A stretch of 64,000 bases of DNA from Lingula anatina (GCA_051362555.1 CM120645.1:14570001-14634000), one strand, 5' to 3'; shown: positions 1 through 64,000, numbered from the stretch's first letter. The notes: generated from the letters alone by a model not told the origin. Numbers and translations: made by a program.

Positions 1-240
1 TTGTCTGGAAAATAATACACAGTGTTGAATGTCACAGAAATATTTGAAGAATATTGGGTGTAATATGAGCGATAATATATAGACTTTAAAAAATTATGCA
101 ATTAAACTGTGTTTAGAGATGTTGATTTTCTAAATTAAATGACACAAAAGAACAAGTCAGATCCATTTCCTTTCCCTTTCTGCGAGTTTCATCAACTTAT
201 TTCAAGGGTTGATGATTTTTTTCTACAAAATTCTACTTAC

Positions 241-2110
241 TTTGGCAATCCAAATCATTCGGATGAGGCTCATTAGGTGGTGTAATACACTTCTCCAGCT
301 CTACGATACTGAAAGGGTGCACCATGTCTGCCATCTGCCAGTGCCACCATATACGGTCACCAGTTCTTGTGATCAGTAGGTCTGAAGGTTTAGAACAAAC
401 TCACTTTAATTCGATAAGGATGTATTTCTGTAGAAAGTAACACATATAGAAATACATGTAATATTTTGAACTTAATGCGTCCGTTTTTGAAAACAATAAT
501 TTTCAATTATGACATTTTTTTATGTATTTAAATTAGAAAACATAATAAGAAATAAAATATTTTTCTTTTCATCCTTTTTTTTCTTGTCATCAATTGTATT
601 CAACAGGAAGCAGCAAATTTTACGGAATTGTTTCATATTCTACAATAAAACCTTTACATGATATGATATCACCTTAAACAACTGTCTAACATGTAAAATC
701 ATATCTGCATACCTGGGTAAAAACCATCAGGCGTGACCTCCACAAAGTGTTCCCTCTGTTTAGGTCTGACTATGATGGTGCCCACATACTCGGCAGCCAT
801 CTCTGTATTTCTGTCAGAGAAGAAAAAAATCCCCGTCTCTGGGAACTCGCATGCCATTAACCCTGCCCTGCTGGGGTTGAGCCAGAAGAAACCGTCCTTA
901 GCAGCCTGGAAAAAATAATAATACAGTTATCTAATGTATCATTCCAGTATCATTCATAAATGGTACTGGTTTGCAAACTATTGAGATCCTTCCAATAATG
1001 AGAGAGAAACAACTCTGGTCAAAACATGTTGCTGCTGCTGCTCACAATCTGTCCAAGGGCGAAGGACAATGATGATGATAATGATGATCTTATGTTTCTA
1101 TATGAAAAAATGGCACATATCTATTACATATCTGTTATACAGGCACCAAGGTAAAACAATACTATAGCACCCAACTAAATTATAACTGACATCAAAAAGG
1201 GAAGACAATGAGAATTGAAATTATTTTGTTTTGAAGATTATCATAATAAAAGTTGTTTCTTTTTCTCAACAGAAAAGAGAAATTCTGTAAATATATTATA
1301 CACATGCGTCCAAAGGCAACTTCCTAGTTAGAGCAGCACGCTAATCTAGGATAATAATTTTTCCATCCAATGACACACCTAAAATCCTTACAGCATCACT
1401 GATACGAAATTTAGCCTACAAAATATTTTGTTTTCAGTGTGCTTACTTTGTAATCTTCATCCGGTCTTTGGTCTATACTGGGCTCCTCTATCTGATAGGG
1501 AGCATGCAGTTTCTTGCACTTAAACTTGTCCCAGTGGAACCACACCCTGTCCCCCTCGTCGATCATCAAGATCATGGGGCTGAAGGTCCTGTCCAGGATT
1601 TCTACTTTGTGATCTCTGGAAATGTATGACATATTAAGTGAGTATTTAATAAGGTAATGTACAGATTTTAAGCCGAAACTGAAACTTTATCTTTGATATT
1701 GCTTGTATGTAATATAAACTATAAAATAATTGAAGTTTTTACTTTGAAAAAAAACGATCAGTTAGACCTAATAATAGATCTACATTAGAAAGGATTATTC
1801 ATGGGTGGTTGGTATAAAATGAGTAAGATAAAATACTTCAAGTTATACTTCATCAGCGATGAATGCTTGCTCATTTGGTCAATTTTTCTGTTTTAAGTAA
1901 TCAGCTTTTCAATGGTTAGGTCCTATGCAAAAATATATATATTGTGAATTTTCAATACTAAACTTACCTCTGTGATTGTTTGACATGTACAACACACAAG
2001 TGATGCTCCCCAAGAGATGCTCCCTGGGTCTGGAAATAATACAACCCTGGATGCCTGAAACATGGAACAAAACAAAAATTTGTTTTTTGTCTTCATTCAT
2101 GAATTAAAAA

Positions 2111-2174
<64 letters not shown>

Positions 2175-2212
2175 CATTTTACCCAGAATTTCTAAATATC
2201 CCTGTTAATTTT

Positions 2213-2287
<75 letters not shown>

Positions 2288-2298
2288 ATGTTAATTTT

Positions 2299-2347
<49 letters not shown>

Positions 2348-5300
2348 GAAAATTAACATAGGGATATTTAGAAATTCTGGGTAAAATGCAATATTGAAGC
2401 AAGGCAGTGGAGGTGGGTGGAATGGAGGAACAGGCATTGAAACTATAGATGCTCTTGGCATGCGCTATTAATTTTACACTGAATTATATATTATTAGCAA
2501 CAGATCAAAAAGAGAACTGTGACACTTCTATTGATCTGTATTAATCTTCTTTGTCTCTTTTTTTTCCTTTTTTGAAAGGCAAAAAGAAAGGAAGGCAATG
2601 GACTATGGACTATAGTTTTCTAAAATATATCATTTCCTCGAGACATGCCCCATTAATCCTACTGTATAAATCTTTAATTATTTCTGCAGTCATCAGCATC
2701 AGGAGGCTTATGACAGACAAGACAATACCACAGGTGTTCATCATTCCCCAAAGAAAGTGAGCACAGCTTTAATTATTCATCTTCTTCGCCATTAACAACA
2801 ATGACTGATTTTCTGAATTGCCACGCAGAACCATTCACAGAGAAGAACAGACTGCCTGTTACGGCAGTGAACACAATTAGATCAATATTAATTGTCTAGG
2901 ATTGAAGTCTCTCTGTGACAGGTGGGTAATTTACTTCACTGGACCTCTGCATCCTAATTACTACTAAAACCCCATTCCCATAGTGTCTAAATAGATAGAT
3001 CCAACTCTGCAGGGACTCTCGCTGAGTGCAATTAGCTTAACTGAATGCCACGCATTGACAGCATAAATAGACACACCTTCTAATATTCTGTAATTTTCTA
3101 AAGTCGGGGCTGCCTAGTTTCATAATTTCTCTAGAGAATCATAAACTACTGTTTTTCATTAGCAAAGTCTCACCTGAATTCCTGCCTATAAGAGCCAGTA
3201 GGAACTGCCAATGTTTTTCTAAAAGAGAAACAAGGCGAAATGAATTAGTCTAAATTATCACTATTATTGTTATTCTCATTATTATTAAACTTCATGTAAT
3301 AAGTACAGAAGGTTTCATCTACATATACATTTATACATGAAAATTTAGAGGTCTTCGTTTTTCAAATCAGTGCAACGAAAATTTAATAAATAAAAATTAT
3401 CCATACAGTAAACCTGGTAGTTGTGATCTTAAGAATTCATTAAAAAAAACATTTAAGAATAAACTAATCGTCTTACCCAGTTTTCTCCACTTTGGAGAAA
3501 GCACAGTGTTTGGCACAGTATTTCACTTCCCAAACAGAGTGTGGTATGTTACATGTCTTCCAGTTCCATTTTACAGTGCGGCCTTCATTGATCCTGATTA
3601 TCTTTGGCATAAATCCCTCATCGGTCACTTCGGCCTGGTAGTCTGACCTCGGCTTGACCGTGATGGTCAGAGGAGTGGTCCTCAGGCCAGCACTGGAAGG
3701 TCAAGTGGACAACGGATTTAATTTTTAGGGTTCAGATATAAAGGACAGATAATGTATTATATGACAGCTAAACTAATAAGTGCAATAACCCTTCCATTAT
3801 TATTCTGAGTCATAATGTATCTTTATTATGGCAATACAAATGTCTTTCAGTTCAGTTTTTTAACTGTAACTTTAAGTGTACAACATAGCTGATGAAATTC
3901 TCTGCTGACGTATTATGACAATTTTGGAACTTAAAGAGATTTCTGAATTTTCTTGGTGTAATCTATTAGCCAGGGACCATTCAACTTACCTTACAAACTT
4001 ATATTCCCCCTCCAAGTTGAACACTTGTTCAAAGGGTCCCCTCTTTGTGACTTCTCCGCTGGTGAAACCCCCCTTCACGGGTATAAACTCTGCACCATTG
4101 TGGATAACCTGGAGATGGGAAAAGTCAATCTCTTTTAATAAGAAGAAATGCTGAAACTTTCCCTGAGAAGTTATTAAAATGACTTGTCACTTTTTCTTTA
4201 ACTTCATTTGTTACTTTTTTATCTTTCTCTTATTTTTATTTTATTATTTTTTTACTATTTTAATAGTCTTCTTTGATAATTCCATTATTATACTATCCAA
4301 CTGCTTTTAGCTACAACACATTTTAATCCACTTACATTTATATTATTATCATTTTTATTTGAATTTTGCTTTTATATCATTGCTCTTGTTCAGAAGTTGA
4401 AAACTGAAGAGGGCATATTACAAAATCAACCTGCACGAAGAGTTAATGACCATGTTTAAATTGATACAGAAACAGAACAGAGTGAAAGAACAGAATCAAT
4501 TGACCTCAAACTATCATTATGGCCAATATATGAGTACTACTAACAAAAAAGAAAAAAAAAGGCAGGAGTACTTGGGGTAATTTTTAACAAAGCATTGCAT
4601 CTTGTTTGAAAAACCATATGACTACCTTGTAATACTGTCACATGTAGCTTTGCCCACTGCTCACCTGTGTAACATTAAATCCCGGTCCTCCGGGTTCATT
4701 CCAGGTCCAGAGAACTGCCTGTCCTTCCTCTATGGTGACATTGGCCTGGCTGAAGCCTGTCCTGGTGATGTGAACCTTGTTGTGTTCCAAGGCTAAAATA
4801 AGAGTTTTTCAATTTTCACTATCTTAGCATTATTAGAGGGCATTCAGAAAAAGCTGATCTGCGAACTGACAGATCCCGGATCAAATCTGGCCAACCCACA
4901 TTAAAACAGAAGAGACTACATGGCATTGAACTAGTAGATTTGACATTAGACCCTTTAAAATAATGTTTTGAAAGTTACTATTGAAATCAAAGGCTGCAGT
5001 CAGAATAGCAAATTTAGTCTGCGGGCCAAATATGGCGACCGACTAAAAAGCTTGCAGTCTAATCTGCTAATAAACACTGAATAGATTCCCCGTGGGTCAG
5101 CCATATTTGACCAGTGGACTAGTTAGTCCGCTGTTCTGAATGTGGCCAAACTAGTAAAAATCGCAGAAATCAGACATATATTTTCCAAAAACTAATTTAC
5201 TTTATATTTGAAATCATAAATTTACACTTAGACTAATAATAATGTACTGAGGATAACTACATGTAGTCATATCCAGACTCTGACTCCATGACGTAAACCA

Positions 5301-5564
5301 CTTACCTTGAGTCCTGAATCTTTTCCCAGTAATCCCTGACATTGCACGTGTGTACGTCTGCACTTTCTGCCATCCTTTTGAGTCCGGCCTCCCTGAGGTC
5401 CCCTTGGCCCCTGACTTGGCAGACGCGGGAGGCGCAGGGGTGGAAGGTTTCGAGGGGTGCGCCGAACCACTTCCATTGCTTTTATTGTCTCTGTTGGTTG
5501 GGTCTCTGGTTGTGGAGGCGCTGGTGGGGATTTCGACTTCGTCCTTTGAGGCACCCGCCCCCAT
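241..5564 (-). CDS. Multi-exon gene (3' end beyond window start) encoding an N-myristoylation-motif protein with at least 4 tandem cupredoxin/plastocyanin-like repeats
   Basis: Exons 5564-5306, 4792-4665, 4108-3990, 3692-3477, 3218-3174, 2054-1968, 1615-1447, 905-713 and 381-241 all have GT-AG boundaries and consistent phases (1,0,2,2,2,2,0,1,1), giving ~452 aa with no stop. It starts MGAGAS (MGxxxS). The repeats read V.I...GF.P..+.I.EG..V.W.W...H....F...G.Y.F, the cupredoxin fold signature. Confidence 0.85.
2120..2394. repeat. (TA)n microsatellites embedded in an inverted repeat
   Basis: ATTGCATTTTACCCAGAATTTCTAAATATCCCT..GTTAATTTTCCT (2171-2214) is the reverse complement of 2346-2394. (TA)n runs and a partial direct copy lie between them. 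Confidence 0.85.
4992..5147. mobile_element. Short MITE-like palindromic element in an intron
   Basis: Imperfect terminal inverted repeats GGCTGCAGTCAGAATAGC / GCTGTTCTGAATGTGGCC, plus internal inverted CAAATATGGC / GCCATATTTG. Confidence 0.55.
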
Positions 5565-6423
5565 TGTCAATTTACAGTATTTCCGACAGTTTTTTTATCT
5601 GTTAATATATCCAGCTGTTGGCTTTACTGCTTTAAGTGTGCTTGGTACCTGCAGACAGAAATGTAATAGTCTTTAACATATATACAAAATTCACGTGTAC
5701 CAGGGTTTTAACTTGAAGGTCTATACAAAAATCAAATCCATTATGAGACTTCAAATATGAAATCTCTCCATGACATTTCTTTTAGATAAACAGCTGCTTT
5801 TTTAGCAGATCTAAAATCTGAACCAAATCTGTGATAGATTTGGGAAGAAATGGTTAACACTTAACAATTACTTTATTGTTAGTTATATTAGAATATGTTT
5901 AGCAATTGGATAAATTCAATGTGCTAAAGCGAGCCTAGATTTTTTATCATTTTTATCACTTTTTCATTAGTAAAAGGTGACATGCAACTGTACGATGAAT
6001 AATAATACTTATACAAGATTGTCAGTACTACACCTTAAATGTTTACCAACAAAATATCGTGCAGTAAGTTTAAGCATATGACTGCAATACAAATTTTATA
6101 ATCTTTTTAATATTTAGAAAGTACTTTATAATTGTAAGATAGAGGCAAAAATGCATACAGCACAGTAATACTGTATCTGCACATCTGTTGTGATACTACT
6201 AATCCAGTGACTACATAATGATCAATAATCAGACAAGACACTGACAACCCTAAAAGTCACATTTCATTTCACAGTAACAATAATCACCATAAATTAACCA
6301 TAAAAGCCATTAATCCTATAAGTTTCACGAACTCCAGTTTCCTACCTGTAAAACTTCTCGAAGCACCCCTACGGCCGTCTAGCGTGCGGCCATATTACCT
6401 CTACCATTGAGTCTGTGCCAACT

Positions 6424-6441
6424 GTTTGTATGCTAGGCAAC
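6424..6441 (-). promoter_or_regulatory. RFX X-box-like site with overlapping forkhead-like motif at a putative first exon of the cupredoxin-repeat gene
   Basis: GTTGCCTAGCATAC on the minus strand (6441-6428) overlaps TGTTTGT. A splice donor (CAG|gtagga) lies at ~6345, upstream of the acceptor at 5648. Confidence 0.45.
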
Positions 6442-9400
6442 AATGTATTTATTTACATTACTCCAGTCTCTACTAGTCTCAGCAGTTCCTGCAAGGGACA
6501 AAGCCTGCTCTGCCTCTTAGCTATTATGTCACGAACCTGTCTATCAAATAGCAATTGTTGACCCAATGCAAATAGGAAAGCGACTTTGAATGAGTATTTA
6601 ACACGCTTGATTGTACACCGAGAATGATTTTAACATTAAAGCAAACTTGATTTGAATGAATGTTAGGCCTAAATGTGGGTTAAGTAGAATTTCCTAAATG
6701 CTGCAAGAATCATAACAATTGGGAGATTGTTCATATATATTTTAATGTGAAACTGATATGGATTTGTCTGGCCATTGTGTTTGTAAATAAGTCAATATTT
6801 TACTACAATACTTCAGAATAACCTAAGATGCTGAGTTAATAACTTAAAGTAACTTAATAGACTACACTGTAAACAAAACCAATAGCCATATCGATTTTTC
6901 AACCTCTGTGATCAGTCTACGCTTAATTAATTATTTCCTTTCAGGCTTTTTTTAAACAAAAATCACTTGATCTTGTTAAAATATTAAGTTTCACAGTACC
7001 AAAGCGTGAAATAATGCTTCCTGACAAAACACTACCAAATATGATGGAGTTTTTACTTTAATATACAATTTGATATTTGTATTTTTTAATAAAATAAGTG
7101 TTCCCTCATTATGTTACAGCTGGTAATTAAGTAATGCAAATGTTTTGATTTTTATTTTCAGTCCAGACTTTTTTTTAGAGGTCACTTCTTCCTTATTCAT
7201 TTTTTGTTTCATCACTACTGATTTATGCCATCATTTCTAGATAATCATCTACTGTTTTGTTAACTTAAAACATATGGACTTAGTATTATCATGAGCTTAA
7301 ATGGTACCATGACTGATTTTTTAACACAAAAAAACTTTTTTTGAGAAAAAGCCTTGCTTTAAGCATTTATGATACAAGGATAATCCTATGCTACTTTTTA
7401 GGTACCAACACTAGCAACAGAGTTATTGATATAAATTGATATTAAAAATAAACAATGTCTGTATACATAATGCAATTTTTCATTCTCCATATATTGATCC
7501 ATCACCTGGCTTCCTAAAAGTATACCTCCTTATGGCAAAATACTACCTGGGAATTCTGAGAAGATTTTATCCCACTACTGCCCTGCAGCATGTTTCATGC
7601 GCATTTTATCCACAAAACCTACAAATTTGTTAGTTTAAGCTGTTATTTTACATGACATCATAGATAAGCGGCATCATGTTTTATGGACAGATACATATAC
7701 TCATACACACTCAGCTGCCATTAATGCTCTTTTTTTAGTCCATAATGTTTCTTTTTGACACAATGAAAATGTTTGCTCATGAAATATAAGTAATTTCACA
7801 TCCTCACAAGCTATTCGGAATGAAGATTACAAGTATTATAGGCTCATGTATCATACTTAACACAAATGTTGGCTTTGCTAATGTTTTTTTTTTTCTGATC
7901 CTTCACTACTGCAGTTTTACCATGTAGTTACTTCTGTATTAACTAGCTATTAAAGTAAAATGATCAATTCTTATTTCTTGATCGAGGCATATCACTAAGG
8001 AATGTGTTTTTAAGGTTATTTTTTTCTGGTCATCAATTTTGTCTGATATGCACATCCATGGACAATTTTTCTTTGTGTATTTCAAATGACTATCACTAAG
8101 TTGACAACAGACCAATATTACCGTCTATTTATCTGGAGACATATCTGTGAATACACTGAATATCTGTGAAAAATCAATCTGTCACCCTGGTAGAGGGTAG
8201 GGAAACCCCTGATTTCAGAGTGACCTCAAAGCCAAGTTCTGATAATAACAGCCAGAGCATAAGGAAACTTTGAAGAGCTGGGTTACCAAGTTCTTTAATA
8301 TAATCAATCATAACTGAGTACAATTTGTGGATTAATTAAGTCCTTGCATGTTTTACAGACCCAGGGGATTAAATACATACATAAGTTATTGTCTTGACCT
8401 GACCACACCCATCTTCCCTCACAGAAATGAAGTTTTAACAGGCAACTTACAGTACTGGCGATATACCCCACATTCTTCAACTTGCATTACTTCATGCAGA
8501 ATCTAGAAGTTACCAGAATCATGCTCCAAAGGTATTCATTCTTGATTCTAATTTTTATTTTATTTAGTTTAGATTTTATTAAGTGTTTGGCACATTGCTA
8601 GTACTATATCAATATCCAGCTGATAACTGAATCACAGGGGAATGTGTTGAATGCATGACCTCATGCAGAATTTTGTATGGTGAAACTACCTGAGAATCGT
8701 GCTCCAAAGGAATTTATTCTGGATTAATCCTGTTTGGCAACAAGTACAATAACTCTATCCACTTGTGATAGGTGGCCATCACTAGGGAAATGAGGATTTT
8801 AATATAATCTAAGTCCCAATCAATTAAGCACTATGCTGTTATCAACATCAAGCATGCAAGCACAATTGCACTATCATGCACTCCAAATCCAATTAAACTG
8901 AGTGTGATACAGCAATAAAATAAGACCTACTTCATTAATCCATTTGCCTGATGGGGTATACACAAACTGTTTTGTTTCTAGACCTACCAACCAACCAACC
9001 TACCTTCTTTTTCTAAACTATCAATAAGGTTGTCAATGTGACCTGCATTAAAATATGTTTGGATATTGTTTACGTGTCAAAATCAGAACAAAATGTGAAA
9101 ATGGAAGATTTCGTACTCAGATGGTTAAAAATGATAATGTGAACATTTGCAAAAATTAACAGAGTTACTAGTAACCACATGCCATCTATATGTGTATATG
9201 TTGATGTTTAGTCGAGGCAAAAAATTCAGGCTGCTGACCAAATACCAAACAAAAGTGAAGGTAGACTGGCAACTGTAATATGCGTTTATTGGCCCAAATG
9301 GGCCATGAATGAAATCTACTAGCTTACTAATACTCTCACCGCTCTTCTATGCACATAATTTTTCATCAATTAGTTTCCTTCCTGGGTTTTTATTTTCTTA

Positions 9401-9499
9401 ACTAATAAATAGACATGTCCAAATGAATTTGGCCAAGGAACCCATTATAAATAACCTACACACACGGCCCAAATACTATGGATTACATCAAGAATGTGT

Positions 9500-11365
9500 T
9501 ACCAAAAACAAAGCTTAAATCTGGGAATAAATCGACTTTTTCCAGGCCAATTTTGGCAATTTTGGTTTCACATTCTTGGTAAAACAGAATTGGTTTTATG
9601 TATGTTTCAGAATAATATCTAGGTCTGCAATATCTTGGTAGGGCCTGCTATAAGTTACCAGTTTTCACTGGGAAGTTGGGTGTATCATACTTTTTTCTTT
9701 TTCCTTTTTTTTTCTTGCCATGCCTGTTTTTTAGAAAGAAAACATGTTTGTAGACGGAAAATATGCCTTTGCATCATACCCACTGAACAGAATGACAACA
9801 GACAGATTTCTAGCATGTGGCTGCTAAATTTTTAGTACTTACATTATTCCTATTCTTATTTTAGATTGTTTATCATTATGCCAAACACTATGAATATCCA
9901 TAGAATTTTTTTTTAATAAACAGAAAAAAGAGACTTTTTATGTGTAGTTTTTATTTTTGTGTACAGTTAGTTCTTTAACAAGGTCTTTGCTTGTAATAAA
10001 GATCCCATACAATATGCCCATATCAAAATTCAGTTCTTATCAAAGCCAGGCACTTTGTTGTTCATATAGTGTTACAATATGTGTGCAAGCTACCGTTGCC
10101 ATTTCTTCTAGTTGATAAATGACAAATATGATACTATGATGCTACGGAGCTGCATGTTCTTAGCTAGATTCTAGATTTTTTTAGGCAAAAGAGATACAGG
10201 ATAAAAAAGAGGCAGAAGAATCATCCCTAAACAAATCAAGTATATATATATATATAGCCAGGGGGGTTGGGGGGGCGGGGTTGAAAGAACTTTTTTGCCA
10301 GGAAAAGGTTCATTCTTGGAAAAATTTGATTTAGGTACACCATTTCATTGTAAAAGGTCCACATTTTCAGAACTCCCCCTTTTGAAATTGCTGGTTTCGG
10401 GCCTGCAAACGGTCTTTGAATTTGCTTATCTGAATGTGCTCATAATATCCACTACTAGTAAATCTGGTAAATTCACTGTAGGAACCATGCATATTGCATA
10501 CAGCAGTATATAAACGGGGTTAAGAAGATGTTATAACTTAGGAATTGTTACTTATCAGTGATGGTATATTAATTGCCTGTTAACTGTATTATTTTAGACA
10601 GCTGTTTTAACAATTTCCACATCAAAATTTTCTTTGTTTGGTACTAGCTAGGTAAAACTAAAATCATAAAAAGATGTTAAAATAGATGTCAAGTATATAT
10701 GTTAATTAGAGTCGTGCCTGTAATTATTTATCCAACTTTTTTTCAAGTCAATCAGAACCCAATACCAAAAACAAAGCTTAAATCTGGGAATAAATCGACT
10801 TTTTCCAGGCCAATTTTGGCAATTTTGGTTGAACATTCTTGGTAATTAATACAGTCTTGGTTACATGTAAATCTCAGAATAATATCTAGGTCTGCAATAT
10901 CTTGGTAGGGCCTGCTATAACTAACCAGTTTTCACTGGGAATTTGGGTCTATCATACTTTTTTCTTTTTCTTTTTTTCTTGCCATGCCTGTTTCTAGATA
11001 GAAAACATGTTTGTAGACGGAAAATATGCCTTTGCATCATACCCACTGAACAGAATGACAACAGACAGATTTCTAGTATGTGGCTGCTAAATTTTTAGTA
11101 CTTACATTATTCCTATTTTTATTTTAGATTGTTTATCATTATGCCAAACACTATGAATATCCATAGAAATTTTTTTTAATAAACAGAAAAAAGAGACTTT
11201 TTATGTGTAGTTTTTATTTTTGTGTACAGTTAGTTCTTTAACAAGGTCTTTGCTTGTAATAAAGATCGCATACAATATGCCCATATCAAAATTCAGTTCT
11301 TATCAAAGCCAGGCACTTTGTTGTTCATATAGTGTTACAATATGTGTGCAAGCTACCGTTGCCAT
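9500..11365 (+). repeat. ~600-bp direct duplication (9500-10102 and 10763-11365)
   Basis: Two near-identical blocks run from TACCAAAAACAAAGCTTAAATCTGGG to GCTACCGTTGCCAT. Confidence 0.95.
10254..10405 (-). mobile_element. Diverged copy of the CAGGCCCGTAGCCAG-type MITE
   Basis: The reverse complement aligns with the MITE at 37853-38018 (TGTAAAAGGTCCAC, TTTGAAATTGCTGG..CGGGCCTG). Confidence 0.7.
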
Positions 11366-12272
11366 CTTATTAGTATGGGTATAATCTGCATCTCTTCCAG
11401 CATGACCTTCTAATTTGTTGCTCCTTAAGTCACTATGAACTACCGTTCTTGTAACACTCTGAAAATGTTTCAGTAGTCACCTATTGCAGGGCATACATTA
11501 CTTTAATTTACCTCACAATAGTTATATGAGGATTGTTAGCTTTGCAAGTATGTGTGAAAATGAAACCTTTTTTAACATGAAGGGAAAATAAACAAAACGT
11601 TTTCTTTAAAATTGTGACGCCACTTCAAAAAGAGGTCACAGTTTTTGACTCTGAAAGGCCTTGCACCTTTGACTTGTTTCAAATGCCACTTGAAAGTACA
11701 CATGCTGTACACATAGGGCAATCTTATAAAGGCAGGTGTATAGACACCTCTGTTTAGGCCTCGGTCCAAGTGTACTAAATTCTTGTGATAAAAATATAAG
11801 GAAATGGATGGATTATAGTTTAAATGCTCTATTAAATTATTATTTCATTATTGCCCCTCCCCCCCCCCACACCCTAACCCTTCTTTTACCTCTACCTACC
11901 CCCCCCCCCCTTATGTCTCTCCCTCTCTCTCAAAACCAAAGGGCACAAACAAATAAGTCTCACATCTCTAACCTTCTCATTAAATTTTCCATTTTCTACA
12001 AATTCTTTCTTTTCTCTTGATCATGTTTTTTATATGCATACCATATATACTAAGGTAAGCAAGATGCTAGGTTCTACACTTGATATTCTGTAATTATTTC
12101 TATGCTTAAATGCACAACATCACTTCAAATCTAATCACATATATTTATATTAAATGTAAACTTACCTTGATTGAAATCAGAAAGACCACAATTTCTTAAA
12201 TTAAACAGATATTAATCCATAGTTAAACATCGTCTTGTAAATTTCCTTTCTTATTTTGAGATGGAAATGCAT

Positions 12273-12287
12273 GCTGCCCCTGGCAAC
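12273..12287 (-). promoter_or_regulatory. Second X-box-like site, upstream of an alternative first-exon donor
   Basis: GTTGCCAGGGGCAGC on the minus strand, ~110 bp upstream of a strong donor CAAG|gtaagt at ~12166. Confidence 0.35.
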
Positions 12288-15075
12288 CAATGCACAGTTT
12301 TCGTGAGAAATTAGTATGAATAATGAATTACTGACGGCCACGTCTAATTATTACTTGGAGGGGGTTTATGATTTAAACAAAGATAAAATTCCTATTTTTT
12401 TAAGTTCTGTGTATCACAGACTACTAAAGACTTCATTCATTTAAAAAGAAATTTTGAAATCTTTGAAAGCTGAATGAAAAATGAAAATAAAAACAAGTTT
12501 TTAAACTGAGTTGCAATTAGAGCATGTTTTTCTATAATAAATGGCCAATGAAGCAATTGAACTGTCTCACATTAATCTTTATAAAAAGTTTTTATACAAA
12601 AAAGACCCACAGAAACCTGGTCAATTTCTACTAACAATTGCTTCATTTTAACATTTATTACCTCATTAAAACATAAAAATTATCAGTGAAGGAGTATTTT
12701 TAACACAAGCGCCTGTGGACCCCCTTTTCTACCCTCTTAGCATATGTTTTGCAGTGCCTGATCCAGTAACTACCCAACAACTCCCGCGGGATTAAAATCC
12801 AATTTGGTTTCCACTTCAATAATAAAGTACATGGAAATGCAGAAGGCAAACTAAGCCATCTCTGTAATTGTGGAATATGATGTTGCCACTTGGACACTGA
12901 CCTAACGATCAAATATTTACCACAAGGTAACAGACAATTTAAGATAAACATGAGAGACTTGTTTAAAATAACAGATCGAAATCTGTATCTGAGTGTAGTA
13001 CTTTTTCTATTCTGATATTTCAGTGAAAAATATCAATGATTGTGTGTGGTGAAATACTGATTACAGAGGTGCTTAGTACTTTAGGTCTACAGTATATTTA
13101 CAATTTTCACCTCTCTATGAATGAATATATTCATTTTTTGTAGGTCCAATACTAAATACATCTTTCAAACCACACAAAATTTTATCTTATCTTTTATACA
13201 AAACCAAAAATTTTTCAGTATAAGTAAATGAGTTGTAGAAACAAACAAATATTAATATATCATAAGAAGGTTTGTTCTTTGTTCATTTTACCCCCCTTTT
13301 CTTCTAAGTAGAAATTGATTCTGTTGGAAATGCTTTTCTCTTATAATAAGTTGCTAAGCCTTCAGAGGGTTCTTTTATCAACAGGGCACTACTGGTCTAC
13401 TCCATTAAATTTTGTCAGTTTTAGAGTACACTTGAGTATTATAAATATATAATTATTTGATTCAATGTCTCTTTAAGATAATCATATACTCATGAGTGCA
13501 CTTTTTAAAACACGGCTGAACTATATACCAAACCAAACAAAAGACCACTCAAAGAACACAGACCATAAAGAAAAACATCAATTACTGAATGAGATTACTG
13601 ATATTAGGAATCCCGGATTCAGTCTCTTTCCCTCTGAATCTACCAGAAAGTTTCGTCAAAATTTGTGAAAAACATTTTGAGCCCTCTTATCCACTGTCAA
13701 ACAGACAAAACAACATAAATAAATAAATAAACCCTCCTTCACTGGCATACTAACTGCTGTAATTACAAGTATTCAAAAGGCTGCTCAACCCCCTCATTTC
13801 ATTTTCAAATAAAAATGTGAAAACAATTTCAGTTCAATCTCAATTTTAGCAACTATAAATAATAATTGTTTCTACTGGCTAAATGGTGACACAACTTTTT
13901 CAAAGAAACAGGCACGCAATCTCTTGGACAATTAATGTTGCAAGGAAATACAACAGAGCAATTTCCTGGACTCACTGACATGCTAGAAATATAAAAAAAA
14001 CCTATCAACAGAACATGTGTTTGAGATGTATGTGATGTTACTGTAGGTAAAATAAATCAATAGGATTCTCACATGGGAATTCATGGCTATCATATTACTG
14101 CTCTCGGTACACTGTACCATTTCATTATTTACTCTTCCGATGATTGTGACATTCATTATCAGACCACTGCAGCAGGTAAAAAATGTTTCCTGTTCTGTGT
14201 CTTTAAATAATAAATAATCCTTTTTTGTCTGTTTTTCTTAAATGTTTTGATGTCTGTGATGAATAAATAGATAAATGAATAAACAATTAAAAGGATGAAT
14301 GAATAAAAATAGTAGATCTATAAGTATATGTATAAAAATAACGTTATAGACTATGTAATACACATCATCATGCAAAATGATACGATGATAATAATAATAA
14401 TAATAAAGTATACATATCTGTAGCCTATGGCCACCAGTGCAATGTCCTGACAAATCAATGTATATATGCTTTTTCCATCTTCACTGAACGCTGGCCAAAT
14501 CAATTGATCACACAAAAAGAGACAAAAAGTACGACATTAAAACCATGTCATGGGAATGAATCTATCAAATTCAAACAGCTACCATGCAACAATAGTTTAT
14601 GTAGTTGTATGGGCATTGATCTTATGAGCTACACTTAATGGGTCTTTTATGAAGTGATCCCTAACAAAAGTACAGATATCAATTGCAGGGGAAAAATGAG
14701 TGGTCTTAGCATTGCAGTACTGCAAGTGGAGCATTTTTCAGAATTCTACTTCAAAAAGTTAGGATAATCTATCCTCAATTAATCTAACAAAAGGCATAAA
14801 TATGCTTTGAAACTTCATGAATATCATGAGGATGCAACATGCAGTATTTTGTTAATTGGACATTTTAGTATTTTCAGACTGAACTATATTTATTGTAGAC
14901 AGCCAACTAAAAAGTTTAAAATGTAGCCTTTTTCGTCATATTCTGAGAAGTCGATCCATATGACCAAGTTGTTAATAACATGAATAGGGATATAAAAATA
15001 TGGTTGAAAAAGGAGAAACCCCCTCCCTATATTTCCACCAGTATACTGGCACATTGCACATACAAATATCCCTCT

Positions 15076-15354
15076 CCAATTTGAACACCTTACACAAAAT
15101 TAAACACTTATCCTAGCCCAAATTTCCACATCCAATTTGAACACCTTACACAAAATTAAACACTTATCCTAGTCCAAATTTCCACATCCAATTTGAACAC
15201 CTTACACAAAATTAAACACTTATCCTAGCCCAAATTTCCACATCCAATTTGAACACCTTACACAAAATTAAACACTTATCCTAGCCCAAATTTCCACATC
15301 CAATTTGAACACCTTACACAAAATTAAACACTTATCCTAGCCCTAATTTCCACA
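15076..15354 (+). repeat. 56-bp minisatellite, 5 copies
   Basis: Unit CCAATTTGAACACCTTACACAAAATTAAACACTTATCCTAGCCCAAATTTCCACAT starts at 15076, 15132, 15188, 15244 and 15300. Confidence 0.95.
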
Positions 15355-15710
15355 ATAAAAAATAATGGAATCTACTAAAAGATGTAAAACTTTCATCCTC
15401 TGACTTTGTTCATAATACACTTCCTAGGATATGAAAATAACACAAATTCCATTAATTTGTACAAATTCGAGTTAATTTACAAGTAAATATATATTAAAAC
15501 AAATAACAGGGAATCAAATTAGTATTTTTTTTAACTTTAAAGATCACCTCACAAAGCACATTATCTCATAAACAAGTCACTTCTCAATAGTTAATCAGTT
15601 ACATCACCAACTAGGCAAGTTGTCAAGGTGATCAGTAACTGTCAACCATGCAGGCAAACGGATCAGTTCATTTGCTAGGGAAGATGAACAATAAACAAGA
15701 CTAAGATGAG

Positions 15711-18700
15711 CACTACCAAGATGGCGCCGACCTATGGCGACACTCCTTTGAGAGCAAGCATTATTTTAGTATTTTATCTGTTTTTAACACTGTGTTTGTC
15801 CACTGCACCTGTGTTTTACTCAAGAGAGGATCTCCTAGCTATACGGAATGCCAATCGTGCCTCAAAATCCACTGTAACGGGACTAAACACAGAGCCTTCC
15901 ATACAGCGCATTGTTTCCACTCCGAATGACAGCAGTCATGACACTAAGACAAGAAGGAAAAGGGGTAAAAGAGGAGGTCATCTGGTGAGATCCAGGAAAA
16001 GAAACCAGCGATTAGCAGTACCTAGTATCATCTTGGCTAATGTGCAGCGTTTATTCAACAAGGTTGAAGAACTGAAGTATCGCATTGCTAACTTTAGAGA
16101 CTATACTGACTGTAATGTGTTTTGTTTTACGGAAACTTGGCTGAATGATGATCACACCAACGCTAGCTTAGAACCAGCAGGTTTTACTATGTTTAGAGCA
16201 GATCGGGATAGAGACATAACCGGGAAAAATCAAGGAGGAGGAGTATGTTTTCTTGTAAACGATCGATGGTGCACCGATGCCAGTGTAGTTTTTAACCGAT
16301 GTTCCCCGGACATAGAGTACCTAACCATCAAATGCAGACCATTTTATTTGCCAAGGGAATTCTCTTGTGTTATGCTGACCGGAGTATACACTCACCCCAG
16401 GGCGGACGCGAAGAAAGCAATGGCCACTTTGTCATCTGTCATTAACTCCTACGAAAACTCGCACCCTAATTGCTTATCCACTGTTCTCGGCGACTTCAAC
16501 AAGACCAATTTGAAAACCGTTCTGCCAAATTACCGATCGTATGTCACTTTTCCGACCAGAGGCAAAAATACTCTCGATAACTGCTACTGCCCAGTCAAAG
16601 GAGCGTATAAAGCGATGAGGAGATCGCCTCTGGGGAATTCAGACCACTGCACAATTCTCTTGATTCCAGCATATAAACAAGAATTGAAAAGAGGGAAACC
16701 CGAATCTCATAACGTTAGCATCTACTCACAATCAGCTATAGATAAATTGCAGGGCTGTTTTGAGTGTACGGATTGGTCTGTGTTGAAATGTGACAACAAC
16801 ATAGAGGATTACACCTTGACTGTGACGGAGTACATACGTTTCTGCGAGGAGATTTGTATACCAACTAAGACAGTGACCGGATATCCTAATGACAAGAGAT
16901 GGATGAATAAGAACGTACGCCAACTAATAAAGAAGAAAGACCAGGCATTCTGCGAAAAACAGAATGACCCAGAGACCTATCGCAGAGCTAAACTCCAACT
17001 GAAGAAGGCGATCAAAGAAGCTAAGAAATGCATGAAAAGCAAAATAGAGGAAAGCTTTAACACTAAGAACTCTAGGGAACTGTGGTCAAATATCTCCTTA
17101 ATTACTAACTACAACGGCTCAAAACACTCTGCTGACAAAGGAGACGCGTCACTACCGGACAAACTGAATGACTTTTATGCACGCTTTGACAAAGACAATA
17201 GTTCTTCTACAACGGTTTTACCTCCGACTTCCCAAGCTGACAATACTGAAGCAGTTCCGCTCACCATTCACCCCTGGCAAGTAAAACGGCAATTTATGCG
17301 CCTCAATGTTCGTAAGGCGTCTGGGCCAGATGGAATTTCACCTCGTGTTCTCAAACTCTGTGCTGACCAACTTGCGTACGTCTTTACTGTCATCTACAAC
17401 TGGTCTCTACAAATCCGCAAAGTACCATTGCTCTGGAAGACGGCGTCTATCATCCCGGTACCAAAATCCAACCGAGTTACCAGCTTAAACGATCTTAGAC
17501 CCGTGGCTCTGACTCCGGTGCCCATGAAAATTTTAGAAAAATTAGTTTTAAATTTTATTAAAGAAATTGTGCCAAAAACCTTGGACCCACTGCAATTCGC
17601 TTATCGATCTAACAGAAATGTTGAAGATGCAGTTAATCTGTGCCTACACACTGTACTACAACACTTAGATAACAAAAACTCTTATGCAAGGATTTTATTT
17701 ATTGACTACAGTTCAGCTTTTAACACAATTGTGCCAAAAAAACTATATTTGAAACTTTTAAACCAGCTTAAGCTACCTGTTTTTATTTGTGACTGGATTT
17801 TAGACTTTCTTTTAGATAGAAGACAATCTGTTAAAGTCGGCTCATTTAGCTCAAAAATAACAGTCTTAAATACCGGTGCACCACAGGGATGCGTCCTTTC
17901 ACCTTGTCTTTACTCCCTTTTTACTTACGATTGCACTAGTGTAAGCGATGGGACTTTTCTCGTGAAATTTGCGGACGATACTACGCTGGTGGGGCTAGTC
18001 ACTGATAATGACGAGAGTACATATAGAGAATCTGTTGAGTCGTTGTTAAGCTGGTGCGAGAGTAATGATCTTATCTTGAACGTAGCTAAAACCAAAGAAA
18101 TGATAGTGGATTTTAGAAGGAATCAGAATGTAAAGGTACCACTCACCATTGGTAATGATGAAGTTAGTAGGGTAGAGGAATTTAAACTACTTGGTATACA
18201 CCTTAACAGTAAATTGAATTGGAAAGATAACACCGTAAAGAGTGTAAAGAAGGCACGGCAAAGACTGTATTTTTTAAGATCATTGAGAACTTTTACTGAT
18301 AGTGTGCCTATTTTAGTCAATTTTTATAGGTGTGTAATTGAAAGCATTCTAGCGTACGGAATTATAATATGGTATAGCGGAACAGCTGGGGAGGAAAGGA
18401 AGAAATTAGCAAACGTTGTAAAAACTGCAAGCAGGATTATCGGGCAAGATCTCCCCAAGCTGGATGATATTATTAAGGACAGGATGGAGAAAAGAATTGT
18501 CAACACCATGAAAGACGCTTTCCATCCTGCATCCTCTCTTTTTACTTTTTTACCAAGCAACAGTAGACTTTTAACTTTTAAAGGCAGTAAACGCTTTTTA
18601 AACAGCTTTTATCCAAGTGCAGTGACGTATTTTAATTTGATCTCAAAGCTAAATTCTTAATTTATTTATTTATTGTATTATTTTATTATTTTACTCTGTA

Positions 18701-18774
18701 TATTGCTCCAATGGAAAATGATTTCCGATTTTTATAATTGGCTAAATAAACTCTTATCTTATCTTATCTTATCT
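15711..18774 (+). mobile_element. Full-length non-LTR retrotransposon, Rex1/Babar-like, with 9-bp TSD
   Basis: TAAGATGAG flanks both ends (15702-15710 and 18775-18783). The 5' end contains CAAGATGGCGCCG. The 3' end has AATAAA followed by a (CTTAT)n tail. It carries a single ORF. Confidence 0.9.
15721..18660 (+). CDS. LINE ORF: APE-type endonuclease plus reverse transcriptase
   Basis: Endonuclease motifs FTETWL, GGGV, LGDFN and SDH; RT motifs GPDG, DYSSAFNT, PQGCVLSP and FADD. Uninterrupted ~980 aa. The ORF-track ATG at 15706 lies in the TSD, so 15721 is the likelier start. Confidence 0.93.
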   Translation: MAPTYGDTPLRASIILVFYLFLTLCLSTAPVFYSREDLLAIRNANRASKSTVTGLNTEPSIQRIVSTPNDSSHDTKTRRKRGKRGGHLVRSRKRNQRLAVPSIILANVQRLFNKVEELKYRIANFRDYTDCNVFCFTETWLNDDHTNASLEPAGFTMFRADRDRDITGKNQGGGVCFLVNDRWCTDASVVFNRCSPDIEYLTIKCRPFYLPREFSCVMLTGVYTHPRADAKKAMATLSSVINSYENSHPNCLSTVLGDFNKTNLKTVLPNYRSYVTFPTRGKNTLDNCYCPVKGAYKAMRRSPLGNSDHCTILLIPAYKQELKRGKPESHNVSIYSQSAIDKLQGCFECTDWSVLKCDNNIEDYTLTVTEYIRFCEEICIPTKTVTGYPNDKRWMNKNVRQLIKKKDQAFCEKQNDPETYRRAKLQLKKAIKEAKKCMKSKIEESFNTKNSRELWSNISLITNYNGSKHSADKGDASLPDKLNDFYARFDKDNSSSTTVLPPTSQADNTEAVPLTIHPWQVKRQFMRLNVRKASGPDGISPRVLKLCADQLAYVFTVIYNWSLQIRKVPLLWKTASIIPVPKSNRVTSLNDLRPVALTPVPMKILEKLVLNFIKEIVPKTLDPLQFAYRSNRNVEDAVNLCLHTVLQHLDNKNSYARILFIDYSSAFNTIVPKKLYLKLLNQLKLPVFICDWILDFLLDRRQSVKVGSFSSKITVLNTGAPQGCVLSPCLYSLFTYDCTSVSDGTFLVKFADDTTLVGLVTDNDESTYRESVESLLSWCESNDLILNVAKTKEMIVDFRRNQNVKVPLTIGNDEVSRVEEFKLLGIHLNSKLNWKDNTVKSVKKARQRLYFLRSLRTFTDSVPILVNFYRCVIESILAYGIIIWYSGTAGEERKKLANVVKTASRIIGQDLPKLDDIIKDRMEKRIVNTMKDAFHPASSLFTFLPSNSRLLTFKGSKRFLNSFYPSAVTYFNLISKLNS

Positions 18775-19701
18775 TAAGATGAGTGTTCAGATTCAATTAG
18801 GAAAATCTGAGGCACAGTTTATAAATTATATCAGTAAAAGAGTGTCCTAAATAAAGCCACCTAAACTGTTCACCCAAGCTCCTAAGGTACAGGTACATGT
18901 AGTGTTATTATGTGCGTGTACAATGTACTTGGACACAAAATACACAGTATTTGTACCTGAGATTGTATGGTCATGCAAGTGAGTGAAAAAGTAGTATGAA
19001 TTCATTTGAAAACAGTTACCAAAAGCAAAAAAAAAAAAAGTAAAAAGTCCAAATTTCAAATGTCACCAATGGAAATTCTGCAATATTCACAAAAAAATTT
19101 CCCTTTTTTTTTCAAGGGGGGGGGGGTCTCAGAGCAAAAATAAAATTGTATAACTGTATAATTGTTCTTCCAAATTTCAAAATCTTACTTACTTGATCAC
19201 TCTAACCTGCATGCTTTCATTCACGAAACTGATGAGAAAGTTAAGGCGACTATAAGCTAAATCAATAACGCCTAATTAGTCAAAAGCTAATTACCCTTGC
19301 CAAGTTGCATATTAGCAGTATTTGTAATCGATCTTTAAATACATTTCATTCACTAATTTATTGGTCATCAATATAAATCATGACTGTTAGCGTATCACAT
19401 ATTGCCTGTTCCAATATTTCACACAGTTTTAACTACATTTCACTCCCAGCAATGTAAAGTGTAATTAAAAAACTCAGGCAGTTTAAATAACAGTTCCACA
19501 CTTAGCGTCACTCACTGTAGCCTGTACATGTAACCTGTAACCTGAACGCACTGTCATACATTTGTAATTTAAGTAACTAAATTTTCGAAATTTTATCAGA
19601 ATCTTTGTACTTTAGCCCTTCAGTAGTTCATACACAGCTTTGAAGTTCCTAAAAAATACCCAGGAAACTCGCAGAAAATCACACATACATACATTACCTA
19701 C

Positions 19702-20138
19702 CTATATTGTCACCACCGGTGTAAGTACAGTCAAAACACTCCGCCATGCTTTTGCATGTACACAGCCTCGGTTTGACCTGGTCGTCCAGGAAATTGGGTC
19801 ACATGATCAACAAAATGGCTACGTGACCCAGACAGGTGCGCTGACCAAAAATATTTGCACAGTACAAAAACTGTGGCCTTATCAATGAAACTACGTGGGT
19901 AAAAAGTATGGTCTGCATTAGGATTTTACTTATGCTTGGACGGATTGATAAGTTCTAATAGTGAGAAACAAGACTTATTTTTCACCTAACGTGGTAATTA
20001 TGTTTGTGCAAAATTTCTTACTTCCGGGTTAGACCACAACTCATCGACTTCCTGCACCCCGAACACATAACTCAGTTTCTGTTGCTGCTCTGCTTCTTTG
20101 TCTTCACCAGCAGGACGCCGGGATCTAGACCGCAGTTG
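19702..20138. promoter_or_regulatory. Putative bidirectional promoter with divergent first exons
   Basis: CpG-richer patch with E-box/CRE-like (GTCACATG, TACGTG) and ETS-like (CTTCCGG) motifs. A minus-strand exon ends at donor 19702|gtaggt and a plus-strand exon ends at ~20138|gtatgt. Confidence 0.45.
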
Positions 20139-22400
20139 GTATGTAATGTACTGATTGGTTACGCTACATACAATTAGACGGTGCTGTGGCACTACTGGAT
20201 AATCTGTTAAACTTAATATTTGCATTTGTACAATGATCTAATACGTGTACCACCACTTTAAAGGAAGTTTTGCTTTGAAGAAAGAGCGTGTCCTTGACAA
20301 AGTTTTTTTATATGTACTATTTCGAAAGAATAATTAATATAGAGAGACTGAAGTTAATAGAAGGAAGTATACCTAGGTATACTTGTAAAAGTAGCTGTCA
20401 GGCCTGATTAATTTATTTTCATACTGGGGAATGTTTGAACATCTGTATAAATAATCAGAAAGGGCACCAGGTGTCTAGATCTTACTGGTTTCAATTCATT
20501 ATTTATTACCTATGAAATGCAAGTAAAAGTTGATTTTTAGTATTAGTATTAGTAGTAAAATTAGTCTCAGTTGCATTGTTTATGGGTGGTCAGTTAAATG
20601 GCTTTACTGAATATGAAAATAATATTTTATTTCAGTTTTCTCTGATTATAAATTAAAAACTAAAAAGGTTGTGTGCTTATGTAAATGTATCATGATAAGC
20701 TGATTGCATGTGGATGAGTGCATGATTAGTGTTTTTCAAAATGTTGACTAACCATTGCAAAATGATTATTAGATTTGCCGCAAAAAAGGTTGGTTTTGCA
20801 AAATATGGTTATTCAGTGATGTTCCCAAAATGATTTTTTGATGTGAAATTTTAACTGTACAGAAAGGACAAATTTATTATTTGGAATAATAGTTCATCTA
20901 AAAACAGAAAAACTCAAGTGTTAAGAGATAAATAATTATTTATTAGTAAAACTTGCTGGGTCTGTGAATAATGATTTTAGCTATGGGAGGTAGAGAATAT
21001 GATAGCATACAGGGCTTTAAAACATCATATCTTGATAAGGTACTGGTATGTTTTAAGAGACTGACACCTTGATAGCCTGACTGTTATATAAGAGAGTCAT
21101 ATGAATGGAGTCTCTATGCTCAACAAGGTCAGTTAATTAAAGGTATGCTTCCTGAAATTGAAAATGTCCTGAGGGCAAATATCCCCTTTACTGGTTACAT
21201 ATCCTGCAGAGCTACTTAACTTTTACTATTCAGACCTACAAGATGGTAAAACCCCTAAAAAAGTAGCTTTCCTGCTGAAATGGTGGTTTTAGTGCATGAC
21301 TGGTCAATCATTTAGAACTAGAGTTCTAAATTAGAAGTTGTATAATTCATTAAAGTGGGAGAAAATTGCTTTTTAAATTTTTTTTGAGGAAAATCTCAAT
21401 TTGGAGGGAAAATCCCAGATGGGATGGATTTATCTCATATTTAACTTAACTAGGAAGACAGCTTGAAGGGGAACTTGAGAAAGGAAGTAAAATTACTTTT
21501 AGGATAATTGCATGGTAGAACCACTCAAAGCATACAGGTATGAGTATGACCTATAATTCATCTAATGCATTACTGAAAGGTTTTTGTTTAGTGTAGGAAT
21601 GCATATTGCCTTTCAAACAAGTGATCTTTTTACCTATATAAATGCAGTGGAATTCTGACCATTTTTCGATAGGAGGAGTGAATTACATACATAAACTGTA
21701 CTATATCGGATCCCAAGCTCTCCTGATAAGATATCAGTTCTGTTTGTGTGATGGTGATCAAAAGGACACAAGCCATTTAACTGGTCTTATCTTTGAATTT
21801 TACTCAAAGCTAAACAATTCCCTTTTATATCTGTATAGTAGTAATGACAAACAAGAAATATTACTACAGTAGTACAGTACACTGTACCAACAAAGATATT
21901 AATTAAAAATATTATTGAATTTTTTATCATGATTATGATTATAGTTATTATGATGCTGTTTATTTCTTGTGAAGCACATTCCTTTGTATACATTCCACTT
22001 TACAGTTGTTTGCACCTACATATATTTGCACCTTAGATCTAATATACCCGTTTATTAGATCTTAGTTTGCACTAATTTTATTTACAATTCAATACTTAAA
22101 ATTATACAATCTTACTTTTAAATTAAGTTTAGTCCACTAAACTACAAAAAGGAAGTGGAAAGACATTCACCATGAAAAGAGACTATAAAACTTAATAATC
22201 ACTTTTGGGTCTAATATAGAAAAAACACCATTCCATTAAGTTGCGGCATGAACAGCAAAAAAACCACCTTCATAAATTGAATGCACACCTTCTCTCCATA
22301 AGGTAAGGTAAAAAAATTTTAAACTTTGGATACAATAGTCTGAATGATATCTTGCCCCTTCTGATTTTAGATGTTGAAATGAGAGGAGGCCAAATCAGTG

Positions 22401-24417
22401 ATGGCAGCCAGCAATGATGCTAACCTTCCAGTGCCTCCGCCGAGACTTCCGCCAAAACCGAAGGTCATACGGCGCAAGTCCGAGCTCCAGATGATCCAAT
22501 ATTATTACCCAGACATTAAGGGTTTAGAAGAAGTAGGTCTGATAGTACATATGCAAAAGACTCAATTTTTGTGGCCAAAGAAATTTTTAAACTGAAAATT
22601 TTTGTGATTTATGTTTTATATTAACTAAATATGTCAAGTTTCCAACAAAAAGTAAACACTACATTTGTTGTTTTAGAAAATGACATTGGGAACATACATA
22701 CACTTTTTTTTTGCATTTATTTTAACTGTGCATTGGTGACAATTTCAAGAAAGTATTTTTGTTTTTAATTACCACTGATTTGCTGAGTGACTTATATTTC
22801 AGTTTGATGTCTGTTTAATTGCAAGCTTAGTTTTTTATAATTAAGCTGACATTTCTTTTTATAGGTTAAAGAGGTTCTCTTTGACTATATCCATATCCCA
22901 GGCAGCTTTCTTCTCAGGAACAGTTCAAGGAATGAAGGGGCACTTGTCGTCTCTGTTGTGTGAGTTAAATTTTTCTGTGCTCTTTATTTCTGTTAGGAAA
23001 ATATACATTGTGAAACACATGATGCATAGAATGAATTTTCAAAAAGAAATAATGACTTTTGATGAGAGTTTTTTTTTTTAATTTTATATAAATTTTAAAC
23101 TAATAAAGAATGATAATAAAGATTTAATAGCAATTTTTGGCATGGGATGTCCCTAAAAGAATTTTTTAAAACTTTTCCCATAACGATCAGTGTAAAGTTA
23201 GTCTTTTTTATTAAGTGAAAGTACCTTACTCAAGTTCTCTCTTCAGATAAGTTTTTTTTTTAGTTTTTAAGTCTTCATCAGTTTTCTTTAAGTCTCTCAT
23301 CATCGTTATTAATGGTTTATGTGGGTGATTTTGAAAGTCAATGTGCTCTTGAAAACTTTATAGTGTTCTTTGAAAAACTTTAAATGACATGTAAATCATT
23401 GAGTATTTATTACACATAAGCATTGCTCTGTTTAATAGTATTAGGTAGACCTTTTTAGATAGTGAATTAAAGTGAAATATTTTGATGATTTTCAGACATG
23501 AAGATGGTTCCATAAAACACTTCACCATCAACGAAAACGACTCCCAGTACTTCCTGCAAGACAAGTACTTTAAAACCATCAACGACTTGGTTCAAAATTA
23601 TGCCAAAGAGGACGTCCCAAACTTGGAGAACATCGCAAACGTGCGACTGCTTCATCCCATCATCACTGCTTACAGTACAGCAACACCGCCTTCAACAGAT
23701 CCGTTCTCCGAGTCTTACCCTCCTTCTGGCCGATCGCCTCTGAATTACTCCAAGAGTTTTCCAAGGTCAGCAATGACAAATGGACCAAAGGGGAGGTACT
23801 TTTCAGACTCAGCATATCCAATAGGTGAATCACCCCCACATTCTGCCACCATTGCTACCACTAAAGGTAGGGCAGGAGGGAAAAGTAAAAGTGTCAAGGT
23901 GGGATACTTGGAAAATAGCCGACGTAATGAAGCGGAGACCAAACCAACCTGGTACAGGCGAGGTAGTATGGATGAGCATCAAAGCAACACGAGAGAGACT
24001 GTTAGCAAATCGACTAACTATCGTAGAGGAAGTATTGACGATCGACCCCCAGCACCACCGCCATTACCCCCGGAGGAACCCAAGTATCTAGAAAGTCAGT
24101 CACAGACTTATATCTACAGCAGAGCCTATGACACCGATATAAACCGATTTCAGGATCTGCTCGAAAAACTAAAATTTTCCGACGAGCACCAAAAGTGTGA
24201 CTGTGGTATTTACATCAAGGACTCTTTGTTTCCTGGTGGATGGACCATTCATCGTAGCACGGAAGAGACGACAAAAGGAATGGTGTTCTTTATAAATGAG
24301 GAAAAAACCGTCTCATCTTGGACTTTGCCACAAGAGGTTATTCAGCTGCTGGAGCCATCACACTTTCAGACTCTGAAAAGTTTAGGTTTTAATTTTGCTC
24401 TGTTTAGGGGATCATAA
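22401..24417 (+). CDS. SH2-domain adaptor protein with C-terminal WW-like domain (~382 aa)
   Basis: Exons 22401-22532, 22865-22959 and 23496-24417, phases 0 and 2. SH2 motifs GSFLLRNS, VVSV, IKHF.I and F.TI.DLV..Y. C-terminal LFPGGW.....GMVFFIN....SSW.LP is WW-like. Pro-rich segments are present. Confidence 0.85.
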
Positions 24418-24518
24418 GTTGAGATATGCTGATGCCTAATTTATTTATTTATTTATTTATTTATTTATTTTTTTATTTTTTTGGACAAAAGATACAGGGA
24501 ATATTTTTTTCTTCAGAT

Positions 24519-24520
<2 letters not shown>

Positions 24521-24558
<38 letters not shown>
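24521..24558 (+). repeat. (CT)n microsatellite in the SH2 gene 3' UTR region
   Basis: Direct reading; preceded by an (ATTT)n run. Confidence 0.9.
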
Positions 24559-24562
<4 letters not shown>

Positions 24563-26972
24563 GTGATTCACAGAAAATGAAACGGGTTCTTTCACCTTTT
24601 TTGGAGGTGATAAGTCATATACTGGCTAACTGTTATCAGCAAGTTTCCAGCTCAGCAGAAGGTTCCAAGAAAACTTTAACTGAAAGTGTGGAGAGGTGAA
24701 ATCAGACCTGTAACCATAATTTTTTTTTTTTTTTGCAAAATACCCCGGTAGTGAACTCTTTTACCCATTGGTCACCCAACTTGAAAAATGACGTATAGAA
24801 GCTAGATCAAATTTCATTTTTGTCCAAAATGGAGGTCTGTTCAAATTCACTGCCCCCCCCCCCCCCCACACCTCCCACCCTTTAAAGGTCTTTGCAGCTG
24901 TCCGGTAGTGCAATTTTGATAATAATAATTATTATGATTATATGATGGAAATCATAGCAACCAAGAGGTTTGAACTGAAAAAAAGATGAGTGTTAGTAAA
25001 ACATTAACAAAATCATTCATGAAATAAGATCTAATAAGCTTGGGTTTCTGAAAAGTGATTTATGTAAACGGAATGAATTTGTTGCAAATTACATTGCACT
25101 AAGTAAGAAGATTAAGTGCTATTGAGGTCTTTGGATAGAGCAGGTAAATTATAGCGCAATTTATCAGACTTGTAAGTACTTAAACTTTAATATCAACTTA
25201 TAATTTTATTTAATGAAGACAGAAGATTATTTTGTAAAGGCAAATTTCAGAATGGTGCTTTTTTTATTGTATTGAGACCGCAAAAAGATGCTAGAATGGT
25301 GATGTAAATAGAAGTGGACTTGCTAAAATGTCATATGAGATTATGGATTTCTTTTGGTGAAATGTACCCCTACATAGTGGTAAGAGAAGAAGGGGTTATG
25401 TTAGCTCTGGTTTCTTCATAAGAAAAAAAAAGGATGACAGTAAGAAAAATTAATATGCATAACTTAAAGTTAATCAAATGTTTTTATACGTATGATTTTG
25501 GGGGTTTGCCCACAGCCAACTGCTATTGGCAAGTTAATTAACTGATATAGAGTTATTAAGTAATGGGAGTGAATTTGTAATTTGGGGTTAGTCCGTGTGG
25601 GTGTGGATGTGGATGTGTATCATGCCTTTGACCATATGAAGAAAATTAAATTTGCTTTTCTTTTCCTCTTTATTTTTAAAAGATTGAACCTTTGAATAAT
25701 GTGGGTAAAATGATTGAAATAAGGTAGATGCAAAGAGTAGGGATTGACAACCTCCAGTGAATGTTTTTTGCCCTTTCAATATTAAGTTCTGTCTGAATGA
25801 AATATATGTAAAACAGTCAAGTAGAATTCTATATAAAAAGATTTTTAGAAATGTTCATGCAGTGCTATGAGACCGGTGGTTGCTGCCCATAGTGATCATT
25901 TTTGACTGGGAAGATGCTCTATAACCAAATTTCAAAACACTGTTGATTATCTGGGAATGCAATTTTACATTTGAAGAGGGGGTAAAACATTTTACTTACT
26001 TTGTCGTGCCATCAAGGGCAAAAAATAGTCACAGGAGAGGAACTTAAAAGATTCTATGCATGGTTTCTGCTGCCTTGTCCCAGGCTTGAATATATGCATC
26101 AAAACCGAAAGGTATAATTTCAGGGCAATTATGCAATATGTGTATATGTATGTGTGTTACAAATTCACATTTTGTATGTTAGTGATGTTAAGGGTTCACA
26201 GTTTTTATAATTATGCTCAGACTTATTTTCTGAGAACTTGCACTCCATTGGTATCAGTTAATTTAAGATACTTGAATGTGATACACAGCTTAAGTGATAC
26301 ACTGGTCTGTGTTTGTGTATTTATGATTTGTCCACAATTTGAACTTTTTTAAAGTCTCAGTGCAGATTTTGGATTGTTTTGGTATTTCATGCAAGAAATT
26401 ATTTGTACTTTGTTATGCTGTAAAATCATGCAAAAACAGACGTGTATTTTTCAAATTAGTATCAAATACATTACCCAGTAGATTAAAAGATTTTTTTATT
26501 ATTTCTTTTCCGTGGGATGGTTTGGTTTAATGTATTAATAGCTCTACGCGGCTCTTGACTAGTTGCATTTTGGGATTTAAACATTTTTAAGTATTGAAAA
26601 TATCCATTTTAAAAAGTATTTTGCTTTAATAAATTAAAATTAAGAAAAATGGAAAAAATGCATTTGAAGAACTTCTTTAAATGAACTGAATAAATGTATC
26701 GGGTTTTATTATCCAGAAAAATACATTTTCATATTCCAAAATTTTCAAGCAAATGAACACGTAGTCTAGTTTAACCTGACGTTATTTAACTAATTAATAG
26801 TTTTTAAACTAGAAACAGAACAGTTTTACCCGATGATGAAAATTAAAATAAAACAGAATAAGATTTAAAAACGCAACAGAATTTTAGCGCAGAATCGTGT
26901 ATATAACGTAACATATTGCAGTGAAAGAACACTGTGGAGGAAGGTCCACGGCTCCTCTCATATGCCAGGCTG

Positions 26973-28661
26973 TCACTGGCTGCATCTGCTGGGATAAAGT
27001 AGGTAACCTGTGAAAGTGCTGTGAAACTCCCCGGGGTGGTTATGAAGGGCGTGACCTCCAACCAAACCGATCCACACCTCGTCCCCTTTGAAGAGCCGCA
27101 AAGCGATAGTATTACTACCGGTGGAATGCCCTTTAGACGTTCCACCGTATCCCGTGTTCTTTATCTGGCCATTAAGGTACAATCGGACAAACACGGCCTT
27201 GCTGTTGATGCTGAGGCTGTGGTAATGGAAGACGTAGACCCCTGAACTCGGAGAGGTGAATTTGCCGGTGTCTTTGTTGTAACCGTTGCCGTCGTTCATG
27301 AAGACGGTGTCGTACACGACCACAGCTTCCCCCTTTCCGCTCAGATCTAGATCATGGGATCTCCCCGCCGAGAACGCCACCAGTTTGTTAGATGTGGCAC
27401 AAGTGCATGACACCAAATCTAGCAAAAGGAAAAAAGAGATAATAATGATTTTGATGCATTTGCCAACGCCAATGTTTGTTTTAACAAGGACTCTTCTGTC
27501 AAAATAAAAAGACGTTGCTGAATAACATGTGCAAAACAACTTTCTTAATGTCAACAATATATAAAAATAACAGAGTTGAAATGGTTAATAAATTTCAGAG
27601 AGACAAAAACCTTATATCACAGACTTCAAAATACTCGTGACCCAGATCCTCACAACAACACATACGTGTACAAACCACTGCGAACACATATTAACTGTTA
27701 TTTTATTGACTGTTTTTTCTCAAAGGGTAGTTTCAACTTGTTTTAAAAATGAAAATTTCACAACAAAATGCACCCCCCCCCTCAAATTATAATAAAACAA
27801 TATCAATCACAATAATCGAATAAAGCTGCTATTCGAACTTGACCTGAACTTGTTTTAAAAATGAAAATTTCACAAAAAATGCACCCCCCCCCCAAATTAT
27901 AATAAAACAATTTCAATCACAATAATCGAATGAATTACGCTATTCGAACATGACCTGTACTTAAGTTTCCAGTAATTTTGAGGATAATAGGTCACACGGC
28001 TTTCCTTAAATTGGCGAAAAGTGCAGGACGGAAAGTGCACGACGGCGACCACAGACGCAGGTGATGGTTATATATACATAAAAAGTAAAGAAATAACTAA
28101 AATTAGGTGATGAAGTATTATATTTTAGGGTAAAAAACCTTAACTTTTTCTTATTTGAAGCATTTCAGGATGTTGCTTGCTGCCAAGGGGAGAGAGGTAA
28201 AATTTCCAGATAAATTCAGTCCAGAACCCCAGTTTTATATCATCTGTAAAGATACAAGCTCCGCTCATAGCATGCCTAAATCAGTGGAAAAATTTTGATC
28301 ACGTGTATTATTACTCTCTCTGTTAGTAATCCTTGTCAACCGTGCAGGCAAATTTATGAAAATGACATGTCTTATAAAACAAACACCCCACCATACGTAT
28401 TTACCCACTGGTAGGGGGCCTACCAGGACAAAATTCCGTTATCTGAACAGTGTCTCATTTCAAACACATGCCAGGACTGAAAATAATGTTTCTAAATTCA
28501 CTCGAACACTATTTTTTCAGCATTTCAGGATGTTTCTAACTGGCACAAAACTGATTTTCTATTTATTAAAAAAACTGAGGTAAGGTACATGTACCTTGAG
28601 AATCAGCTCTTGTGAACATCGTGACGATGGTCAATATAAAACCAACAGAGTAACTCGTCAT
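26973..28661 (-). CDS. Secreted globular-head C1q domain protein (sghC1q, ~170 aa)
   Basis: Exon 1 (28661-28595) encodes signal peptide MTSYSVGFILTIVTMFTRADSQ and is followed by a phase-1 intron. Exon 2 (27418-26973) has gC1q motifs VAFSA, VVYDTVFMNDGNGYNKDTGKFTSP..GVYVF, L.L.KGDEVW and STFTGYLLY. Confidence 0.92.
27735..27957 (+). repeat. ~112-bp tandem duplication in the C1q intron, probably within a non-autonomous repeat element
   Basis: AACTTGTTTTAAAAATGAAAATTTCAC...TATTCGAAC.TGACCTG occurs twice, starting at 27735 and 27847. Confidence 0.85.
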
Positions 28662-31600
28662 GGTGTACAGCAAACTGGCAAATTAGCTTGATGTTGTCCA
28701 AAGTCTTCTTGCAAAATAGGTGTGAAGATCGCAGCGGACTACCCCAAAAAAACACAAACGAGCACACACACTGTATCAGTAATAAGTAAAAAATACGTGG
28801 TTGAACGCCCCCTTTTATTCATGGAACAACACGTGTTATCATACATAATTTGCACGAGGCAAAAACGTAGGGGTTGTACGTGCATGTGCAGGAGGAATAT
28901 ATTACTTTAAATTCTCACATCATAATTCATGGAGAGGATTAAACAATTTATGGTTGAATGGGCCTTAATCTCATTTTTTGTTGCACTAACTGAATAAAGT
29001 TCTTAGCAGAACAAAAATAAGTAAAAGATTTATATTAAGTCGCTTCGACTTTAAGAAATTTAGAACGTTTTGGGAGATATAATCTCAACATCGTGATTGC
29101 AAATGTCCTAATATTTCACATATCCTGAAATCTGTTTAATCACATTTCCGAGAAGTCGAGTCTAGGCGAAATCTAAGTGCATCAACCTTATCTGATTGAA
29201 ATGAGTTAGGTTATAGAATCATACTGAGGTTTGGGACAATTAATATGTATGTCCTTGTCAATTAACAATTGGTAATGTATTGTTTGGTATACTGTATTTA
29301 TTGTTTTGTCCAACGTAAATACAATGCTTCTAACATTTGATCGCATCGAAGTTTACAATACAAATAGTAAAAACTAAATGGATGAGGTCAGAAATCTACA
29401 CTGAAGTGAATCGGTTTAAAATCAAATCAGAACTCTTAGGATTAACCTCTCTTTTCTATACATTAATAAAAAACTACCGGCTTTTCGTAAAATTGAGATG
29501 TCCTAAGATAAGCAAATTAGTCATTTTTCCCTTTCAGCAATTTATACCCCCCCCCCCCCATTTATACAAAAAAGCGGTATGAATATTATAATCTATAAAT
29601 AATAGAAAATCAGCTTGTGGATCTTAATTGTGACAGCGGTTTTACATATGGCCTACACGTACTTGACGATAAAAGAAATAGTATTAAAATTCTCAGGAAA
29701 ATTGAATTTTAGCTGCATAAAAGTCTAGCGTTTATCTTGTGATTATAAGGATTTTTAGTAATAAGTATAGCAGTGCGATTTAAGAGAATACATGTACATT
29801 ACATTGAAAATATAAAAATGGGGGGGGGGGATAGATTCATTTGTTCAATGTTATACAAGTCCTTTCAAGAGCAAAAGAAACAATTTAAAATGATATTCAT
29901 AAATGACAGCAATACCCAAGAAAGTTATCTTACTAAAATTAATATTAACATATGTACGAACCTCATTAAATATTTCGTTTTCATTACTTCGCACTATGCG
30001 CGACCGCTGCTTTTCCTTTCGCGCTCGTCATTCCTCCCCAGTGCGAGCCCCCAAACAACCTAATTATTGAAGCTTGCCATTTTATTGAGAATTCAGCGGG
30101 CAGGGGGACCGAAATGATCCATATATTCATACCATGTTGTGCTGAGAACTTTCTCGAATTATCGGTCTTTCAGACGTGTACCTTGACGAAAACGCTTAAC
30201 AGCAAATAGTTGGACAAAGTAGATAGAGTGCTGATAGTGAGCGTGGCCGTAGAAGTTTTGTAATGTTTTTAAAAGTTTTAAAAAGTTTTACCAGTTCAGA
30301 TCCTGGCTTAAATTAAGACCCAGGAAGAAGAAATCTTAGAGTGATTTGCAAGAGGCCATCCATAACAGTTTTATACAGATCGTTTTAATTTAGAGCTTTT
30401 CCATTGGGACTGGACACCCTTTTTCACATATTATATATATATGCACTCTGACCTGATGAGGTCTCTACTCCTTGATGGCGTACTGGGAAGTCAATATTTT
30501 TAGACTTTTTTAGACATGATTTCCTCAATCCCTTTCTCTCACTTTACCCCCCCCCCCCCAACTCTCATTCTCTCAAAACCCGCTCTGTGAACACGGGGTA
30601 TAACTCTACCTCTGTCTCTGTCTCTCTCAACCCCCGACCTCTGCTCTCATTCACCCCCCCCCCCTCCGCCCTCCTCTCTCGCTCATCTCAACTGGAGGGA
30701 AACTTTCATAAATGTTGCTCGTGTTTTGATAATGTAGCTTGACTTTTCTTATAAGACACACCATAAAATTCAAGGAACCGACCCCCTTACACCCTCTTTC
30801 TCTTGCAACTTCCGTCTCTCACACAGTCTACCTCCCATTTCTTTTAAAGGGTGTTAAACATATAAGTTTGCATAGGCTCATTTAACTTTGTGCACTTTGA
30901 AGTTTTTGCATAACAGCACAAGGACACCTAAGACAGTTGGGCACTGTTAGAGATTTTAGATCAGTAATCCCACTCAAACAGATATGATCTCAAAGACATA
31001 ATTGTAAACGACCTCACATTTCACATTTCCTGAAATCTGTTTCATTGTATTTCCTAGAAGTTAAGCCTAGACGAAATCGGAGTGAATGCCCCAGACATAG
31101 CTTTATTTCATAACTTATCTCACCTGTCTGAGGTGAAATAAAGCTAATGTCTGGGACAATTAATATGTTTTTGCCAGTTCAAGAAATAACGTAAGTTGCA
31201 AAGTAAATCTGATATATTATGCGCTTTTTCTTAACAACGCACTATATCACAAGTAATTATTTACGACTGTTCATTCAATTAAAATGATAAACAGATAATT
31301 AACGCCAAAAATTCTTCTTTTTCTCGTCGCTTGAAACCTTGCACACCTCTTCTTTTCTCGGTTTTTGGTTGAAGACGGTGCGTGGTCGGACTCGGCAGTG
31401 CTGCAAACGCAGTCAGAGACCTGTGAAACATGCTTGTCGTCCAGAGGTTTAATTTGAAGTCAAATAATAAAGTCAACGTTAAAAAGTTAATAGTGGAATT
31501 CTGGTATTTTTGGAAGCTCTACTCCGATACTGTACATACATGGCAGCCGCATGTACTGTAGCTGACAGATTCGCCGGACACCAGAGTATAAGATATAAAC

Positions 31601-32513
31601 TAAAAAAAGGCACTCAGAGACCGTAGACCCCCGCCACTACATATGATTATCTATCATAACTACATTATTAATTTATCAATGGATCATCACTAAAATCTAA
31701 CCACTTTTAAGTTAGTTCATTTCTGACATTTTGAAAATTTTATCAAAAGCCATTTTATTTGCTGGCGACAAACAGACAAACGGAGGTGAAAACACCCTCC
31801 ATGGCGGAGCTAATAAATACGTGTACAGCTTCCACCACCTACCCCTGTTGATATACATTACATGCATATATTTAAAATATAGCTGTAATGGCAACGTTTT
31901 TTCAGCCGGCAACAGGTCTGTTAGTCGGAGACAAGCAAAGCTGTACACTAAAGCAATAGGTGCTCTACACATGCTGCGTGGAAGAGCAAGTTGCATTAAG
32001 GAAGTATTTTTTTTTTTCAAAAGATCTGGCAATCAGCATCAAGACCAAAGATGCTGAAGCCCAATCGTTAACGCATAGCGCTGGCTGAGAGTCAAGTACA
32101 TGCAGCTGCGAATCGTATCTGTGGCTGTGTATTTGTGGCTACTGGTATTTCTTTGGTGCTCGTTAGTTTCGATTTTAATCTTTATTTTATTAACCATGTT
32201 TGTAAAATTTTATCTTATGTTTTTTTTTACTGAGCTAAGGTTTAAAAGATTGACCATTTTGTATGATATAAAAGGCGTGTTATCTGCATTGTGAGGGTCT
32301 AGACCAAAAATCCCCCTACACGACACTTGCTGATGTCAACAAATACATCGAGTCGTGCCATCGACCTTAACATTGCCATATATGGTAAAATCACATAGAG
32401 CTTAACGACGCGAATCCCTATAATTACACGTTCTTTGCTCGTTTTGTTTACCTGTAACTGTTGTTTCTGCTGATGAACAATTAACCACGACCGACTCAAG
32501 TCGCTGCAAGAAG

Positions 32514-33785
32514 ATGCGCCTTTTCCTTACTTTGATGCTACTGTCCCTGTTGCTGCTGGCTGCAGTAGGTGAGTCGAGACATATATACATGTAGTTCTGG
32601 CATTGAATAACCAAGGATGTCACGCTCGGGATTTCTCAACGCTAGTCACGAGCTGTAATAGTTTAGGTGTGTTTTAGGTTTGAAGTCGGCTTGTCGAGAT
32701 TAGTACAAACTTATTTTTGCACTTTTCTCCATGTCTTGTCACAAGTGCTTTTTTGTGAAAAGATAAACACAGAAAAGACACCACCCACAATCTTTATTGC
32801 TCTAAAAGAATTTTGATTTGTCATATTTGATTGAATAGCTGCTTCACAAGTCATTTTCAATACTTGAGCGATTGATTAACAGCTGTCTAGACAACTGGTT
32901 AATGTAAAACATTTTATTTTTGTTTCAGATGCTTACACTAGTCCGCCATTCATCGTAAGGCATTGGTCCAGTAGGTTGTGCTATGACTATGTAGATTGGT
33001 GGAGCGGGGGTCATCACTATGAGAAATTCCGAGTAGACAACTGCAAAAATGCCAACGAACTAGTATGGCAGCAAGTCTTAGGGCACTACGGTTATCTTAA
33101 AGTGGTTGGAACGAAGGGGCATTGCCTGGGTCCCTGGGGACGTTCAGCTCAGCCAGATGATGACACTGCGATTTTCCCGCATTTTACTTGCTATTCTTCA
33201 GCTCTGTTCACAATCGATGACGAGAACGGCTACATCAAACATGCTGGTGGAAGTTACGTCCATCCGTATCCCTTCAACCGCGATATACCAAGATGGCAGT
33301 CGGACCTGATTATACACAAAGATAAAAATATAAACAATAGGTTCGACTTTGTGCAGAAAAATAACCATAATGCGAAGGTTAAGATCATGCCAACCCCCAA
33401 CGTTTCCGGATTCTGGGAGAAAATCACTTGTTGGTTGAACGTGCACAAAGGTGAGCTCAAGTATTCGGTGAAAGTTGGCACCAGCACATCCTCTTCCACG
33501 ACCACGACGCATGCGTGGGAAGTATCATTTTCTGCTGCCTACAAAATCATTTCAGCCAGCGCCAAGTACAGCGGTTCGTTCTCATCCACTTACCAGCAAC
33601 AATGGCACACAGAAACTACCATAGAGAGAAGAATCATGATTGAAGAGGAAGGCGGCACCGTGTGCATCTGGCAATGGGTCTACACTTTTGATCAGTTCCA
33701 GGATAAGTTCACGTTCAAAGCTCTCACTCTTCTCGAGACCCGCAGCGAAGCACGTCCAACTCGAATCCCCGGGGGTAAAAAGTAG
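32514..33785 (+). CDS. Secreted chimeric mytilectin-type beta-trefoil lectin with aerolysin-like pore-forming domain (~303 aa)
   Basis: Exon 1 (32514-32568) encodes signal peptide MRLFLTLMLLSLLLLAAV and is followed by a phase-1 intron; exon 2 is 32929-33785. ALFTIDDENGYIKHAGGSYVHP...LIIHKDK....FDFV resembles the MytiLec/CGL gamma subdomain. The C-terminal half is Ser/Thr-rich with an alternating hairpin (WEVSFSAAYKIISASAKYSGSFS) and VCIWQW, typical of beta-pore-forming toxins. Confidence 0.85.
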
Positions 33786-36197
33786 ATAATCCCAGCTATG
33801 GTATTTTGGAACATTTCACTCTCAGAATCAGTTTGCATTTTGTGTACGGATTCTCTGCGTTCCCTTTCATTCAAACTGAAATATCCTTATAATTCTTACA
33901 TACTCTATTATTCATACCGGTCTTGCTAAGGAGTGATTGAAATAAGCCTAAAGACATTCAGATACATTGATAACCCTGAAACTTACGATATTCAGAACCA
34001 TTCAGATAAACCTAAAGCTATTCAGACAGATTCAAATAAAATAAACATATTCAGACGAGCAGGGTTTTTTTATGTTTTTTCCTCCATGTTTTGGCGAATA
34101 ATTTATGGGAAGATTTTTCCTCTACAAATAAAGGCATGTTTCGCATTCATATTTGATCTGAAAATTAACTTAGACAACTCTTAATACAACATTAATTGCA
34201 ATTGAAAGGGTCACTAGCAATTAAAAAAATGTTGATTCAGCATGATTTGCCATTAACGTTTTCAAAGATAAATTCGAAGGAAATTTTACTTGTATTCCTT
34301 GCGTGCGAACAAAATTGTAATACCTTTAACACTCACATTTGAGAAGTAAAAAGAGATGAGAGAGATGAAACAAATGCTGATGTTTGATAAATAGCTTCAT
34401 TTGATATCAAGCAATCGCTTTATCTTCTGACGTGTTTTTCTAAATACGGATAAGTAGTGGTTTCCCTGAGCAAGAAATGCCGTATTGAGCCAGGCTAACA
34501 CTGGCCGTGCTGCGATTTTGCTTGATGTGCCTGATACAAACAATAAAGAATGACAGATGTTTGAATAAAGAACATTACTTCATGACATGATTTTCTGTAT
34601 CACTTACTCATTGCGATAGGGGTGACACTTTTTTTGGTAAAGGAGTGTGATATACAGTATATATAATTGCTCTTGAGGTGACCTCTAACAAGTGGGAGAC
34701 AAATGGTTTCCAGAATAATCCTGCATTTGGCGTGGTTCGGGTTTCGGTTGATGAGCACCACCAATTAGAATTTCGATCTAAACACAGATGCTCGCACTGC
34801 CCCTAGTCACTCTTGGAAGCAACACGTGCTTACCATACTCTGTCATAGGCCTTCTCCGGATGTATGTGAACTCTTATTCGAGCAATGCAGCAGTACAATT
34901 GAAATCTGGCAACATAACTGATAACCACTTAGTTCCGGTTTTGAGTCCAGGGACACTGATGGTTCCCAACTCAATGCAGGAGTAGACGACGATGTAACGC
35001 TCTTTACAGAGTGTTCCTCATATAATGTAGGTCATCTGGTATAATATAGTAAGCTGCTTAACCCAGTTTGGAGCTTACAAAGAGCTTTGGAAATGCTTTT
35101 TGGTGAATGTTTGCCCCTCAATATGAGGGGAAATGGGTGTGTTTGTTTATTTACAGCAGTAAATGCATTTGCCATAAGCTCTCTGATTTTCGTATGGGTA
35201 ATTTTAGTTTTGTTTCTTCGTGCCTCGTGATACAGTTTTGATATGAATTTTGTAGGTTATTGTCAGCCGACCCCTACTTTTATTGTTATTTGTGTTTGTT
35301 TGTCTTCTCTTTATCCTTACCGTTTCAACCGTTTCCAAACCAAACGCATTTTCTTCCATAATTTAAGAGTCTGATTGTCGTTTGACCAGGTGGCATTGGG
35401 GTTCTGTCTTTTTTACCCTCTACCAGGCCTATAGATTTTTCACTAGATATTCACAGATATGTCTATGGTTAATTCATGGTACATTCGCGTTGGTGAAATA
35501 ATGCATATAATTAATATGCGGCCATGGTAGAGGGTAATATGGTGCACATGGGCGAAAACATTTTAGTCACACATTTTCATAATGCCGTTCTTCCTGACAA
35601 TAATGGTATTTATCTAAATGTTTCATTCAATTACAGCACATAGTTTCTCGGGATTTTGTACCGAGATATTTCTAGATATAAATTACGACGGGAGGAGAAC
35701 GGTGGTGAAGATATGTATAGTACAATGCAGGATAAGGTATTTTCTTGGAAATCGGCGTCTAAGTTGAATTCCAGGTAATTGTCACTACTTGATAACCGTT
35801 CCCTTAGCGTTCTTACTTATTATGCGTAGCAAGCTTTTATAGTGTTTGAATTAATGACATGCCAATAAGAAGATTCTCCCCTTGAGTGACGGAGAAAATG
35901 TAAGTCCGTATCCGTCGCCACCCATCACGTAAACCCATCAAAACAAATTGCTTGAACAATTCGATAAATTTTGAGAAAAACTCCGACAATTTTCTGTTCT
36001 TAACTCAGCATCGTCTGGTTGATAACAAGAAGGATTTGGCATAAGCTATTAAGAATGCTTTGCTTTTTAAACCGGTCTATTATACTCAATGACAGATCAC
36101 TTATATTGTATTGGTCAAAATTTGTATATAAAGAAGATCGCTGTAAGGCGTGATTTAGTATGATATATCTCCGTGGCTGACACTGACCAAACTCAGA

Positions 36198-37382
36198 ATG
36201 TTGAATGCGTCTGAATTTGAGATCTACCGGTACATCGCGCATTTGGAGTAGGCGCTTTTACCGCCGTCTCGGGAGAGCCTTCTTACGCTCTCTGTTATCG
36301 CTGTAATAATAAACAGCGTTTCTTTGGCAGTCTTGGGGCGTTTGACAAGGGCCCTTACAACTCTTCAAATCAATCTGGTGAATTTGGCAGTGTCAGACTT
36401 AATGTGCGCCATGAGCATGACGGCATTAACCTGCGTCAACATCTATATTCAGACGAATATGCCACTTTTCCAAAAGCCGAAAGGGTCAGTTGACGGCGCT
36501 TCTGCCCTTGATGAAGCGACCAACGTGACCGAGAACGCTACCAGTACAGCACTTTTTGAAGATGTCACCACTCTGGATTCCGACGAGAATGACCCAGTGG
36601 GTTTGATAAGCATAGCTTGCTTTGAGCGGTTTATCGGCAGCCTGACGTGTTATTTCACTTTGTTGCCAGTGATGGCCACTACCTCTCTCATCTACCACCA
36701 ACTCACCATCATATGGTTTCCCTTGGATTTGACCATAAAGAACAACAAGAAACCAACGGTGCTTTTCGTGATCTTGTCCTACCTCATCCCGCTGGTAGCC
36801 TGGGCCATGGGAATCATCTTTGCAGTTGTAAAGAATCCCCAAGACGATTGCTTACTTACGCTAATGTCTCAGCCAGTATATTTAGCCGTAAGTGGGACTG
36901 TTAGCATAACAACTGTCATAGCGTTTGTTGTCAACACGGTTATGCTAGCCTTACTCCTCTACAAAGCCCGGAAACAGATGACACAAGGCCCATCGAAGAT
37001 CATGGCGGAAAAAGCCTTCAAGACAAGTCTAACTATAGCGATGTTGTGGGCTACCATCTTTGTCCTTTGGAGTTCCGGCGTCGTGGCTTTTTCCATATTT
37101 TTCTCTTTCGACCTTATCCATTCGCCCATTCCTGAGGATTTCACCACTGTTCATGTCGTGGCTATGAACTTGTTTATGCTGAACCCGGTTCTGGACCCTA
37201 TCATATATGGCCTGCGTATTCCTGAAGTCAAAGAAGCATATACGCGTATGCTGTGCTGTAATAACCCACAAAGAGGCAACAACATCGTGGCGCCCATCGC
37301 TACAGCTACCTTGGGTACTAGGTCAGTAGAATCTCAAGACACTAGAGAACCGTGCGGTTCTTTTGAAATCGAGAATTATTAA
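36198..37382 (+). pseudogene. Intronless class A (rhodopsin-like) orphan GPCR with an in-frame TAG at codon 18 (nonsense allele or readthrough)
   Basis: ATG 36198 MLNASEFEIYRYIAHLE*ALLPP continues in frame into a 7TM ORF: TM1 IIN, TM2 NLAVSD, TM7 NPVLDPIIY, C-terminal CC. The stop is at 36249-36251. Confidence 0.75.
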
Positions 37383-37531
37383 TATATTTTTTGCCTAGGA
37401 GAAACATTGTATTAGAGCTAGGCGTGTGGTAATCATTATGTACATCTCCACGCTTAAGTGTGTTGTTTTCAGTTTGGTTATTGTAATTATAGGCGCGAAG
37501 GAAGCAAATTTATTTCTCTTTGTATACATGT

Positions 37532-37562
<31 letters not shown>

Positions 37563-37728
37563 GGTAAATATTCAGAAAAAGTATCGTTTTAGTTTGAGTA
37601 TACAAGTTAAAGATTCATATGAGTATACTCTAGAACATTTATTCAAGTATTTAATGATACTACATGTATATTAATGTAAACTTTAATGCAGTATTTAAGT
37701 TTATCAAGTGTGAGCCTTGTGCAAAGCA

Positions 37729-38045
37729 TTGTTCATATCGTTGCTATGAACTTTGTTTATGCTAAACCTGCTTTTTGACCCTATCATTTTTGGTGTAATT
37801 ATTTTGAACATCTCCACGCTTAGGCGTGTTGTTTTCAGTTTGGTTATTGTTACAGGTCCGTAGCCAGCAAATTCAAAAGGGGGGTTCTTTTTCTGTAAAA
37901 GTGGACCTTTTACAATGAAACTTATGTGTACCTAGATCAAATTTTACCCTAAATGGACCCTTTCATGACAAAAGGGGCAGTTCTTTCGAACCCCCCAACC
38001 CCCCTGGCTACGGGCCTGTGTAATTACAGGCGCGAAAGAAGCAAA
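37729..38045 (+). pseudogene. Degenerate duplicate of the GPCR TM7 and 3' flank
   Basis: TGTTCATATCGTTGCTATGAACTTTGTTTATGCTAAACC..GACCCTATCAT matches 37148-37211 with frameshifts. It is followed by a copy of 37442-37508. Confidence 0.75.
37853..38018 (+). mobile_element. 166-bp MITE with 15-bp TIRs
   Basis: Ends are CAGGTCCGTAGCCAG and CTGGCTACGGGCCTG, flanked by TGTTA/TGTAA. It is absent from the paralogous empty site at ~37480. Confidence 0.85.
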
Positions 38046-38758
38046 CATATTAATCTCTGATGGAATTTCATCTGTGTAGTCGTAGGATATGATTCAAATA
38101 TTAAACTTTTCAATTTCTACACTAAAAAATAGAGCTATACCTGACAGCACTTTCGAACACATCCGTGATCGTCTTCAGTGTGATGTCATATATGTCATAA
38201 CGTCCCAGATGACCATGAATTAGTGGTCAAAAGTTTTAATTTTTTTGAAGAGTATTTTTGGCAGAACATTTCCCCCTGTTGTTCTAATTTCTCCCGAGTA
38301 TTATTTTGAAAACCAACAAAGTGTAAATTTAAAGTTAAAAATATGCATTGAATGTCCTTATTCAGGCGCATGTTTCAAGTGGGCACGCGTTTGAGAAGGT
38401 AGCCATTACAAATAGTTACACCTCTCCTTGTCTCCTGTGCCTTTAACTGACGTGAGTAAAAATAGTTAATCCCCTGACTCCTCCCACTTTATTGCTATAT
38501 TTTGGTATGTCAAAAGACTCGAAAGGTATATGGAAGCCACTTTCTCCTAAAAAGTGTTTTAACATCATTGTTTATATCCAGTTTGCTTAGCATAAGCTGG
38601 GAAGTCATTCCCATTGGACGGAGGGATGTTATCAGTTATTATTTCTGAAGGAAACCAGATTCCCTAAATATCTTATTCAACCGCAACACTTTGTGCTGAA
38701 ATCAATTTTTTTATATTAAAGAAAGAATGAAAAAAACAAGTTAATAAATAAAATTTGA

Positions 38759-38896
38759 TTAATTAGATTAAAAGAACAGCACGCGTATTCATCAGTACCT
38801 GTTATTACAAACAGATTGTTAGAATTTGCTTAATTAGATTAAAAGAACAGCACGCGTATTCATCAGTTATTACAAGCAGATTGTTAGAATTTGCTT
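38759..38896 (+). repeat. ~70-bp tandem duplication
   Basis: TTAATTAGATTAAAAGAACAGCACGCGTATTCATCAGT..CAGATTGTTAGAATTTGC occurs twice. Confidence 0.9.
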
Positions 38897-40409
38897 CCCT
38901 CCGAAATTGGCACCAAGTTCTGTCCAGCAATAGACAGGTGGTTCGGTCTTGCAAAGAGACATGACCTTTTGCATTAATTATTTCCTGCCCTCATATCCAT
39001 AGAGGGCAGATCCTTGTTAAGGAACGACTACAATGGGAGGCACTCAAGATGCTGTTTTACGAGGGATGTGTTGCTCTAAATGTGATATTATATCTTACCT
39101 TGCTTCAAATAACCGAGGTCAAGAAACGTATGTCATCGATCAGTTAATTCATCGATGAGTTTTGTATGTATGGATGAATGTGATCACAGTTCTTTATCAA
39201 TTTCAACTGTTGCCAGCTGAGAAAGGTTTCTCTCTGCCAGCAACTAATAGTAGACATTATTTCCCGTCACAACTGGTAGCTCCGACCTTGAATTAAGAAA
39301 TAAATTCCGCTATACTTTTTTCAATTCCCCTAGAATTTGGTTTTACCTGTAGTTCCTTTATATCTGTTCCTCTATATCCAATATAGAGGTGCATTCACAT
39401 GCTGAATTGTCCAAAAATTTAATAGAATGAATTCAAAGTTGTATTCATTTTTATTAACGTATATGTGTATAGAACAAAAATCCACGGCTGTCTCGATTAA
39501 AATTAAAATTTTAATTTTTACCATGTCTTTACGCAAGGAGCCCTAAATGGCAACATATGTTCTGGAGACGTATCGTAACGTATGTTCAAGGTCATTGAAT
39601 TATAATTTTAATACCGCCTTCCGGTATATTTAGTAGTGATTCAATCATGGTAATTTATACATGACGTAAGGATGTTTATTATAAAATTTTAAACTGTACC
39701 TCAAGGTGCCTGGCGTCATGGCTAAAACTAGGTAATGCATGTTCCCCAGAAAAATTGTCAAAAGTTTAATTTTATTCAAGTATTTGGTGCAATAGCAAGC
39801 AGTGTTTTCTGTTGCATGACCGAAAAAAATATAGTGAGTCCATGATAGTTTGACATTTCTGATATATTATTTTGATCACGAGGGAAAGTAATTTATTTAA
39901 TACTAGAATGAATTTTCTTTAATATTCAGTATCACTTAAGTGTCTCAAAAACAATTAACTGCTCTATACAGAAGATTATTACAATTTTTTACAGCATTAT
40001 ACTTGTAGGAGATAAATCAAAGAACAAAACCAATGATGATTAAATTTTCGAAGTGAATAAAACGTTTCACAGTTGTAAGTTTTGCATTTGTGACGGCAAC
40101 ATATAGTTCTTTTTGAGGTTAGACGATGAATTATTTTTTTACTATTCATGGTTCCAGGAGAGTGAAACTTTGATTCAAAGTTTTTCGTGTGGGACCCTAA
40201 AATAATCAAACATAGTTTGCTATCTGTGCACTAAATATTTTTAAGAGCATACCTGTGACATCAATTGCACCGCTATATTGGGTTTGGGTGTAAAGTCACA
40301 ATTTTCATTTTCGTGATATGATGCTGAGTATTTATACGTCTACAGTACACAACAAATATTGGCACATTCGTTTGTTAGGATTTCGAAACACCGAGACACA
40401 TACAGATTC

Positions 40410-40805
40410 CGTCTGGAGAAGGGCGGCGGTGGAGATATGATTGAGGGCGTCTAAGTTGCATTCCAGCTAATTGTCACTGCGTGATAACATTTCTGCTAGC
40501 GTTTTAATCATAGGGACAAGCTTATACGGTGTTTTAATTAAGGGTAAACAATAAGCGGATTCTCGCCATGAGTGACGAAGTTAATCTAAGTCTGTAGTTG
40601 TCGTCACCCAACAAGTGAATCAAACACAACAAATTACTTGAACAATTTGATTAATTTCCAGAACTCCGACAATTTTCTGTTCTTAACTCAGCATCGTGTA
40701 ATTGACAACAAGAAGAATGTTGAATGCATCTGATTCTGCGATCGTCATCGCACAGTTGGAACAGGTGCTTTCACCACCGTCTCGAGAGATCCTCCTTCTC
40801 GGTTA
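40410..40805 (+). pseudogene. Truncated paralogue of the GPCR upstream region and N-terminus
   Basis: Aligns to 35690-36035 and 36195-36290. It encodes MLNASDSAIVIAQLEQVLSPPSREILLL and then breaks off. Confidence 0.75.
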
Positions 40806-41378
40806 CCATCTGCCATCGTTCGAACGAGAAAGAAATTCCGCATTTCCTAGAGAACTCAAGAAGGAAATTTGAGTCTTCACGGGTACCTTCTGCCATCGTT
40901 CGAATGAAAAAAAAATTCCACATTTCCAGGAGAACTCAAGAAGGAAATTTTGGGTCATTTTAGCTTATATAAATTATCTTTAAATCTCTAAATACTACAT
41001 GGTAGTGTTATGGGGACATCTTTAGCTTAAAAATGTGTCACTTGCAAATGAGAAAATTAGAGTATAAATAAGAAAATTCCTTTATGTCGCCTTTATGTCG
41101 CCAAATGTTCAAAAGCACAACGAAGCACAGTTTTTGTTAAAAATCAAATAAGAAATAACTTAATATGACTGATATTGTCATTTATTAAAATGACGAAATG
41201 TAATATGATAATAAGTTACAAAATGGGGGATAGTAACATCATAAAATTAAATGAATGGTAACTCCTACAAGGTAAAAACACATGGATGGAAACCCATCCG
41301 AAGGAGCAATAACAGCTCAACAACAATACATCCTTGTGGACCTGCCGGCCAATAGGCTATCCGGTAACTCCAACAAGG

Positions 41379-41385
<7 letters not shown>

Positions 41386-41444
<59 letters not shown>
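41386..41444 (+). repeat. (TA)n microsatellite
   Basis: Direct reading. Confidence 0.9.
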
Positions 41445-41447
<3 letters not shown>

Positions 41448-42629
41448 TTACGTGATAGTGACCAATCATAAAGGAGCATAACAGCTCACAGATAATATAC
41501 ATGTAAGCCATGTCGACCAGAAACCACAACGGCAAATATAGGATAACTGGTAACTACAATATAATACAAGCAAATGGATAGTGACCAATTGCAAACGAGC
41601 AAAAAACAGCTATATATATATATATATACATAAAATTAACCGAAAATAAGTTACATAGCGTCCATAAAAGCCAAACAGCATAAAAAAGTAACAACCCGGA
41701 CAACGGGTCTGGTGAAAAGAATAAAAATTATTATAAGTATGTGAACTACATGTATAAAAATACAGTTAAACATCATCGATGATTTATCACATAAATCTTA
41801 CAGGTAGTTGCAAATCACATCTGCAACTGAATGAAGAAAATAACCACTTACATAATATAAGCTACAATCAAGGTCAACAAAGTATATATATAAAACAACA
41901 CCAGAAGGCAAATAACAGTGTTAACAGGTTTATGGGGGGGGGGGGGGGGGGTTTCCCCTCCTAACCCTCATCCTCGCCACCCCACCCACCTAAACACCCT
42001 GTTTCTCTTCGACAAACGATTCTGGCTTCTCAGACACTGGAAACTAGAAACTGGACACTAACTTCAGTGTCCCTCGTGGGTTTACATTGAGAGGGGTCAT
42101 AGGAATGATACGGTGTTTGGCATGGTTATTTCCAGTCTTTAACTCGCCCAGTGCTGTTACATATTTTAACGTATTGCTTGCTGTAAAATATTTGAACATG
42201 CGAGATTTTATCATTCTGTTACAGCGTTCAACAACTGAACTTTTTCAATTTATGTGCTAAAAATCCATTGCTCATTGTTCCTGAAAGAGTGCTTGGAATT
42301 TCCTGTTTATTAATTCTGTCCCAGCATCTTTTTGAAGTATTACTGGTTTTCTCTCATCGGGTGAAATATTTTTAAACGCTTGTACTTCACTATCAGCAGT
42401 TTTTTTACGTTGATAGCAACGATCGAGTAAAATTTGGAAAAAAAAAATTAATTACTGTTAAAAATAACATGCCCTTGTTGTATTTTGATATTGTGCTGAG
42501 ATCAGCCAAGTGCCCCTGCCATTGTTGATGCTTCCGTCCGACGTCGCGTTTCATTTTAAAGCGTTTCCTCACGAGTGCAAATAATGTAAATGTATATTAG
42601 TATGCCAAAAAACTCTCTGATTATTTTAT

Positions 42630-43133
42630 ATGTAATTTTCCTTTTGTTTTTTTCGTACATTGTGATACAGTTTAGATATGCTTCCAAAACTAGTATGATA
42701 TGAAGGTTTATTATATAAATTCTTTGGGTATTCGTCTGTCTGTTCTTTACTCTTTATTATGGTTTGCTTGCGGTTACGGTTATTTTGGTTTGCTTGTCTT
42801 CTCTCTCTTCATCCGTACTCTTTCAACTGTTTCCAAACAAAAGGCACTTTTTTTCCATATACTGTAGCTCTTTAAAAACGTCCGAATGCCATTTCACTAG
42901 GCGTCCGTGGGGTTTCTTTCTACTTTACCCTCTACCAGGCCCACAGATTGGTTTATCAGTAGATATTCACAGATACGTCTTTGACTAATTCATGGCACAT
43001 TCTCGCTTGTGAAAAAGTGTATGTAATCAATATGAGGCCTTGGTAGAGTGTAATAACCCTTGGTGCACATGGGTGATAACATTTTGGTCACAAATTTCAC
43101 AATGACGTATTACTGACAGTAAATATATTTATC
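42630..43133 (+). repeat. Diverged copy of the GPCR far-upstream region (35200-35615)
   Basis: Shared blocks TTTACCCTCTACCAGGCC, AGATATTCACAGATA and TGGTGCACATGGG. Confidence 0.75.
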
Positions 43134-45027
43134 ACAGTTGGATTGCTAGTATATAACTTCCTGTTCAAGTTCAATGGTAACTATGGTTACCTTTGCTAAT
43201 TTTGGAGTTAAAGTAATATGCCATGAATTTTGTACAAAAGAAATTAATTGACATAACGAAAAGATTGTTTTGGTCGAAATTCATGAAATGGGAGGTGCTC
43301 ACAAATTCAAGATGTTCGAATTTCATGAAATTCAGTCACATTTTTGACCGGAGCCTTATGCTATCATTTCCAAATTAAGGGCAAATAACATATTACTTTC
43401 ACTGCTGAATAATGCAACGTTGTACTTTTTATATCGCGACTATGTAATTAACAGTTTCTAATAGTTCTAATTTTGCTGCATCTTTTTGCTAGTTTTCCAT
43501 GCAGGGACACTTTATGTTTAGCTATTAACATTCATATCAATACACAATGTATTACAGGACATACCATTCTGTTAAAGACCAAAAAAAAAAGAAAAAAAAA
43601 GAAAAAACAAACAAACAAAAACAAACAAACAAACAAAAAAAAAAAAAAATTACTTAAACCTAAAGTAAAAATACCAAATCATTTACATTGTTTTCAATGC
43701 GATGTTTATTTCTGAATCATTTAGGTTTTACACTTAAAAAAACTCCATTGCTAACAGTGTACTCTTTAAAATTCATTTTGGAAAACATATCCTTAAGGTA
43801 GATTATATAAATGTTATACAAAATTACATTTTTAAAAATCCGGTAAAACTTTCAGTTCTTCCGTTTCAGATTGCCAATAAGCTTTTGGGTCTGGCAAGAA
43901 TTAGGATCAAGTAAGTCTTGTTGACTTCTAGTATTTGTGTCTTATAATTCTGATTTATCTAATTTCAATATAAGTTATATGCAAATGATGAGTTCAGACT
44001 CCCAGCAAGTACAGAAAAATATCATAAGATTACCATATATATATATAAACTTCATGGTAGCATAATAGTAACGTTATTTATCTGGTCTGGCCATGTTTTT
44101 AACTTTATAAGTATGAATGAAGTAGGAATCTCAATTAGTGATTTGTCTTGGGTAAAAAGGTAAACAGACATTTTTTACAGATAGCTATAAACATATTCTG
44201 CATACACCTAATTTCATACATTAATATATTGATTTCATATTTTCAGTAGACAAAGACACGTTATTAGTGTTCCATACACATATCTAAACATACATGAGCT
44301 CATAGTCTACATAATTAATATATTAATCTGTTGTAGCTTTCAGAATATGAATAATAACTGTGACAATATATTTTTTGTAAGCAAAGATGTATGTTCAATG
44401 TCCCATGCACTATTACAAATACTTCCTAATTTTTCAAAATGAAATGATGACACATTTTCTGTAAATGAAGTACATAAACGTAAATTATCATTTTATATAC
44501 CAATAATTTCCTATTGCTAAAAAGCAATATCTATCTATGAATTCATGTAAAACAACCTTATCAATATAATAATAATAATAATTATACATACATACATACA
44601 TACATTGAGGCCCAAATAATAAAGAATCTGTAGTTAGTAGCAGTTATTTTAGCCTATATTAAACATGTAACCTGTAGTCCCTGTGCATTCAAGTAATACT
44701 TGGCATCATTTTTTGCGCTGCCATACAACAATGTAGGGCCTATGAAGCAGACAGATTAGTAGTTGCAAAAATTACAGAATAGAAAGTAATTAATTCAATT
44801 TTCGCTAAATTAATATATTTTTCTTTATATACATATATATTAAAACTCAAAGTAAACACAAACATACGTTAAACATTAAGAGCTTCAATTTTTCATCATA
44901 ATGTACTTTATGTACAAAATGTACGAAACAAATATTTAAGATTTCAATAAAAAAAAACATTTAATTTTGAAGATTTGAAGAGCAGCCAGATACTTTTGTG
45001 AAAGTCGGGGCTACTTGAATAGTCTAC

Positions 45028-45251
45028 GGGACCGTTCACATGCAAAATCTATTTTCTAAAAATCTATTTTCTAATCGCAGTATCTTGTGATCATGGTCTG
45101 TGCCCTGAATACCCCGCGGCGTAATTACTAGCAGCGCCAGCCAGTTACTTCCAAAGCTGTAATTAATTCTCGGCTGTACTCGGATTGATCACAATATACC
45201 GCGAATAGAAAATAGATTTTTAGAAAAGAGATTTTTCATGTGAACGGAGTC
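45028..45251. mobile_element. ~220-bp MITE with ~60-bp TIRs (PIF/Harbinger-like ends)
   Basis: CCGTTCACATG.AAAATCT.TTTTCTAAAAATCTATTTTCTA.TCGC.GTAT.TTGTGATC and its reverse complement ending CATGTGAACGG; TAC flanks both sides. Confidence 0.8.
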
Positions 45252-45894
45252 TACGTCTACTTTTGTTGTAACAGTTGTGATCACATAGATATTCTTGGAG
45301 AATATAGGAGCTCTCAGAGGTTCTTGAAGAAGTCGGGGTTTGGTCTATGTATACTTGACAAAAAAACCTACCCCCTATCGCATTTCTCTACATTGCTACA
45401 AGGGTACCATTGGATTCATTTTTAGTATGACATCAGAAATAGGTAACTTATTATTGTTTAAATTGGGAATGTGAGTAGTAGAAGACCGACCTAAATGTAC
45501 CTAGCGTGAACAATGAAATAAACCAACTTGAGATGGATAACTTTTACCAAATGATCGATATAGGAGTTTTGACTCTCCAAATTGCTAGAAGGCTGGGTTG
45601 CTCCACGAGCAGCATTCAGAGGGTCAGGCAACATCATAGCCAAAAAGGCATACGGGCAAAATTGCCTGGATAAGGCCAACAAAAGGAAATCACACCCATA
45701 GAAGAAAGAGTGTTAACAAGCCTTTCTCCTAGGAAACTTTTCCTGACATTTAAAATCTTGACTGCAACATTTAACAAGACTAGGGCACACCGTAATTCTA
45801 AGTTTACTGACATAAGACTTTATTTTGGAAAGTTTGCTGTCAGGCGACCAGGGACCTTCTACGGTGTACCAGGTGTTATACCTGAACACTGGCA

Positions 45895-46100
45895 TAGGCA
45901 CTAGCCAATAACTGGGAAAAGATACTGTTCTCAGAGGAAAGCAGGCTAAGCATTGTGAGAAGTGATGGGTGCGAAAGGGTTTGGAGAACAACTTGTAGGA
46001 AGTAAATTCCCAATTTTCTGTGGCTGGTAGACAAGATTCACAGTACATAAGTCATGCCATGGGGAGTATTTGCTACTGTGGCGTAGGCGAGCTGGCAGTG
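45895..46100 (+). mobile_element. Tc1-like transposase relic (copy 1)
   Basis: Translates NWEKILFSEESR.....DG..RVWR...VM.WG with stops; this is the region around the first Asp of the Tc1 DDE triad. Confidence 0.7.
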
Positions 46101-47306
46101 TTACAATTTGGTTGTACAATTAGTAACTTTTTGTGAAAAATCCTTTTAGAAATTGAATAAAAATATTGATTCACTGCATTAGGGTTGATTCTTTTTGCTC
46201 GGGGAATGTAGATGTTCTGGGGGAAATGAGGACTATTCCAAAAATCTGGATATAGTTATAGTGAATATCAGGATAATCTGGGAGAAGTAAGGATATGCAA
46301 GATTGAATTCAAACTCTTTTTACTTACAGAAGATGCATATGAAAATGAATTAGCTGGGCTCTCTGGTGCTATGTCTCATAGACAAAAAATTCAAATGAAT
46401 TACTAAATTTTCGCAAATTGCATGGTAAGTAATATTTTAAAATGTTGATAAGTTTTAAAAAATAGTTGGCCAGATTATCCTGATATTCATTAACTAACGG
46501 TGGATTGCAGGAAGTTAATTATTCACTACAAAACCATTATTGGGAATCTGTTTATAGCTACTCTCTAACGTAATGTATTCTTGCTCATTTCTTTATGTAC
46601 ACTCTTACTCAAAAAATGGAATACTTTTCAAAATCTTTAAATTTTCACAAAATCACTGATATACCTGGCTAAGGCAATCAGTAATAAAGTTTGCTAAATA
46701 TGGATGTAGAATATGGATCATTTTGGTTGTACGTTTTAATTACAATATGACATGATCCATCTCAACTATATCACTGAACAGAATAATTCTTCAGTCCCCA
46801 GGAAATTGAACAAGTATACTGGTCTGTTTTTTTTTCTGATTTAAACCTCACTGCCATAGCACCATTGGGGTGCTACAGACCGAACTATAGGGAAGAGAAA
46901 AATGTCAGAGGCAACTACAAAAAATGACCTGAAGTAGGCATTCATGCAAAGGGTTATGTTAATATGAGCCAATTAGCACCAGAAACCAGTCACGTCAGTA
47001 CCTCTAAGAATAGATTACAACATCCAGGTTTGTAACAGCTACCCGAGACCAATTTTTACAGTACAATATTGCCTTTGAATGACTGTTTTCTCCTTTAATC
47101 TCTGCTTTCTTCAACATAACCTTTGATTTTTCTATAAATTACCGATAATTCCACTTAATATATTTGATCCCAAGAGCTTATCAAAAGGAATTAAAATCCC
47201 CCAAAATTTTGTGACTTGAACTTAGAACACAGCATTATAATTGAGGTCAAAAGAGCTGGTTTAAAAATTACATTTTGTCTTAGTTTGAATTTATTTAAAT
47301 CTTATA

Positions 47307-48895
47307 TCCTAGTCAAACTAGAAGTGGAATGAGCTAGAATGTTGTCAAAATGAAATTTCCTTGTATATTCCTGGGTATTTGAAGTGCGTTCTAAAAATTC
47401 TAAGTGCATTCCCCACATATGGATCTATTCTTGTGTCCAGTCCTAATGTTTTGCTCATGTTCAAAACTTTCAAAGTGTATTCCAAGTGGAAAAAATATCG
47501 AATGGTATTTTAAGTGTATTCTAACTGCACTATAAGTGCATTCTTAATAGCATTTGAAACATTCTGGTCGCATTCGAGGGAGAACCAAAATGACAAGACA
47601 CTTCAAATCCAATCATAATGTTCTGTATGTACCTCAAATGACCCGGAATGCAACTCAATGCATCTCAATCCCGCACAAAAATGCATTAGTATCGAAGTAG
47701 CAAAGAAGCATTAACGCAGTAGTGGTGTGGAGCATATTTGCAGTAGAAATGCAATATAGCCTACTGCAATTCTACTCCAAAAAGTACATAGGTTTGTAGA
47801 GAGAGGAGCATTAATGCAGTAGATTAGCAGCATGATAGAAGCATGTTTCAAATATGCTAATTAGCTCCCAAATCGAAGCAGATTTGAGGCATGTTTGCAG
47901 TATGAATGCAGTAGTCTACTGCGCTGGAGTATCTACTGCGTTTTCTTGCGGGATTGCTTACAAAATCCTATTTCGGCCAACAATCAAACTGCACTCATGC
48001 TGCAATTGAAGTGTATTCTAAATATTCTCACTGCATACATCATCAATATTCCTTATGTGTTCAAACTACATGGAAGCTGCATTTGAGCACTCATACATGA
48101 ACACCTGAAATGTGCACAAATCATTCCAGGAAGGTTTCAAGGCCCCATCACACTTATTCAGTATCTGCAGTATTCAAGCAGAATGAGAAGGAATAAAGAA
48201 TTTTCAAAGTTCGCACCACATTCGGGGAGAAATTTCAAATTGATCTAAATTTTTGTGAGAATACCGTTGGAATACTCATAATGTGCTTGAATCTGCCTGG
48301 AATGATTTGTGCACATTTCGGGTGCATTAGCTCTCAAATGCAGCTCAAATGTAGTTGGAAAACTAGGAATATCGATAATGCTGTCAGAATATTTAGAATA
48401 CACTTTGAATGCCGTACGAGTGTAGTTTGAAATGGCTTAAATAGGATTTGGGCAGACATCGAGATGCATTCTAGTTGCCTTGCGGCTCATTCTAGCAGGA
48501 TTTGAAGTGTCTTGCCATTTCAGTTCTCCCTCGTGATCAAAATGATTCGAATACTGTTGGGATTCTCTAAGAATATTAAGTATTACTCATAGTGCACTTA
48601 GAATACACTTAGAATTCCAATCAATGTTTCTCCAATTGGAATGCACTTCAAAAGTTTTGAGCATGAGCAAAGAATATTTGGAATGCACTCAGAATTTTTA
48701 CAACACAATTCAAATATCCTGGAATATACATAGAATTTTCATTCTTACTACATTCTAGCTCATTCCGCATCTAGTGTAACTAGGGCATTAGGTGATATTT
48801 CCTGCCGAATGTGGCGTGAATTTTGAATTTTTTTGAATTTTTTCCGGCACATTCTGCTTGATTACTTCTGATTCCGAATAAGAGTGACTGGGGCT
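47307..48895. mobile_element. ~1.5-kb foldback/palindromic non-autonomous DNA element(s)
   Basis: 47307-47670 and 47960-48130 are reverse complements of 48785-48450 and 48450-48296 (e.g. GGAATGAGCTAGAATGT / ACATTCTAGCTCATTCC; AAATGTGCACAAATCATTCCAGG / CCTGGAATGATTTGTGCACATTT). 48140-48225 is inverted at 48800-48895. Confidence 0.8.
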
Positions 48896-48990
48896 TTAGA
48901 TGCAATTTCCATTTGGAGAATTGTATCATCTTGAGCAGGAGTGTACATTAATCAAATAGCATTTTATAAGAGGTTGCAGTATTAGGAAGC

Positions 48991-51900
48991 TTAAGGCCTT
49001 GGAGCCCTTCCCTCACTTATTTCCAGATATTTTTTCTGATATACTGATGCTTGTTCATACTCACCCATGGCTCGCAGTACACTACATATATTGTTGTAAA
49101 AGGCGACAATATTAGGGTGTCTGGGACAAACCACCTCTTCCATCAATTCTATACATTTTTGGTAAAAGACAAGTGCCTCTTTGCTTTCACCCAAGTTTTC
49201 TAGTGCACAACCAATATTGTTATATGTATAAGCAGTATGAGGGTGTTTGGGACCTAGCAGTTCTTCGTGTACTTCCAAGCATTTTTTGTAATAGGCAAGT
49301 GCCTCTTTGTACTCACCAATGTTTTTTAGTACACTACCAATATTGTTGTATATGGCAGCAGTATCAGGGTGTTTGGGGCTAAGTAGTTCTTCCGCCAATT
49401 CCAGGCCTTTTTTTAAATAGGTTAATGCCTCTTTACACTCACCCATGCCTTTAAGTATACAGCCAATATTGTTGTATGAGGCAGCCGCACCAGGATATTT
49501 GGGACCAAGCGCCTCTACTTTTACCTCCTGGCAACTTTTGCAATATGAAAGTGCCTGTTTGTATTCACCCATGGCTTGTAGTACACAACCGATGTTATTG
49601 TATGAGGTTGCAGTATCAGGGTGTTTGGGCCCTAGAAGCTCTTCTCTAATTTCCATGCATTTTTTGTAATAGGCAAGGGCCTCTTTGTACTCACCCATGG
49701 CTTTCAGTACACTACCAAAATTATTGTATGAGGAAGCTGTATCAGGGTGTTTTGGACTAAGAAGCTCTTTTCTCAACTCCAGACATTTTTTGCAGTAGGC
49801 AAATGCCTCTTTGTACTCACCCATGTCTCGTAGTACACAACCAATATTATTGTATGAGGTAGCAGTATCAGGGTGTTTAGGACCTATAAGCTTTTCCCTT
49901 ACACCCAGGCATTTTTTGTGATAGGCAAGTGCCTCTTTGTACTCACCCATGGCTTGTAGAGCAACACCAATATCATTGTACGAGGTTGCAGTATCAAGGT
50001 GTTTATGACCTAGAAACTCTCTTCTAATTTTCAAGCATTTCTTATGAAAGTCAAGGGCCTGTTTAGTTTTACCCATGGCTTGAAGGACAACACCTATATG
50101 ATTATATGAAGCAGCGGTGTCGGGGTGTTTCGTACCAAGAACCTCTTCTCTCACATCCAAGCATTTTTTGTAAAAGGCAAGTGCCTCTTTATACTCACCC
50201 ATGGCTTTTAGTACAATGCCTATGTTGTTGTATGAGGAAGCAGTATCAAGTTGTTTGGCACCTAACAGCTCTTTCCTCTCATGCAAGCTCTTTTTGAAAT
50301 AGGCCAGTGCCTCTTTGTGCTCACCCATGGCGTACAGTACAACACCTATATTATTATATACGGCAGCAGTACTAGAGTGTTTGGTGCCAAGAAACTTCTC
50401 TCTCACATCCAAACATTTTTTATAAAAGGCGAGTGCCTCTTTATACTCACCCATGGACTTCAGTATAATGCCAATGTTGTTGTATGAGGCGGCAGTATCG
50501 GGGTGGTTGGGACCCAGAAGTTCTTCTCGCACACAAACGCATTTTTTATGAAAGACAAGTGCCTCTTTGTACTCACCCATGGCTTGTAGAACAACACCAA
50601 CCTTGTTGAATAAGGCCACTGTATCAGGATGTTTGGGACCTAAAAGCTCTTCTTTCACATTTAGACATTTTTGGTAATAGGCAAGTTCATCTTTGTACTC
50701 ACCCATGCCTTGCAGTACAGCACCAGTATTGTTGTTTGAGGTAGGAGTATCAAGGCGTTTAAGACCTAAAAGGTGTTCTTTCACATCCAGTAATGTTTTG
50801 TGATAGTCAAAAGCCTCTTTGTTTTCACCCATGATTTCCAGTATACTACCAATATTGATGTATGATGTAGCGGTATTAGGTTGTGTGGGACCTTGCAGTT
50901 CTTCTTTCACATTCGGGCTTTTTATGTGATAGGCAAGTGCCTCTTTGTACTCACCCATGGCTTCCAATACACTTCTGATATTGTTGTATGAGGTGGCAGT
51001 ATCAGGGTGTTGGGGACCTAACAGTTCTTCCCTCACATATAATGATTTTTTGTAATAGGCTTGAGCATCTTTGTACTCACCCATGGCTTGTAGTACACTA
51101 CCAATATTGTTGTACGAGGCAGCAGTATCAGGATGTTTGGCACCTAACAGCTCTTCCCTCACATCCAGTGATTTTTTGTAATATGCTTGAGCATCTTTGT
51201 ACTCACCCGTGGCTTGAAGTACACTGCCAATATTGCTATGTGAAGTGGCAGTATCAGGGTGTGTGGGACCTAAAAGCTCTTCCCTCACATTAAGTGACTT
51301 TTTGTGATACAGTAGAGCTTCTTTGTACTCACCAATGTATTGCAATACGGCACCTATATTGTTGTATGAACCAGCTGTTTCAGGGTGCTTGGTACCAAGA
51401 AGCTCTTCCCTCACATCCAGTGATTTTTTGTAATATTCATGTGCCTCTTTGTACTCACCCTTAGCTTGCAGTACACTACCGATATTGCTGTATGAGGTAG
51501 CAGTATCAGGGTGTTTAGGACCTAGAAGCTCTTCCCTCACATCCAGTGATTTTTTGTAATAGGCATGTGCCTCTTGGTACTCACCCTTGGCTTGAAGTAT
51601 ACTACCAATATTGTTGTATGAGGTAGCAGTATCAAGATGCTTGGGACCTAGAATTTCTTCTCTAACATCCAGTGATTTTTTGTAATAGGCATGTGCCTCT
51701 TTGTACTCACCCTTGGCTTGAAGTATACTACCAATATTGTTGTATGAGGTAGCAGTATCAAGATGCTTGGGACCTAGAATTTCTTCCCTCACATCCAGTG
51801 ATTTTCTGTAATAGGCATGTGCATCCCTATATTCACCTATGGCTTGCAGTACACTACCAATATTGATGTATGAGTTAGCAGTATCAGGGTGTTTAGGACC

Positions 51901-54900
51901 TAAAAGTTCTTCCCTAACATCCAGTGATTTTTTATGAAAAGCAAGTGCCTTTTTGTACTCACCCATTTTTTGCAGCACAGCACCTATTTTGCTGTTCACT
52001 TTTTCTACATCAATCTGAGCGTACTCCGAATGGCTTTCCATTCCATCTACTACTGTCTGATAAATTGATAGAGCTTTTTGATTAAGTGAAAGATTATGGA
52101 ACACCTCTGCGATGAGTTGCAAATTTATGAATGCCTCTTTTCTCTGTTGTATCTCAGATGAGTACAACCTTGATTTGAGCAAACTGGCTGTCTTATCTAG
52201 ATGGGGTGACATGTTTGCCAAACATTCCAATTCAGCAGCACTGCTTTGATGCACATTGTATAGGTGTTTGAGACGACCTATGTAATAATCACAGTATCTC
52301 TCTTGTGTATGAGAGATTTCATTGCTTGTATTTGCATGAGATTCTGCATAGTCTCTTAGCAAAGGATGTAGATCATAGGTATTTTCATCGGAGTTCAAGA
52401 GGGATTTAATGGTTATACTCCCAAGGACAGATTCACATTCATTCTCATCTATTTCTAAAATTTCAGAAACCTCAATTGAAGTAAATGCGATGGGAAATAT
52501 ATACAGTCCCCTAAATACCCTCTGCTCTAAGGGATTCAGTGTTTCATAAGACTTATCTAAAGGCGTTGGAGTGCTAGATAACTGTAGAATGGTGAGGACA
52601 TTTTTCTGTTTTATTTCCTCTAAAACGGTGTTTATTGTTTTGAGTTTAATTTGGCCAGCAAGCAGTTGCAGTGCAAGAGGGTTATGGCCGCATCTGTCTG
52701 CTATTTCACCTAAAGCTTCTAATTCACTATCTGTGGGACTGATTTCTCCCCAAAGAACTTTTAGTGAAGATATTTTATCAAGAGGAGGAATGTCTACAGT
52801 AACTGTCGTATGTGACAGAAGACTAAAGGATTCACGACTGGCGCATAACAGTGTGATAAACTTAGATGAATCCATTAAATCTTGCAGTAATTGCAGAAAC
52901 TTGTGTTTTTGTGAGTGCAAAATACTGTCATTATTGTCAAAGATAAGAAGAGTTTCTGTATTCAAACTAGACATAGTGTGTATGAGTTTGTTTTCATAAT
53001 CTTTGTAAACGTCATTCAAAAAAATAGCTGGCTGGTAGTAATATACCAGTGACAGTTTGACAGATTCAAGATTTAAAACTTTTTCCATGTCAATATATAA
53101 AACATCTTTTCTGTGATGTCCAACCTCGATAGCCGTGCTTGTTTTACCTATACCACCCATCCCTGTCAGCAAAATGAGTTGGGTGCCATCTGAAACCTGC
53201 CCCAGTATTTTTTGCACCAAATCTTTGCGTCCCTTCAACGTCAGATTTCTATTTGGAAGGGAAGTGGAAAGGAGCTCACAAGGTGGTTCTGAAATGAGAA
53301 AAATAGGTGTGTGATCGTATTGTGATGCAAAGAAATATAAAACATGTGACTCGTCTATAACGTCAACTTGATATTTAAAGGGTGATTTCACACACATGCA
53401 CACACACACTCAAGCACATAATTGTCATCCTTTACCTCATTAGCAACGTCTATTTCGACAAAGTAGCAAAACTAGGACATAAATATTACATGGACTAGAT
53501 ATGACATTGTCTCTTGTGTTAAATTGGTGGCAAAATGAATAGAAAGACATTCAGAGAGACCAGCCATCTGCCGAACTCATTCATGACACCACATGCCAAT
53601 ATTTGTTTTAATTCACAATGTTCAAAAAATTCCTTAGAAAATTCAGTCCAGACGAGGGAAGATGTGATCATCACCATCATTATGTAAGGACTTTTGTTAG
53701 CTTTTGCCAAAAGTCTTATTTACAACCTTTCATAGATTCTTTTGGACAATAAATTTTCTATGGCCAGTGCAACACTTACACATGTTAACTTACATGTGAC
53801 GTCATAATTGCTATTTTAAGGTAAAAATTGAAAAACCTTTTTTTCAAATTTCTCCTTTACCTGAGCATCCAGGAACACCATTTAACACCAATTCAATGAC
53901 ACCATTTAGTACTTATTTTGTAAAAATGTTTAGTTCAGATTTAATCATTGATAACGCAAAATAAAACCTTTGCTAAATAAAAATCTGTAATAAGGGGCTC
54001 ATTATTCCATAACAAAACAACAAAAAATAATAATAAATGAATAAATAAACAAATTAAAAATTACGATACAGGATGGTAGCTCCTTCACTCTTGGTGAAAT
54101 ATGCCAATTTTCTTGACAGAATCTTGTTCGAGATGAGATTACAACCTATACGGATTGCTATCTTATCTCAAAATACAAAGGCATTATAATAATGTTGAAG
54201 CTTTTTATTGTTTTAAGTCAACACCAATATAGATATATTCTTGAATAATTAGGTACAGGGAAAACTTATTCTCTGTATCTGTATGACAATAAAGGCTTAC
54301 AATACCCTTTTAATCTTTAAGAAAACGCTCATTCATAGTCTATTATATGGGTTTGTTAGTTAAATCTACCTGCTGCATGTAGTGGATCAGTCAGCAACTT
54401 GTCGTAGTCTTCACTGGAGTAGAGTGGAGACAGAGACAACAAAAGAGATTTCAATTCGGTGAACTTGTCCTTGAATTCTGCATCTGTGAGACCGGGGCCC
54501 CCATGTGCGAATTCGTTGCGATATTTCTTCACTCTGCCAATCTGGGCTTCCACGGAGGTGTCTGTTGCTGGAGGATTCTCCCAGCTGGCTTTTGGGTTCA
54601 GTGTTGTGATGTTTCTCAAGAAGACAACTGTAAGAGTTAAATCTAAGTCCTTCAATGTCACAGTTGTGGAGGGATTCCCAGAGGGGTACAGAAGCTTCAT
54701 TTGACTGGAATTCAAAATATTTCGTTTTTTCAAACGGAGCAAAATATGCTTTGCTTTTTGGTCGCCAAGAATACCAAACAACTTGTTGCCTTTTGTAGGA
54801 TCGAATACACCTATATAAGCTGTTTGTAACTGTGTACTGAGAACATCTTGAAGCACATCGTTAGAACGATGTATCAGTAGCCCCATTCGAATTGCATTTT

Positions 54901-54934
54901 CTCTCTCATTTTGTGGTGTTGCAGTAACTGCCAT
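48991..54934 (-). CDS. NLR-like HEPN (DZIP3-type) - STAND/NB-ARC ATPase - 24x TPR protein (~1620 aa)
   Basis: Exon 54934-54370 encodes the HEPN: N..R...L, Q..LLYP, DLDLTL...LRN, W...P...DTS..A.I.R+K.YRNEFAH. It joins through a phase-1 GT-AG intron to exon 53288-48991: Walker A GMGGIGKT, Walker B LLIFDN, sensor-1 ASR, CGHNPLAL, LHPLLRDYA, then 24 repeats of 42 aa. Confidence 0.9.
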
Positions 54935-55808
54935 TTTGTCTTAGATCTGGAAAATAAAAGATCATCTTTACCCCCTAGCTGATTTAGTGCGACAGACACC
55001 AAAGCCGGTTAGTCGACAGCTAGTGGGACTCCCCAGGGAGTAAGATCGATCCAGAGGGATCGATCTAGGCATGGAAACCCAGTCTAAGTCATGTTATACA
55101 TTAATAAAAGACACTTGCCTAAGAGATGTGAGTAACTTGTTGTCATCAGATAGTAATGACCCAGTTTTGTAGGTAAAGGTTATCTAACAAGTCAATCAAC
55201 CGCATGTACGTTTCGGTGTTATCACTAATAGTTCAATTCTGCAGATAAAGGTTAAAGGTACACGGGAACTGAGCATCGGTGGAGCGTGAATTCCCAGTAA
55301 CACATATAAACCACTTCTAATACATGTACATGTAGTTTCTTATACCACTCAAATTAAGTCGACATGCCAAGGGTCAAACTGAATAAATCACTCGATCAGC
55401 CATAAATGAGCTTTAGACTGCTCCTTTCTTTAATTTTTTGGTCAGAAAGTTCCCCTACTTATGTGACCTACTTTTCTGCCTCATGTATATACATCATAGA
55501 AAGCTAGCATAAAAAATCTATACAAATATCATGTTTACAAATATCGAGCAATGTCTTTTGGCAGTTCTCTTTTTTATAGTATTAGAAACTATATGCTGTC
55601 ATTTGGCTGTTGTTGCTGTTGTTTTTAACACGAATGTGACTGTAATATTTATACCCTGGTACCGGTAGGTCAGGAAACTGATTGGTCAATAAGCTTTGTT
55701 AATGCAGATGTTTGCGGGATTATCCTAGCACTTTTCAAATTTTACTTGACTCTCATAAATGAAAATAGCGAACAAAGCTCATTTTATTATATTGACGTTT
55801 ATGTATAA

Positions 55809-56050
55809 GGGACCATTCCCAGAGACTATCGTACTATATCCAAGGGGATTATCAATGTATTGCAATGAACTGAAGTGGCTACAATGTCTTTCACACCTAC
55901 TGGGGTTGATAGGGTAATTAATTATCGTTTATCAGCTTTAGTGGGCGTCCCAGACATCTAAGCCACTAAAGCTGAAAGCAATTTAGCAAGATACCTCTTA
56001 GAGATGGACTGATCCTGTTAGATTGATCTAGGGATGAAAACCCAATCTTA
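55809..56050 (+). repeat. Interspersed repeat, also at 59623-59872 and partially at ~54970-55090
   Basis: Shared GGGAC.ATTCCC..TCCAAGGGGATTATC..AAGCTGAAAGCAATTTAGCAAGA.ACCTCTT.GAGATGGACTGATCCTGTTA. Confidence 0.75.
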
Positions 56051-56690
56051 AACATATATGCTCGGCCATAGTGTCTCTGTCATTAATGTCTAACTCCATG
56101 TAGTGAATTGATTGTAGGGGATTGATTCTGTGCCCATTAATTACTAAAGAATCAGTGTTTGTAACCATTGGCAAAGTGCCCATCCTCAAATTATAAAGAT
56201 ACATTGTAATTTGCTATTATTAGAATAGAAAAATAAATAATAAAATAAGAATAGAAAAAAATAATAACTGTATTAAGAGTCCATTTCTATTTCATATTTT
56301 CCTTTTTAGTATGCATTACTTGAAATGAATTTTCTTTTTCTGCTTGCAACCGTAAATATTTTACTGATTCTTACCCTTGCCCAACCCAGATATGTCTCTA
56401 CAGAGGTCATTTTGGTCTGTAGTCACCCTGTTGAGAAATCTCAAGGCTGATTACATGGCTGGTAATTGTTTGCATAACCGCCCAGGCACTGCCACTTAGC
56501 AGGTCCAGTCTAAGTCTGCTTGACAACAACCTAGACAGTTAATTGCTCTGGCCTTAATCACCTGCTCTTCTGTGACAGATAAAATAGCCCCCTATGAGTA
56601 GCATGTTACTTCGGAGTGAGGCTAACTGAGGGATACCCTGAAGTAGTTGTAGGGGTATAAATACTAGCAGCCCGAGAGCATTGTTATGGT

Positions 56691-56865
56691 ATGGAGCGAG
56701 AAGAAGCAGATCGGATAGCAAGAAAAATTTGGGCTTTTGTAGGGGTGACAGACCATCAATTTGTAGCAGTGAGTGCTGCACTCAGTGGGAAGGACGTGTA
56801 TGCTGGCATTCCTACAGGAGGTGGGAAAAGCCTACGATTCCAGCTGCTTCCATTTCTAGAAGAGT
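56691..56865 (+). pseudogene. RecQ-like helicase N-terminal fragment, probably transposon-derived
   Basis: F..VTDHQ..AV.AALSGKDVYAGIPTGGGKSL.FQLLP corresponds to RecQ motif 0/I. No downstream DEAH motif is seen. Confidence 0.65.
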
Positions 56866-57248
56866 CCATGCCGAATGTCCTCTCTAACTTGACCACTTTC
56901 AAAGAACTTGTGTACGACCCACTCTTCGGTCCCACTACAATTGAACTCTTGAGTATAAATCAAAGTTATATTTATTTAAGAAGATAAGATTTTACCCAAA
57001 TCACGTTGCCTTAACCTACGATACGGGCGCAGTGTACTAATGTCACAGATAATGATATTATGAAATCAAACTAATGTTGTACCGCGAACGTACTTAGAAG
57101 GCTGCCATTCGTAGTTCAATTACTACTACCAGCGAACACCAATCTACAGCATATCGTAACTGCGGGAGACGTTTTTTTTCAAATAGTAATAAGTAAGGCA
57201 TATTAAAGACTAAACAGAGTCTATATGATTGCATAAGAAAGACAGTAC

Positions 57249-57620
57249 CTCCAATAATTAATTGTTAGAACGTCTTATCTCTCTATTTTCTCGTTTTTTT
57301 ACGGAGCAAACATCTGACGTGATATCCGCCATTTTTTAAGCTGCAGTACGGAATTGTGGGATACGGCTTATTTCAGGAAACCCCTTCCAACCACGTGACT
57401 GGTTTCTGCAGTCAGCAGAGCCCTAGACAGGTTGAATAACGCGCAGTTAGCACATCGTCGCGAAGCAAACTCCTGTAGAGCAAGTATAAAAAGCCTTCTG
57501 CGCGCGGATAGAGATAATTATTACCACATGGGATTTCTCAATAGGGTGACTACTGCTAGTTGGACTGAAAATGTCCACAAAAGAACAAAATGATCCCAAA
57601 TTAGGAAAGTAAACTGCTCC
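57249..57620 (-). promoter_or_regulatory. Putative promoter and non-coding first exon of the HEPN-STAND-TPR gene
   Basis: CpG-rich patch with a donor GAG|gtactg at 57249; the acceptor at 54946 precedes the ATG. Motifs: YY1-like CCGCCATTTT, CRE-like TGACGTG, E-box CCACGTGAC, kB-like GGAAACCCC (57376-57384) and GGGATTTCTC (57530-57539). Confidence 0.45.
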
Positions 57621-57976
57621 AGTGGTCGACGCAGGAGGAAGGGTCTGTTGTGATCTACGGGTTTCTGACCAAGGTGGAGCAGTGACAGTAGCAGCGGCTG
57701 TGGTTTTGATACTTTATTCATTTCAACGAACAGCGTTTTAGCCTCAAAACGTGGATGTGTGTTGTTTTTCAATGTGCCTGGATATTTAGCCATTAATTGA
57801 GTCTCTCATTGCCACATCCCTCTCCAACTTATCACCATTTTCCTCTCTTTCTTACATTTATGAACCCCATAAGTTTAAAAGAAATAATTGTTATTAACGG
57901 GAAATTGTGTTTTTTTTTACTTATGCTAGGATAACACATATTGTAATTTTTTTAATTAAAAATTTATTCACCAATT

Positions 57977-57977
<1 letters not shown>

Positions 57978-58029
<52 letters not shown>
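57978..58029 (+). repeat. (TA)n microsatellite
   Basis: Direct reading. Confidence 0.9.
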
Positions 58030-58031
<2 letters not shown>

Positions 58032-58099
58032 AGTTAAAATAAAAAATAGCGTTGCTCAAAAATACCACGATATCAGTTTTTTCTTCTCTAAATTTACAT

Positions 58100-59010
58100 A
58101 GGTGAATGATATTCTTATCTTTTATACATCTTTTTATACATATCTGTTGATAAATATATGTTCCCTATAGTTTCTTCTCTATATACTATTCTGTACAGAA
58201 GAACAGTATTGGTATACATCAAGTTCTAGAATCTTATATTTCTTTAAGTATCTTCCTGTTGGATAAATTCCATGCAAAAATTTTTTCCACTGAACTGCTC
58301 TTATTACAGATTGAGTACATGCCAAATATATGTCATTCCACACTACACTTGGTACTCTTTCATTAAGGATTATAATATTTTCTGATTTATTCAAAACAAG
58401 TTTTAATTTTACTTCTCTGGAAGTAATATCTTTAAGTTGTATTCCTTTAAAGGTTAACTTATTCTCTCCTGATTTACCATAATTCTCAATAAACTGATGA
58501 GTAATACAGTTTCTTATAACTTGATGTTCCATAAAGGTAATTCCATTCTGCCCAGGCAACTGTAAAATTTCTTCATAAGAACAACGTTTATTGTCTTTAA
58601 CTAAATCTCTAATATAAATTATTTCATTTTTTATCGAACGAGTAAAACATAAAATATAGTAAAATATACTGCATGATTTAGGTGTTGTTCCACAAAATAG
58701 ATCCACCTTAACAATCGCTGTGCCTTATCCATAACTTCAGAATTTGTTGATAAAACTCACCACAAAGACCAAGATTTACGATATTATCTGGGTTAATCAA
58801 CCTTTTTCTAACTGCCCATACAAGAAGTGCGGGATCACTCTCCAGTGACCATCCCCAGGAGAACTTAACGACCCATTTGATGCTAATTCTGTTTGTAGGA
58901 CATGAGCTCTGATAATTTTTAAGCCACCTCTTGAATATTATTGGACAATAAGATTTCTTCTAACCTTATCTGTACATTTTTAGTTCAGCCACAATTTTTG
59001 ACTTACATAA
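58100..59010 (-). mobile_element. Degenerate L1/Tx1-clade LINE ORF2 3' fragment
   Basis: KVRRNLIVQ*YSRGGLK, I.YIRDLV, W..IY....S...RAVQWK.LHGIYPT...L.K.KI and a C-terminal Cys region are Tx1/L1 post-RT signatures. Stops and frameshifts are present. Confidence 0.7.
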
Positions 59011-59131
59011 ACATTAAAAATTATTCTATATACACAAATCATATGACCAAAGAGCTGTGGCTATGCGTGTATTCATGTAAAAGCAACCTTTTGAAAACAG
59101 TTGTTGTTATAATAATTGTTATTATCATTAT

Positions 59132-59135
<4 letters not shown>

Positions 59136-59181
<46 letters not shown>
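59136..59181 (+). repeat. (AAT)n microsatellite
   Basis: Direct reading. Confidence 0.9.
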
Positions 59182-60139
59182 TAGTATCACATTTTGAGCC
59201 AGGTGTAATTTTTATCCTTTTTCAGCAACTTTAATATAGCACTGAATAATAATAATAATAATAATAAAAATTTCACTTCATTGTCTACATATTCAATATA
59301 TAATCAGAGGTCCCTGTGTAATCAAATCATATTTTGCAGTTTTGTTTTAACTGTCATACAACGTTGTATTATCTCAGATAAGTAGTTGCAGATATTACAG
59401 AATAAAAAAAAAACAACTAATTAATCTTTCAATTAATTTACAATTCTAATTAAATGATTGTGAAAATGTATGAATATACAGTAGATACAAACACAATCCA
59501 AAGTAAAACATTAAAAGTTAAATTTTTCATTAAATGTTCTATGATCATATTATTGTTATATCAATATTAAACTTTTAAATTCTGAGAAAAAAACATCAAT
59601 CAATTATTCTTGGAGAGTTGAAGGGACTATTCCCGAAATCTAACTGTGAATCAATCTGTCTCCAAGGGGATTATCGCTAAATTGCAATCAACTCCATCAG
59701 CTTAGATGTCTGGCAGGCCTATTGAAGCTGTTAGGGGGTATTTAACTCTCGTTTAGCAGCTTTAGTAGGCATGACAGACATTTAAGCCACTTAAGCTGAA
59801 AGCAATTTAGCAAGAAACCTCTTGGAGATGGACTGATCCTGTTAAATGAATCTAGTTATGGGCACCCAGTCGAAGAATAGCCATGTTGCTTTTGTGAAAG
59901 TTTTGGCAACTTGAACTGTTTTGTCGAAGTTATTTGCCTTAACATGCCTTCCTCCCAGAAACCGTTTCCTGACATTTAGGATCTTGAATGCAACATATGA
60001 CAAGAAAAGAGAAAACCATAAGTTTATCATCAGAATGACCTACACAATAACCATTATTTTAGCAGCCTTGCTGTTATGAAACCCATAATCACTGCCAGTA
60101 ACATCTACATCAAATTAGATGTTATGCCAGAACTCTGGC

Positions 60140-60375
60140 ATGTACAACAGCCAACAACTGGGAAGTGATACTGTTCTCAGATGAGAACAGGTTGAGCGTT
60201 GTGAAAGGTGATGGGTGCGTAAGGGTTTGGAGAACAACTGGTAAGAAATATCTTCCGAATTTTCTTCTCTGATCGAAAAACTGCACGGTGCGTAAGTCAT
60301 GGTATGGGTTGTATCAGCTACTGTGGTTTTGGCCAGCTGACAGTGGTCAACGGGAACCTTAACGCAGAGCAATTT
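60140..60375 (+). mobile_element. Tc1-like transposase relic (copy 2)
   Basis: NWEVILFSDENR.....DG.VRVWRTTGKKYLP, then frameshifted VMVW..ISYCGFGQLTVVNGNLNAEQ. Confidence 0.75.
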
Positions 60376-61078
60376 TAATGAAAAAAAGCCTTTTAGAAGT
60401 TGAATAAAACATTGGATCAGTGGATGATTTTCTTCATCGCTTGACGTTTTGCATAAGAGGTAACACTTTTTTGCTAGAGGACTTTAGATGCCCTTGGGGT
60501 AGTAAGGATTGCCCAATCTGGGACAAATAAGGACGCACAAGATGTTCTAGGATGATATAGGACTAATTAACTTGATAGATATATATATCTTTGGACTAGA
60601 TGAAGATGAATTAGATGAAGACTGCCGAGGTGTAGAAGATAAGTAAGAATATACATAATTGCGGAATCATTTTATTTGGTAATGCTCAAAAGGGGATGGT
60701 TTTATGCCCTGTGTTACAAGTCTAAAAGGAACGTAAGGTCACATTTACACTTATGCCCCTAGGCGTGTATTTTCAGGTCATATTTTTCTCAGCAGGTCTG
60801 AAGAGTATCTATGGCTCTTCCCATATATACCAAAGAAGAGCTTGGTATGTGGTAGAGATGCAGGTGCTTGATGCAAACAAAAGAACACCTTTCTGTTCAC
60901 CTTGGAATGGCTGAAGTAACCATTTGGAAGATCACCTAAGGTTTCGCACTTGCTACCATGTGAAAGCAGGCAGCAGCACAGGGCGTCCTCATAAAACTAC
61001 AACAGGATGGACTGCATAGTACACAAGATGTGTTGTCAAAAGAGAACATGGTTATCGCGCCTTCTCTAAGGAACAGTG

Positions 61079-61136
<58 letters not shown>

Positions 61137-62038
61137 AAAGGACCAGTCAAAGCTGGAATCGGCCAAGGATATTGGAAAACTGTTTTGACCCAACACAGAA
61201 AGAGACGCCGCTAACTAAGAACCAACAACTCCATTGACGTGAAATGTGTCATTGGAGGCATGTCTGGTTCTCTGGTGAGGCAAGATTTCTTTTCCGTGTG
61301 TTGAAACCAGACTCCATGCTTCATGTTAAGTTTGGAAGAGAGCAGCTGAAGACCATGAGGTGGGATCTATTGCACACGTCGATGGTTCTGCCCGCCTTTA
61401 GCCGCCGTTCATAATGAAGCTTGAACCAGTCTAGAGTTCCTGAGAGAAAGCTAGCTGCTGACGTACATATGGAAGTTATTTTGATAGAAACGGTGCTATT
61501 TTCTACAGTTCACTGTTTAGGTGCTCTAGACCAAACTGTAAGGGGCAAAGAGGTCTAGACAATTACAAGGTATGAGGTGAGGCAGGGATTCTTGTAAAGG
61601 GTTGGGTAAATCTGAGCCAACAAGACCCAGATACTAGAGAAGTCAGTACTCCAAAGAACAGATTACATCAACCAGATTTATGACAATTACCCGACACTCA
61701 GTGATTAAAGTTTTTATGGTAGAATATTGTCTTTGCGTGACTCTGCTATTCTCCTCTTATCTCTGCTCTCTTCAACATAACGTTTGATTTTCACTATAAA
61801 ATATCAAAAATTCCACTTTTTAGAGCATACCAAAAGAAATAAGAAGCCCTCAGAACACTGTAAAAACACTGAAGGACTGGATATAAGTTCCATTGTATCT
61901 TAGTTCGAACACATTGAAATCGTATTTGTAATACATCTTTTGGAATTTTCCATCATTTTGAGCAAGAGCGTGCATTGATCAGCTAACATTCTATAATAGG
62001 TTGCAGTATTGGAATCCTTAAGACCTAGGAGCTCTTCC

Positions 62039-64000
62039 CTAACTCATTTCCAGATATTTCATCTGATATACTGCCACTTGTTCGTACTCGCCCATGGCTC
62101 GCAGTACACTACATATATTGTTGCAAAAGGTGACAATATTAGGGTGTTTGGGACCTAGCGACTTTTCCGTCAATTCCAGACATTTTTTATAATAGGCAAG
62201 GGCCTCTTTGTATTCACCCAACTTTTCCAGAGCACAACCAATATTGTTGTAAGTATAGGCAGTATGAGGGTGTGTGGGACCAAGCAATTCTTCATTTACT
62301 TCAAGGCATTTTTTGTAATAAGCAAGTGCCTCTTTGTACTCACTCATGTTTTTCAGTACACTACCAACATTGTTGTATATGACAGCAGTATCAGGGTGTA
62401 TAGGACTGAACAGGCCTTCTGCCACTTCCAGGGCTTTTTTAAAATAGTTGAATGCCTCTTTGAACTCCCCCATGGTTTTTAATATGCTACCAATATTGTT
62501 GTATGAAGCAACGGTACTAGGGTGTTTGGGACCTAGCACTTCTTCCTTAACCTTCTGACAAATTTTGCAATAGGAAAGTGCTTCTTTGTACTCACCCATA
62601 GCTTGTAGTACACAACCGATATTATTGTATGAGGTAGCAGTATCAGGGTGTTTGGGACCTAGAATCTGTTCTCTTATCTCCATGCATTTTTTGTAATAGT
62701 CAAGTGCCTCTTTGTACTTACCCATAGCTTTCAATGTACTACCAAAAGTGTTGTATGAGGAAGCAGTATCTAGGTGTTTTGTACTTAGAAGCTTTTCTCT
62801 TACATCTAGGCCTTTTCTACAATATGTAAGTGCCTCATGGTACTCACCCATGGCTTGTAGTACACAACCGATATTATTGTATGAGGTAGCTGTATCGAGG
62901 TTATTAGGACCTAGAAGGTCTTCCCTTACATCCAGGCATTTTTTGTGATAGACAAGTGACTGTTTGAAATCACCCATTGCTTGCAGCACAACACCTATAT
63001 AATTATATGAGGCAGCGGTATCAGTGTGTTTAGTACCAAGAGACTCTTCTCTCACACCCAAGCATTTTTTGTAAAAGAAAAGAGCCTCTTTATACTCTCC
63101 CATGGCCTTAAGTACAAGGCCAATATTGTTGTATGAGGAAAGAGTATCAGGGTGTTTGGGACCTACAAATTCTCGTACACTCAGGCATTTTTTGTGATAG
63201 ACAAGTGCCTCTTTGCACTCACCCAAGGTTTGAAGTACACAGGCAATAATATCATATGACGTAGCAATATCAGGATGTTTTGGCCCTAGCACCACTTCCC
63301 TTACTTCCAGGCATTTTTTGTGATAGACAAGTGCCTGTTTGAAATCACCCATTGCTTGCAGTACAACACCTACATAATTATATGAGGCAGCAGTATCAGT
63401 GTGTTTGGTGCCCAAAACCTCTTCTCTCACACCTAAGCATTTGTTGTAAAAGGAAAGAGCCTCTTCATACTCACCCGTGTCCTGTAGTACCCTGCCCATA
63501 TTGTTGTATGAGGAAGCAGTGTCAGAGTGTTTGGGACCTAAAAGTTCTTCCCGCACACTCAGGCATTTTCTGTGATAGGCAAGTGACTCTTTGTACTCAC
63601 CTATGGCTTGTAGTACAACACCAATATTGTTGTATAAAATAGCAGTATCAAGATGTTTGGGACCTGACAGCTCTTCCCTCACATCCAGTAATTTTTTGAG
63701 ATAGGCAAGTGCCTCTCTGTACTCACCCATTTCTTGTAGTATGAGACCAATATTTTTGTAGGAAGAGACAGTATCAGGGTGTTTGGGACCTAGAAGCTCT
63801 TCTCTTACCGCAACAGATTTTTTGTGGTAAGCAAGTGCCTCTTTGGACTCTCCCATGCGTTGAAGCACGAATCCCGTATTACTGTATGAAGAAGCAGTAT
63901 CAGGGTGTTTGGGGCTTAGAAGCTGTTCTCTTACAGCAACAGATTTTTTGTGGTAAGCAAGTGCCTCTTTGTACTCACCCATGACTTGCAGTACAACACC
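62039..64000 (-). CDS. C-terminal TPR array of a second, tandem paralogue of the HEPN-STAND-TPR gene (5' part outside window)
   Basis: The ORF is open to the window edge with ~16 repeats of 42 aa. The last 7 repeats and the 3' flank align one-to-one with the 48991 gene. Confidence 0.9.
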   Translation of the reverse strand, partial: GVVLQVMGEYKEALAYHKKSVAVREQLLSPKHPDTASSYSNTGFVLQRMGESKEALAYHKKSVAVREELLGPKHPDTVSSYKNIGLILQEMGEYREALAYLKKLLDVREELSGPKHLDTAILYNNIGVVLQAIGEYKESLAYHRKCLSVREELLGPKHSDTASSYNNMGRVLQDTGEYEEALSFYNKCLGVREEVLGTKHTDTAASYNYVGVVLQAMGDFKQALVYHKKCLEVREVVLGPKHPDIATSYDIIACVLQTLGECKEALVYHKKCLSVREFVGPKHPDTLSSYNNIGLVLKAMGEYKEALFFYKKCLGVREESLGTKHTDTAASYNYIGVVLQAMGDFKQSLVYHKKCLDVREDLLGPNNLDTATSYNNIGCVLQAMGEYHEALTYCRKGLDVREKLLSTKHLDTASSYNTFGSTLKAMGKYKEALDYYKKCMEIREQILGPKHPDTATSYNNIGCVLQAMGEYKEALSYCKICQKVKEEVLGPKHPSTVASYNNIGSILKTMGEFKEAFNYFKKALEVAEGLFSPIHPDTAVIYNNVGSVLKNMSEYKEALAYYKKCLEVNEELLGPTHPHTAYTYNNIGCALEKLGEYKEALAYYKKCLELTEKSLGPKHPNIVTFCNNICSVLRAMGEYEQVAVYQMKYLEMS

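Follow-up and report, generated by a model that had tools for sequence, protein, structure and literature searches.

Gene structure

The window, which is the whole 64,000-nucleotide stretch of Lingula anatina DNA that was analysed, carries on its minus strand an intact two-exon gene, confirmed to encode a HEPN head, an NB-ARC core and 24 TPRs in one spliced chain (Table 1). The minus-strand open reading frames at 54356-54940 and 48991-53409 join across a GT-AG intron into a protein of 1620 residues with no internal stop, and the spliced coding frame of 4860 nt is free of stops and frameshifts. Exon A contributes 565 coding nt in phase 1 (ATG at 54934, last letter 54370) and stops at the donor CAG/GTAGAT (54370/54369), the last of six GT donors in the final ~100 nt of the exon. 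The 1081-nt intron closes with a pyrimidine tract and a CAG at 53289, and exon B extends from 53288 to 48991. Among the nine AG acceptors in 53200-53409, the one at 53288 is the richest in pyrimidines (13 of 15) and requires phase 1. This in-frame join of two separately listed ORFs (donor 54370, acceptor 53288, phase 1, 1620 residues) had been put forward in the preliminary description of this DNA, whose coordinates and phase were exact. The same junction and layout are found in the L. anatina gene models P0001-P0003, which read DPLHAAEAPCEL at the junction where the window join reads DPLHAAEPPCEL. An acceptor-like AG lies directly 5' of 54946, and between it and the ATG at 54934 there is an in-frame stop; a further, non-coding exon therefore probably precedes exon A as the first one.

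Table 1. Features of the HEPN/NB-ARC/TPR gene and of its neighbouring paralog (positions counted from the first nucleotide of the window).
Feature	Position	Strand	Basis
Exon A: 12 nt of 5' UTR, ATG at 54934, whole DZIP3-type HEPN (aa 1-188), phase-1 donor	54370..54946	-	Pfam PF18738 (E 2.2e-31); AlphaFold2 (pLDDT 92.9)
HEPN ExxxR-type motif, aa 12-16 (N13, R16)	54887..54901	-	motif definition from the available text of 10.64898/2026.05.28.728550
R-N-x3-H motif RNEFAH, aa 139-144 (R139, N140, H144), predicted to supply one half of a composite RNase site	54503..54520	-	alignment
Phase-1 GT-AG intron, 1081 nt, separating the HEPN cassette from the STAND-TPR body	53289..54369	-	RNA reads of homologs; L. 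anatina gene models
AP-ATPase/NB-ARC STAND core (NBD, HD1, WHD)	52357..53288	-	profile search; motifs
STAND Walker A	53163-53137	-	
STAND Walker B	52950-52927	-	
STAND sensor-1	52851-52831	-	
STAND GxP	52689-52669	-	
STAND MHD-like motif (winged helix)	52377-52357	-	
Helical linker (HD2/arm), least conserved part outside the repeats (26-51% identity to seven paralogs)	52006..52356	-	
24 TPR units at exact 42-aa spacing up to the TAA stop, predicted ligand sensor	48991..52005	-	TPR_10/TPR_12
Tandem paralog, 3' end with TPR array of 653 aa; 5' end beyond the window	62039..64000	-	78.7% DNA identity over 2060 nt

The HEPN head

Exon A matches the Pfam family HEPN_DZIP3 with 109 bits against a curated cut-off of 27. 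Profile and motif together make the head a member of the DZIP3-type HEPN family, and it is predicted to be a catalytic RNase. In an alignment of 51 proteins, N13 and N140 are invariant, and R16, R139 and H144 are present in at least 90% of the sequences. The Rx4-6H motif is kept in 133 of the 142 HEPN domains found (19 of 22 lingulid domains and 114 of 120 others, mostly from corals), and three of the 22 lingulid copies are devoid of the R or the H. Furthermore, in each of the seven paralog comparisons the HEPN shows the highest conservation of all domains (HEPN 46-77%, STAND core 45-68%, arm 26-51%). Its nearest relatives are 13 L. anatina proteins and one coral protein, with a top identity of 78%.

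The AlphaFold2 model of the head is confident and helical. Its top structural neighbours are the HEPN proteins Csm6 (Z 6.9, rmsd 4.9, 123 residues aligned) and AbiF (Z 6.9-7.0, rmsd 5.2-5.3, ~160 aligned), with Cas13, HepT, the sacsin HEPN and Swt1 lower down. These matches are middling, in a tie with helical bundles that are unrelated (BDLP, Z 6.2; GPR97, Z 6.1). Foldseek returned no match to the model at E 0.001 or better, and none of the solved HEPN structures was matched at the sequence level. The R-phi-xxx-H and ExxxR motifs of the HEPN RNases Csm6, AbiF, Cas13, HepT and the KEN domain of RNase L/Ire1 are also present in the head encoded in the window. As described in the available text of a 2026 preprint, the composite RNase site of HEPN domains requires a dimer, and the related HEPN of human CXorf38 is still treated there as a prediction (10.64898/2026.05.28.728550). 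The window protein would differ from these RNases in its trigger, which would be STAND oligomerisation in place of a second messenger or kinase domain.

The STAND core

The Walker A, Walker B, sensor-1, GxP and MHD-like motifs form a complete set that is conserved among the paralogs. Pfam NB-ARC alone gives a weak match limited to the P-loop part (E 4.9e-6, 26.4 bits against a cut-off of 23.5), and no Pfam NACHT match was obtained on the STAND. A family profile made from five STANDs matches AfsR (1.6e-13), Roq1 (1.5e-9) and Apaf-1 (3e-7), covering most of the domain in all three, and also RPW8-NLR, ADR1 and NRC4; the 13 matches with E <1e-4 are AfsR, plant NLRs and Apaf-1. Because of these matches, the core is assigned by sequence to the AP-ATPase/NB-ARC clade, nearer to NB-ARC than to NACHT structures. 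The window protein thus shares its clade with Apaf-1, the plant resistosomes Roq1, ADR1 and NRC4, and Streptomyces AfsR, and differs from them in the head (CARD, TIR, CC/RPW8 or SARP in these proteins) and in the sensor (WD40 or LRR). Plant TIR-NLRs are an example of enzymatic heads that are switched on by oligomerisation.

The anatomy given in the preliminary description is therefore upheld in each of its parts: an N-terminal DZIP3-type HEPN with an intact RNEFAH motif, a complete NB-ARC-type STAND ATPase with every motif located, and 24 TPRs by count. The profile check that it had suggested places HEPN_DZIP3 on exon A and an NB-ARC-like P-loop with TPR_10/TPR_12 on exon B. Its guess that automated pipelines would use the label 'nephrocystin-3-like' came true for one L. 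anatina relative. No NPHP3_N match was found on the STAND at E 0.05, and the likeness to nephrocystin-3 is confined to the TPRs.

That auto-named relative is one argument for regarding the protein as a non-immune STAND-TPR scaffold or stress regulator, comparable to NPHP3, TEP1 or AfsR, whose HEPN would take part in the routine processing of RNA or in its surveillance, with transposon RNA as one example. A second is that the nearest solved STAND, AfsR, is a non-immune transcription regulator; a third is that non-immune STANDs are interspersed with immune clades, as reported in the available part of PMC13581612. The last two also count against the RNase reading developed below. A family that has expanded in its lineage, is duplicated in tandem, varies in repeat number and swaps heads is nevertheless unlike a single-copy housekeeping gene, and its head recurs in fusions with RIG-I-like and IRG domains. 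We regard a non-immune role as improbable.

The TPR array and the tandem paralog

The repeats form the predicted sensor of the protein, and a few in the middle of the array are degenerate. Across 112 repeats from 13 genes, the binding-face positions, taken from PMC1261162, are the most variable (entropy 2.77 versus 1.83 bits, p 0.0004), and such variability of the groove is a general TPR trait. Among the 35 repeats scored in the window (a few were missed by the pattern), pN/pS is 1.1-1.2 at positions 2, 9 and 13, lower at positions 5 and 12, and ~0.5 overall. Positive selection on the groove is not supported by these data: the codon counts over these 35 repeats give relaxed constraint only, at positions 2, 9 and 13. 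The tandem paralog lies upstream of the gene in the same orientation, and its likeness to the gene extends past the stop.

RNA reads

Seven RNA runs (X1, X2, X4, X6, X7, X8 and X9) were compared with the window. Among the matches listed for X7, 37 reads exit the acceptor into a 27/30 match to the end of exon A; the next best place in the window reaches 19/30 letters, and three ambiguous letters fit CAG on either side. In this run 649 of 726 reads are <90% alike to the window and therefore come from relatives of the window copy. The reads record transcription and splicing at the 54370/53288 junction in diverged family members, not in this copy. The RNA-seq check of the junction that had been called for was thus answered in part: relatives use the junction, but their reads do not vouch for this copy. 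No joint row spanning the 1081-nt intron occurs among the matches listed in the RNA comparisons. At 90% likeness, three of four RNA runs give no depth on the coding exons, and no reads >95% alike over the coding exons are present in any amount in the runs compared. In X6, first mates map almost exclusively to the plus strand across exons A and B; assuming a stranded library of the common type, this is consistent with transcription from the minus strand. Even in non-coding repeats the runs are just 90-95% alike to the window, so their source is apparently a diverged population.

The window copy could be a silent or decaying duplicate within a birth-and-death array of which some members are functional. 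The missing reads above 95% likeness and the degenerate middle repeats are what such a copy would be expected to present; on the other side stand its 4860-nt open frame, canonical splice sites and intact catalytic motifs, the overall pN/pS of its repeats and the apparent divergence of the population from which the RNA was drawn. Decay of this copy appears quite improbable.

Two observations concern the reads themselves. At position 54368, 28 reads of X6 leave the HEPN exon at its end for another sequence that, judged by eye, has open codons; this would fit a relative that splices its HEPN exon to a different partner exon. In addition, dispersed repeats upstream of the gene (54960-56650 and 57400-57600) attract many partial RNA reads.

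A lingulid family with a shared HEPN head

By sequence comparison, the window gene is a member of a lingulid-specific, lineage-expanded, tandem family. A HEPN_DZIP3 head and an NB-ARC core occur together in 11 L. anatina proteins and 12 others among the sequences fetched, and in related STAND-TPR proteins the head slot is occupied by CARD, DEATH, DUF4559 or HEPN_DZIP3. The lingulid STANDs form one clade (SH-aLRT 100) outside the sampled bacterial clade, and share a weakly supported side of the tree (81) with cnidarian STAND-TPRs. Six fragmented rows were left out of this tree, and its bacterial clade consists mostly of regulators, without named Avs. In the STAND search, all named matches below 12 Lingula proteins were bacterial-type, which prompted the reading that the domain had been acquired from bacteria. 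A recent transfer is not supported, given that cnidarian STAND-TPRs are also found by profile and that the lingulid clade falls outside the bacterial one sampled.

Among L. anatina gene models, the same type of HEPN is also the head of Roc-COR, LRR-Roc, CARD-NACHT, CARD, IRG-GTPase and RIG-I-like helicase proteins; in one DED-like protein it comes last instead. An unrooted HEPN tree of 54 rows, sampled from lingulid, coral and other sequences, groups all 22 lingulid heads in one clade (100/100) regardless of partner. Within it, the head of the Roc-COR protein is closest to an NB-ARC-TPR head; similarly, coral NB-ARC-TPR heads are interspersed with coral heads of other partners. Grouping of all NB-ARC-TPR heads is rejected (p-AU 4e-5). 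Several lingulid partners start directly after the motif that closes exon A, and spread of the HEPN cassette by exon shuffling therefore fits the sequences, the intron itself being seen at the window gene only. Some of the fusions may be gene-model errors.

Several of these proteins deserve mention in their own right. In P0141 and P0142 (L. anatina LOC106165417 and LOC106177707), motif-intact HEPNs head a RIG-I-like helicase. P0141 comprises DEAD, RIG-I_C and Helicase_C domains and a C-terminal regulatory domain, with no CARD match. If the gene model is right, P0141 and P0142 would be direct fusions of a dsRNA sensor with an RNase. P0137 (L. anatina LOC106165415) combines a HEPN with an interferon-inducible (IIGP) GTPase, and its locus number suggests that it adjoins P0141. 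Tandem HEPNs are found in P0127 and P0128 (Acropora palmata) and in P0130, P0132 and P0134: six with intact motifs within a single chain, and two in others. By analogy with Cas13, such proteins might pair their HEPNs within the chain, and the coral proteins with two to six tandem HEPNs fit activation by proximity.

The occupation of the CARD/DEATH slot of related NB-ARC-TPRs and the spread of a single lingulid head clade across many bodies may also be read in another way. Comparable to CARD or DEATH, the HEPN could mainly be a homotypic adaptor or a module for RNA binding that pairs in trans with HEPN-headed NACHT, RIG-I-like or GTPase proteins, and the window protein would then be a sensor or helper and not a nuclease in its own right. 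Loss of the R or H in three of 22 lingulid copies agrees with this, and non-catalytic RNA-binding HEPNs are allowed for in the available text of PMC3710099. R139, N140 and H144 would be dispensable in an adaptor but are retained in 133/142 domains, and pairing in trans would still form a composite RNase site. We judge an adaptor role rather unlikely.

Under the catalytic reading, it is conceivable, at somewhat less than even chances, that this head is a plug-in RNase exon for NB-ARC-TPR, CARD-NACHT, Roc-COR, IRG-GTPase and RIG-I-like sensors, which as single-chain receptors follow a logic of 'sense, then shred RNA'. If true, the window gene would encode an animal NLR with RNA cleavage as its direct output, without a caspase or second messenger, and would be a single-protein substitute for OAS-RNase L that arose independently of the coral versions. 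The presence of one HEPN clade across several sensor types in one animal suggests repeated building of receptors by exon shuffling.

Relation to known systems

Corals and bivalves have HEPN-headed NLRs as one of their most frequent NLR types, as far as reported in the available text of PMC10236652 and of the HEPN-NACHT surveys. In the coral genome paper PMC10236652, TPRs are the usual companions of NB-ARC, HEPN heads are numerous, and the exact HEPN/NB-ARC/TPR layout is tabulated; the identical three-part layout appears in nine of the first 28 NB-ARC rows of its supplement (30 of 228 places were covered). Oculina proteins with this layout were also recovered in our HEPN search. The lingulid and coral layouts are identical; the lingulid STANDs nevertheless form their own clade, the lingulid HEPNs group by lineage and not by partner, and the array of the window copy, with 24 TPRs, is long. 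The novelty claimed for the architecture in the preliminary description was thus overrated in view of the coral table (PMC10236652). The domain layout by itself is already catalogued, and the shared lingulid HEPN cassette is the useful addition. The contribution made here is the observation of a single lingulid HEPN clade joined to NB-ARC-TPR, CARD-NACHT, Roc-COR, IRG GTPase and RIG-I-like helicase.

The hypothesis of an RNase or immune role for animal HEPN-NLRs has likewise been published, as the portions available of PMC3710099, PMC9646362 and PMC8662601 make clear. DZIP3 HEPNs fused to TPR, CARD, NACHT and DEATH in animals are described in PMC3710099, and bacterial HEPN-STAND-TPR proteins are given in its Table 1. 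HEPN-NACHT expansions are reported in the available text of PMC9646362, PMC8260672 and PMC8662601, where RNase or RNA-sensing roles are proposed and molecular tests called for, and HEPN is counted among animal and bacterial immune effectors in that of PMC8195603 and 10.1101/2022.07.19.500537. As far as described there, the bivalve and cnidarian HEPN-NACHT(-LRR) NLRs (PMC9646362, PMC8260672, PMC8662601) share with the window protein an N-terminal DZIP3-type HEPN, lineage expansion and a proposed antiviral RNase role, but differ in having a NACHT core, not NB-ARC, and sensors that are mostly LRR. In pearl oyster HEPN-NACHT NLRs, Rx4-6H is present in 194/202, as published in this group of papers (PMC9646362/PMC8260672/PMC8662601).

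The effector-STAND-TPR layout is also that of bacterial Avs and antiviral STANDs, and ligand-triggered oligomerisation activates the enzymatic head in the Avs7 tetramer with its Cap4 nuclease, according to the available text of PMC13581612. The window gene differs from bacterial Avs in being spliced, in taking its head from the eukaryotic DZIP3 family and in a STAND that lies outside the sampled bacterial clade. PADLOC models (2023 library, which predates newer Avs families) matched the HEPN and STAND with 0 families. The earlier comparison to effector-STAND-TPR sensors consequently holds on layout, and the phrase 'counterpart of Avs' stands as an analogy, not as membership, in view of the PADLOC result and of a STAND that is not nested in the sampled bacterial clade. 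The protein is by these comparisons not an Avs family member, and by analogy it would work like an Avs- or resistosome-type sensor.

The literature covered here held no functional test of a DZIP3-type HEPN or HEPN-NLR, in agreement with the earlier remark that no functional characterisation of the HEPN-STAND-TPR architecture was known; subscription papers fall mostly outside this coverage, including the 2018 survey of Lingula immunity (Gerdol et al.), which may describe the family. With its motifs intact, a head of 188 residues on a separate exon and a long TPR sensor, the window gene is a clean test case. RNase activity, if true, would give animal NLRs a direct enzymatic output and tie invertebrate antiviral defence to an Avs-like logic.

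Proposed mechanism

We consider it fairly probable that the protein is a cytosolic immune receptor in which a ligand-triggered, NLR-type switch pairs HEPNs into an RNase, all steps beyond the anatomy being drawn from related systems. At rest, as in Apaf-1, plant NLRs and Avs, the TPR solenoid would keep the ADP-bound NB-ARC closed. By the general biology of STANDs, a foreign protein, or one linked to damage, would bind in the groove of the TPRs and thereby permit ADP/ATP exchange and oligomerisation. The oligomer would then, as HEPN enzymology suggests, pair two RNxxxH motifs into one active site, which might cut cellular or viral RNA and cause a stop of translation or cell death. RNase activation on oligomerisation is backed by the retention of Rx4-6H and by the immune domains to which heads of this clade are joined.

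Other features of the window

An intact 990-aa ORF at 15688-18660 (+), with a Pfam RVT_1 reverse transcriptase and, by eye, an endonuclease-like N-terminus, is a LINE-type retrotransposon, and a retroelement-like fragment lies at 58179-58724 (-). A DEAD-box fragment, RecQ-like by eye, is found at 56661-56987 (+). The window also holds an exon with a weak SH2 match at 23476-24417 (+) and a rhodopsin-family GPCR ORF at 36252-37382 (+). An ORF of 301 aa at 32880-33785 (+) gave no Pfam match and has a Ser/Thr-rich stretch in its second half; as an impression only, it recalls beta-pore-forming or lectin-like proteins. Finally, a C1q-domain exon at 26973-27584 (-), with an E-value of 1.4e-26, represents a further immune-type gene in the window.
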